NCBI GenBank assembly: GCA_949451655.1 | Contig: CASTST010000004.1 | Coordinates: 1-49,960, forward strand | Direction of reading: 5' to 3' | Source: an uncultured Eubacteriales bacterium | GTDB taxonomy: Bacteria; Bacillota; Clostridia; Oscillospirales; CAG-272 | DNA: 49,960 nucleotides | Shown here: piece by piece, positions 1 through 49,960 of the stretch | How the letters are laid out: every line of letters starts with the position of its first letter | Numbering within the stretch: the first letter of the stretch is position 1 | Notes under the pieces: model-generated | What the model was told of the DNA's origin: nothing | The model's input: the letters and a program-made list of their open reading frames with translations, nothing else | The model's database searches: none | Position numbers and translations under genes: made by a program

Positions 1-558
1 GGCTTGCGCAAGACTGCATCCATCTTCACCCTCGTAACAGAAAAGGGGAAGCTCCGCCTGTGCCGCCTGGGAAACAGCCTCCTTAAAATACATCAGTCCG
101 GACACCTCCGGAATGATGCCTCTGCCGCACTGCTTGGCGGCTTCCGCAGCAATCCGCTGCCAGCGCAGCCGTTTTTTCTCGCCGTCCTTTTTATCCAGAC
201 GAACCACGCAGCGCTCCGTCAGCACCGGCACAATCCGGTGCACGCCGCATTCCACAGCCTTTTGCACAACATGATCGAACTTGTCCCCTTTGATAAGTGC
301 CTGATAGAGCACTGCCCCATAGGGAGGCTCTGATGCAGACGGGCGGGCAGATTCAACCCGCGCAAGCACGCATTCACCCACAGAAAGGATCTGGCAGGAA
401 TACTCTGTTCGCGCCATGTCGCACACGGTTATGGTGTCGCCCTCCCGCATGCGCAGGCTTTTTGTTATATGATGTGCGTCATCCCCAAGGATGCGCACCG
501 TTTGCGCGCCGCCGTCCTCTGTTCCGATCTGGGACGCGCGTATAAAAAAACGCGGCAT
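1..558 (-). CDS. rsmE: 16S rRNA m3U1498 methyltransferase RsmE (partial; runs off the window start)
   Basis: Manual translation (missing from the ORF track): MPRFFIRASQ...DAHHITKSLRMREGD...LYQALIKGDKFDHVVQKAVECGVHRIVPVLTERCVV...RWQRIAAEAAKQCGRGIIPEV; GGAG upstream of ATG at 558. Confidence 0.93.
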   Translation of the reverse strand, partial: MPRFFIRASQIGTEDGGAQTVRILGDDAHHITKSLRMREGDTITVCDMARTEYSCQILSVGECVLARVESARPSASEPPYGAVLYQALIKGDKFDHVVQKAVECGVHRIVPVLTERCVVRLDKKDGEKKRLRWQRIAAEAAKQCGRGIIPEVSGLMYFKEAVSQAAQAELPLFCYEGEDGCSLAQA

Positions 559-682
559 ACGATCTCCATGCCGCCGCAGCGGCTTTATCACAATAATTTA
601 CGCCGGTGAGTGCCGGCGCAGGATACAAATGATACTACTAATAATGACAACGCCTGACGTTGCAAGCAGTCCGTACTCAGCA

Positions 683-711
683 ATTATACATGATTTTTAC
701 AGGTTTGTCAA
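683..711 (-). promoter_or_regulatory. sigma-A promoter for rsmE
   Basis: Minus strand TTGACA-17 bp-TATAAT, perfect consensus. Confidence 0.75.
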
Positions 712-761
712 ATAAATATATCAGACATGATGTATAAAAAATCTTTTTTTGGAAAAAACTA

Positions 762-790
762 TTGACAAGCGGCTCACAGATTGGTATAAT
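762..790 (+). promoter_or_regulatory. sigma-A promoter for tRNA-Gln
   Basis: TTGACA(762)-17 bp-TATAAT(785) with extended TG. Confidence 0.8.
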
Positions 791-807
791 AGTGTGCGCA
801 ATGAAAA

Positions 808-881
808 AGCGGAATTGTGTAACGGTAGCACGACAGACTCTGACTCTGTTTGTTGGGGTTCGAATCCCTATTCCGCTGCCA
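808..881 (+). tRNA. tRNA-Gln(CTG)
   Basis: Cloverleaf: AGCGGAA/TTCCGCT acceptor stem, ACAGA-CT-CTG-AC-TCTGT anticodon arm, TTCGAAT T-loop, encoded CCA. Confidence 0.95.
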
Positions 882-885
882 AGTA

Positions 886-936
886 TGAAATCCCCTGCAA
901 ATCTTTATTTATCAAGGTTTTGCAGGGGATTTTCAT
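886..936. terminator. Long inverted repeat immediately after tRNA-Gln (terminator or att-site-associated hairpin)
   Basis: TGAAATCCCCTGCAAA...TTTGCAGGGGATTTTCA. Confidence 0.6.
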
Positions 937-1191
937 TTGGTTTTGTCCATAAAATTTCACAATAATTGTAAGTCTCATACGATGAAATACGATAGAATTC
1001 GGTATACAGTCGGGGACTAACCCGGGGGACTAAAAAGGAGAGAGTTTCACTTTCTCCTTTTTTATATTTAGTTTTTCCTCATTTCGGTTGACATTGAATA
1101 CACAACATGATATAGTGCAACAAAAGGAAGAAAGGGCACAAATGAAGCGGGAAGCAACGCTAAATATATAAAAAAGCGAAGGTAATACAAA

Positions 1192-2019
1192 ATGAAGAAA
1201 ACTAAAAAATCTCAAACCTATGTTTCTTCTGCAAGTGTTATTATGCACTCATCCCCGGCAATGCTGATACTGGCTGTTATCGGAATATTTATCGGAATAT
1301 TTTTTATCTTTTATAAAAACGCGAGCACACCAATTGAACGCACAGAAGCAATTTCCTATTCAGGCACATTCGAAAATTATAAAGGCTGGAGAAAAGATTG
1401 TAAGATTTATTTTAGCGACGGATCCTGTTATGAAGTCTATCCTCACACCGAGTCAAGTGCGTTCCGAGAAGCAATGGCATCGCTTGATAAAGGCACTCCG
1501 CTTTATCTTTTGGTAAATCCAAACATTGGCTATGTAGTGGAAATCAAAACGGATACGGAAGAACTATTAAATCTTGAGCAATCGCAGGAAGCAATAGATA
1601 CATACAACAACGGTTATCTTTTTATTGGATATTTCTGTTGTGCAGCAGGTGTTGTTCTGCTCCTTTATACCATTGGATCCATCATTTATAAGCGGAAGGA
1701 AGTCGCCCGCCATGCTTTAAAATCAAAAAACGCAGGAAAAGCTTCAACACCAATCCGCAGCGCCGATCCTGCTGTAAAAAGCAAAATCCTATTGGAAGCA
1801 TCCGTAAACGGATACCGTATATGTTACCGCCGGGTAAAATCGGTCAATGAGCTTGTCATCAATGGAAAAGTCTATGATGAAAAGAAGGGGGTCATAGAGT
1901 TTGCGCATAACCTTTGCGCAACTCTTGATGGTCATTCTATTGAAGCAGGGATCGAAAACGATTGCAGTTACATAAAGTTTGACGGAGAAGTTATAAAAAA
2001 TAAAAAACGATATTTTTAA
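1192..2019 (+). CDS. Hypothetical membrane protein (two TM segments flanking a soluble domain, plus C-terminal domain)
   Basis: 275-aa ORF, AAGGT RBS, hydrophobic stretches near aa 24-41 and 143-166. Confidence 0.75.
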   Translation: MKKTKKSQTYVSSASVIMHSSPAMLILAVIGIFIGIFFIFYKNASTPIERTEAISYSGTFENYKGWRKDCKIYFSDGSCYEVYPHTESSAFREAMASLDKGTPLYLLVNPNIGYVVEIKTDTEELLNLEQSQEAIDTYNNGYLFIGYFCCAAGVVLLLYTIGSIIYKRKEVARHALKSKNAGKASTPIRSADPAVKSKILLEASVNGYRICYRRVKSVNELVINGKVYDEKKGVIEFAHNLCATLDGHSIEAGIENDCSYIKFDGEVIKNKKRYF

Positions 2020-2048
2020 ATATAATAAACAACTTAAGGAGCAGAACC

Positions 2049-2873
2049 ATGGATATACAGAATATAATAGAAGAAATCGCAAAAGTATTGCGTCACATGT
2101 TTGTTGATGAACCGATCATTGCGCTGGCAGGAGCCCATGCCAAAGGACTTGCGGATGAAAACTCAGATATTGATATTTTCATCTTCGGAAACGAACTTAG
2201 TCCCTATGCCGACAGAACCCAAGCAATTGCAGATTTTTGTGATGACCCCCAGCACTGCTGGGTTTCGCCTTCCTTTGATTATCCGTGGGGCGGCTCTGCG
2301 GATTTTACATACCAGGGAATTCCTGTTGAAGTAGTTGTCAGATCCATATCCAAAACAGAAGAAATAATCGACCGGGCCATAGATGGAAACTTTGAAGTTA
2401 TCCCCCAGACTTGGACTTCAAACGGATACTATACCTATATATATTTAAGCGAAATTAGTTTTCTGAAGCCTATATATGATGAGACAGGCTGGATATTTAA
2501 AATGAAGCAAAAAATTGATAAATATCCTCCTAAACTGAAAAGCAGCATTATTTCTACCTTTCTTGGAAGAGCCGGTACATGGATGAACAACTTTCATTAT
2601 ACTTCCGCTGTAAAACGCATGGACACTCTGTTTATTGCTCCAATCATGATTCATACCTTGATGGATATGATACAGGTAATTTTCGCTATAAACGAGGTGT
2701 ATTTTACCGGCGATAAAAAGCTTGAAAAAACTCTCTGCGAATTGCCCTACTGTCCTGAAAAACTGCGGGAAAATCTGGATTTCCTCCTCAAAGTTGAAAA
2801 AAATGAAAGCACCCTGCGCGCAGGGGCAGATATCCTGAAAGACATATACCATGAATTATGCTCCCGTGCATGA
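2049..2873 (+). CDS. Pol-beta-like nucleotidyltransferase with DUF4037-like helical C-terminal domain
   Basis: LAGAHAKGLADENSDIDIF (GS..DxD-type motif); AAGGAG RBS. Confidence 0.75.
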   Translation: MDIQNIIEEIAKVLRHMFVDEPIIALAGAHAKGLADENSDIDIFIFGNELSPYADRTQAIADFCDDPQHCWVSPSFDYPWGGSADFTYQGIPVEVVVRSISKTEEIIDRAIDGNFEVIPQTWTSNGYYTYIYLSEISFLKPIYDETGWIFKMKQKIDKYPPKLKSSIISTFLGRAGTWMNNFHYTSAVKRMDTLFIAPIMIHTLMDMIQVIFAINEVYFTGDKKLEKTLCELPYCPEKLRENLDFLLKVEKNESTLRAGADILKDIYHELCSRA

Positions 2874-2975
2874 AGTTCCAATATATCAATACTTCAAAAT
2901 TTCAAATATATATGAGACAAATTTGTTAAATATGCAAAAATATGAAGGATCTTGAAATAATTTATGCATTTTCCA

Positions 2976-3054
2976 TTGACATTTGGCAAATAACGTGTAT
3001 AATAAAAGGCATAAAGGCAAAGGCGCTGTGAAATTCACAGCGCCTTTCTTTTTT
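2976..3054 (+). promoter_or_regulatory. amtB promoter followed by a leader terminator with an ANTAR-like hairpin
   Basis: TTGACA(2976)-16 bp-TATAAT(2998); stem AAAGGCGCTGTG/CACAGCGCCTTT plus T-tract at 3019-3054, upstream of the ATG. Confidence 0.65.
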
Positions 3055-3077
3055 CAAATAACGAGGAGGCATCATCA

Positions 3078-4805
3078 ATGGGACAGATCTTTTCATCAGC
3101 GGATACCACGTGGGTCCTGATCGGAGCCGCACTGGTATTCTTTATGCAGGCAGGCTTTGCAATGGTTGAAACCGGCTTTACCAGAGCAAAAAACGCCGGC
3201 AACATTATTATGAAAAACTTAATGGACTTTGCAATCGGCACACCGATTTTCTGGGTAATCGGATTCGGTCTGATGTTTGCAGGAACAGGACCTTTCATCG
3301 GCGGACTGGATTTTCTGATTAAAGGAGATTATTCCTTTATGGGACTGAGCGTGCCCACGCCGGTATTCATCATTTTCCAGACAGTGTTCTGCGCTACCGC
3401 CGCAACAATCGTTTCCGGCGCAATGGCTGAACGCACCAAATTTATTTCTTACTGCATTTACAGCGGTGTTATCAGCGCCGTTATTTATCCGATTTCCGGC
3501 CACTGGATCTGGGGCGGCGGCTGGCTGGCACAGCTCGGCTTCCACGATTTCGCCGGATCCACCGCAGTCCATATGGTAGGCGGCGTTGCCGCTTTGGTTG
3601 GCGCAAAAATTCTGGGACCGCGTATCGGCAAATATGGCAAAGACGGCAAGCCTCGGGCGATTCTGGGTCACAGTCTGACGCTGGGCGCGCTGGGCGTATT
3701 CATTCTGTGGTTCTGCTGGTTCGGATTCAACGGATGTTCTACCCTGAGCATGACAGGAGACGACGCGCTGACTGCTGCCGGAAACATCTTTGTAACAACC
3801 AACCTTGCAGCCGCTACTTCAACGGTAGCTACTATGGTGATCACATGGATCCGCTATAAAAAGCCTGACGTATCCATGACGCTGAACGGTTCTCTTGCAG
3901 GACTTGTTGCTATAACCGCCGGCTGTGATACCGTTACGCCGGTGGGTGCATTCTTCATTGGCCTGGTTGCCGCTTTCGTAGTAGTATTCGGTATTGAATT
4001 TGTAGATAAAATCCTGAAAATCGATGATCCTGTGGGCGCGATAGGCGTACATGGCTTCTGTGGCGCAACAGGTACACTGCTGACCGGACTGTTTGCATAT
4101 TACCTCACAGATGATGCCGGCAATCCTCTCGGACTCTTTTACGGCGGCGGATTCAAATTTCTCGGAACGCAGGCGCTGGGTGTTATCTCCGTAATCGTCT
4201 GGGTAGCGGTAACCATGACCATCGTATTCCAGATTATCAAGCACACCATCGGACTGCGCGCCAGCGAGGAAGAAGAAATCCGCGGCTTGGATATCACGGA
4301 ACACGGTATTGCAAGTGCATACGCGGACTTTGCATCGGTACAGCCCCAAATTCTGACCGGCGCTGTTTCCACTTCTCAAGCTGCACAGGATGTATTGGAA
4401 AAGGCTGTTCCCGTAGAACATATTTCTGCATCAGATCCATCCAAGGCAAAGCTCACAAAAATCGCAATTGTATTGAATCAGGAGCATTTTGAACCGCTGA
4501 AAGCTGCCATGAACAGCATCGGCATCACCGGTATGACTGTAACGCAGGTACTGGGATACGGCACGCAAAAGGGACGCGACACATTTTACCGCGGTGTTAA
4601 GCTGGAAGAAGCAAAGCTGCTGCCAAAGGTAAAAGTAGAAATCGTTGTCAGCAAAATCCCGGTAGACACTGTAATCGACACTGCAAGACGTGCCTTGTAT
4701 ACCGGTAACGTAGGCGATGGCAAAATCTTTGTTTATGATGTGGAAAATGCAGTCCGTGTCCGCACCGGAGAACAGGGATATGACGCTCTCCAAGGCGAAG
4801 ATTGA
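3078..4805 (+). CDS. amtB: Ammonium transporter fused to a C-terminal P-II (GlnK/GlnB) domain
   Basis: Amt motifs FMQAGF, ATIVSGAMAER, DFAGSTAVH, WFGFNG, DDPVGAIGVH; P-II motifs GMTVTQVLGYGTQKG, LLPKVKVEIVV, TGNVGDGKIFV, RVRTGE. Confidence 0.95.
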   Translation: MGQIFSSADTTWVLIGAALVFFMQAGFAMVETGFTRAKNAGNIIMKNLMDFAIGTPIFWVIGFGLMFAGTGPFIGGLDFLIKGDYSFMGLSVPTPVFIIFQTVFCATAATIVSGAMAERTKFISYCIYSGVISAVIYPISGHWIWGGGWLAQLGFHDFAGSTAVHMVGGVAALVGAKILGPRIGKYGKDGKPRAILGHSLTLGALGVFILWFCWFGFNGCSTLSMTGDDALTAAGNIFVTTNLAAATSTVATMVITWIRYKKPDVSMTLNGSLAGLVAITAGCDTVTPVGAFFIGLVAAFVVVFGIEFVDKILKIDDPVGAIGVHGFCGATGTLLTGLFAYYLTDDAGNPLGLFYGGGFKFLGTQALGVISVIVWVAVTMTIVFQIIKHTIGLRASEEEEIRGLDITEHGIASAYADFASVQPQILTGAVSTSQAAQDVLEKAVPVEHISASDPSKAKLTKIAIVLNQEHFEPLKAAMNSIGITGMTVTQVLGYGTQKGRDTFYRGVKLEEAKLLPKVKVEIVVSKIPVDTVIDTARRALYTGNVGDGKIFVYDVENAVRVRTGEQGYDALQGED

Positions 4806-4870
4806 AAGCTTTAATTATTATGGTAAAAAATCTGTCGGTATGTCCGGCAGATTTTTTATATTATAAGGAA

Positions 4871-5232
4871 CCTCCAAAAGGGAGATTGCGCGCAACAAAA
4901 TCTATGAAAGTCTCCCAGCAAAAGGGAACAGTCTATGAAAGGCTCCCTTGTGCAAAGGGAGCTGTCACAGCCAAGCGTAGCGATTGTGACTGAGGGATTG
5001 TCTATCTATCATTTTGAATAATGTTAAAATCGACAGTCTACCGAAACAATCCCCCCGAGTTTTGCTACGCAAAACTCACCCCCCTTTGCACAAGGGGGGC
5101 TTATTCAATTAGAGGTTGCGCCACACCTCCTTTACTGGGGGGGAGCCTTCTCATGTTTAATGTTGCGAGCAGCAAAGGGCTGTCGGTTAAGCGCAGCGAT
5201 GCCGACTGGGGGATTGTAATACTATCATTTTG
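4871..5232. repeat. Dispersed palindromic repeat cluster R1 (full doublet 4941-5100 plus degenerate half-units)
   Basis: GGCTCCCTTGTGCAAAGGGAGC-hairpin-GAGGGATTGT ... ACAATCCC-hairpin-CCCCTTTGCACAAGGGGG. Confidence 0.9.
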
Positions 5233-5295
5233 CATTTTCTTCAAATTTATCTTATAATAAACACAAACAAACCAATTTCACGAAAGGATACAAAA

Positions 5296-5502
5296 ATGAG
5301 CAAATACGCCCCCTTATGGGAATATATCTCAAAAAATGGCGCTCCCTCTCTCAAATTAACATTTGATGAAATACAGCAAATCACAGGATTCCCGCTGGAC
5401 CATTCCTTCCTGCGTTTCAAAAAAGAGCTGTTGGAATATGGATATCAGGTCGAAAAAATATCTATGAAAAATCAAACTGTCCTTTTCAGCAAAACAGCCT
5501 GA
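5296..5502 (+). CDS. Small conserved hypothetical protein (68 aa)
   Basis: AAAGGA RBS; MSKYAPLWEYI...LKLTFDEIQQITGFPLDHSFL, a pattern I recognise from small Firmicute proteins. Confidence 0.7.
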   Translation: MSKYAPLWEYISKNGAPSLKLTFDEIQQITGFPLDHSFLRFKKELLEYGYQVEKISMKNQTVLFSKTA

Positions 5503-5621
5503 CAGAAGAAAATTTCACCGCACCGCCGTATGGTTGACAAATAGCAGCACGTATGATAAAATATAAAATCAATATCCAATACATAAAGGACCGGGCAACG
5601 CCCGGGTATGGTGACAGACAA

Positions 5622-6672
5622 ATGGCTGGCAGAATCAGAGCGGGAATCGTTGGCGCTACGGGCATGGTAGGACAGCGGTTCATTACCCTGTTGGAAAATC
5701 ATCCTTATTTTGAAGTAACTGCCCTTGCGGCAAGCGCGCGCAGCGCAGGTGCGAAATATACAGATGCAGTGGGCGACAGATGGAAGCTGTCCTGCGAAAT
5801 TCCCGAGTACGCACGGGATATGGTCGTTATGGACGCTGCGGATATCGCGTCTATGAAAGAAAAGGTAGACTTTATCTTCTGTGCCGTAGACATGAAAAAG
5901 GACGCAGTTGTTGCAATGGAAGAAGCATATGCGAAGGCAGAGCTGCCTGTTATCTCCAACAACAGCGCCAATCGGTGGACGCCGGATGTGCCCATGCTGA
6001 TTCCGGAAATCAACGATGCACACGCCGCTGTAATTGCGGATCAGAAAAAGCGGCTGGGTACGCAGCGCGGTTTTATCGCAGTAAAACCCAACTGTTCCAT
6101 CCAAAGCTATGTTCCTATGCTCACGCCCCTGCGTAAGTTCGGCGTGCGTCAGGTAGTCGTCAGCACCTATCAGGCAATCAGCGGTGCCGGGAAAACCTTC
6201 CGTGAAATGCCGGAAATTGTGGATAATGTAATTCCCTATATCGGCGGCGAAGAAGAAAAGAGCGAACGCGAACCTCTGCGGATCTGCAGAAGATACGATT
6301 ATCACCAGCCAGTGTATTCGTGTCCCGGTACTGGACGGTCATATGGCTACAGTATTCGTAAACTTTGAAAACAAGCCTACAAAAGAACAAATCCTTGCAG
6401 AATGGAAGGCATTCAAGGGACTGCCCCAGACTTTGGGTCTGCCCCACGCACCGGAGCAATTTATCACATATTTTGAGGAAGACAACCGCCCCCAGACGCA
6501 CCTGGACAGAGATGTTTGCGGCGGTATGGGCGTCAGCGCCGGCAGACTGCGGGAGGATACACTTTTTGACTGGAAATTTGTAGGACTCTCTCACAATACC
6601 CTTCGGGGAGCTGCAGGCGGCGCACTTCTGTCAGCAGAACTGCTGTATAAATTAGGATATCTGGACGTTTGA
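5622..6672 (+). pseudogene. asd: Aspartate-semialdehyde dehydrogenase, frameshifted by a short deletion near 6285 (real lesion or assembly error)
   Basis: GIVGATGMVGQRF, PNCS and NVIPYIGGEEEK in one frame; SQCIRVPVLDGH and HNTLRGAAGGA in another frame ending at 6672. Confidence 0.85.
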
Positions 6673-6694
6673 TAGGTAGTTGAGGGAAAAAATC

Positions 6695-7507
6695 ATGATT
6701 TGTGATACAATATATCTGCGAGAGGGAGATGAAAATGTGCGCCTGTGCACATACATTTCCAGTTTTGCCGGAGATATGGGCGTGCGTCCCCGTGACGCAG
6801 TAATTGTGCTTCCCGGCGGAGCATATGCTTTTCTCGCGGAACGGGAGGCGGAGCCCGCGGCAAAAACCTTTCTCGCAGCAGGCTGTAACGCATTTGTATT
6901 ATACTATTCCATCGGGGAAAATGCAAAATATCCCCGCCCGCTGGTAGATGTTTCTCTTGCGATCTGCCACATCCGGGAGAATGCAGAAAAATACAATATC
7001 AACCCAGATCGGATTTTCGTGTGCGGATTTTCGGCCGGCGGTCATCTGGCAGGCGCAATCGGCACATTGTGGGATCGGGATTATGCGAAAACCACGCCGG
7101 ATATGCCTTTTGGCATGAATAAGCCCAAAGGTGTAATAATGTCGTATCCTGTAATCACCATGGGAGAATACGCCCACGCGTATTCCCGGGAGTTGATTAC
7201 AGGAAATGATGCAGATGCAGAGCAGTGGAAGCAGGAATGCTCCCTGGAACTGCAGGTAAACGAAAACACAGTACCCGCCTTTGTTTGGCAGACCCAGAAT
7301 GACGACTGTGTACCGATACAGAATTCCATGCTGTATGCCCAGGCAATGATCGACCATAACATCCCTGTGGAACTGCATATATATCCGAAGGGTCCCCATG
7401 GCATGTCCGTGGTGGCGGAGGAAACATCGCAAACCAACCCAGCACAAGGGGATCCCCATGTGGGCGGTTGGGTCAAAGCTGCATTGGAATGGATGAAGAT
7501 TATATAA
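6695..7507 (+). CDS. Alpha/beta hydrolase (acetyl/feruloyl esterase-like)
   Basis: PGGAY oxyanion loop, GFSAGGHL nucleophile elbow, DDCVP and HG catalytic motifs. Confidence 0.85.
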   Translation: MICDTIYLREGDENVRLCTYISSFAGDMGVRPRDAVIVLPGGAYAFLAEREAEPAAKTFLAAGCNAFVLYYSIGENAKYPRPLVDVSLAICHIRENAEKYNINPDRIFVCGFSAGGHLAGAIGTLWDRDYAKTTPDMPFGMNKPKGVIMSYPVITMGEYAHAYSRELITGNDADAEQWKQECSLELQVNENTVPAFVWQTQNDDCVPIQNSMLYAQAMIDHNIPVELHIYPKGPHGMSVVAEETSQTNPAQGDPHVGGWVKAALEWMKII

Positions 7508-7549
7508 AATAGAAAAGGAAGGGAGTATTTCCCTTCCTTTTCTACATAT

Positions 7550-8428
7550 CTACAGCAGTTCCCGGATTTGTGCAATGTTCCGCATCCCATCCTGATACCC
7601 CTGTTCCATCCGCTTTTTCGCATTTTGCGGATTAAAATCCAGCGTTCCGGTAAAGTTTTGCAGGGCGCTTTCTTCTAAATTTATATGTATGATCTGTGCA
7701 TCCGGAAAGCATTTCGTACAGGTTTTATCCCGTTCCTCCATTGTAATAACAATATATTTGCGTATCCCCTTTTGATATAGCGGTGCAATCGGCACATTAT
7801 CCTCAATTCCCCCGTCTATATATGTATCTCCTTCAATTGTAATGTCCGGAAATATAAGAGGAATTGCAGAGGATGCCAGTAAGATATTGGGAATCAAACC
7901 AGTATTTTGTTTTCGGATATCAAAATATACCGGCACAGTCTGATATTTAAAAAATCGAATTGCAATAAGAGAAACAATCCGCATAAATATATTGTCCTCC
8001 GAATGGCGCTTGACAAAATTGTAAAAGCAGGGATACTTTTGCAGCTTTGCAGCAGTTACATAAAAATCTCTCACTCCATTCTTTAAAATACGAGGGTCCA
8101 CAGCACCATCAATAAGCTTTTTTAACCCCGCATTGGAAAACCAGCCATCAGTAAAGGTGCTGTCGTTATACTGCGGCAGACATGCACAGCACAAGTGAAT
8201 ATCCTGCTCCGTAAGTATCAGTTCCGGACTGATTGCAGACCATACTTTTTGAGCAGCGGACAAGTTTCCCATACAAAATAAAGCGCCGTTCAGTGCACCG
8301 ATGGATGTGCCGGCTACGGAATCTATGTTTTTATCAATACCCGCTTCATGAAGCGCGCGCCATACGCCGATTTGATATGCGCCTTTTCCGCCGCCCCCGC
8401 CGAAGACCAGACCAATTTTTTCTTTCAT
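7550..8428 (-). CDS. Patatin-like phospholipase
   Basis: GGGGKG, GTSIG and DGG motifs. Confidence 0.9.
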   Translation of the reverse strand: MKEKIGLVFGGGGGKGAYQIGVWRALHEAGIDKNIDSVAGTSIGALNGALFCMGNLSAAQKVWSAISPELILTEQDIHLCCACLPQYNDSTFTDGWFSNAGLKKLIDGAVDPRILKNGVRDFYVTAAKLQKYPCFYNFVKRHSEDNIFMRIVSLIAIRFFKYQTVPVYFDIRKQNTGLIPNILLASSAIPLIFPDITIEGDTYIDGGIEDNVPIAPLYQKGIRKYIVITMEERDKTCTKCFPDAQIIHINLEESALQNFTGTLDFNPQNAKKRMEQGYQDGMRNIAQIRELL

Positions 8429-8502
8429 AAGATCACCACCTATACGCAGTATATGAAATTGCGTATATATGGTGATGCGTGAAAAATCTTCACCGCCAGC
8501 AC

Positions 8503-8536
8503 AAAAAAGTCCCCCGCAAAAGCGGGGGACTTTTTA
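8503..8536. terminator. Intrinsic terminator after the GH127 gene
   Basis: AAAAAGTCCCCCGC-AAAA-GCGGGGGACTTTTT. Confidence 0.8.
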
Positions 8537-10369
8537 TCACAGCTTATAACTGCGGGTTATATTACTGCGTTCCGCAGCCAAGTCAAGCGCGTCAGCGGGC
8601 AGCCATGTAGTATATGGAGTACCGCTGGCTCCGGCAGCCTGCATATCACACAAAGTCAGCGACTGCCCATTATTATCAAAATGGAACAGCCTGCCGCACA
8701 AATAAGCAGGTTCTGCATTCTTTAGCAACAGCCTCTCCGGAGAAATCTGCGGTGTGACGGTATCATCCGTTTGATCCGGCGCATAAAATCCGTCCCATGC
8801 AAGCAGCAGCGGTCCTCTGTATACAGAGCATTTCCCTTCGTATGTTTTCTCCCCGGGGGCAAACCGCAGGGACATGTCAAAGTGGATTGTCACAGTATCG
8901 CCGTCCGCCCATTCCCTTTCAATAGGGAAATATCCGGGACGCACTGTTCCCTGTACCGGAACATCGTTGACCTGTACGGAAGTTTCTTCAGACCAGAAGG
9001 GAATGCGGACAAAAATCTTACGCAGCCTGCCCTCCAATCCGGATATCTCCAGGCGAACGCGCCCATCATAGGGATACTCTGTAGTCTGCCGTATGTGCAT
9101 ATTCGTTCCGTCCACTTCGAAATTGCCTTCACTGTCACCGTAGTAGTTGATATAAAGAGATGTGCCATCTGTCATATATGCCCAGCGGGCAAGCTCGCCA
9201 AACATACGGGGGGCGTTTACGGAACAGCAGTTCAAATCGGGACTGCCTGCACGGCACTGAAATCCGATTTCCCAATAATTTGCTTTTTTGTCCCCTTCCA
9301 TGGGGGTGTTATAGGTAGACCATCTTCCTGTAGGAGAAAAGCTACCCAGTCCTGCGTTATAAGTAGAAAGCTCCAGCGCATCTGCTGCTGTTACATCTCC
9401 AGTAAGCTGCAGCATGTCGGAAGTCAGCGCCATGTAAGCAACCGTACAGCAGGTTTCAATCGCTCCCGGTTCAAAAGGGTTGCCAATTGCCTGCTCACCC
9501 GTGGAGAACCCGCCGGTGTTGTGCACATCTGTTTGCGTGATGCTGCGCCAGATTTGTGTAAAGGCTTTGCGGTAATCGTCCTCGCCGGTGCAGTAGTACA
9601 ACTGAGCAATCAGCTCTATGGCGTGGAGACTTTCCCAACGGGGCTTTGGTGTTTTGTAATATTCCTGATTGGCGAGCGCAAGACGGTAATAATCTCCGCA
9701 TCCGGGCGCTGCAAAATCCTGGAGCACCTCAAGCGCAAAATCCAGATATTTCTGCTCCTTCGTTTTCCGATACAATATAGCAAACACATGCCCGGGAGCA
9801 TAATTCATTTCTGTTTCGCCCATATCATAAAGCCGACGGTTGCCCGTCTCCGGATTATAGAAGGTTTTGCAGAACAAATCGGCAATTTTTATCACGCAAT
9901 CCCATGCTGTGCTGTCTCCGGTTTCTTCATACCACAGCAAAAGACCGGACATGATGTGATAATGCGCCCAGCCGTCCCATGTGTTATACGGATCCTGATC
10001 CCCGATCTTTTCCCGCGCAGAACGTCCGCTCAACTGACAGTTCGTGGGCCAGCATCCCATATATCCGTTTTCCTTTTGCAGAGAAATCAATTCTGCGATA
10101 AAAGATTTCAAATATGTATACAGCTTTTGATTTTTTGTCAGCCGGTACAGCAAAACAGAGCAGGTAACGTACTTTCCTGCAAATTCTCCCGACCAGGGAA
10201 GCAGTCTGCGGTTTGGCAACTTATCCGGATATTTCAGCATATCGAGAATCGCCGGATTGGACTCACGAATACCAACAAGCCAATTGTCGATAATGTTGTC
10301 AATCAGTGTTCCAGGCGCGTCGTGCATTTGCAGATGTATTTTGGATACAGGATACAGTTTTTCTATCAT
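8537..10369 (-). CDS. Glycoside hydrolase family 127/146-like (beta-L-arabinofuranosidase-like)
   Basis: WSGEFAGKY, TGGFSTGE, ETCC and NCCSVN motifs; C-terminal TEYPYDG, RIPFWS, YRGPLLLA. Confidence 0.85.
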   Translation of the reverse strand: MIEKLYPVSKIHLQMHDAPGTLIDNIIDNWLVGIRESNPAILDMLKYPDKLPNRRLLPWSGEFAGKYVTCSVLLYRLTKNQKLYTYLKSFIAELISLQKENGYMGCWPTNCQLSGRSAREKIGDQDPYNTWDGWAHYHIMSGLLLWYEETGDSTAWDCVIKIADLFCKTFYNPETGNRRLYDMGETEMNYAPGHVFAILYRKTKEQKYLDFALEVLQDFAAPGCGDYYRLALANQEYYKTPKPRWESLHAIELIAQLYYCTGEDDYRKAFTQIWRSITQTDVHNTGGFSTGEQAIGNPFEPGAIETCCTVAYMALTSDMLQLTGDVTAADALELSTYNAGLGSFSPTGRWSTYNTPMEGDKKANYWEIGFQCRAGSPDLNCCSVNAPRMFGELARWAYMTDGTSLYINYYGDSEGNFEVDGTNMHIRQTTEYPYDGRVRLEISGLEGRLRKIFVRIPFWSEETSVQVNDVPVQGTVRPGYFPIEREWADGDTVTIHFDMSLRFAPGEKTYEGKCSVYRGPLLLAWDGFYAPDQTDDTVTPQISPERLLLKNAEPAYLCGRLFHFDNNGQSLTLCDMQAAGASGTPYTTWLPADALDLAAERSNITRSYKL

Positions 10370-10393
10370 TTTTTGTTTTCTCCAATAGGTATA

Positions 10394-11191
10394 TTATTTA
10401 AGTGCAATTTTGGCAAGATGCGTTTCATTCAAACCCAGCAGATTCGCCACAAAATCCGCATGATCATAGGAACTGTGCGCATCGCTGTCATGGGCATCGC
10501 TGCCGAACAGGAATTTGCATCCGCATTCCTTGGCAATCCGGAACATACGAAGCTGCGGACAAGATTCAATTTCCGCATCCGTCTTTTTATGCATGGATTC
10601 CACATTGATTTCTATTGCAATATCCTTTTCGGCAGTCTGATCAAACAGTCTTTTAAAGCAATCATCGGAAATCATGTTCATCAGGATTGTATAATCGTAT
10701 GGGCAGCCCACTGCTTCAAAGGGATGCGCAATCGCTGTGATATATTTGCTCACACTGCTGCCAATAATATCCTTGTAAGCCTGGATCATAAAATCCACAT
10801 GCTTTTGATAAGGTTCGTAGCAGTCCCGGGGCATGACTATATGGGTATGAGAGTTTGGCACAAGAATATAATCAAACTGTTCGGCTGTTTCTTCTGCCAT
10901 TGCGATATCATGCCGTGCGGGAACATATTCTGTTTCGCAGCCGAAATAAACCTTTATATCCGGTTCGGCAATCGCTTGCAGTTCCGGTTTCAGTTCCAGC
11001 AAATGGGGCAAATTCTGGGGCACATAAAACGGTGTGGCTCCTGGAATTTTTTCATCCCAGAAATGATTGGAAAATCCCAGCTTTGTAAGTCCGTGCTCTT
11101 TTGCAATACGCAGGTAGTTTTCCACTGTTGCCGTTTCGTTTGCACATAAGGACAAATGGGTGTGAATGTGAAAATCATGTTTTATCTTCAT
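10394..11191 (-). CDS. PHP-domain phosphoesterase (histidinol-phosphatase-like)
   Basis: DFHIHT, SNH, GCETE, AHP and GSDAH metal-binding motifs. Confidence 0.88.
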   Translation of the reverse strand: MKIKHDFHIHTHLSLCANETATVENYLRIAKEHGLTKLGFSNHFWDEKIPGATPFYVPQNLPHLLELKPELQAIAEPDIKVYFGCETEYVPARHDIAMAEETAEQFDYILVPNSHTHIVMPRDCYEPYQKHVDFMIQAYKDIIGSSVSKYITAIAHPFEAVGCPYDYTILMNMISDDCFKRLFDQTAEKDIAIEINVESMHKKTDAEIESCPQLRMFRIAKECGCKFLFGSDAHDSDAHSSYDHADFVANLLGLNETHLAKIALK

Positions 11192-11263
11192 ATATTTATC
11201 ATACCTTTCTCATATGCGAGAAAATAGTTTGCAGAGTCTTGCGCCGCTTCCCTTCACCGGAGC

Positions 11264-11553
11264 AGCCAACAATATCCGCTTTGTGGATATTATACCATAA
11301 AAGCAAACGCGAAGCGTTTGTCAGCGGCAAAGCCGCCGAATACGCAGTATTCGCTTTTAGCCGTCAATAAAAACAGCGCAATGCCGCATGGCATTGGTAT
11401 AAGCTGTTTTTATTATACCATGATGCAAAAACGCTTGCTTGCAAGGGCGTTTTTGCGAAGCCGTCAATGACGCAGTCGTGGGAAGCACGCAGCGGCGCCG
11501 CAAAGGCTTACGCAGTAAGTTATTCTGCGTATATTATACCATTCTTCATCAAT
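11264..11553. repeat. Periodic array of conserved blocks TATTATACCAT / AGCCGTCAAT separated by variable hairpins
   Basis: TATTATACCAT at 11288, 11411, 11532; AGCCGTCAAT at 11359, 11459; variants at 11264 and 11547. Confidence 0.85.
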
Positions 11554-11659
11554 AGATAGCAAGTTATTTTCACATATACGGAAATAATTTTCGCACATTT
11601 CAGCAAATATTTTTCCTCTTGACCCAATATCACAAATATGATACTATATCAATATAATC

Positions 11660-12751
11660 ATGATTACTTATGAAAGGATGACTGCCATGCGTCCAAAATC
11701 TGTTTTAGCAGCACTCCTGTGCATATCCATGCTCGTTGCCATACTGCTAACCAGTCACATATTTGCAGCAGAATGCGTGCATAGCTATGAATCAAATATT
11801 ATTGCAGCCACTTGTATAGATAAAGAACAAATTCAATACACTTGCCGCCTTTGCAAAGATTCCTATTCCATTCCGGCAGATGCGCCTGCTCTCCCCGATT
11901 CCTGCTATGTGCTTATAAAAAGCACAAAAGACAACGAGCAGCTTACCGTTACTGTAACACTGGAAAACAACCCGGGTATACATTCCATGCGAATGAATTT
12001 TCATTATAATCCGCAGGCGCTGCGCCCGGTGTCCCGCATTAACGGAAATGTATGGACAGACCGGGAATGCTGGTCAAGTGCCTCGCCAACAGAAAATCCC
12101 TTTTCCTATGCAGCTCAGTATAGTAATTTAACCGAAAACAATACCAAAAACGGTTTGATTTGCACGCTGATATTTGATATTTTAGATGATACTGCTGACT
12201 ATAACTTTACAGTCACCCTGGATAAAAAACCATTTATAGATTACAATAGCAATGTAATAGATGCAACAATAATAAACATAGTAGGAAAAAGCGAATTTGG
12301 CAGTCATACATATGAACAGCGCACAGTTCCCCCGACTTGTACGGAAACAGGTTCAGTAAACGATGTCTGCATCCACTGCGGAGATACCGTTTTGATAGAA
12401 ACGCTTCCTGCCGCAGGACATCAATGGACATTTACTGAAGAAATCATTTGTCCTACTTTTGAAAGCACCGGAATCGCATTGTATACCTGCCCGGACTGTG
12501 GAAACACCAAAGAAGAAACCCTCCCGATTCTGGAACATTGGAGAAAAGGAGATTTGAATAACGATCACGAACTCACTTCGTTAGATGTGGTATACATGCG
12601 CAGGTTGTTACTGCTATACATTGACGGCTCCCCGCAAATGTATGATGCGGCAGATCTGGATGAAGACGGCACGATATCTCCATTAGATTTTGTTACACTC
12701 CAACGAATCGTTTCGGGAATAATACCGTATCCGCCCGAATGGGAATGGTAA
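11660..12751 (+). CDS. Secreted protein with cohesin-like domain, His/CxxC repeats and C-terminal dockerin
   Basis: Signal peptide; LTVTVTLENNPGI...FHYNPQAL cohesin-like segment; KGDLNNDHELTSLD and AADLDEDGTISPLD duplicated Ca-binding loops; start may be the later ATG near 11687. Confidence 0.8.
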   Translation: MITYERMTAMRPKSVLAALLCISMLVAILLTSHIFAAECVHSYESNIIAATCIDKEQIQYTCRLCKDSYSIPADAPALPDSCYVLIKSTKDNEQLTVTVTLENNPGIHSMRMNFHYNPQALRPVSRINGNVWTDRECWSSASPTENPFSYAAQYSNLTENNTKNGLICTLIFDILDDTADYNFTVTLDKKPFIDYNSNVIDATIINIVGKSEFGSHTYEQRTVPPTCTETGSVNDVCIHCGDTVLIETLPAAGHQWTFTEEIICPTFESTGIALYTCPDCGNTKEETLPILEHWRKGDLNNDHELTSLDVVYMRRLLLLYIDGSPQMYDAADLDEDGTISPLDFVTLQRIVSGIIPYPPEWEW

Positions 12752-12804
12752 ATTCAAAGGCTTCCTTACATAAGGAAGCCTTTTTGTTTCATTTGCTTGT
12801 GCAC

Positions 12805-12997
12805 AGCAAAACTCGGAAGGGTTGTCTGTACCGCTTTCAAATGGATGAACCTGAAAACGATGGCAGGACAATCCCCATCCACTTCGTGGGAGCCCCCTTT
12901 GCACAAAGGGGGCTTTTTATGTTATTCTACACAAAGTCATTCCCCAGTAAAAGGCGCTGTCACAGCCAAGCGTAGCGATTGTGACTGCGGAATTGTC
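12805..12997. repeat. Palindromic repeat cluster R2
   Basis: ACAATCCCC-hairpin-CCCCCTTTGCACAAAGGGGG; GCTGTCACAGCCAAGCGTAGCGATTGTGACTG identical to R1 4961-4992. Confidence 0.85.
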
Positions 12998-13036
12998 CCT
13001 GCTGTTATTTTGCTGTACTTTCATATAGTCACCGCC

Positions 13037-13279
13037 ATACAATATATAGTGATCGGCAACATGCTAAAAAGCCACGTTCCGCCCCCTTTTCACTGTAAAT
13101 TTGCTTGATGTTCCGATTAAATCACGCACCACGTAAGTACAATATATTGTGCAGTGTTTTATTTTTGAAACCATATATAGATTTTCAACTAAATTCCGCG
13201 TATAAGTTTTGTCAATAATGCCGATATTTGCAGATTTGTCCAAATCGCCTTGACAGGCTACTATATATAGTGCTATAAT
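13037..13279 (+). promoter_or_regulatory. nrdD promoter with several NrdR boxes
   Basis: NrdR-like 16-mers at 13037, 13137, 13168 (31-bp tandem spacing) and 13258; the last lies between TTGACA(13250) and TATAAT(13274). Confidence 0.75.
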
Positions 13280-13340
13280 AAGTTCCGTCAAGAAAACACC
13301 ACAGTCTGAAACGACATGCAATAAACATAAGGAGTGCATC

Positions 13341-15707
13341 ATGTATCAAGTACAAAAGAGAGACGGAAAAGTTACAGAATTTGATTTGTCCAAAATCAGC
13401 AGCGCCATCACTCTGGCTTTTGAAGCACAGGAAAAGGAATATGTTCCTTCTATTATAGACTTTCTGGCGCTTAAAGTAACTGCAAACTTTGAACCGAAAA
13501 TCAAAGACGGCATCATCGCTGTAGAAGATATTCAGGACAGCGTAGAATCCGTTTTAGTGCAGGCAGGCTACGACGATGTAGCAAAAGCATATATCTTGTA
13601 CCGCCGCCAGCGCGAAAAAGTGCGTAACATTGAATCCACTCTGCTGGACTATAAAGAAATTGTCAATAATTACGTAAAGCTCAACGACTGGAGAGTAAAA
13701 GAGAACTCTACCGTCACCTATTCCGTAGGCGGTTTGATCCTGTCCAACTCCGGCGCTATTACTGCAAACTATTGGCTTTCTGAAATTTATGATGATGAAA
13801 TCGCCTCTGCGCACAGAAATGCAGATATCCATATTCATGACTTGTCCATGCTCACCGGATACTGTGCAGGCTGGTCCCTCCGTCAGTTAATCAAGGAAGG
13901 GCTGGGCGGCGTTCCCGGAAAAATCACCAGTTCTCCTGCCAGCCACCTGGCAACACTGTGCAACCAAATGGTCAACTTCCTTGGTATCATGCAGAATGAA
14001 TGGGCTGGCGCACAGGCGTTTTCCTCTTTTGATACATATCTGGCTCCGTTTGTCAAAGTGGACAATCTGTCCTATGAGCAGGTAAAGAAATGTATCGAAA
14101 GCTTTATCTATGGCGTAAACACTCCTTCCAGATGGGGTACACAGGCACCCTTCTCCAATATCACATTGGACTGGACCGTCCCCGCAGACCTTGCAGAGGA
14201 AAACTGCATCATTGGCGGCAAGGAAGTTGATTTCAAATACAAAGACTGTAAAAAAGAAATGGATATGGTCAACCGTGCCTTTATCGAAATCATGATTGAA
14301 GGCGATGCAAACGGTCGCGGATTCCAGTATCCGATTCCTACATATTCCATCACCCGGGATTTTGACTGGTCCGAAACAGAAAACAACAAGCTGCTGTTTG
14401 AAATGACTGCAAAATACGGCACCCCCTATTTCTCCAACTATATCAACTCCGATATGGAACCCAGCGACGTGCGCTCTATGTGTTGCCGTCTGCGTCTGGA
14501 TCTGCGCGAACTGCGCAAAAAATCCGGCGGCTTCTTCGGAAGCGGTGAGTCCACCGGTTCCGTGGGTGTTGTAACAATCAACATGCCCCGTATCGCATAT
14601 CTTGCCGACAGCCCGGAAGATTTCTACCGCCGTTTGGATCATATCATGGATCTTTCTGCACGCAGCCTGAAAATCAAACGTACTGTAGTCACCAAGCTGA
14701 TGGAGCAGGGACTCTATCCCTACACCAAGCGGTACCTGGGCACCTTCAACAACCACTTCTCCACCATCGGTCTGGTAGGTATGAATGAAGCAGGTCTCAA
14801 TGCAAAATGGCTGAAAAAGGATATGACCCACGCTGAAACCCTGCAGTTCACTAAGGAAGTGCTGGACCACATGCGGGAACGTCTTTCCGACTATCAGGAA
14901 ATGTACGGCGATCTGTACAACCTGGAAGCTACCCCGGCTGAATCCACCAGCTTCCGTCTTGCAAAGCATGATAAGAAACGGTATCCGGAAATTATTACAG
15001 CACACGAAGGTGCAACCCCTTACTATACCAACTCCTCTCACCTGCCTGTAGGATACACCGATGATGTATTCTCTGCTCTGGAATTGCAGGATGATCTGCA
15101 AACCCGGTACACCTCCGGTACAGTATTCCACGCATTCCTTGGAGAAAAGCTCCCCGACTGGAAGGCTGCAGCAACGCTGGTACGTAAAATTGCAGAAAAC
15201 TTCACCCTTCCTTATTATACCCTGTCCCCCACATACTCCGTTTGTAAAGATCACGGTTATATCGCCGGAGAAGCGTTCTCCTGCCCCACCTGCGGCGGTA
15301 AAACAGAGGTTTATTCCCGTATCACCGGTTACTACCGTCCCGTTCTCAACTGGAATGACGGAAAATCCCAGGAATACAAGGATCGCGTAGTTTATAATAT
15401 TGCTACCTCTGTTGTAAAACGCAGTAAGGCGCTTAGCGAAGCAGTGCAGGATGAGGCTCCCGCTGCTGGTGCAAACGACGCTGTTCTGCTGTTTGCAACC
15501 AAAACCTGCCCGAAATGCAAAGTAGCACAATCCCTTCTGGATAAAGCAGGCGTAGAGTACACCAAGCTCTATGTAGAAGAAAACGAAGAACTGGCAAAAA
15601 ATCTGGGACTGCGGCAGGCGCCCACCCTTGTGGTCGGTGACCAGCAGTATACCGAGGTAGCCGGTGTGAAAGCATTTTTAGATAAAACGGCAAAAGTTAC
15701 CGTTTGA
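13341..15707 (+). CDS. nrdD: Anaerobic (class III) ribonucleoside-triphosphate reductase with N-terminal ATP cone and C-terminal glutaredoxin/NrdH-like domain
   Basis: VQKRDG ATP cone, HIHDL, SMCCRL finger loop, EATPAES, CxxH..CPxC, YSRITGY glycyl motif, C-terminal TCPKC...QAPTL. Confidence 0.93.
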   Translation: MYQVQKRDGKVTEFDLSKISSAITLAFEAQEKEYVPSIIDFLALKVTANFEPKIKDGIIAVEDIQDSVESVLVQAGYDDVAKAYILYRRQREKVRNIESTLLDYKEIVNNYVKLNDWRVKENSTVTYSVGGLILSNSGAITANYWLSEIYDDEIASAHRNADIHIHDLSMLTGYCAGWSLRQLIKEGLGGVPGKITSSPASHLATLCNQMVNFLGIMQNEWAGAQAFSSFDTYLAPFVKVDNLSYEQVKKCIESFIYGVNTPSRWGTQAPFSNITLDWTVPADLAEENCIIGGKEVDFKYKDCKKEMDMVNRAFIEIMIEGDANGRGFQYPIPTYSITRDFDWSETENNKLLFEMTAKYGTPYFSNYINSDMEPSDVRSMCCRLRLDLRELRKKSGGFFGSGESTGSVGVVTINMPRIAYLADSPEDFYRRLDHIMDLSARSLKIKRTVVTKLMEQGLYPYTKRYLGTFNNHFSTIGLVGMNEAGLNAKWLKKDMTHAETLQFTKEVLDHMRERLSDYQEMYGDLYNLEATPAESTSFRLAKHDKKRYPEIITAHEGATPYYTNSSHLPVGYTDDVFSALELQDDLQTRYTSGTVFHAFLGEKLPDWKAAATLVRKIAENFTLPYYTLSPTYSVCKDHGYIAGEAFSCPTCGGKTEVYSRITGYYRPVLNWNDGKSQEYKDRVVYNIATSVVKRSKALSEAVQDEAPAAGANDAVLLFATKTCPKCKVAQSLLDKAGVEYTKLYVEENEELAKNLGLRQAPTLVVGDQQYTEVAGVKAFLDKTAKVTV

Positions 15708-15737
15708 CAACAAAATCTATAGGAGCGAAGCCCTTTT

Positions 15738-16658
15738 ATGTATGATATCATAATCGTTGGCGCAGGACCCGCCGGACTTACAGCAGCGCTGTATGCCCGG
15801 CGGGCTGAAAAACATGTGCTGATTTTAGAAAAAGACACTTTTGGCGGACAGATTACTTTTTCGCCCAAAATTGAAAACTATCCGGGATTTGGACAAATCA
15901 GCGGGAACGAGCTTGCAGACATGCTGATTGAACAGGTGCTGGAACAAGGTGCAGAAATCGAACTGGGTACGGTAACAGGAATTACTGTAGACCAAACCGG
16001 CAAAAAAACCGTACATACCGAAAGCGGCGACACATATGAAGCTCCGGCGGTTATCATTGCAAACGGCGCCCGCCACCGGATGTTGGGTATCCCGGGAGAG
16101 ACTGAACTGGTCGGGAAAGGAATTTCCTTCTGTGCCGTTTGTGACGGCGCTTTTTACCGGGGAAAGGAAGTTGCTGTTGTAGGCGGAGGAAACACCGCCC
16201 TGCAGGAAGCAGTGCTTCTATCGGACGGATGCAGAAAAGTAACCGTTATCCAAAACCTGGACTATTTTACCGGCGAGGAACGTCTTTTAAACATCCTGCG
16301 GGAAAGAGAAAATGTGGAACTGATAACAGGCACCATTCTATCCGGATTTGAAACGGAAGCCGGCGAGTTGACTGCCATCCGCTGCACGCCCACAAACGGC
16401 GGAGCTGAATGGAGCAAAAAGCTGGACGGACTTTTCGTTGCAATCGGTCTTGCACCGGACAATGAAGCCTTTAAAAACATTGCAGAACTGGATGCCGGCG
16501 GATATTTCGCTGCAAGCGAGGACTGCTGCACCGCCGCACCGGGTATATTTATTGCAGGCGACTGCCGTGCAAAACGAATCCGACAAATTACCACAGCAAC
16601 TGCGGACGGCTCTGTTGCGGCGCTTGCCGCCTGTACCTATTTAGATTCGCTTTCCTAA
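15738..16658 (+). CDS. trxB: Thioredoxin reductase
   Basis: GAGPAG, CAVCDG, GGGNTA, GIFIAGD, QITTATADG. Confidence 0.9.
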   Translation: MYDIIIVGAGPAGLTAALYARRAEKHVLILEKDTFGGQITFSPKIENYPGFGQISGNELADMLIEQVLEQGAEIELGTVTGITVDQTGKKTVHTESGDTYEAPAVIIANGARHRMLGIPGETELVGKGISFCAVCDGAFYRGKEVAVVGGGNTALQEAVLLSDGCRKVTVIQNLDYFTGEERLLNILRERENVELITGTILSGFETEAGELTAIRCTPTNGGAEWSKKLDGLFVAIGLAPDNEAFKNIAELDAGGYFAASEDCCTAAPGIFIAGDCRAKRIRQITTATADGSVAALAACTYLDSLS

Positions 16659-16683
16659 ATAAAAAACGCCGGGAGGATGTACG

Positions 16684-17337
16684 ATGCTTCAATATTGTTT
16701 TTTTGATTTGGACGGTACAATAACCGATCCAAAAATCGGGATCACTTCTTCTGTTGCATATGCCTTAGAAAAATATGGTATCACAGTTGAGGACAAAGAT
16801 CAGCTTACCACATTCATCGGACCTCCTCTGCACGAATCCTTCTGCAAATACTTTGGATTTTCCCACATGGCTGCTTATGACGCTGTGGATAAATACAGAG
16901 AATACTACAAAGCACAGGGCATTTTTGAAAACTATCTGTATGATGGCATGGCGGACTTGCTGCAGTCCCTACAAAAGGCAGGCATACAAATCATCATGGC
17001 AACCTCAAAGCCGGAAGTTTTTGCCCGGCAGATTGCAGAATACTTTCACATTGATTCATATTTCACCTGTATCACAGGCAGTGAATTGGACGGTACACGA
17101 GTAGCAAAAGATGAGGTGATTGCATGCGCTATGGAGCGCATCGGCATAAAGGATGCGGCAGGCACAATCATGGTCGGAGACCGAATGCATGATATTATAG
17201 GCGCAAAAAAGAACGGAATGCAGTCAATCGGTGTTCTGTACGGATATGGCGATCGTGCAGAATTGGAAGAAGCCGGCGCAAATTATATCGTTGAGTCTGT
17301 AGAAGAGCTGAAAGCACTTTTGCTTTCCATATTATAA
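16684..17337 (+). CDS. HAD-superfamily phosphatase (5'-nucleotidase/PGPase-like)
   Basis: FDLDGT, ATSKP, MVGDRMHD. Confidence 0.85.
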   Translation: MLQYCFFDLDGTITDPKIGITSSVAYALEKYGITVEDKDQLTTFIGPPLHESFCKYFGFSHMAAYDAVDKYREYYKAQGIFENYLYDGMADLLQSLQKAGIQIIMATSKPEVFARQIAEYFHIDSYFTCITGSELDGTRVAKDEVIACAMERIGIKDAAGTIMVGDRMHDIIGAKKNGMQSIGVLYGYGDRAELEEAGANYIVESVEELKALLLSIL

Positions 17338-17341
17338 ACAT

Positions 17342-17376
17342 AAAAAGCCAGAGGGAAAACCCCTCTGGCTTTTTTG
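17342..17376. terminator. Intrinsic terminator of the nrdD-trxB-HAD operon
   Basis: AAAAAGCCAGAGGG-AAAAC-CCCTCTGGCTTTTTT. Confidence 0.8.
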
Positions 17377-17389
17377 TTGATATTACGAA

Positions 17390-17572
17390 GGCTCCCCTGG
17401 GCAAAGAACCCTAAAAGCCTCCCCCCAGTAAAGGGAGGTGTCACAGCTTTGCTGTGAAGGAGGGATTGTTATACTATCGTTTCGCAGCCTCTTCAAATCG
17501 ACAGAACTCTCACAATCCCTCCGTCGCTGTCGCTTCGCTTGGCGACAGCCCTCTTTACACAAAGGGACCTTT
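17390..17572. repeat. Palindromic repeat doublet R3
   Basis: AAGCCTCCCCCCAGTAAAGGGAGGTG-hairpin-GAGGGATTGT...ACAATCCCTCC-hairpin-CTCTTTACACAAAGGG. Confidence 0.9.
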
Positions 17573-17618
17573 TAAAGGATGTACTTCGCTGACAGATTCC
17601 TTTACACCAGGGAAACTT

Positions 17619-18692
17619 TTAGTCACCAGATGCCCCCAGCGCTTCCTTCAGCACCGGAAGAATCACCTGCGCCATGCGCATAAATCCAAAATCGTTGGGA
17701 TGCAGAGAATCCACCGTACAGGAATCCCGATCCTCCGTTCCGTACAGAGTTTGCCCGTCAATGAACCAAACCTTATCATCCCCGCGATTTTTTGCATCCA
17801 TATACGTTTTATAGATAACCGCTTTTCGCTTTTCCGTGGCTTCTATACCGTCCTCACAATCCGCCTTACTAAGCATGATAATCGGCAGATCCGGCTGCGC
17901 GGCACGTACAATTTCAAAAAATCTTTGATGCGTCTGCTCCAACTCCTCCGCATCCCCTGCATTATGATCATAATCATAAATAAACGCTGCAAGGGGAATG
18001 CTTGCAATCTGCTCCGCCATCACCGGTTCTCCCTTCCCGCTGGAGGAAAAGCCCATATTGACTACTTCAAAGTTCAGTTTTCTACTCAAAATATTAAAAT
18101 ACGCCATTCCGGGGCGGGATGCACATGCTCCCTGTGTAATAGACGAGCCATAGAACAGCACCGGCTTGTCATAATCAAACGGCTCCGGCATTTCCAGGCT
18201 GGAGCCCGCGTCCAACCCAAGAAGCATCTTTTCCACACCGGAATACAGGGGGAGATTCAGTGTAATTTCCTTCATCTCGCCATCGTGAAATTCCCGCACA
18301 TCCTCATAATGATCCGTGCCGTTCAGATATACAAAAAATGTTTTGAAAAACTTTTTGTTCCTTCCGGAGCCGATATAAATATCTACGCCTGTGCTGGAAT
18401 TGTACGGCATATGGGGCATGAGGTTGTTCCATTCCACATCCACCTTGATTCCGATTTTTTTGGAATTTGTTTTAAAAGAAATCTGCACACCTGCTGTGCA
18501 AGGAGAAAGCCCGCGCACACCAAAATTGTACAAATGATTGAGACTATCGTCCATCCGGTGATAATTCTGATTTTTCTCCCTCCAGGGAAGCCCGGAAATA
18601 CGCACGGGGGCAGTAAAACAATCTATGTATAAAAGCCCGCTCTCATCCGTATTCTGTTTGAAATTCTGATCAATTTCCTCTATTTTCGGCAT
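17619..18692 (-). CDS. SGNH/GDSL hydrolase with N-terminal GxDLY-type domain
   Basis: TGVDIY, FYGSSITQG, NMGFS, YDHN, DSLHPND; start placed at MPKIEE after AAAGGA because the upstream extension reads into the repeat. Confidence 0.85.
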   Translation of the reverse strand: MPKIEEIDQNFKQNTDESGLLYIDCFTAPVRISGLPWREKNQNYHRMDDSLNHLYNFGVRGLSPCTAGVQISFKTNSKKIGIKVDVEWNNLMPHMPYNSSTGVDIYIGSGRNKKFFKTFFVYLNGTDHYEDVREFHDGEMKEITLNLPLYSGVEKMLLGLDAGSSLEMPEPFDYDKPVLFYGSSITQGACASRPGMAYFNILSRKLNFEVVNMGFSSSGKGEPVMAEQIASIPLAAFIYDYDHNAGDAEELEQTHQRFFEIVRAAQPDLPIIMLSKADCEDGIEATEKRKAVIYKTYMDAKNRGDDKVWFIDGQTLYGTEDRDSCTVDSLHPNDFGFMRMAQVILPVLKEALGASGD

Positions 18693-18736
18693 GATTTCAT
18701 TTCCTTTCTTATAATTGCATTGCAGCCTTACAAGGT

Positions 18737-18967
18737 CCCCTTTGCACAAGGGGGGCTTATTCAATTAGAGGTTCCGCGATCCCCCCTTTGAGGGGAACCT
18801 ATCATTTCATTTCTTCAAGCCTCCCCCCAGTAAAGGGAGGTGTCACAGCTTTGCTGTGACGGAGGGATTGTTATACTATCATTTCGCAGCCTCTTCAAAT
18901 CGACAGATCTCTTACAATCCCTCCGTCGCTATCGCTTCGCTTTACAACAGCCCCCTTTGCTGGGGGG
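18737..18967. repeat. Palindromic repeat cluster R4 (direct copy of R3)
   Basis: 18817-18942 matches 17415-17540 with 5 mismatches; 18737-18773 identical to 5081-5117. Confidence 0.9.
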
Positions 18968-19129
18968 ATCTTACTTCGCGACATACCCCAAGGGTTCATT
19001 TTTTTGAAACAAGGGGGCACTGCTTTTGTCCTAAATTTTATATATAAAAGCGCCGCCTGATCCGGCGGCGCCCTGCTTTATTCGTCCCCTGAAATCTGAC
19101 ATCTGATTTCAGGAAATCATTCATTATAG

Positions 19130-19495
19130 GGGAAATCTGTAAGCCGGGTTCTGTACGGCAAAAAGCCGTGGCTGTCATCTATCTCGAACCTGCATTGCTG
19201 CAAGTCTCCAGCCACCCGCAGACACACATGCCGGGCCGGCATGGACTCCTGTTGGAGCCGTTCTGCATACGGTGTTGCATCGAATAGGGTTTACATTTGC
19301 ACACAGTTGCCTGTCGTGCCGGTGAGCTCTTACCTCGCCTTTCCATCCTTACCGCAAAATGCGGCGGTCTATTTCTGTTGCACTTTCCCGGAGGTTACCC
19401 TCGGCGGACGTTATCCGTTATCCTGCCCTGTGAAGCCCGGACTTTCCTCACGCTGATACCTTTCGGCAACACAACGCGCGACAGCCCGATTTCCC
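19130..19495 (-). ncRNA. rnpB: RNase P RNA
   Basis: Minus strand GAGGAAAGTCCGGGC ... ACAGAACCCGGCTTA; complementary ends GGGAAATC/GATTTCCC; TTGACA-17-TAAAAT promoter overlapping the 3' end of the YitT-family gene. Confidence 0.95.
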
Positions 19496-19507
19496 ATATT
19501 GATTTTA

Positions 19508-20422
19508 CTATAGGATGTCCGACTTGTCAAGCTTTTTGTCTCCTTTGCTGAAAGAGAAGCCGTTCCCGTTCACTTCCCCTACCTTACTGATAATCATAAA
19601 CGCATCCGGATCCACAGCAAGAATGGTCTTTTTTGCCCTGGCAAGCTGCCGGCTGGATACAACCGTTAAAACTACATCACAGGATTCGCCGGACAGTCCC
19701 CGTGTGCCGGACAGCAGTGTGACGCCCCGGTGCAGCTCCGTCAGCACCGCATCCCGCACCTCTTTTGTGCTGTTGCTGATCACCTGAATCTGCAATTTTC
19801 CATTGCCCATCATCATGACCTGGTTGATCACAAAAGAATATACAACCACCATCAAAATTCCGTACAGCGCCTGCCGTACAGAAGATATGGGAAGCTGCGC
19901 GCAAATCACCGTTGCATCAATAATGCACAACATAGTTCCTACAGGAAATCCCGTCCATTTGTTTATAATCAGCGGCGGAATATCCATTCCCCCTGTGGAA
20001 GAATCCGTCCGTGCTACCACGCCCACAGCAAATCCAATCATCACACCGGCTGCCGCAGCGCACAGCACCAGATCATCCTCAATTAACACAACATCCTTAA
20101 ACACACGCTGAAATATGTATAAAAATCCCGGATACAGCACGGTACTCGCCGCTGTCGTGACGCAAAAATGTTTGCCAAGCACAACAGATCCCCATATAAA
20201 CAGGGCGATGTTGATCGCAAACACAAAATATGACACTTCCACACCGGTGAGCTTGCTGATCATAATAGAAATACCGGTAACGCCTCCGGTAACAAGTCCG
20301 GATGGCATGACAAATAACACAATAGCCAAAGCATACATGGCGTTTCCGCCTACAAGAATCAGGTTTTTCCCGATCATGTCGAGCACTTTCTGCCCTTTTG
20401 TAAGTTCTTTGTTGATTCCCAT
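19508..20422 (-). CDS. YitT family membrane protein
   Basis: GLVTGGVTGIS, SSTGGMDI, RGVTLLSG, DPDAFMII; start uncertain. Confidence 0.88.
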   Translation of the reverse strand: MGINKELTKGQKVLDMIGKNLILVGGNAMYALAIVLFVMPSGLVTGGVTGISIMISKLTGVEVSYFVFAINIALFIWGSVVLGKHFCVTTAASTVLYPGFLYIFQRVFKDVVLIEDDLVLCAAAAGVMIGFAVGVVARTDSSTGGMDIPPLIINKWTGFPVGTMLCIIDATVICAQLPISSVRQALYGILMVVVYSFVINQVMMMGNGKLQIQVISNSTKEVRDAVLTELHRGVTLLSGTRGLSGESCDVVLTVVSSRQLARAKKTILAVDPDAFMIISKVGEVNGNGFSFSKGDKKLDKSDIL

Positions 20423-20633
20423 ATTTCCCAACTTCACATATAAAAATAGAACGGCATAAAATTTATCCGCACATATTGCCACAATTCAAATGATAGCACA
20501 ACCCCAATCCACTGTCAATACAGAAATTTACAGTTTTTTCACGGGTAAAATCAGGATATTTCTTGTGTAGTTCTCTAAAATATGGTATGATAATATGATT
20601 GATAAATTTTGATTCTTTTCTGCGAGGTCTTAT

Positions 20634-22286
20634 ATGAGCAATATCATAATGAAACCGGTTGCCCAAACGGAAAAGAGCTTTCTGGATGAGTCCGTGCACG
20701 ATAAGGCAGACTATTCCAAAGGCTCCGCACTGCTTGGAGAACGGTTCAGCTTTCAGCTGGCTTTCCAATTTGATGATGCTGATCCGGTGAAAAAGGCAGG
20801 CTTTCTATCCGTTGAAAGTCCTATCGCCGATTGCATCCATTTGCAGCGGGTGGACTCCGTTCCTGTGCGCTACCCTCTGTACTGTGGAAAGGACGACGGT
20901 GCATATCTGCGTACCCAGCCAGGACTGTACCCCGACCTGCTCCGTCCGATTACAGAAGAAAACTGCATTTATATTACAAAAGAGTTGCAGGCAATCTGGG
21001 TAGACGTCCGCATACCGGAAAATATGCAGGGCGGCACATACCCCATTCATTTCGTTCTGCGGGGATGGGAAAAAGAAATCCTTGCCGAGGCGGATTTTAC
21101 AGTTGAAGTTATCCCGGCAGCCCTGCCGGAGCAGACACTGCAGGTTACCCAGTGGTTTCACCCGGACTGCCTTGCTGTGTATTATAATGTGGAAATTTTC
21201 TCCGACCGTCACTGGGAAATCATGCAGTCTTTTCTGCAAACGGCAGTAGATAACGGCATTAACATGATTCTCACTCCGGTGTTTACCCCTCCTTTGGATA
21301 CAGCGATTGGGCGAGAACGTCCGACTGTACAGTTGGTGGATGTCACGCAAACAGGAGACAGTTGGAGCTTCGGCTTTAAAAATCTGAAAAAATGGGTGGA
21401 AATGTGCGAATCAGTCGGTATCCGCTACTATGAAATTTCTCATTTGTTCACCCAATGGGGCGCACACCATGCCCCGAAAATTATGGCACATACAGATACA
21501 GGCTACCGGCAGGTTTTCGGCTGGGATACAGACGCGGCAGGCGAGGAATACCGCAGCTTTCTGAATGCGTTCCTTCCCGCGCTGATTCAGGAAATGAACG
21601 GGCTGGGCGTCGGGGATAGAATGGTGTTCCACCTGTCAGATGAGCCGGGCGGCGACAAACTGGAAAGCTATCTTGCCGCTAAGGAAGGCGTAAAAGAAGC
21701 GCTGCGTGGACAAACTGTAATGGATGCCCTTTCCGACTTCAGCTTTTATGAGCAGGGCGCTGTGGAAACTCCGGTTGTATCTATTGACCACATCGAACCG
21801 TACCTGGAGGCAGGACTGGATCATTTATGGGCATACTACTGCTGCTGTCAGTGCGAACAGGTTTCCAACCGGTTTGTTTCCATGCCTACTGCCCGCAACC
21901 GCATGATCGGCACACAGCTGTACAAATACAACATCGCCGGATTCCTCCAGTGGGGATATAACTTCTACTTTACAGAAGGGTCTCTGGAATTCTGCGATCC
22001 CTATATGTGCACAGACGGCGGATTCTGGGTGCCCGCCGGGGATGCATTCTCTGTATACCCCGCACCGGACGGCACTGCCTATGAAACCATTCACCTGCTG
22101 GGCTTCACCGCCGCCATGTATGATATGCGTGCATTCGCGCTGGCGGAAAAGCTGTGCGGACGGCAGGCAGTACTGGACATTCTGGAATCCCACGGAGAAA
22201 TCACATTCAAAGAATACCCCTGCGATCAGGCATTTGTTTTGGATACACGGGAAAAAATCAACCGTCTGATTGCAGAGCATATATAA
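20634..22286 (+). CDS. DUF4091-containing glycoside hydrolase (GH123-like)
   Basis: TQWFHPDC, SHLFTQWG, HLSDEP, WAYYCC, GFLQWGYNFY, GDAFSVYP. Confidence 0.75.
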   Translation: MSNIIMKPVAQTEKSFLDESVHDKADYSKGSALLGERFSFQLAFQFDDADPVKKAGFLSVESPIADCIHLQRVDSVPVRYPLYCGKDDGAYLRTQPGLYPDLLRPITEENCIYITKELQAIWVDVRIPENMQGGTYPIHFVLRGWEKEILAEADFTVEVIPAALPEQTLQVTQWFHPDCLAVYYNVEIFSDRHWEIMQSFLQTAVDNGINMILTPVFTPPLDTAIGRERPTVQLVDVTQTGDSWSFGFKNLKKWVEMCESVGIRYYEISHLFTQWGAHHAPKIMAHTDTGYRQVFGWDTDAAGEEYRSFLNAFLPALIQEMNGLGVGDRMVFHLSDEPGGDKLESYLAAKEGVKEALRGQTVMDALSDFSFYEQGAVETPVVSIDHIEPYLEAGLDHLWAYYCCCQCEQVSNRFVSMPTARNRMIGTQLYKYNIAGFLQWGYNFYFTEGSLEFCDPYMCTDGGFWVPAGDAFSVYPAPDGTAYETIHLLGFTAAMYDMRAFALAEKLCGRQAVLDILESHGEITFKEYPCDQAFVLDTREKINRLIAEHI

Positions 22287-22311
22287 TAATTCAATAATGG
22301 AGAGACGATAC

Positions 22312-23964
22312 ATGAAAAAACTTACAAACCTTTCTAACCCTGTGCAGGTCAAAGGTCCTGTACTCACCATCGTAATGGATGGCGTCGGCATCGCCCCCGC
22401 CGGAGACGGAAATGCGGTAAAACGGGCATACACCCCCACGCTGGACAGAATCATGAAAGAATATCCTATGGTGCAGCTGAAAGCCCACGGCACTGCCGTA
22501 GGACTTCCCTCCGATGAGGACATGGGTAACTCTGAAGTTGGACACAACGCCCTTGGATCCGGGCAAGTGTTTGCCCAGGGCGCAAAGCTGGTAACAGCTT
22601 CTATCGAATCCGGCAAGCTTTTCTCCTCCGACGCATGGAATCAGGAAGTAAATAACGTAAAGGAAAGCGGCGGCACCCTGCACTTTTTGGGTCTGTTTTC
22701 CGACGGCAACGTGCACTCCCACATTGACCATCTGAAAGCACTGATCTCCCACGCAAAAGAAGACGGCGTAAAACGGGTTCGGGTGCATATCCTGCTGGAC
22801 GGACGGGACGTTGGTGAAACCTCCGCACTGGACTATGTAAATCCTTTTGAAGAATTTCTGGCAGGACTGCGCAGCGATGATTTTGATATTATGATCGCAT
22901 CCGGCGGCGGTCGTATGAACATCACCATGGACCGGTACGAAGCAAACTGGGCTATGGTGGAAAAAGGCTGGCGCACCCATGTACTCGGCGAAGGCAGACA
23001 GTTTGCCTCTGCTGCAGAGGCAATTGAAACCTACCGCAGCGAAAGCCATGTGATCGATCAGGATCTGCCTGCATTTGTTATTGCCAAAGATGGTGCACCT
23101 GTAGGCACAGTGGAAGACGGCGACAGCGTGATTTTCTTCAATTTCCGCGGCGACCGTTCTATTGAAATTTCCAAAGCTTTTGAAGGCGGCAGCGATTTTG
23201 CATATTTTGATCGCGTACGTGTACCGAAGGTTGTATACGCAGGCATGCTGGAATACGACGGAGATTTGCACATCCCCAGCAGATATCTTGTTTCTCCTCC
23301 GGAAATTACCAACACAATGGGCGAATATCTGGCAGGTACAGGGATTGCCCAGTATGCAATTTCCGAAACACAGAAATACGGTCATGTTACCTATTTCTGG
23401 AACGGAAATAAATCCGGCAAATTTTCCGAGGAATTGGAAACTTATGTAGAAATCCCCTCCGATGTAGTGCCCTTTGAACAGCGCCCCTGGATGAAGTGTG
23501 CTGAAATCGCGGACGCATTGATCGAGGCTATGCGCAGCGGAAAATACCCCTGCATGCGGGTAAACTTCCCCAACGGTGACATGGTGGGACACACCGGCAG
23601 TCTGGAAGCTACGATTTGCTCTATGGAAGCACTGGATCTGCAGCTTGCACGGATTCTGCAAGTTGTAGATGAGCTTCAGGGCGTTGCGCTGATTACCGCT
23701 GACCACGGAAATGCGGACGAAATGTACGAAACAGATAAGAAGGGTGCGCCCAAGGCAGACGCAAACGGATGCTACAAGGCAAAAACCAGTCACACACTCA
23801 ATCCTGTTCCTTTTATTATATATGACAATTTCTACAAGGATCAATATACTGTAAAAGCAGATGAGGGCGCATTTGGACTGTCCAATGTTGCTGCAACAGT
23901 GGTAAACATGTTGGGCTACACAGCGCCGGATATGTGGGACGAATCCATTATTGAAGTGAAATAA
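22312..23964 (+). CDS. gpmI: 2,3-bisphosphoglycerate-independent phosphoglycerate mutase
   Basis: MDGVG, MGNSEVGH, DGRD, NFRGDR, ETQKYGHVTYF, DMVGHTG, ADHGNAD, SHT. Confidence 0.95.
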   Translation: MKKLTNLSNPVQVKGPVLTIVMDGVGIAPAGDGNAVKRAYTPTLDRIMKEYPMVQLKAHGTAVGLPSDEDMGNSEVGHNALGSGQVFAQGAKLVTASIESGKLFSSDAWNQEVNNVKESGGTLHFLGLFSDGNVHSHIDHLKALISHAKEDGVKRVRVHILLDGRDVGETSALDYVNPFEEFLAGLRSDDFDIMIASGGGRMNITMDRYEANWAMVEKGWRTHVLGEGRQFASAAEAIETYRSESHVIDQDLPAFVIAKDGAPVGTVEDGDSVIFFNFRGDRSIEISKAFEGGSDFAYFDRVRVPKVVYAGMLEYDGDLHIPSRYLVSPPEITNTMGEYLAGTGIAQYAISETQKYGHVTYFWNGNKSGKFSEELETYVEIPSDVVPFEQRPWMKCAEIADALIEAMRSGKYPCMRVNFPNGDMVGHTGSLEATICSMEALDLQLARILQVVDELQGVALITADHGNADEMYETDKKGAPKADANGCYKAKTSHTLNPVPFIIYDNFYKDQYTVKADEGAFGLSNVAATVVNMLGYTAPDMWDESIIEVK

Positions 23965-23980
23965 TACAACACCAAAATTC

Positions 23981-24053
23981 AAAGGCTTCCCCCAGCAAAG
24001 GGATCTGTCGCCCAAACGCAGTGATGCGTAGCGATAGCGACCTGAGGGATTGT
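23981..24053 (+). repeat. Half-unit R5 of the palindromic repeat family
   Basis: CTTCCCCAGCAAAGGGA-TGTCGC..GCGTAGCGATAGCGAC-TGAGGGATTGT. Confidence 0.8.
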
Positions 24054-24080
24054 CTAACGAACGATAAAAAAGATATAATT

Positions 24081-24107
24081 AAAAGGCTTGCCGCTGGCAA
24101 GCCTTTT
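24081..24107. terminator. Bidirectional terminator
   Basis: AAAAGGCTTGCC-GCT-GGCAAGCCTTTT between convergent genes. Confidence 0.75.
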
Positions 24108-24109
24108 AA

Positions 24110-24910
24110 TTATATCTTCCTTTTTCGCTTCACTTTATAGGTTCTGCCTTCTAAAGGCTCTCCGCTGATATCTTCTAAATCGCTGATCTCCACTACATAC
24201 TCCGTCAGATATCCGTTTTCTACCGCAAACGCATATTTGTTTACTGAAAGCAATGAAACAGGCGGATTATATCTTGACCACTCAACAATCATTTTGCCTT
24301 CTGTATATGTATAAGTCTCCTTGTTATACTCTGTCACACTGTTATTATGAGCATCGCACAGCGCACGAATATACGTTAATATTCTGCCGGTGTCATCGTA
24401 TTCACATTCAGCGATTTCCAAAAGCTCTCCTCCGCAATACTGCAACCCAAGGCTTTTGTTTCCGCAATAGGATATATATTCTTTCGGTCCGTTTTGTGCA
24501 GTACCAATGTGCTTCTTATGATTGTCAAAATAATGTGTACCGGTTACCCTCGGATTATCTGCTTTGCACATTCTTCCCCTATTGCAGTTTCCAATCACAA
24601 TATCTTCGATCAGGCTGGGGCAAAAGAATCCCCTGTATAAGGTTTCGCCGCCTGCACTGTACTTTATCTCAGCAGTATTGGATTTCAGCGCAATATCCAA
24701 CTCATTTTGCCGACTGCCGTTCTCCTTCATGATTTCTGCCATTCTCTCACATTCCAAACGGTAAGGTGCGCACAGAGTATCGTATTTCTCTTCTGTCATC
24801 TTGATTTTCTCAAGAAAAGAAACACGACTGTCCGCAAACCATTTGCGCATATAATCTTTCTCCTCATCCGATATAAATGCAAGATCATCCAAAAAGTCAT
24901 AGTTATTCAT
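24110..24910 (-). CDS. Hypothetical protein
   Basis: ~266-aa ORF downstream of the GNAT gene, AGGTGG RBS; no family recognised. Confidence 0.65.
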   Translation of the reverse strand: MNNYDFLDDLAFISDEEKDYMRKWFADSRVSFLEKIKMTEEKYDTLCAPYRLECERMAEIMKENGSRQNELDIALKSNTAEIKYSAGGETLYRGFFCPSLIEDIVIGNCNRGRMCKADNPRVTGTHYFDNHKKHIGTAQNGPKEYISYCGNKSLGLQYCGGELLEIAECEYDDTGRILTYIRALCDAHNNSVTEYNKETYTYTEGKMIVEWSRYNPPVSLLSVNKYAFAVENGYLTEYVVEISDLEDISGEPLEGRTYKVKRKRKI

Positions 24911-24934
24911 ACACATCCACCTGCCTTTTGTCAC

Positions 24935-25417
24935 TTACTCCGACAAATCAAATTCCATAATATGCCGCTGTTCCTGCATCCTCTCATGGAGATAAAACGC
25001 ATGTGCATTTTCGTTGAACGCCCACACATTCAATTCCAGCCGTGCACATCCCTGTTTGCGTCCGTACTCCTTTGCATAATCCAGCAGCAGCTTTCCGTAT
25101 CCCTCTTTCTGGGCTGCCGGGCTTACCGACATATCCTCAACCCATAAGGCACGCGCATCACGCAAAATCTTATGCTGTACAGTCTCCCGAATTTTACACA
25201 TCAGCAGTCCCGTTACCGCACCCGCCTCGTCTGTAGATACAAAAATCTGCATATCGCCAGTTTCTATAAAACGGAGCAGTTCCTCTCTTGTATATGCTCC
25301 CCTGCCGGAGCAGAACAAATCGCCCCGCCTACTGCTGTGGCAGTCAGCTACATGCAAAAGCAGTGACAACAATGCATCCATATCTTCCGGTACAGCTTTT
25401 CGAACCGTTTTTTCCAT
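24935..25417 (-). CDS. GNAT family N-acetyltransferase
   Basis: VRKAVPED, QKEGYGKLL (acetyl-CoA motif A), LNVWAFNENAHAFY; AGGAGG RBS before ATG 25417. Confidence 0.88.
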   Translation of the reverse strand: MEKTVRKAVPEDMDALLSLLLHVADCHSSRRGDLFCSGRGAYTREELLRFIETGDMQIFVSTDEAGAVTGLLMCKIRETVQHKILRDARALWVEDMSVSPAAQKEGYGKLLLDYAKEYGRKQGCARLELNVWAFNENAHAFYLHERMQEQRHIMEFDLSE

Positions 25418-25491
25418 GATATTCCTCCTATTTTTATAAAAAAACAAGTCCGGAAAGGCATACCGCCTTTCCGGACCTTTTACACAGGCCC

Positions 25492-28206
25492 TCAGCGAGC
25501 CACTTCTTCCATAATGAATGCTTCCAGGATATCGCCTTCTTTGATATCGTTGAATTTCTCCAAACCGATACCGCATTCGTATCCCTGCTGCACTTCTTTT
25601 GCGTCATCCTTAAACCGGCGCAAAGATGAAATCTTATCCTCTGCTACAACGATGCCGTCACGCACTACGCGGATCTGCGCATTCCGGGCAATCATACCGT
25701 CCTGTACATAGGATCCGGCAATAATACCCACATTGGGCACGCGGATCGTCTGACGAACCTGTGCCTGACCGATTACCTTTTCCACAAATTCCGGTGCAAG
25801 CATACCCTTGGTGGCAGCGGTAATTTCCTCAATACATTCGTAAATAATCCGATATGTGCGGATATCTACCTTCTGCCGCTGGGCAGAATCAATCGCACCT
25901 CGGTCAGGACGAACGTTAAAGCCAACAATAATTGCATTGGATGCCGCCGCCAGCATTACATCACTTTCCGTAATACCGCCGACAGCAGAATGAATCACAC
26001 GCACGCGCACTTCTTCATTGGAGATTTTCTCCAGAGACTGTTTGACAGCCTCAGCAGAACCACCTACGTCCGCTTTCACGATGATGTTAAGTTCCTGTAC
26101 GCCTTCTTTGATCTGTGCAAACAAGTCGTCCAGGTTTACCTTGGCGTTGATACGGAACTCTTCTTCCTTGGCTTTTGTACGCCGCTGATCTGCCAGCGTT
26201 CTTGCCATACGCTCATCTTCTACAGCGTTGAATTCATCTCCTGCAAGAGGAACCTCTGCAAGACCGATAATTTCCACAGGAACAGAAGGACCTGCTTCTT
26301 TCAGCGTTTGTCCCTTATCATTGGTCATTGCACGCACACGTCCAACAGATGTGCCGGCAATCACAATATCTCCGGAATGGAGCGTACCGTTTTGCACCAG
26401 AACGGTTGCCACGGGGCCGCGCCCCTTATCCAACTGCGCTTCAATTACGATACCTTTTGCACGGCGCGCCGGATTTGCCTTATACTCTTTCACTTCTGCA
26501 ATCAGAAGTATATTTTCCAACAGATCCTGAATACCGTCTCCGGTCAGCGCGGAAACAGGCACGCACATAACGTCGCCGCCCCACTCTTCCGGCACAAGAT
26601 TATAGTTGGTAAGTGCAGATTTTACTGCATCCGGATTTGCACCCGGCTTATCCATTTTATTGATCGCAACGATAATTTCAACGCCGGCTGCCTGCGCATG
26701 GTTGATTGCTTCCACAGTCTGGGGCATAATGCCGTCGTCTGCTGCAACCACCAAAATTGCAATATCCGTTGCCTGTGCGCCGCGGGCACGCATTGCAGTA
26801 AACGCTTCGTGACCAGGCGTATCCAGGAAGGTGATTTCCTTATCGTTAATACTTACTCTGTAAGCACCGATATGCTGGGTGATACCGCCGGCTTCCCCGC
26901 TGGTTACGCTGGTATGGCGGATTGCGTCCAAAAGGGAGGTTTTACCGTGGTCAACGTGACCCATAACGCAAACAACAGGCGCACGTTCTACCAGATCGCC
27001 GGTATCATCTTCTTCCTCGCTGAACAGTTTTTCTTCAATGGTGACCACCACTTCTTTGGTAACCTGCGCGCCCAGTTCTTCTGCAACCAGGAACGCTGTA
27101 TCAAAGTCGATGATCTGATTGACCGTAACAATACTGCCCATCATCATCAGCCGTTTTACCACTTCCGCAGCTGTCACTTTCAATCTGGAAGCAAGCTCGC
27201 CCACAGAAATCTCATCGGGAACGGAAATTTTAAGCGGCTGCTTTTTGGCTTCCATCGCCGCCTTGCGACGTAGCTTTTCCATTGCGGCGCTTTCTTTATT
27301 TCTGTTTTTCGCAGAACGCACGTCCCGAGTGTTTTGCTTTTTCAGCTTCTGCTTACCTGCGGCAAGCTGATCCCGACCCGTTTCCGGTGCAAATTTCTCC
27401 AGGCGCTCGTCATATTTTGAAAGGTTTACAGAAACGGAACGGGTATCCACCACACGGGTAGTTCCGGTTCTCTTACGCTCATTTGCAGGAGCCGACTGCT
27501 TTGCCTTTTGCTTGGACATAGTAGTCTGATCCGGCGTAAAGTTACGGCTCTGCCCCATAGCCGCCGCTTCCTGCCGCTGCTGCAGTGTTTGCTGAATTTT
27601 CTGACTCACATTTTGTGCGCCGCGCTTCTGATTCTGCCCAGACTTCGGCGCTGCTTCCTGCCGCTGCTTCGGCTGCTGCGGTTTGGCTGCGGGTGCAGCT
27701 TTCGCCTGTGCCGCTGCCTGCTGTTTCTGCGCTGCTGCAGCTTCACGGCGCGCCTTTTGCGCCGCCTCTTCCTCTGCACGGGCGCGGGCTGCTGCAGCTG
27801 CCTTTAACAGTGCTGCATCTTTCGCTTTTTCTCTTGCAATCGCTTCCGCCTTTTCCCGTTCTGCCTGCTCTGCGGCTGCCTTGGCTTCCGCTTCCTTCTT
27901 TGCCTGCTCTGCCGCGCGCTTTGCCGCTTCTTCTTCCGCTTTTCTCTTTTCAGCAGCAAGCTGTGCGGCTTTGCTCATTCTGACAGAAGGAATGCGCGTT
28001 TTTCCATGCAGATATCCCTCAATATCTGCAATCTGGTTTTCTTTTGTGAGCGTGTCCATAAAGAGGTTGAATTCCTCCGGCTCCAGATTTGCCATGGATT
28101 TTTTGCCGGTGATTCCTTCCTCCTCCAACGCTGTGATAAGGTCCTTGCTTTTGATATCAAAGTCCTTTGCAAGTTGGTTAATACGGAACATTGGGGCTTG
28201 TGCCAT
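25492..28206 (-). CDS. infB: Translation initiation factor IF-2
   Basis: [35 protein letters not shown]; Ala/Glu/Lys-rich N-terminal linker. Confidence 0.98.
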
Positions 28207-28293
28207 ATTTTTCTACCTTTTCCCCTTCGGGGAATCCTTTCCTGTCAGATTTTCGCTGCTTACATGTATTATAGTCTGTCATCCAGACCGGAT

Positions 28294-28611
28294 TTACTGA
28301 TTCTTTGTTTCAAGGTCTTTTATTGCCGCTGCAAAGCCGGCGTCCGTCACAGCTATAGCTGCAACAGGTGCGGACTTTCCCACTGCCTGCGCCAGCTCCT
28401 CCATAGTGTACTCGGTATGAAGAAGCGGTATATTATAATATTTGCTTTTATCCTGTATCTGCTTTGCTGTGCGGGCAGACGGATCTGCGGCAAGAATCAC
28501 AATTCTCGCCTGCCGCCTGCGAATAGATGCGAGAACAAGATCTGTTCCCGGCACCAACGCCCTGGCGGCACTGGCAAAGCCTATATACTTCAGTAGTTTA
28601 CTCTGCATCAT
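28294..28611 (-). CDS. L7Ae/L30e family RNA-binding protein (YlxQ-like)
   Basis: LLKYIGFA...IVILAAD...ELAQAVGK...AVTDAGFA; conserved position in the nusA operon. Confidence 0.88.
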   Translation of the reverse strand: MMQSKLLKYIGFASAARALVPGTDLVLASIRRRQARIVILAADPSARTAKQIQDKSKYYNIPLLHTEYTMEELAQAVGKSAPVAAIAVTDAGFAAAIKDLETKNQ

Positions 28612-28916
28612 CCGTCCGCGTTCTCTTCTTCAAAAAGGCGGATTTCCTGTGCCAGTGCATCCAGCACTTCTTCGGAAATACTGATTTCCAGATTGTTCTG
28701 GAACCGCTTTGCTTTTCTTGCCTTCTGGAAACAGGCAGAGCGTTTGCACACGTATGCGCCTCTGCCGCTCATTTTTCCGGTAAAGTCCAATGCCACTTCC
28801 CCTTCGGGACTGCGCACCACCCGCATCAAATCCTTTTTGGGGAAGGATTCACCGCAGCCAAGGCAGCGGCGCAGGGGCACCTTTCTGGGCTTTTGTCCTT
28901 TTTTTGCATTGCTCAT
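28608..28916 (-). CDS. ylxR: YlxR/RnpM family RNA-binding protein
   Basis: PLRRCLGC, KKDLMRVV, GRGAYVC. Confidence 0.92.
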   Translation of the reverse strand: MSNAKKGQKPRKVPLRRCLGCGESFPKKDLMRVVRSPEGEVALDFTGKMSGRGAYVCKRSACFQKARKAKRFQNNLEISISEEVLDALAQEIRLFEEENADG

Positions 28917-28957
28917 TTTTACCCTCTCAAAAAGGAAGGCGGCTGCCGGAGCAGTTT

Positions 28958-29983
28958 TTATCTTCCTTTGATATCGATTTTATAGCCGGTCAGTTTTGCT
29001 GCCAAACGCGCGTTTTGTCCTTCCTTCCCGATTGCAAGGGAAAGCTGTTCATTTGCCACAGTAACAACAGCGCTGCGTTCGCCATCCAGCTCCACGTCCA
29101 ACACTTCCGCAGGAGACAGTGCCGCTGCAATATATTCTTCCGGCTTCTCGGAATATTCGATTACATCAATTTTTTCGCCGCGCAGTTCTTCTACAATTTC
29201 ACCGATTCTGCGACCCCGTTCACCGATACATGCGCCTACCGGATCCACATCCGCGTCTCTGGAATACACTGCCAGTTTGGATCGGCTGCCGGCTTCTCTG
29301 GATACGCCTTCAATAATAACCACGCCGTCCTGAATCTCGGGAATCTCCATTTCAAACAAACGCTTTACAAGGTTCGGGTGGGTTCTGGAAAGGGTAACCA
29401 TAGGACCGGACTGACTGTCCCGGCGCACCTCGGTAACGAACACCTTGATCCGATCGCCCACTGCAAAGGTTTCACCGGGGATCTGCTCACCCTGTACCAG
29501 CACTGCCTCGCTGGTTCCCGTATCAATTACGATATCTCCGCTGGCATCCGCGGCTTTGGTGACCACCGCGCTGATGACTTCCTCACGCTTCTTCTCATAT
29601 TCCCGCAGCATGCTGCTGCGTTCTGCTTCACGGATTCCCTGAATGATAACCTGCTTGGCTGTCTGCGCGCTGAGTCTGCCAAAATTCTTGGTTTTCACTT
29701 CCCGTTCTACAACACCGCCCAGGGTGTACCGTCTGCTGATATTTTTCGCATCCTCCACAGAAATCTGTGTTGCGGGATCCTCCACCGTCTCTACAATGTC
29801 TTTACATTCGTAAACACGCACATCCTTTTTTTCCGGATCAATTGTCACACGTACATTTCCTGTACCGTATTCCTTTTTGAAAGCGCTGATCAGTGCGGCT
29901 TCCACTTTCTCTATCATATAATCCTTCGGGATTCCTTTGGTTTTCTCCAAAAGATCCAAAGCGGTGAAGAATTCTGCATTCAT
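28958..29983 (-). CDS. nusA: Transcription termination factor NusA
   Basis: FGRLSAQTAKQVI, LSRTHP, REAGSRSK, GACIG, AIGKEGQNARLA. Confidence 0.97.
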   Translation of the reverse strand: MNAEFFTALDLLEKTKGIPKDYMIEKVEAALISAFKKEYGTGNVRVTIDPEKKDVRVYECKDIVETVEDPATQISVEDAKNISRRYTLGGVVEREVKTKNFGRLSAQTAKQVIIQGIREAERSSMLREYEKKREEVISAVVTKAADASGDIVIDTGTSEAVLVQGEQIPGETFAVGDRIKVFVTEVRRDSQSGPMVTLSRTHPNLVKRLFEMEIPEIQDGVVIIEGVSREAGSRSKLAVYSRDADVDPVGACIGERGRRIGEIVEELRGEKIDVIEYSEKPEEYIAAALSPAEVLDVELDGERSAVVTVANEQLSLAIGKEGQNARLAAKLTGYKIDIKGR

Positions 29984-30034
29984 TTTCGCTTTCCAAACCT
30001 TTCTCTTTAGTTAATATATGAAACTTTTTATTTT

Positions 30035-30502
30035 TTACCACGCAAATATGGTCGTCACCTTTGCCCACTGCTGATTTTCCAAAGTGACAGTATTTTCCCC
30101 CACAGTAATGGTAATGGTATTTTCGTCTGCCCCGGTCAGCGTGCCGACAATTTTCTTCTGCCCGTCCAGGGGAGCATACAGCCGAACTTCAACCTGCTCG
30201 CCCAGACACTTTTGAAAATGCTCGGGTCTGGACAGGGTGCGTTCCACGCCCGGAGAAGAAACCTCCAGCCGATAGGAATTTTCAATGGGATCCGCTTCGT
30301 CCAGCATAGGATCAATGGCACGGTGCAGCCGTTCGCAGTCCTCGATACCAATTCCCGCGTCCTGATCGATGGTGATACGCAGAACCATTTCTGCGCCTTC
30401 CTTTACATATTCCACATCCCATAGAATATATCCCATTTCATCGGCAACAGGCTGAATCAGTTCCCGAACGATACCGGCAATATTTTTCTTTTGTCTTTCC
30501 AT
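30035..30502 (-). CDS. rimP: Ribosome maturation factor RimP
   Basis: LRITID, IEDCE, YRLEVSSPGVER. Confidence 0.96.
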   Translation of the reverse strand: MERQKKNIAGIVRELIQPVADEMGYILWDVEYVKEGAEMVLRITIDQDAGIGIEDCERLHRAIDPMLDEADPIENSYRLEVSSPGVERTLSRPEHFQKCLGEQVEVRLYAPLDGQKKIVGTLTGADENTITITVGENTVTLENQQWAKVTTIFAW

Positions 30503-30545
30503 TTTTATTGCTCCCGCCAGTTTCTATTTCTGTCTTTACAAAACA

Positions 30546-30568
30546 GAGAGTGGGTCAACCCCACTCTC
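30546..30568 (-). promoter_or_regulatory. rimP-leader hairpin
   Basis: GAGAGTGGG-N5-CCCACTCTC upstream of rimP, the hairpin typical of Firmicute rimP-nusA leaders. Confidence 0.65.
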
Positions 30569-30663
30569 CATTCTCATCGTATTCCATAATTCTTTTTCAG
30601 TATAGCACACACATTCCGCAATTGCAAGGGTTTTCCAACATTTTTTTGGAAAACAATCAAATT

Positions 30664-31602
30664 TTACAGGGGAACTATCGCTCCGGGATCCAACCGGACG
30701 GTCCTTCCATTTGCAAACACCCACAAGGGCATGCAGGACATATTCTGCGCAAAGGTGCGGTCGATCCCGTACACAAGTTCATCAAAGGCTTTTTTATACT
30801 CGAACAACTGCAAATTTGTGCAATACCAGATGTCCTCCCTGCCGGAAAGATATTCCAGAAGCGCTTCTGTTTTCTTATAGTCCTCTTCCCCTTTTCTGCG
30901 CAGCTCGTAACTGTGCCCCCATATATAAAAGAGAGCCGGCTCCGTATTTTTCTGCAGCACGCCCGTAGTTATTTTTCTTTCCACAAACGCCTTTGCCAAT
31001 GCAGGAACCTGCTCCTCCAAAAAGTGGCAGGTTGGCTGGATCATATAGGGATCTGCGGGCATATCGAACGCGTAGGTAGACCGGGCGTGCCGGGCGTACA
31101 AAAATCCGCATTGTTTTAGAAATGCGACAATGTCAGCGTTGACGCCTCCCTGAGGATAAGCAAACCCGCGCACCGGCGCGCCGGTGATTTGTTCCAGCTC
31201 CGCCCGGTCCCGACAAATCTCCCACATGGCAGCAGCCGTATCAATTTTGTCCAGCTGCGCATGGGTATATCCGTGGGAAGCAATTTCCATACCGCTTCCT
31301 TCGAAAATCCGGCACATCTCTTTTCTGGTAAAACGCTCCTGTATGCTTTTATCCGGGAGGTAGTCGCTGTTCACCTTCTCATAATCCGTGGGATCGTAGG
31401 TGCACAGTCCGGCGTTAATATTGAATGTGCCGCCCATGTGATATTTCTTCAGCATTTCTACCATCCATGCGTCCTCAACTACGCCGTCGTCAAAACTGAA
31501 GGTAACCGCTTTGGCCTTGCCCCCGGGAAACCGCATGAACACATGGGAATGCTTCATATTCTCCAGCTTTCCCTTATCCGTAATCCCCTCTGCATAAAAC
31601 AT
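30664..31602 (-). CDS. Polysaccharide deacetylase (CE4/NodB-like)
   Basis: TFSFDDG, EIASHGYTH, FAYPQG, WGHSYE; alternative start at 31557. Confidence 0.88.
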   Translation of the reverse strand: MFYAEGITDKGKLENMKHSHVFMRFPGGKAKAVTFSFDDGVVEDAWMVEMLKKYHMGGTFNINAGLCTYDPTDYEKVNSDYLPDKSIQERFTRKEMCRIFEGSGMEIASHGYTHAQLDKIDTAAAMWEICRDRAELEQITGAPVRGFAYPQGGVNADIVAFLKQCGFLYARHARSTYAFDMPADPYMIQPTCHFLEEQVPALAKAFVERKITTGVLQKNTEPALFYIWGHSYELRRKGEEDYKKTEALLEYLSGREDIWYCTNLQLFEYKKAFDELVYGIDRTFAQNMSCMPLWVFANGRTVRLDPGAIVPL

Positions 31603-31622
31603 AGTTTTTTCCTCGCTGCAAA

Positions 31623-32129
31623 TTATTCCTGCATCAATCCGCGGGTGATTTCTGCAATATACATCTTATGAAAATCTCTGTTTTTGTAATGCTCCATCAG
31701 TTCCGGGATAAGCATATTTTCTTCTTTGATAAAATCTGCGTAAAGCTTATTGCATTCCAAAATTACAGACGCTTCTTTAAAGGAAGTATATCCGTCATTG
31801 GTGGAAAAAGGAGTAAGCCCCGCCTGCGCAATTTTATCCGTATCCCTGCCGCTGACCTTGCCGCATAGTGCAAGCGCATCCCGGCAATTTCCGCCGAAGA
31901 AGGACAGTGTAAACCGATCTGTATTTTCCAAGAACGTGTACGTATACCGCTGAGGACGGATAAACACAAATGCCACCGGCTTGCCCCACAGTATGCCCAT
32001 GCCGCCCCAGCTTGCCGTCATCGTATTATATTTTTCGCCGTTCTGCGCCGTGACCAGCATCCAGTCGCTTCCCACCATCGAAAACACATTGCCCTGCATT
32101 TCAGCCGGAGCTTTTTCTATATATCCCAT
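31623..32129 (-). CDS. Flavin reductase family protein
   Basis: WMLVTA, NTMTASWG, RPQRYT, CGKVSGRD, FHKMYIAEI. Confidence 0.88.
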   Translation of the reverse strand: MGYIEKAPAEMQGNVFSMVGSDWMLVTAQNGEKYNTMTASWGGMGILWGKPVAFVFIRPQRYTYTFLENTDRFTLSFFGGNCRDALALCGKVSGRDTDKIAQAGLTPFSTNDGYTSFKEASVILECNKLYADFIKEENMLIPELMEHYKNRDFHKMYIAEITRGLMQE

Positions 32130-32251
32130 TGAAATTCTCCCTTCAAAGTTACTTCTATATGTATTGTACCCGCCGCAGGGGATTTTTGCAACTGTTTTCT
32201 TGATATTTTTCCAGAGATATGCTATACTAGATCTGGAAAGAAGGTGTTAAA

Positions 32252-32449
32252 ATGGAGCAAAAAAAGCCGCAGAATCAGACAGATTGCAGCACTTGCGTAT
32301 ACTATGACTACGACGAAATATACGATATGGATGTGTGCGACCTGAATCTGGATGAAGATGAGATGGTTCGGTTTATGCAGCATCCGTACAGCGCCTGTCC
32401 GTATTACAAATATTACGACGAATATAAAACAGTGCAAAAGCAAAATTAA
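32252..32449 (+). CDS. Small Cys/Tyr-rich conserved protein (DUF6472-like)
   Basis: CSTCVYY..C..NLDEDE..CPYY..DEYKTVQKQN; AAGGTG RBS. Confidence 0.75.
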   Translation: MEQKKPQNQTDCSTCVYYDYDEIYDMDVCDLNLDEDEMVRFMQHPYSACPYYKYYDEYKTVQKQN

Positions 32450-32461
32450 AGGGAGCAGCAC

Positions 32462-32778
32462 ACTGCCAGGCTTTCGCCAATCTTAAAAAGCCTCCCCCCC
32501 AGCAAAGGGAGGTGGGTTTTGCGTAGCAAAACTCGGAGGGATTGTTTGCAACATCGCCATTTTTTGATCATTCAAAATGACAGAAAGACAATCCCCCAGT
32601 CTCCACTGCGTGGAGCCAGCCCCCTTTGCACAAGGGGGCCTTCTTTATTTCATGCTCCGCGGGAGCACCCTAGGATCCGCTATGCGGCTCCAGCACAAGG
32701 GAGCCTTTTTGAGTTTGAGGTGCGCAGGAATTTCCTTTGCCGGGGGAGGCTTTTTAAGATTGGCGAAAACCCGGCAGT
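32462..32778. mobile_element. MITE-like element R6 with ~37-bp terminal inverted repeats enclosing a repeat doublet
   Basis: Left end ACTGCCAGGCTTTCGCCAATCTTAAAAAGCCTCCCCC matches the reverse complement of the right end at 35/37. Confidence 0.65.
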
Positions 32779-32924
32779 ATACAGTTTTCTTTACTGGAGA
32801 ATCCTTGTTGCTTTATGCTGTGCAAAAGTCTTTACCTATGAGATTCTTTTTGAAGTCCATACCCCCACACACCTTAATTGCCACATACTATCTAAATCTC
32901 CCCCGGCAAAAACACATCCGTTGC

Positions 32925-32953
32925 TTGACAGGGTTTACAGCGAATGCTATAAT
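32925..32953 (+). promoter_or_regulatory. sigma-A promoter for alaS
   Basis: TTGACA-17 bp-TATAAT with extended TG. Confidence 0.75.
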
Positions 32954-32994
32954 GATACATAATTTATGAATGTGTAATAAAAGAGGTACTTGCG

Positions 32995-35625
32995 ATGAAA
33001 TGGACTTCCCTCAACGAGCTGCGGGAGCAGTTTCTCTCCTTTTTTGAATCAAAAGGACACCTGCGTCTGCAAAGCTTTTCTCTGATTCCTGTGAACGATA
33101 AATCCCTGCTGCTGATCAATTCCGGCATGGCTCCCATGAAGCGGTATTTTACCAGAGAGGACGAGCCGCCCCGGGATCGAGTGTGCACCTGTCAGAAATG
33201 CATCCGCACAGGCGATATTGATAATGTTGGAAAAACATCCCGACATGGCACGTTTTTTGAAATGCTGGGGAATTTTTCCTTTGGCGATTACTTTAAAGAG
33301 GAAGCAATTTCATGGAGCTGGGAATTTCTGACCCAGGTGCTGGAAATTCCGGCAGACAAGCTGTATCCCTCCGTATATGAAGAAGATGACGAAGCATATG
33401 CCCTTTGGCGGGATAAAATCGGCGTCGCGCCGGAGCGGATTGTTCGTCTTGGCAAAGCAGACAATTTCTGGGAACACGGCAGCGGAGCGTGTGGACCCTG
33501 TTCTGAAATTTATTTTGACCGGGGAGAAGCATACGGATGCGGCAAACCCACCTGTTACCCGGGCTGCGAATGTGACCGATATGTAGAAATCTGGAATAAT
33601 GTATTTTCCCAGTTTAACAGCGATGGAAAAGGCAATTATACTGAACTTGCCCGAAAAAATATTGACACCGGCATGGGACTGGAGCGGCTTGCCTGCGTCA
33701 TCCAGGGCGTGGACAACTTGTTTGAAGTGGATACGGTCCGTAAAATTTTGGACACCGTATGCAGCATCGCCGGAGTAAAATACGGCACTGATCCGGATGC
33801 AGACATGTCGATCCGTGTGATTACCGACCATATCCGCAGTGCAACCTTTATGATTGCAGACGGAGTTATTCCCTCCAATGAGGGCAGAGGCTATGTACTC
33901 CGCCGTCTGCTGCGCCGCGCAGCCCGCCACGGCAAACGCATCGGAATCCAGGGCGGATTTCTCGGCGAGCTTTGCCTTGTGGCAATCGGGGAAAGCTGCG
34001 GAGCATATCCTGAGCTTTCGGAAAAGCAAAGCTATATACAAAAAGTTATTACAATGGAAGAAGAACGGTTTGAAGCAACCATTGACGCTGGGCTTGCCAT
34101 TCTGCAAAAACTGATCGGCGAAGCGCAATCCGCAGGAAGCAGTTCCCTTGCCGGCGAGGATGCTTTCAAACTGTACGACACCTATGGATTCCCGTTGGAT
34201 CTCACCTGTGAAATTGCCGGTGAAAAAGGGCTTTCTGTAGACGAGGAAGCATTCCGCGCCCTGATGCAGGAACAAAAGGAACGGGCACGTGCGGCAAGAT
34301 CCGATCTGTCAAGCTGGGACAGCGGCTCCGACGGTGCGTTGTCAGGCATTGCAGCTACGCAGTTTACCGGATATACCGAAGACAGCACCGAAGGTACTGT
34401 TCTTGCAGTTCTTGTAGACAGCGAACGCTGCGGGGCAGTATCCGAGGGGGAATGCAGTATCATCTTGGACAAGACCCCGTTCTACGGTGAAGGCGGCGGT
34501 CAGGTCGGCGATACCGGCACAATCACAACCCCGAAAGGCAGCGCCGCCGTGCTGGATACAAAAAAAGCAAACGGTGTTTTTGTACACGTATGCAAGATGC
34601 TTTCCGGTGTAATCCAGGAAGGTGACAGCGTAACGGCAAGCATTGACAGAGAGCGCAGGCAGGCAATTCGCAGAAATCACTCCGGCGTGCATCTGCTGCA
34701 GGCAGCACTCCGGCAGGTGCTGGGCGATCATGTAGAGCAGGCCGGTTCCTATGTAGACGCGGAACGGCTGCGCTTTGACTTCAGTCATTTTTCAGCCCTC
34801 ACTCCGGAAGAACTTGCCCGGGTGGAAAAACTGGTGAATGAAAATATTCTTGCAGCGCTCCCCATTGATACTATGGAAACAGATATTGAAACTGCAAAGA
34901 AGGCAGGCGCACTGGCACTGTTCGGAGAAAAATACGGGGAAACCGTGCGCGTTGTAAAAATGGGTGGATTTTCCACCGAGCTTTGCGGCGGAACCCACGC
35001 AGACAATACCGGAAAGCTTGGCTTGTTTAAAATACTCTCTGAAACTTCCGTGGCAGCCGGTGTGCGGCGAATTGAAGCTGTAACCGGACTGGGTGTATTG
35101 TCCCTGTTGGCGGAAAAAGATCATTTGATTGCAGAAACCGCGCGGGGACTGCGTGCAAACAGCCCTGCGGATCTTCCCGCAAAGGCTGCCGGTATGCAGC
35201 AGGAAGTTGCAAAACTCAAAAAAGAAATCGAAGGGCTCCAGGCAAAGCTTGCGTTAGGTAAACTGGATGCAATTCTTACCTCCGCTCAGGAAGTAGGTGC
35301 TGTAAAGCTGTGCACAGCAGATATAAAGGATATGTCTGTAGAAACCGCCCGCAGCCTGTGCGATAAACTGCGGGATCGGGACGCTTCTGTTGTGGCAGTG
35401 CTTGCCGTACAGGATGGCGAAAAGCTCAACTTTGTTGCATGCTGCGGCAAAGATGCAGTAAAGGCAGGCGCCCACGCAGGCATGCTGTTGAAAGAAGTAT
35501 CAGCTGTCACCGGCGGCAAAGGCGGCGGACGCCCGGATGCTGCAACCTCCGGCGGTAAGGATGCTGCAAAAGTTCCCGAAGCATTGAACGCAGCAAAAAC
35601 AATTCTTGCAGGGATGTTGAAATAA
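32995..35625 (+). CDS. alaS: Alanine--tRNA ligase
   Basis: INSGMAPMK, HGTFFEMLGNFSFGDYFK, DTGMGLERL, NHSGVHLL, ELCGGTH, GKGGGRP. Confidence 0.98.
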   Translation: MKWTSLNELREQFLSFFESKGHLRLQSFSLIPVNDKSLLLINSGMAPMKRYFTREDEPPRDRVCTCQKCIRTGDIDNVGKTSRHGTFFEMLGNFSFGDYFKEEAISWSWEFLTQVLEIPADKLYPSVYEEDDEAYALWRDKIGVAPERIVRLGKADNFWEHGSGACGPCSEIYFDRGEAYGCGKPTCYPGCECDRYVEIWNNVFSQFNSDGKGNYTELARKNIDTGMGLERLACVIQGVDNLFEVDTVRKILDTVCSIAGVKYGTDPDADMSIRVITDHIRSATFMIADGVIPSNEGRGYVLRRLLRRAARHGKRIGIQGGFLGELCLVAIGESCGAYPELSEKQSYIQKVITMEEERFEATIDAGLAILQKLIGEAQSAGSSSLAGEDAFKLYDTYGFPLDLTCEIAGEKGLSVDEEAFRALMQEQKERARAARSDLSSWDSGSDGALSGIAATQFTGYTEDSTEGTVLAVLVDSERCGAVSEGECSIILDKTPFYGEGGGQVGDTGTITTPKGSAAVLDTKKANGVFVHVCKMLSGVIQEGDSVTASIDRERRQAIRRNHSGVHLLQAALRQVLGDHVEQAGSYVDAERLRFDFSHFSALTPEELARVEKLVNENILAALPIDTMETDIETAKKAGALALFGEKYGETVRVVKMGGFSTELCGGTHADNTGKLGLFKILSETSVAAGVRRIEAVTGLGVLSLLAEKDHLIAETARGLRANSPADLPAKAAGMQQEVAKLKKEIEGLQAKLALGKLDAILTSAQEVGAVKLCTADIKDMSVETARSLCDKLRDRDASVVAVLAVQDGEKLNFVACCGKDAVKAGAHAGMLLKEVSAVTGGKGGGRPDAATSGGKDAAKVPEALNAAKTILAGMLK

Positions 35626-35819
35626 GAACCCGACCCGTCATCGCAATGATAAATTGCAGACGGGTTCCCCGGAACTTTCTTTTGCAAAATAACAAAAAAC
35701 CAGCAGGCAATAGTCTGCTGGTTTTTATGTAAAGAAAGATGTTGCACTGCAAATTCCAACAAGCTTCATCAACCCCTAACAAAAGGAGATGGATCGCCGC
35801 AGAACCTACTACCTCATCA

Positions 35820-36022
35820 GCTCCCCCAGCAAAGGGAAGTAGCACACCGCAGCCCCACTAAATTTAAGCCTCCCTTGTGCAAAGGGAGGTGGCGCGGTGC
35901 AATCCACACCAAATCTATGCCTCCCCCAGCAAAGGGCGGTGGCACAGCGCAGCCCCACTAAATTTAAGCCTCCCTTGTGTAAAGGGAGGTGGCACAGCGC
36001 GAGCTGTGACGGAGGGATTGTT
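35820..36022 (+). repeat. R7: four tandem half-units (~50 bp, ABAB pattern) of the palindromic family
   Basis: CTCCCCCAGCAAAGGG...GCAGCCCCACTAAATTTAAGC alternating with CTCCCTTGTGYAAAGGGAGGTGGC; ends in GGAGGGATTGT. Confidence 0.88.
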
Positions 36023-36060
36023 TGATACGTACTATCGACTTATATTTTTCAAAAAAACTA

Positions 36061-36205
36061 TTGACATACTATTGAAATTGTGCTATAATTTATCTGTTCA
36101 CCAAAGACAGCAGGTTTCGGTAAAAGCATATGCTTTCCTGCCGAGGAGACGCAATACTGTAGTATTTCACGTCTTTTTTCGGCATGCCGGAAAAAGACTT
36201 TTTTA
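36061..36205 (+). promoter_or_regulatory. rplJ promoter and L10 ribosomal protein leader
   Basis: TTGACA(36061)-17-TATAAT(36084); CCAAAGACAGCAGG...CCTGCCGAGG followed by a hairpin and T-tract. Confidence 0.8.
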
Positions 36206-36251
36206 TTTCCCTGTGCATCCTGCTGTGAATTTTTAGAAGGAGGTATGGAAA

Positions 36252-36803
36252 ATGCCCAGTGAGAAGATTCTTGAACAGAAAAAAGCTGCCGTAGCAGATC
36301 TTTCTGAAAAAATGGGACGTGCCGCTGCCGGTGTGCTTGTTAAGTACCAGGGTATCACCGTTGAAGATGATACAAAGCTGCGTGCAAAACTGCGCAGTGC
36401 AGGCGTAGAATATGCCGTAATCAAAAACTCTTTGATCGGACGTGCTGCTGATATTGCAGGACTTGGCGAGATCAAGGGACTTTTGGAAGGCATGAACGCA
36501 ATTGCGATTAGTTATGATGATCCGGTTGCTCCCGCAAAAATCCTGAAAGAATACGAAGAAAAAGTGGAAAGCTTTGAGCTTCGTGGTGGATTTTTGGACG
36601 GCGCAGTAGTGGATCTGGCTACTGTAAAAGAACTGGCTGATATTCCCCCGAAGGAAGTTTTGATTGCCAGAATGCTTGGTTCCCTGCAAGGTCCTCTGTC
36701 CGGACTGGCTGTTGCCCTGCAGGCAGTAATCGACAAGAGCGGAGAAGAAGTTCCCGCTGACACGGAAGCTCCTGCTGCAGAAGCAGAGGCATCCGCTGAA
36801 TAA
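36252..36803 (+). CDS. rplJ: 50S ribosomal protein L10
   Basis: YQGITV, LRAKLR, VIKNSL, LADIPPKEVLIARMLG. Confidence 0.97.
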   Translation: MPSEKILEQKKAAVADLSEKMGRAAAGVLVKYQGITVEDDTKLRAKLRSAGVEYAVIKNSLIGRAADIAGLGEIKGLLEGMNAIAISYDDPVAPAKILKEYEEKVESFELRGGFLDGAVVDLATVKELADIPPKEVLIARMLGSLQGPLSGLAVALQAVIDKSGEEVPADTEAPAAEAEASAE

Positions 36804-36878
36804 TCCGATTTTTCGGATTGATAAAGAAAAGCCGCAAAGCGGCAACAAATTTTTGAAATTATTTGGAGGTATATTATA

Positions 36879-37256
36879 ATGGCATCCGAAAAGACAACTG
36901 CTATTCTTGAAGAAATCAAAGCGCTTACAATTTTGGAACTGTCCGACCTGGTAAAGGCAATCGAAGAGGAATTCGGTGTATCCGCAGCACCTGTTGCTGT
37001 AGCTGCTGTAGGCGGCGCTGCTCCCGCAGCTGCTGCTGAAGAAAAGACTGAGTTCGATGTAGTACTCAAGAGCTTCGGCGCGAAGAAACTGGACGTTATC
37101 AAAGTGGTTCGTGAAATCACTGGTCTCGGCCTGAAGGAAGCTAAGGAAATGGTTGAGGGTGCTCCCAAGACTGTTAAAGAAGGCGCAAGCAAGGAAGATG
37201 CTGAGCAGATTAAAGCGAAGCTCACTGAAGCAGGCGCAGAAGTTGAGATTAAGTAA
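36879..37256 (+). CDS. rplL: 50S ribosomal protein L7/L12
   Basis: [33 protein letters not shown]. Confidence 0.98.
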
Positions 37257-37275
37257 TCAACTTGCAATACATGAT

Positions 37276-37307
37276 AAAACCGGACTGGATAACCAGTCCG
37301 GTTTTTT
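37276..37307 (+). terminator. rplJL terminator
   Basis: AAAACCGGACTGG-ATAA-CCAGTCCGGTTTTTT. Confidence 0.85.
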
Positions 37308-37357
37308 GCGTAATAGAATAGAAAAGGAAGAACCTTCGCGCAGTACCAACTTAATCA

Positions 37358-37646
37358 AAGCCCCCCTTTTGAACAATGGGGCACTGCCGTCAAAATCAAA
37401 TGCCCTCTGTACAAGGACGCGGCACTGTCACCAAAATCAAATTTGATCCTCCCTGTGCAAGGGCGCGGCACTGTCACCAAAATCAAACTTAAGCCTCCCC
37501 TGTGCAAGGGGAGGTGGCGCAGCTTGCTGCGACGGAGGGGTTGTCTGCATACCGCCGTCTTGCAGTTCTTTCAAATTGATAGTAAACAATCCCTCCGTCA
37601 TGATCGCTATGCTTAGGCATCCCCCCCTTTGCACAAAGGGGGGACT
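37358..37646. repeat. R8: degenerate tandem half-units followed by a full doublet
   Basis: GGCACTGTCACCAAAATCAAA twice plus one variant, then AAGCCTCCCCTGTGCAAGGGGAGG..GGGTTGT..ACAATCCCTCC..CCTTTGCACAAAGGGGG. Confidence 0.88.
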
Positions 37647-37719
37647 AACCGAAGATTGTAACCATATTACCATAGTAAATTTCCATCTGTGGGATAGCTT
37701 ATTTGCTTCTGTCACTGCC

Positions 37720-38214
37720 TCATATATAAATAGATACACCCATTAAAATCCATATCCCGCTTAGCAGTGCAAACACTGCTCCCTCTGAAATCACTATACC
37801 TGCAATTGGCAGAATCAACGCCGCACCCATGAGAACAATGACTGCGCCCGCTCCCTTTTGAAGTGGTCTCCCCATGCAGAAAATCATAAATCCATACGCC
37901 GCAAAGGTAAGAAAATATAAAACAACGGACAGAAACTTTACAAAGCCGCCAAGTCCCGTTACGCTTACCATAAACGTACTGCTGAGGGAGCACAGTGCGC
38001 AGATCAGCGCAAAAAGCGTTACACGCCCCCGATGTTCATATGCAAAAACCCCCAGCCCGCCGGTAAAAAAACATAACATACATCCGGACAGAATCGCACC
38101 GGATGCAGCGGATATGTGCAGATAAGATCCGATAATCTGAAAAATCCGTAAAAGAATACCAATGGTGATCAGTGCGCGCCCCATAGTAAGACGGCTATTT
38201 TTCCTGTTTGCCAT
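37720..38214 (-). CDS. Hypothetical multi-pass membrane protein
   Basis: 164 aa, mostly hydrophobic; AAAGGA RBS; directly follows the upstream permease-like gene. Confidence 0.7.
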   Translation of the reverse strand: MANRKNSRLTMGRALITIGILLRIFQIIGSYLHISAASGAILSGCMLCFFTGGLGVFAYEHRGRVTLFALICALCSLSSTFMVSVTGLGGFVKFLSVVLYFLTFAAYGFMIFCMGRPLQKGAGAVIVLMGAALILPIAGIVISEGAVFALLSGIWILMGVSIYI

Positions 38215-38219
38215 ATATT

Positions 38220-39068
38220 TCAGTCCTTTTTGTTCCTGCGTTGTATTTTGTCCCGAATTGCTTCAAAATGCAAAAAGTTTTTTCTTGGCTTCATATTTGG
38301 AAATGCACCAATCAAACGCCGCTGTAAAAGCGTGCTCTTCTTTGCCATTTCTTCATATTCATCTTTTTCTTTTTGCCCGTTCCTGGCTTCTTCCCGTTCC
38401 TTTTCCAGTTTTTCTTTTATGCGGTTCTTGCCATCCGTAAATCGGTCCCCAACCTCTTCACAAAATTCAGCCGCATTTTGCACAGCACGCGTAACCGTAT
38501 CGGTAAATTTCTGTGACTGTGCCTCCAGCTTTTTTGCCAGCCGATCCATACGCTCCAATTTTTTATTGAGTCCCAAAGCAGTGATAACGGAAATCACTGC
38601 ATCCGACAACAGCAGTGCACTGAGAATAGATGCAAGAATAATTCCCACCGGATACGGAATCAGATAAATCAGTCCATTCGTAAGCGGGAAAACCAACTTG
38701 ACAACAGCAACGCAGGCAAATCCCCACAATAGAGAAAACGGCAGGCATATGTATCCGCCAATATTCAACGGAAAATCGGAATAATCCCACCATTTATTAT
38801 GGAACAGCTTGTCCATGGCAAATCCGGTGATTAGCTCAATTCCGGAAGTAACTACTATGGAACCCAGCCACAAAACGATTAGATTTTTTTCAAAAGGAAC
38901 AGACAAAAGATAAATTAACCCTATGCCAAATCCATAAATCGGACAATAAGGACCGAGCAAAAAGCCACGGTTTACAAATTTCTTCGTAACAACAGCGGCA
39001 TATCCCACTTCTGCACACCAGCCGATAAATGCAAAAATAAAAAAATACCAAACAAAATGGTAGAACAT
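38220..39068 (-). CDS. Putative ABC-transporter permease (CmpB/DUF1113-like) with C-terminal coiled coil
   Basis: GWCAEV, NRGFLLGPYCPIYGFG, WWDYS, GYICLPFSLLWG, QRRLIGAFP. Confidence 0.85.
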   Translation of the reverse strand: MFYHFVWYFFIFAFIGWCAEVGYAAVVTKKFVNRGFLLGPYCPIYGFGIGLIYLLSVPFEKNLIVLWLGSIVVTSGIELITGFAMDKLFHNKWWDYSDFPLNIGGYICLPFSLLWGFACVAVVKLVFPLTNGLIYLIPYPVGIILASILSALLLSDAVISVITALGLNKKLERMDRLAKKLEAQSQKFTDTVTRAVQNAAEFCEEVGDRFTDGKNRIKEKLEKEREEARNGQKEKDEYEEMAKKSTLLQRRLIGAFPNMKPRKNFLHFEAIRDKIQRRNKKD

Positions 39069-39192
39069 AAAACCGTTCCTTTCCTGAAATTTTATATAAT
39101 AGTATACCTTAAAAATTGAGATTCGTCAATCCGTTGACAGAAATCTGCCCGCATGGTATCATATTGTATAACGAATTTGGTCAGCAGGTCAG

Positions 39193-39933
39193 GTGGATGA
39201 ATATATGAAAGAACAGCACGGGCGCACCGCACTTTTATTTGGAAATGCGGTAGAATGTTTATATAAATGCAGGGTTGCAGTTTTCGGCATCGGCGGCGTA
39301 GGCGGCGCCGTGGCGGAAGCCCTTGCCCGCAGCGGTATCGGACAGATAGATTTGATTGATGCAGATGTAATCAGTCTGTCCAATATCAATCGGCAAATTA
39401 TTGCATTGCACAGTACCGTTGGAAAATATAAAACGGATGTAATGGCAGACCGGATCCATGATATCGACCCGGATATTCAGGTGCAGTGTCACCGGATGTT
39501 TTATCTGCCGGAAACCGCGGCAGATTTTGATTTTTCTGCATACAATTATGTAATCGACGCGGTAGATACCGTCAGTGCAAAAATCTCCATTATACAGGAA
39601 GCAAAAGCGGCAGGCACTATGGTAATTTCCTCTATGGGTACCGGGAACAAAGTGGATCCCTCTGCATTTCAAGTTACAGACATTGCCAAAACGTCCGTGT
39701 GTCCCCTTGCAAGAGTCATGCGGATCGAGCTGCGCAAAAGAGGAATCACCAATGTGAAAGTAGTCTATTCCAAGGAAGAACCGCGAAAGCCGCTGGAAAA
39801 TGAAGCAGCGCCGGAAGGCAGCAGCAGGCGCAGCATTCCCGGAAGCTGCGCGTTTGTTCCACCAACAGCAGGACTATTGATAGCAGGCGAAGTGGTGCAG
39901 GATTTAATCAAACAAAAAGGCAGGAACGTGTAA
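39193..39933 (+). CDS. tcdA: tRNA threonylcarbamoyladenosine dehydratase (ThiF family)
   Basis: FGIGGVG, SNINRQ, DAVD, SSMGTGNK, CPLARVMR, YSKEEP; start at 39193 or 39205. Confidence 0.88.
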   Translation: MDEYMKEQHGRTALLFGNAVECLYKCRVAVFGIGGVGGAVAEALARSGIGQIDLIDADVISLSNINRQIIALHSTVGKYKTDVMADRIHDIDPDIQVQCHRMFYLPETAADFDFSAYNYVIDAVDTVSAKISIIQEAKAAGTMVISSMGTGNKVDPSAFQVTDIAKTSVCPLARVMRIELRKRGITNVKVVYSKEEPRKPLENEAAPEGSSRRSIPGSCAFVPPTAGLLIAGEVVQDLIKQKGRNV

Positions 39934-41150
39934 TGGCAATTCAGACACCGGCAGCAGACCGTCTGCGGCCAGCAGATTTTGATCAGGTTGCGGGGCAGCA
40001 GCACTTAGTAGGCGAAAGCGGAATACTGCGCCGTCTTTCTGACAGCGGACATTTCGGCAGTATGATCTTTTTTGGTCCTCCCGGCACAGGAAAGACCACT
40101 TGCGCGACAATTATCGCACAAAAATCCGGAATGGAGCTGCGCCGCCTGAATGCTACAACTGCTTCCCTTTCCGATGTAAAAGCCGTGGCTGCGGAAACAG
40201 AAGGACTGCTGGGACAAAACGGAATTTTGCTGTATTTGGATGAAATTCAATATTTTAATAAAAAGCAGCAGCAGTCGCTGCTGGAGTATATTGAAGACGG
40301 CAGAATTACGCTGATTGCTTCTACAACAGAAAATCCCTACTATTACATATACGACGCGCTTTTATCCCGGTGTTCCGTGTTTGAATTCCGCCCGGTATCT
40401 GCGCAGGACGTGTTTACCCATTTGCAGCGTGTGGCTGATACAATATGCAGCAATGGAGCAGATGAAAAAGCCCTTCAGTATGTTGCATCGGTGTGCGGCG
40501 GCGATGTCCGCCGGGCATTGACAATGCTGGAATGCGCCGGTGCGGCAGCAGGCGGCACAGTTACGGAAGACATCGTTCGCGCGCTGACGCCATCCGTCAT
40601 GGCGGGCAGCTTTGATCGGGACGGAGATGTACACTATGATCTTTTATCTGCACTGCAAAAATCTATACGGGGATCGGATCCGAACGCCGCAGTGTTTTAC
40701 CTTGCCCGCCTGCTGGAAGGCGGAGACTTAATCTCTCCATGCAGACGTTTACAGGTGATTGCCAGCGAAGATATCGGCGCGGCGTATCCTATGGCGGCAG
40801 TCATTACCCGGGCATGTGTGGAAAGCGCCCGGGAGCTTGGTCTGCCGGAAGCGCAAATTCCTCTGGCAAATGCGGCGGTCATGCTTGCCACCGCACCCAA
40901 ATCCAATACAACCTATGCGGCTGTCAACGCCGCTTTTGCAGATGTGCGCGCCGGCAAAGGTCGGGAGGTGCCAGATCATTTGCGCAGTCCGAAATTTGAA
41001 GGATATATTTATCCCCATGATTATCCCGGAAGATGGGTAGATCAGCAGTATTTGCCCACAGATTTAAAGGATCAGCAGTATTATCAGTTTGGCGAGAACA
41101 AAACGGAGCAAGCTGCCGCCGCCTATTGGGATAAGGTGAAAAAGAAATAA
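39933..41150 (+). CDS. rarA: Replication-associated recombination protein A (RarA/MgsA)
   Basis: GPPGTGKTT, LDEI, STTENP, ALQKSIRGSD, SEDIG, PKSN, YIYPHDY. Confidence 0.95.
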   Translation: MAIQTPAADRLRPADFDQVAGQQHLVGESGILRRLSDSGHFGSMIFFGPPGTGKTTCATIIAQKSGMELRRLNATTASLSDVKAVAAETEGLLGQNGILLYLDEIQYFNKKQQQSLLEYIEDGRITLIASTTENPYYYIYDALLSRCSVFEFRPVSAQDVFTHLQRVADTICSNGADEKALQYVASVCGGDVRRALTMLECAGAAAGGTVTEDIVRALTPSVMAGSFDRDGDVHYDLLSALQKSIRGSDPNAAVFYLARLLEGGDLISPCRRLQVIASEDIGAAYPMAAVITRACVESARELGLPEAQIPLANAAVMLATAPKSNTTYAAVNAAFADVRAGKGREVPDHLRSPKFEGYIYPHDYPGRWVDQQYLPTDLKDQQYYQFGENKTEQAAAAYWDKVKKK

Positions 41151-41155
41151 AAAAG

Positions 41156-41434
41156 CTACAGCACCTGCAAGCTTTTCAATATAGCGACACAGTCCGATAT
41201 TCCTTGATAATAGACACTTTCAATATCAATGCCGGCTCTTTGATTTTGCGTTTCCTCCAACTGGAACACCAGATTTTTGCTGTCCTGATCCAGCTTGCTC
41301 ATGATCTCATCCATTAACGCACCGCATTCTTTTGACAGTTTTCGATATTCAACATTAGAACAAAGATTCCCGGCTAACGCCACTTCTCTGCATTCCAAAA
41401 AAAACATTTCCAGATTCTTTTCAAACTTGTTCAT
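41156..41434 (-). CDS. Small helical hypothetical protein (DUF6809-like)
   Basis: AAGGAG RBS; C-terminal YYQGISDCVAILKSL pattern. Confidence 0.6.
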   Translation of the reverse strand: MNKFEKNLEMFFLECREVALAGNLCSNVEYRKLSKECGALMDEIMSKLDQDSKNLVFQLEETQNQRAGIDIESVYYQGISDCVAILKSLQVL

Positions 41435-41618
41435 AAAATGTTTACACTCCTTAAAATACATAATTAAATAATTAAATTCACTGTATAATGATATTATACA
41501 CACAAAATAAAATTTGTCAATATAAATTAGTTTATTTATTAGTGAAGTATATTAAAAATATTTGATTTTACACATTTTTGAATATATAATAATTACTATT
41601 AAAACAAAGGAGACCGTT

Positions 41619-41831
41619 ATGGGTGCCGCAGATAAAATCAGAATTATTTTAATAAAAAGAAACATGAAAATAAAAGATTTAGCCGAAAGTCTCGGATATA
41701 AGCAAAGCAACTTCAGCAATAAACTGCGAGATGATAATTTTTCAGAAAAGGATCTGATTCGAATTGCAGAGGTGTTAAATTGTGACTATACATCTCTCTT
41801 TACATTGAAAGACACTGGCGAACAGATCTGA
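41619..41831 (+). CDS. XRE-family HTH protein
   Basis: KIKDLAESLGYKQSNFSNKL; AAGGAG RBS. Confidence 0.85.
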   Translation: MGAADKIRIILIKRNMKIKDLAESLGYKQSNFSNKLRDDNFSEKDLIRIAEVLNCDYTSLFTLKDTGEQI

Positions 41832-41873
41832 GGATCAAATTTATATAAATGTTTATTGAAAAGAGGGAATACA

Positions 41874-42092
41874 TTGGCAATTGCAATAAAAATAAAAATG
41901 CTATTGGCTGCACGAGAAATGACCCTGCAAGATTTAGCAAATAAAATTACACCGAAAACATCTGCACAAAATATCAGTCAAAAATTAAAACGAGATAACT
42001 TTTCTGAAAAAGAATTACAAGCCATCGCAGCCGCTTGTGGTGCAACCTTTGAAGCAAATTTCGTATTAAATGATACAGGTAAAATTATATAG
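41874..42092 (+). CDS. XRE-family HTH protein, paralog of the upstream gene (TTG start)
   Basis: MTLQDLANKI..SAQNISQKLKRDNFSEKEL; GAGGG RBS. Confidence 0.8.
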   Translation: MAIAIKIKMLLAAREMTLQDLANKITPKTSAQNISQKLKRDNFSEKELQAIAAACGATFEANFVLNDTGKII

Positions 42093-42096
42093 AATT

Positions 42097-42835
42097 AAGC
42101 CCCCAGCAAAGGGGGATATTACAAGTCACGTCCAACAAAAAGCCTCCCTTGTGCAAAGGGAGGTGGCGCGGCGTAAGCCGTGTCGGAGGGATTGTTTAGC
42201 AATCCTCTGAGTTGTAAAATATCCAAAATGATAGCAGAACAATCCCCCACCCGCTCTGCGGGAGCCCCCTTTGCACAAGGGGGCCTTTTTACTGGATGAA
42301 GCTATTGCATGACAGCTCTCTTTGCACTAAGGACCTTTTTGCTGGGTAAAACTATTGCGTGACAGCTCTCTTTGCACTAAGGACCTTTTTGCTGGGTAAA
42401 ACTATTGCGTGACAGCTCTCTTTGCTGGGGGAAACTATCGTGTGACAGTTTCCTTTGCTAAGGATGCTTTTTGGTTGGATATAACCTATAGCAAGTTCCT
42501 TTACACAAAGGATCTTTTGGAGTAAATATTGTGCGAAAGCCCCGCTCACCCTAAGCCTCCCCCCAGTAAGAGGAAGTGGCGCGGCGCTTCCAACAAGTCA
42601 TAGAGGCTCCCTTGTGTAAAGGGAGCTGGCACAGCTATGCTGTGACTGAGGGATTGTTTAGCAATACTCTGAGTTGTAGAATATTCAAAATGACAGCAGA
42701 ACAATCCCCCACCCGCTCCGCGGGAGCCCCCTTTGCACAAGGGAGCCTTTTTACTCCTTTTTACTGGGTAGAGCTATTGTGTGACAGCCTCCTTTGCTGG
42801 AGATGCCTTTTTGTTGGATGTGACCTTTAGCGTGA
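42097..42835. repeat. R9: two near-identical doublets (42142-42290 and 42604-42750) with an internal 50-bp tandem repeat
   Basis: The two central/right-arm segments differ at about 5 positions; GACAGCTCTCTTTGC at 42311, 42361, 42411. Confidence 0.9.
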
Positions 42836-42960
42836 CCCCCTTTTTGTTTTATATAAAGAGCTTTTTATAATACACATTGAAGCCCGCATATTGAATTATA
42901 CCACTCTTTCCCTTTATAAAACAAACGCCTCCCTATGATAGAGAGGCGTTCTTTATAGCA

Positions 42961-44253
42961 TTACGGCTTATATTTCGTATACGTGTTGATTGCGTCAAAC
43001 ACAGGTTTATATTCAGACCACCCAAACGCAGTAACCAATATAAATCGGGGACGGGTATACGGCGCGTTTTCTTCCGTACAGGGAGCAGCAAAGGTGGCAA
43101 GACAATGCCGGGCTTCCGGAGTGTATCCGGTTTTTCCTCCCTGCACATACATTCCCTCCGCTTCTGTGCCTTCCATTCGGGAATACATGGTGCTGCGCAG
43201 TTCAATCCCTTCCGGATGCTCCGCAGTTGCCGTTGTTGTGTATTTGTATGTAGACAATATCTGCCGCAGTTCCGGAATGGAAATCGCATATTCCAAAATC
43301 AGCGCCATTTCATGACATGTAGAATAATGGTCATCGTCATGGAGTCCGCTGACTGTTACAAAGTGGGTATTTTCTAACCCCAGACGCTGTGCAGTTTCAT
43401 TCATCATCGCTGCAAATCCTGTTTCGCTGCCGGCAATTGCCAGCGCCAGACCAACTGTGGCATCCGCACCGGAAGGAAGGATCGTTCCATACAATAAGTC
43501 CCTGTATGGAACAGTCTCGCCCGGCTTAAATCCGGCTACAGACGCACCCGCCTGATACAACGGATCAAATATCTCCGCGGGGAAGGTATATGTGGCGTTT
43601 AAATCATCCAAATGTTCGTATGCAACAATCAGTGTCATGATCTTGGTCATAGAAGCTGGATAAATTTTGCTGTCCCCATTTTTGGAGGCAATCACCGTAT
43701 TGCTTTCAAGATCAATCAGAATTCCATATTCACTGTCGATTACCAAATCTTCCGTTTCATCTGAATACGAGGCAAACGTGGGAAACGCATCTGCCTTATC
43801 AGCGGTACCATCAAAGTTCTCCGCACGGTTTACCGTTTTCGGCGGCGCTGTGGTGACTGCGCCATCCGTATTTTTATTGGATGCACAGGACTGCACTGTA
43901 CTGATAATTATTGTTATCAAAATCAGCGCTGCAAATAAAGCTGCCAAAATAAAATTGCGACTGACAGGCTGTTTGGACTTTGCATGTGCAAAACCACTGC
44001 GGGGATGCAGCGTATTGTGTGCTGACCGTGCAATACGCTGCGCCCTCTCGTTCCGCAATGCATTCGGATTGGGTCTGTGTGCAGGTGCCTGCGCTCTATC
44101 TTTCCCGCCGAGCTGCTGCCGTTGAATCATCAGATCCGGCGAACGGCGCGCAGGAGGGGTTGAACGCGCCTGCTGCCGGACAGGTTTACGCATGTTTACA
44201 TTCCGATTGGGAGCAGGTCGCCGCATATTCTGTTTATCGGGCAAATGATTCAT
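42961..44253 (-). CDS. D-alanyl-D-alanine carboxypeptidase (peptidase S11) with basic N-terminal tail and TM anchor
   Basis: ASMTK (SxxK), PSGAD in place of SxN, GKTG. Confidence 0.88.
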   Translation of the reverse strand: MNHLPDKQNMRRPAPNRNVNMRKPVRQQARSTPPARRSPDLMIQRQQLGGKDRAQAPAHRPNPNALRNERAQRIARSAHNTLHPRSGFAHAKSKQPVSRNFILAALFAALILITIIISTVQSCASNKNTDGAVTTAPPKTVNRAENFDGTADKADAFPTFASYSDETEDLVIDSEYGILIDLESNTVIASKNGDSKIYPASMTKIMTLIVAYEHLDDLNATYTFPAEIFDPLYQAGASVAGFKPGETVPYRDLLYGTILPSGADATVGLALAIAGSETGFAAMMNETAQRLGLENTHFVTVSGLHDDDHYSTCHEMALILEYAISIPELRQILSTYKYTTTATAEHPEGIELRSTMYSRMEGTEAEGMYVQGGKTGYTPEARHCLATFAAPCTEENAPYTRPRFILVTAFGWSEYKPVFDAINTYTKYKP

Positions 44254-44412
44254 GGACGCCCCCTCCTAAAATAATATCAATCTATATTATTTTACAGGAA
44301 AAGCGTACATTCGTCAACAGATAGAGTGTAAATATATACGATGCAAAGCTATTTTTGCACAAAAATACATTGACAAAGGCGCAAAAATGTGCTATCATAA
44401 GCAAAGTTACAA

Positions 44413-44489
44413 GGGCCATTAGCTCAGTTGGTTAGAGCATCCGGCTCATAACCGGACGGTCCGGGGTTCGAGTCCCTGATGGCCCACCA
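44413..44489 (+). tRNA. tRNA with CAT anticodon, most likely tRNA-Ile2 (lysidine-modified)
   Basis: Cloverleaf with CCGGCT-CAT-AACCGG arm, G1-C72 pair, CCA end; resembles Firmicute Ile2 rather than fMet; TTGACA-17-TATCAT promoter at 44370-44398. Confidence 0.9.
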
Positions 44490-44575
44490 AAAACATCGCA
44501 TGATACTATTGCGGTGTTTTTTTATCTTTTACAGCACATTTCAAATCTGCTGCAATGTCTACAGAGGTGCTTCCA

Positions 44576-45328
44576 TTGAAAAAGAAATTCTTGAAGCTTT
44601 CGATTATAACGATCGGTGTTATTTTGACGTTCGGTATCATTTTCAGCGTTTTGATTTGGAACGGTGTAATCATACTAAATGAATCTGCTGCCAAAAAATA
44701 TCCTGTAACAGGCGTTGACGTTTCTTCTTATCAAGGTGAAATTGATTGGGAAATCTTATCTTCTCAAAATATTTCTTTTGCTTTTATAAAAGCTACCGAA
44801 GGCAGTTCTTTCGTTGATGAACATTTTGCATACAATTATGAGGAAGCAAGAAAAACAGATCTTGCAGTGGGAGCATATCACTTCTTCAGTTATGACAGCC
44901 CCGGCGCTACACAGGCTGAAAATTTTATAAACATCGTTACGCCTCATACCGGCATGCTGCCGCCCGTAATAGATCTTGAATTCTACGGCGATAAAGAAAA
45001 AAATCCGCCAGCAAGGGAAGATGTTTCTGTTCAACTGAAAGCGATGCTTACCAAACTGGAAGAACACTATAAACAAAAACCCATTCTTTACGCAACGGAA
45101 AAATCTTATGCCCTATACCTGGAAAACGACTACGGGGAATATGATATCTGGATTCGTAACGTACTGACAAAACCCAGGCTCTCTGATAACAGAGAGTGGA
45201 ATTTCTGGCAATATACCAATAGAAAGCGACTCAAAGGATATGTAGGAACAGAAAAATATATTGATGTAAATGTATATAATGGAACGATGGATGATTTTCA
45301 TAAATATGTCAGGTCAGGAGGAACATAA
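44576..45328 (+). CDS. GH25 lysozyme/muramidase with N-terminal membrane anchor
   Basis: GVDVSSYQG, IKATEG, GAYHFF, PVIDLE, FWQYT; GAGGTG RBS with TTG start. Confidence 0.9.
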   Translation: MKKKFLKLSIITIGVILTFGIIFSVLIWNGVIILNESAAKKYPVTGVDVSSYQGEIDWEILSSQNISFAFIKATEGSSFVDEHFAYNYEEARKTDLAVGAYHFFSYDSPGATQAENFINIVTPHTGMLPPVIDLEFYGDKEKNPPAREDVSVQLKAMLTKLEEHYKQKPILYATEKSYALYLENDYGEYDIWIRNVLTKPRLSDNREWNFWQYTNRKRLKGYVGTEKYIDVNVYNGTMDDFHKYVRSGGT

Positions 45329-45747
45329 TGATGGATTTCACATACGAAAAAGCCTGCGGTGCAATTCTTTACACAAGGGACAGCGGCGGCATTGAGTATC
45401 TTGTCATTCAAAGTATTGGCGGAATTTTCGGTTTTCCCAAGGGGCATATGGAAGAAAATGAAACGGAAATGGAAACTGCCATACGTGAAATATATGAAGA
45501 AGTTGGCATCATACCAAACTTCATAAACGGATTCAGAGAAATTGACGAGTACCCACTCCCTGATAAAAAAGGCGTTATGAAACAAATTGTTTATTTTTTG
45601 GCAGAATACAGCAATCAGACAGTTACTTATCAGAAGGATGAGTTGATCGGCGCTGAGCAAATGTCTTTTGAGGATGCAATTGCCTCGCTGCAATTTGATG
45701 AAATAAAAAAGATATTGACTAAAGCAAACAAATTTATTACAGACTGA
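45328..45747 (+). CDS. NUDIX hydrolase (Ap4A hydrolase-like)
   Basis: FPKGHMEENETEMETAIREIYEEVG Nudix box; TAATG coupling to the GH25 gene. Confidence 0.9.
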   Translation: MMDFTYEKACGAILYTRDSGGIEYLVIQSIGGIFGFPKGHMEENETEMETAIREIYEEVGIIPNFINGFREIDEYPLPDKKGVMKQIVYFLAEYSNQTVTYQKDELIGAEQMSFEDAIASLQFDEIKKILTKANKFITD

Positions 45748-45776
45748 AAAAGAGGGGGAAATTCCCCCTCTTTTTT
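45747..45776. terminator. Bidirectional terminator
   Basis: AAAAGAGGGGGAA-A-TTCCCCCTCTTTT between convergent NUDIX and gdhA. Confidence 0.75.
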
Positions 45777-45790
45777 AAAGCAAATTAAAA

Positions 45791-47158
<1,368 letters not shown>

Positions 47159-47343
47159 TTATTCAAGTTTGCTTTTTTATTTTACACGGGTTTTGCAAGT
47201 TTGTCAATACAAAATTGCAAATTTTACAAAAAATGCAGTTTCCTGTCATCGAAACCGCCCTAAAAAAGTATTCCTTGCAGTCTTTGCCGATTTATGTTAA
47301 AATAATTTTATTGTTTTCTTTACATAAGGAAGGAGTCTATCAA

Positions 47344-48429
47344 ATGTCCGAAGTTTATTTTTCGCCAATGGCGTTTTCCAGATATGAAGCGTCCCAGACG
47401 CTTCCCGAAAAATTCTCCCGCATGCTTGCAGCCTGCGGACTGGGAAAAGCCGTGCAGGGCAAGAAAGTCGCTATAAAAATGCATGTAGGGGACGGCGTTT
47501 CCTATTCCACCATCCCGCCGATCTTTGTGCGCAAGCTGGTACAATTTGTACAGGACAATGGCGGCGAATGTTTCATCACCGATCACTATGTGGCGCACCG
47601 GCGACCACACGAAAGGGGCTATTCCGAAGCAGGGTTGGGCTGTCCCGTACTGGACGACTGCGCCTATTTCGGAAAATATTTTTACACAATTGAAGCAGAC
47701 TATAAAAAGCTGCGGCATGTGGACGTTGCCGGTTTGATTTATGATGCGGATTTCATGATTGATTTCTCTCATGTAAAAGGACACGGCGCATGCGGATACG
47801 GCGGTGCGTGCAAAAATATTGCCATGGGATGTGTAACGGACCGCACCCGGCACGAGCTGCATTCTCTGGAAGGAGGACTTTTGTGGGACGCTGACAAATG
47901 CGTGCACTGCAACAAGTGTCTGGATGCATGCAACCACTATGCCAATCATTTCGGGCAGGACGGTGCATACCATGTAAATTATCACAACTGCACCCTGTGC
48001 CAGCACTGCGCCAAAGTCTGTCCTACAAACGCAATTACATTGGACTCCCACGACTATACAGACTTCCAGACTGGCATGGCGCTGTGCACCAAAGCCGTTT
48101 GCGACACCTTTGCACCGAAAAGTATTTTCTATATCAATGTGCTCACACAAATCACCGCCTTGTGCGACTGCTGGGGCATGACTACACCAGCTCTTGTTCC
48201 GGATATCGGTATTATGTCCAGTTGGGACATGGTTTCTGTTGAACAGGCATCTGTGGACGCAGTCAAGCTGGAAAATCTGATTCCTGAGGGAATCCCGCAA
48301 GGAATGGAGCTAAAACCGGAAGGGCATCTCTTCTACCGGCTTCACGGAAAAGATCCATATGTGCAAATTGAAAAATTAGAAGAAGTCGGACTTGGCACAA
48401 AGGATTATACATTAACGATAATAAAATAG
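47344..48429 (+). CDS. DUF362 domain protein with a 2x[4Fe-4S] ferredoxin insert
   Basis: KMHVG, SHVKGH, GGACKNIAMG, CVHCNKCLDAC, CTLCQHCAKVCP, CDCW; AAGGAG RBS. Confidence 0.85.
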   Translation: MSEVYFSPMAFSRYEASQTLPEKFSRMLAACGLGKAVQGKKVAIKMHVGDGVSYSTIPPIFVRKLVQFVQDNGGECFITDHYVAHRRPHERGYSEAGLGCPVLDDCAYFGKYFYTIEADYKKLRHVDVAGLIYDADFMIDFSHVKGHGACGYGGACKNIAMGCVTDRTRHELHSLEGGLLWDADKCVHCNKCLDACNHYANHFGQDGAYHVNYHNCTLCQHCAKVCPTNAITLDSHDYTDFQTGMALCTKAVCDTFAPKSIFYINVLTQITALCDCWGMTTPALVPDIGIMSSWDMVSVEQASVDAVKLENLIPEGIPQGMELKPEGHLFYRLHGKDPYVQIEKLEEVGLGTKDYTLTIIK

Positions 48430-48483
48430 ACACTGGTACATTTTTATCATAATATAATAAAAAAATTTCACCAAGAGGCGCAT

Positions 48484-49239
48484 ATGACGAGCAATCTGGA
48501 AATACTATATACAAAGCGGATCAATACGATCTTTTTTGATTTGGATGCAACCCTGGTTCCCTATGTACAGGCTGAACTGACAGACGCATATTTCGGCGAT
48601 CTGCACAAGTTTGCTGCGAAAAAGCTGGGCAGCGACGCAGCAGTACGGTTCGATGACGCGGCTATGAAGGGCTTTCGCGCAATGAAGCAAAATGACGGAA
48701 GCATGCAGAATATCCAGTTGTTTCGCAGTGTGTTTTATCAGGAGTGGCAGGACTTCCCTTTTGATGTAGAAGCCTTTTATGAGGAATTTTACAACGGTCC
48801 TTTCGACGCGGTAAAGCGGGTTCTCCACTATCGCGGCAGTGAAAAAAGCCTTCTGCATAGTCTGCGTGAAAAAGGATACAAGCTGGTGTGCGCCACAAAT
48901 CCGGTATTTCCCCTGTCCGCCAATCGCCGGCGTATGTCCTGGGCAGGAATTGCGCCTGAGGACTTCGACTATATCACCAATTCCGACAATTGTCATTATT
49001 GCAAACCGTCAGCCGGCTATTTCAAAGAAGCGGCCGCGGCAGTGGATTCATCGCCCGAACTATGTCTGATGGTTGGCAATGATACAGTGGACGATATGGG
49101 AGCTTTGGACGCAGGCATGCAGGTGATCCTGATAACCGACTATCTGCATATGCGGGGTGAGCGATCATTGGATCAGGCAGGAACAATGGACTTTGCATCT
49201 TTTTTACAGTTCGCACAGATGCTGCCGGCAGTGGATTGA
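48484..49239 (+). CDS. HAD-superfamily hydrolase
   Basis: FFDLDATL, ATNPVFP, CKP, MVGNDTVDD. Confidence 0.85.
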   Translation: MTSNLEILYTKRINTIFFDLDATLVPYVQAELTDAYFGDLHKFAAKKLGSDAAVRFDDAAMKGFRAMKQNDGSMQNIQLFRSVFYQEWQDFPFDVEAFYEEFYNGPFDAVKRVLHYRGSEKSLLHSLREKGYKLVCATNPVFPLSANRRRMSWAGIAPEDFDYITNSDNCHYCKPSAGYFKEAAAAVDSSPELCLMVGNDTVDDMGALDAGMQVILITDYLHMRGERSLDQAGTMDFASFLQFAQMLPAVD

Positions 49240-49314
49240 CAAAAAATCAAAAAAATCAGAAAAAGATCCGAGAGGGTCTTTTTCTTTTTTTATATGAAAA
49301 TGCACCGCTGTAAA

Positions 49315-49592
49315 AGGCCCCCCGGTAAAGGGAACTCTCGCAAAGCACAAATTCAAAAAAAGGCTCCCATGTGAGGATTCACTACGTGGCTCCATAGGGA
49401 GCTCCCGCAAAGCGGGTGAGGGATTGTAAAACTATCATTTTAAATTCTCTTATAAATCGACCGTCCATACAAACAATCCCCCCATCACGGCAAAGCCGTG
49501 ATTTTCCCCCCTTTGCACAAGGGGGGCTTAACCACGCTACAGGACACGACAGCTCTCTATGGAGCCGCGAAGCGGATTCACAAAGGAGCCTT
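49315..49592. repeat. Palindromic repeat cluster R10
   Basis: GGCTCCC..GGGAGC-CCCGCAAAGCGGG-TGAGGGATTGT..ACAATCCC-ATCACGGCAAAGCCGTGAT-CCCCTTTGCACAAGGGGG. Confidence 0.88.
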
Positions 49593-49648
49593 ATAAAGTA
49601 TGTGCAATAGATATCATCAAACACGGCAGAACGGAGGCACAGACACCA

Positions 49649-49960
49649 ATGAAGCAAGACAATCAGGCATTGTATTTATTCCACGAAGGAACAAACTACC
49701 GCACCTACGAATATCTTGGTGCCCACCGCATCGGAGATAAATATACTTTCCGTCTTTGGGCACCGGGAGCAGATGCAGTATTTGTTGTAGGCGCATTCAA
49801 TAACTGGGAAGAAACAGATCCCATGACGCGCATTGATCCTGCTGGAGTCTGGGAAGGGGAAATTCCCGCAGATCGCTTTGGAGACGGCTATGGTTACAAA
49901 TACAAGCTGCACACGAAAAAGGGAGACTTGTATAAAGCCGACCCTTATGCCTTTTATGCA
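49649..49960 (+). CDS. glgB: 1,4-alpha-glucan branching enzyme (partial; runs off the window end)
   Basis: Manual translation: MKQDNQALYLFHEGTNYRTYEYLGAH...FRLWAPGADAVFVVGAFNNW...GVWEG...KADPYAF; GGAGG RBS. Confidence 0.9.
   Translation, partial: MKQDNQALYLFHEGTNYRTYEYLGAHRIGDKYTFRLWAPGADAVFVVGAFNNWEETDPMTRIDPAGVWEGEIPADRFGDGYGYKYKLHTKKGDLYKADPYAFYA

Follow-up and report, generated by a model that had tools for sequence, protein, structure and literature searches.

Hairpin-rich non-coding elements may have docked at the −10 box of a promoter in an uncultured member of the Oscillospirales

Upstream of a PHP-domain gene and a GH127 gene, an uncultured Eubacteriales bacterium (order Oscillospirales) carries an array of conserved blocks and hairpins. 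On balance, we take this array to be a resident promoter with two different members of a family of hairpin-rich non-coding elements docked 3′ of its −10 box. Our view leans, by a little, towards a locus that is not one periodic structure but a σA promoter (TTGCTA, 18 nt, TGGTATAAT, minus strand) followed by element Y and then by element X (Table 1). The window referred to below is the whole stretch of DNA that was analysed, 49,960 nucleotides.

An element of this kind would be ~121–134 bp long, with four parts in fixed order. The first would be a hairpin or a three-armed cloverleaf, the closing stem of which uses the last AAT of the −10 box ahead. The fixed 10-mer ATTGACGGCT, a second hairpin or cloverleaf, and the element's own extended −10 box would follow. 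Because the element ends in a new TATAAT, the host gene keeps a −10 box. Elements can stack without silencing the gene, since each brings a replacement box, and arrays of unlike units arise because each insertion makes a new landing site.

Table 1. Features of the locus, with positions in the window (−, minus strand).
Feature	Position	Strand	Remarks
−35 hexamer TTGCTA, resident promoter of the PHP/GH127 operon	11557..11562	−	18-nt spacer to TATAAT
B-like ATTGATG in the spacer of the resident promoter	11547..11553	−	'empty' unit of the preliminary description
A0, resident extended −10 box TGGTATAAT	11533..11541	−	docking site
Element Y (H4-B1-H3-A1)	11412..11532	−	121 bp
H4	11469..11532	−	closing stem ACGCAG/CTGCGT enclosing three small hairpins; cloverleaf-like
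B1, ATTGACGGCT	11459..11468	−	first ATT pairs with AAT of the preceding −10 box
H3	11421..11458	−	long hairpin GCAAAAACGC/GCGTTTTTGC; conserved apical CTTGCAAGCAAG
A1, −10 box borne by Y	11412..11420	−	docking site for X
Element X (H2-B2-H1-A2)	11289..11411	−	123 bp
H2	11369..11411	−	hairpin AAAAACAGC/GCTGTTTTT plus inner hairpin; terminator-like on both strands; contains TTATACCA, complementary to box A
B2, ATTGACGGCT	11359..11368	−	
H1	11298..11358	−	closing stem AAAAGC/GCTTTT enclosing three mini-hairpins; plus-strand loops GAA, AAA, GCA
A2, −10 box borne by X	11289..11297	−	now the promoter-proximal box of the operon
5′ UTR start	11264..11288	−	hairpin ATCCAC-AAA-GCGGAT and degenerate B box ATTGTTGGCT
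PHP-domain gene	10394..11191	−	first gene downstream of the array
GH127 gene	8537-10369	−	after the PHP-domain gene

Results

Block A (TATTATACCAT on the plus strand) occurs exactly at 11288, 11411 and 11532, at intervals of 123 and 121 bp. Block B (AGCCGTCAAT on the plus strand) has exact copies at 11359 and 11459 and variant copies at 11264 and 11547. On the minus strand, A reads as the extended −10 box TGGTATAAT and B as ATTGACGGCT. These coordinates had been given in a preliminary description of the locus and all hold, as does its assignment of both downstream genes, PHP and GH127, to the minus strand. The periodicity reported there is non-random: allowing one mismatch, block A has 8 matches in the window where 0.73 are expected, and none of 100 shuffles reaches 8. 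The block B 10-mer alone is at chance level (3 matches, 3.42 expected, with 3 reached in 64 of 100 shuffles); its weight rests on fixed position and on relatives, not on the count.

The four inner intervals are self-complementary, as first described, and contain perfect inverted repeats of 12 and 10 nt. Folded as single-stranded DNA, the 290 nt of the array reach −64.9 kcal/mol on the plus strand (z = −5.4) and −62.5 kcal/mol on the minus strand (z = −4.8). On either strand, none of 200 shuffled controls was as stable. A 248-nt metagenome contig from an independent study covers 11293–11540 with no differences; hence, the array is no assembly artefact. Strain-level gain or loss of units was not found in four runs, and no unit was skipped. 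The only joint seen in those runs came from a lower-identity relative. One run, which we guess to be RNA, gave short contigs only, broken at repeat edges.

The resident promoter, TTGCTA-18-TATAAT with TG before TATAAT, has 10 of 12 matches. The ATTGATG of its spacer is kept as TGATAAAGAA in the orthologues of sister species G015 and G021, and cannot serve as a −35 element because just 8 nt separate it from TATAAT. The G021 orthologue of the promoter has the 5′ UTR directly after the A0 box; here, the same UTR start comes after A2. The UTR hairpin is also the same in G021 and is followed there by an intact ATTGACGGCT. The UTR hairpin with its degenerate B box may be a remnant half-unit.

Comparison with sister species and with other loci locates the insertions. 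Element X recurs in this genome (G000) at 99.3% identity on contig C6 (39405–39538). A third copy is split between the end of contig C127 and the start of C128 (100% and 98.8% identity). Both of these further X loci precede unrelated genes; in all, the genome has X in three copies, Y in one, and a few fragments. The C6 locus is empty in G015 and G021, where TTGCAT-17-TGGTATAAT leads directly into the UTR; in G000, 123 extra bp stand immediately after TATAAT. The PHP locus is without an element in G021, holds a single copy, designated X′, in G015 and carries Y and X in G000; Y is absent from the orthologous locus of both sister species. Thus, at two loci, empty and filled sites place the insert directly 3′ of TATAAT, apparently without duplication. 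The alignments show an element landing immediately 3′ of the resident TATAAT, with a new TATAAT at the same place relative to the predicted transcription start.

Box A stands on both sides of the insert. Sequence upstream of the left box is specific to the locus. Before the right box stand, without exception, bases of the element itself: GCTTTTA in X, and TTCA or TTA following H3 in Y. The right box thus looks element-borne, not duplicated. Terminal inverted repeats were not found: the first 20 nt and the reverse complement of the last 20 agree at 5 of 20 positions in Y and 8 of 20 in X. The end hairpins of a unit are also unlike: H4 is not related to H3 in sequence or shape, nor H2 to H1. Between G000 and G015, the orthologous X copies differ by two compensatory double changes at only 8% divergence. 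These could reflect in-place selection on structure, which counts against the mobile-element reading.

Related elements were matched in 10 of 41 relatives. The exact pattern was found in 8 of 301 genomes of the order, and a reversed control pattern in none; units built like Y occur in other families of the order at ~78% identity. A GTDB-wide scan gave at least 120 loci, mostly in gut and rumen Clostridia among the matches listed. Exact A and B were in the search pattern, so their invariance in this set is by construction. In 92 of 117 cases among the matches listed, a box A preceded B-H3-A at a distance of 64–77 nt. An unbiased scan, with the core of the H3 hairpin only, returned 92 unique metagenome instances, with exact A after H3 in 37 and exact B before H3 in 28. 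Across families, B-H3-A is nearly invariant and H4 is variable, keeping its pairing only. This combination also fits a host function and counts against the mobile-element reading.

The arrays have a consistent genomic setting. Among the matches listed, the left-most box of 43 of 71 arrays had a −35-like hexamer (four or more of its 6 positions matching, 16–18 nt from the box), against 14% of shuffles. A co-oriented ORF with a ribosome-binding site began within 300 nt after 83 of 102 arrays among the matches listed, at a median distance of 64 nt; of the 19 remaining arrays, at least 11 had less than 300 nt of sequence, and some loci were counted more than once. The genes downstream are varied housekeeping genes with no common theme. 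Searches of 50,697 phage records and 72,556 plasmids, by blastn with X and Y, gave no match, and a pattern scan of IMG/VR gave 0 matches. These collections thus offer no candidate transfer vehicle, which counts against the mobile-element reading. The GC skew of the sense strand was positive at 39 of 65 loci, a weak test with short flanks. Since element orientation has no clear link to replication direction, a mechanism acting on the lagging-strand template gets no support.

Might the units simply be portable promoters? In that case, B-H3-A (about −63 to −7) would be a strong promoter, complete with its upstream elements and insulated from read-through by the hairpins ahead of it, and its spread and conservation would reflect selection for downstream expression, not selfish mobility. 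We consider this improbable, though it has a real claim to attention. It would account for a B-H3-A almost unchanged over many taxa beside an H4 that keeps pairing only, for the consensus extended −10 box that ends every unit, a median of 64 nt from the start codon, and for terminator-like hairpins just upstream of the boxes. Compensatory changes between orthologous copies are also in keeping with it, and unrelated genes are known, in general terms, to reuse promoters. The available text of Nijveen, Matus-Garcia and van Passel (2012; PMC3575422) describes near-identical promoter regions before unrelated genes, within and between genomes. That text presents a similarity catalogue, and its accessible part has no structured element, −10 docking or hairpin modules. 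The element-borne boxes fit a complete promoter poorly, however: they have no −35 element at 16–18 nt, the TTGCAA of the H3 loop being 21 nt and B 44 nt away. Nor does duplex promoter function predict the strong strand asymmetry of the loops, or the pairing kept under wholesale stem swaps, both of which are described below, and the downstream genes share no theme.

To examine structure, we aligned the window's unit with 76 of the 83 unique GTDB units among the matches listed. Seven were left out: further copies in arrays already represented, and a single 153-nt unit that has an additional hairpin. Across these 77 units the arms and closing stem of H4 covary, as does the stem of H3, and double changes are seen in 15 of 21 predicted pairs. 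One pair of arm 3, for instance, is CG in 33 units, GC in 20, UA in 6 and AU in 4. Run on a MAFFT alignment, RNAalifold retrieved arm 3 and H3 alone, the arms of H4 being misaligned by length; loops and mismatches were counted by custom scripts instead. At loci L086 and L132 the stem sequence has been replaced wholesale and pairing kept. These comparisons show hairpin sequences that are free to vary while the predicted pairing is retained.

The two strands are not equivalent. On the promoter-sense strand, TTC loops outnumber GAA loops 47 to 3, TTT outnumber AAA 22 to 3, TGC outnumber GCA 17 to 2 and GTT outnumber AAC 13 to 1. On the window's plus strand the loops are therefore C-GNA-G triloops, and there is also a CTTG tetraloop. 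Internal stem mismatches are T.C or C.T in 28 of 46 cases, that is, G.A on the plus strand. Over 120 units, the plus-strand orientation is the more stable (−47.0 versus −44.4 kcal/mol, p = 2e-12). In the available text of PMC3201870 and PMC13037366, d(GNA) triloops closed by C-G are unusually stable DNA hairpins, which agrees with the stability claimed for GNA-loop single-stranded hairpins when the array was first described. We read the loop asymmetry as a sign of folded single-stranded DNA, not RNA.

The same asymmetry disfavours a structured leader or non-coding RNA, another reading of the preliminary description, as does the dominance of triloops. In such a reading, the promoter-sense strand would specify sRNA genes or structured 5′ leaders, each box A firing an RNA of ~110 nt from the foot of the first stem, with AUUGACGGCU as a single-stranded seed and an end at H3 or H2. 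Sibling sRNA genes in tandem are a known arrangement. The closing stem of the first module starts 4–7 nt after TATAAT, where such a transcript would start, and H2 and the last arm of H1 are terminator-like on this strand. The promoter box and the terminator-like H2 thus stand, but H3 pairs through and beyond its own T-run, and the pairs past the T-run covary, which a terminator does not need. The RNA would also carry UUC, UUU, UGC and GUU triloops and U.C mismatches, with the stable alternatives on the other strand, and wobble pairs are not enriched (G.T 3 versus A.C 7 in the mismatch count; GU 18 versus AC 12 in a hand tally). An sRNA gene needs neither the right-hand box A nor insertion exactly at TATAAT. 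At a permissive E-value, Rfam gave two weak chance matches on 10800–12000, the best being Hrs13 (15.9 bits; gathering score, 52); on related elements at 12 loci it gave only unrelated T-box, 5S and tRNA matches. ARAGORN found no tRNA or tmRNA. We regard an RNA origin as unlikely.

The closest of the three original readings was a REP-like single-stranded DNA element. Repeated, inserted units with single-stranded DNA mini-hairpin loops on the plus strand bear it out; a GTAG-tagged short palindrome, a Y1 gene in G000 and a high copy number do not appear. A REP/BIME-type or IS200/IS605-derived palindromic element (PATE), moved by a Y1 HUH transposase, would insert 3′ of a fixed short target without true target duplication, have an end resembling that target and carry a structural signature of single-stranded DNA, all as here. 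The linked HUH/RAYT-type nuclease that had been suggested was sought as the Y1 transposase family PF01797. It had 0 matches in G000 (89% complete; control positive in 6 of 14 genomes) and was present in 1 of 5 element-bearing genomes (93–98% complete). The Y2 transposase PF04986 was matched in 0 of 5 genomes, and its control likewise matched nowhere, so that this result carries no weight. These searches found no mobilising enzyme, which counts against the mobile-element reading as well. With two unlike end hairpins per unit, no clear replication-strand bias, no GTAG-type tag and low copy number as well, this origin seems very unlikely.

REPs are units of 20–40 nt with a GTAG-type tag, present in hundreds of copies, mostly downstream of genes, in genomes with a RAYT gene. 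IS200/IS605 elements such as IS608 insert 3' of a short specific sequence without duplication, have subterminal hairpins in place of inverted repeats and move through a single-stranded DNA intermediate. Correia elements end in inverted repeats and duplicate the TA at which they insert. Unlike REP/BIME units, those described here are 121–134 bp long with several unlike hairpins and no 5′ GTAG-type tag; they are few, and 83 of 102 arrays among the matches listed are closely followed by a gene in the same orientation. Like IS200/IS605 elements and PATEs, they insert 3′ of a defined short target, apparently without duplicating it, but those need Y1 TnpA and have alike end hairpins and a replication strand bias, none of which was found here. 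To the extent covered by the available text of PMC3479197, PMC3184786 and PMC8049555, REP, BIME and REPIN sequences are intergenic palindromes, partly free in sequence, that combine with conserved linkers into mosaics and are considered to function as single-stranded DNA hairpins. The present units are likewise intergenic, with partly free palindromes, and mosaic with conserved linkers. The Correia elements of Neisseria (CREE/NEMIS), in the part of PMC2649163 available, are 100–160 bp, non-coding, dispersed and gene-adjacent, with promoter boxes at their ends, hairpins and strain-variable presence. Our elements are similarly small, non-coding, beside genes, hairpin-forming and bounded by promoter boxes. 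They differ from Correia elements in having no terminal inverted repeats, a whole −10 box as target, modular interchangeable hairpins and few copies per genome. An integron attC or cassette array was rejected as a candidate: blocks TGGTATAAT and ATTGACGGCT are mutually non-complementary and are not the inverse core RYYYAAC and core GTTRRRY.

A structure-gated split promoter, also put forward in the preliminary description, in which hairpin extrusion would bring TTGACG of B and TATAAT of A to a working distance, is scarcely credible: B looks like a −35 hexamer and A is a −10 box, with a palindrome always between them, but full extrusion leaves a spacer of 7 bp in X and 12 bp in Y, not ~17 bp and different between module types, the upstream-most box has its own −35 at 18 bp, B also lies downstream of box A at element-free sites, and cruciform extrusion does not explain the strand asymmetry of the loops.

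Discussion

Returning to elements docked 3′ of the −10 box, the strand under structural selection would be the complement of the promoter sense, the window's plus strand. This strand is likely to function as folded single-stranded DNA in which the unpaired A and B blocks are the sites that are recognised or joined. Propagation could then rely on a single-stranded DNA recombinase encoded elsewhere, or on switches of template from one −10 box to another. For the host gene, little would probably change: its −35 element is displaced, and an upstream promoter and terminator-like hairpins are added.

A bolder version, which we think a long shot, has a transposase-less single-stranded DNA element homing to melted promoters. 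At a strong promoter of the extended −10 type, the junction right after TATAAT would lie exposed in the open complex. A folded plus-strand copy, with its GNA mini-hairpins and unpaired A and B linkers, would be joined or copied in by host enzymes. Each event would rebuild the promoter and make the next landing site. If this were true, transcription initiation would be the targeting signal of a mobile element.

Our search of the literature on intergenic hairpin repeats, mobile promoters and Correia-type elements found no description of the family, and Rfam gave no match; the statement that no named family could be recognised thus stands. The element family therefore appears to be undescribed so far, and is distinct by its docking at the −10 hexamer. 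If confirmed, docked elements would be a distinct type among the few bacterial non-coding mobile repeats, defined by a −10 docking site and self-repair of that site, and structured as interchangeable DNA mini-hairpins between two fixed blocks. The conserved 57-nt B-H3-A block points to a conserved putative binding partner. There are also consequences for annotation, as the units resemble sRNA genes, riboswitches or tandem promoters to automated tools, and for assembly quality, because contigs break at units, as with the third X copy over two contigs. For the uncultured gut and rumen Clostridia, dominant in many microbiomes, the elements would bear on how promoters are rewired.

Organisation of the array

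The array (11264-11553) lies in a 468-bp gap between diverging genes. The preliminary description had its coordinates right throughout: on the plus strand, TATTATACCAT is exact at 11288, 11411 and 11532, AGCCGTCAAT is exact at 11359 and 11459, and the four intervals between these blocks are indeed self-complementary. Allowing one mismatch, TATTATACCAT has eight matches in the window against 0.73 expected, and none of 100 shuffles reached eight. The bare 10-mer AGCCGTCAAT was not above chance in the window (three matches, 3.42 expected). Stronger folding than in shuffled controls was also borne out. As single-stranded DNA (ssDNA), the 290-nt array gave −64.9 kcal/mol for the plus strand (z −5.4) and −62.5 kcal/mol for the minus strand (z −4.8); 0 of 200 shuffles equalled either strand. 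The array is not an assembly artefact, since a 248-nt contig from an independent study spans 11293-11540 with 0 differences.

In the orientation of the PHP operon, block A reads TGGTATAAT, which is a consensus extended −10 box; block B reads ATTGACGGCT. Together with hairpin or cloverleaf modules H1-H4, they form element Y (11412-11532, 121 bp; H4-B1-H3-A1) and element X (11289-11411, 123 bp; H2-B2-H1-A2). H2 and H3 are long hairpins; H1 and H4 each have a closing stem enclosing three small hairpins. In the module that follows each A, the closing stem pairs the final AAT of the −10 box with the first ATT of B; the arms at 11366-11377 and 11403-11414, 12 nt long and perfectly complementary, are one case. 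The folded strand is left with unpaired linkers of roughly TGGTAT and GACGGC.

Features of the array and its flanking genes
Feature	Position	Strand	Remark
Cohesin/dockerin gene	11660-12751	plus	
−35 hexamer	11562-11557	minus	TTGCTA
Spacer	11556-11539	minus	18 nt
A0	11541-11533	minus	
H4	11532-11469	minus	64 nt
B1	11468-11459	minus	
H3	11458-11421	minus	38 nt
A1	11420-11412	minus	
H2	11411-11369	minus	43 nt
B2	11368-11359	minus	
H1	11358-11298	minus	61 nt
A2	11297-11289	minus	
Short hairpin	11288-11274	minus	
Degenerate B	11273-11264	minus	ATTGTTGGCT
UTR	11263-11192	minus	72 nt
ATG	11191-11189	minus	
PHP-domain gene	10394-11191	minus	GH127 gene comes next

The promoter scan gave TTGCTA-18-TATAAT, with TG ahead, as the best promoter-like site on the minus strand (10/12 matches). 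The idea of a split promoter gated by structure fails, because spacers of 7 and 12 bp would remain once the hairpins were extruded.

Two 17-nt direct repeats, 21 bp apart, lie between the diverging promoters at 11561-11577 (AAGTTATTTTCACATAT) and 11582-11598 (AAATAATTTTCGCACAT). They form long-range inverted repeats with partners near 11166-11232, and their layout looks operator-like. Further along the window, 13341-15707 encodes an anaerobic ribonucleotide reductase, NrdD, with an ATP-cone and a C-terminal glutaredoxin domain.

Insertion immediately downstream of resident −10 hexamers

The elements recur, and filled and empty sites differ cleanly at the TATAAT edge. The segment from A1 to A2 (134 bp; X with both boxes) is found again in the same genome, G000, at contig C6, 39405-39538 (99.3% identity). 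Contigs C127 and C128 share a further copy, the end of C127 carrying 55 bp (100% identity) and the start of C128 80 bp (98.8%). Each X copy in G000 precedes a different gene. The C6 locus is empty in the sister species G015 and G021, where the UTR directly follows an ordinary promoter, TTGCAT-17-TGGTATAAT. At this locus, G000 carries an additional 123 bp, made up of H2-B-H1 and a second box, starting right after TATAAT. At the PHP locus, G021 lacks an element, its box leading directly into the short hairpin and then an intact B; G015 carries a single X-type unit, and G000 both Y and X.

The left box retains locus-specific upstream bases in every copy. The right box looks like an element-borne replacement rather than a copy made by classical target duplication, since the bases ahead of it belong to the element (GCTTTTA in X; TTCA or TTA following H3 in Y). 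The event is best described as insertion of a segment, ending in its own −10 box, immediately 3′ of the resident −10 hexamer. Elements X and Y have no terminal inverted repeats. Every insertion brings a new box, so arrays should come to combine unlike units. Examples are the window (Y plus X) and genome G020 (Y plus a third type, locus L012); G192 and G268 carry tandem Y units at a spacing of about 125 bp. Separately, a lower-identity contig from a rat metagenome (run X1) links B directly back to A (joint 11468 to 11411), which implies a putative relative with B-H3-A repeats, a 58-bp period and no first-slot hairpin.

Distribution of the elements

The distribution is wide but patchy. BLAST with 11250-11560 gave matches in 10 of 41 genomes, G000 counted, including other families of the order (about 78% identity across the whole Y unit). 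Of 301 genomes searched within the order, 8 had the exact pattern B-N30-60-A (15 sites); a reversed control pattern gave 0. Scanning GTDB, with one genome per species and exact A and B in the search pattern, returned at least 120 loci. Among the matches listed, 88 of 130 had the same B-H3-A block by a loop filter, and there were several further near variants. The carriers listed were nearly all gut or rumen MAGs (labelled Clostridia, Oscillospiraceae, Eubacteriales, Christensenellaceae and similar); the remaining listed matches, in other phyla, are the chance expectation for such a pattern. Box A was 64-77 nt upstream in 92 of 117 B-H3-A blocks among the matches listed. The mode was 68, and the unit is therefore ~133 nt from box to box.

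Invariance of A and B is uninformative in the GTDB set, because the pattern demanded both. Hence, metagenome contigs were scanned without this bias, using the 26-nt H3 core alone. This gave at least 115 loci, 92 of them unique with enough flank. Among these 92 listed instances, H3 was followed by exact TGGTATAAT in 37 and by TATAAT in 49, and exact B lay ahead in 28; the context was Y-like in 64, of a second type in 7, of a third type in 4 and other in 17. No copies were found in a phage collection, a plasmid collection or IMG/VR.

The second (L202, L233, L234, L261, L278, L239, L267) and third (L173, L200, L223, L231) types are hairpin arrays that also end in the H3 core. They have a cloverleaf with GCAAGC-capped arms, but differ in their flanking boxes, one type having TGACGGGTA ... 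CCCGGCTGTCGCA ... CTCGAATAAA and the other GGTTTTAAACC ... TTGATAAAG. The L239 copy comes just after the terminator of a 5S rRNA gene; L278 is immediately ahead of a T-box leader. At locus L010 (G030:C16, about 13700-13990), TGGTATAAT delimits a tandem unit of ~110 bp. Its second block differs (ATTATATCTGATT), and an internal ATTATACCA pairs with the −10 box; the unit probably represents a sister family to X and Y. A motif, CCTCCCTTGTGTAAAGGGAGG ... GGAGGGATTG, follows truncated Y-like or related units (G000:C110 ~1650-1800, G000:C132 ~4700-4750, L017) and may be another hairpin-repeat family. Side matches of the flank search revealed a separate intergenic repeat (~200 bp) that genomes of the genus carry in dozens of copies. 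Its window copies are at 42100-42288 and 42553-42750 (minus strand); others in G000 include C6:39776-39978, C3:33928-34129 and copies on C21, C11, C8 and C19.

Conserved pairing and strand asymmetry

Pairing is conserved: covariation is strong, with double changes in 15 of 21 predicted pairs. One arm-3 pair was CG in 33, GC in 20, UA in 6 and AU in 4, and the H3 stem switched between CG and UA in 21 of 77 sequences. L086 and L132 keep the H3 loop on a wholly different stem.

The loops are asymmetric between strands. On the promoter-sense strand, TTC outnumbered GAA (47 vs 3), as did TTT AAA (22 vs 3), TGC GCA (17 vs 2), GTT AAC (13 vs 1) and CTT AAG (8 vs 1). Most are closed by C...G, and loops on the plus strand therefore read C-GAA-G, C-GCA-G and so on. 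According to passages of PMC3201870 and PMC13037366, C-G-closed GNA triloops are a known, extraordinarily stable DNA mini-hairpin motif. The H3 apical loop is G-CAAG-C in the sense strand, equivalent to G-CTTG-C on the plus strand. Single internal stem mismatches (n = 46) included 28 T.C or C.T, which are G.A on the plus strand, 7 A.C and 3 G.T. The dominance of triloops and the lack of a wobble excess argue for DNA over RNA. Across 120 unique units, the plus strand folded better (mean −47.0 vs −44.4 kcal/mol; Wilcoxon p = 2e-12). Which strand bears GAA would make no difference to a cruciform in duplex DNA. We therefore infer selection on the plus strand, which serves as template for the downstream gene, in a folded, single-stranded form.

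Promoters and downstream genes

A −35-like hexamer (at least 4/6 matches, 16-18 nt upstream) accompanied the left-most box of arrays in 43 of 71 cases, compared with 14% of shuffles, a few of the 71 being actually internal boxes. For matches of at least 5/6, the values were 32% and 1.7%. A co-oriented ORF with a ribosome-binding site began within 300 nt downstream (median 64 nt) in 83 of 102 arrays, which include repeat entries of some loci and so are not all independent; of the 19 others, at least 11 had <300 nt of sequence available. Judged from first residues only, putative downstream genes include lepA, pyruvate kinase, nrdR, greA, prfB, pyrophosphatase, MinD/ParA-like ATPases, ligA and response regulators, with no common function visible. 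By these sequence measures, the elements stand on real promoters of unrelated genes.

Discussion

We interpret X and Y as members of a family of repeats that are modular, non-autonomous and dock on promoters. Among described kinds, they come closest to Correia elements, REP/BIME elements, IS200/IS605 miniatures and the catalogued 'mobile promoters'. Features that define the first three were looked for in X and Y and not found, except that insertion occurs 3′ of a specific short sequence, as for IS200/IS605. Our literature search found no description of this family, Rfam has no family matching the window array or related loci, and no tRNA-like gene was found at the array.

The active state would be the ssDNA form of the plus strand, with A and B as recognised linkers. 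Two routes are compatible with the junctions: a recombinase encoded elsewhere could work on folded ssDNA, or double template switching could occur between −10 boxes, aided by hairpin stalling. No Y1 transposase or RAYT was found in G000 (89% complete); a Y1 transposase is present in one of five element-bearing genomes (93-98% complete). GC skew at element loci was positive in 39 of 65, with no clear orientation.

B-H3-A is nearly invariant whereas H4 varies freely in sequence, which points to a conserved partner that reads B-H3-A. The same contrast keeps alive an alternative, that the element is a useful promoter cassette for the host. If X and Y are instead promoter-docking repeats, their effect on the host gene would be near-neutral, because the proximal extended −10 box is rebuilt.
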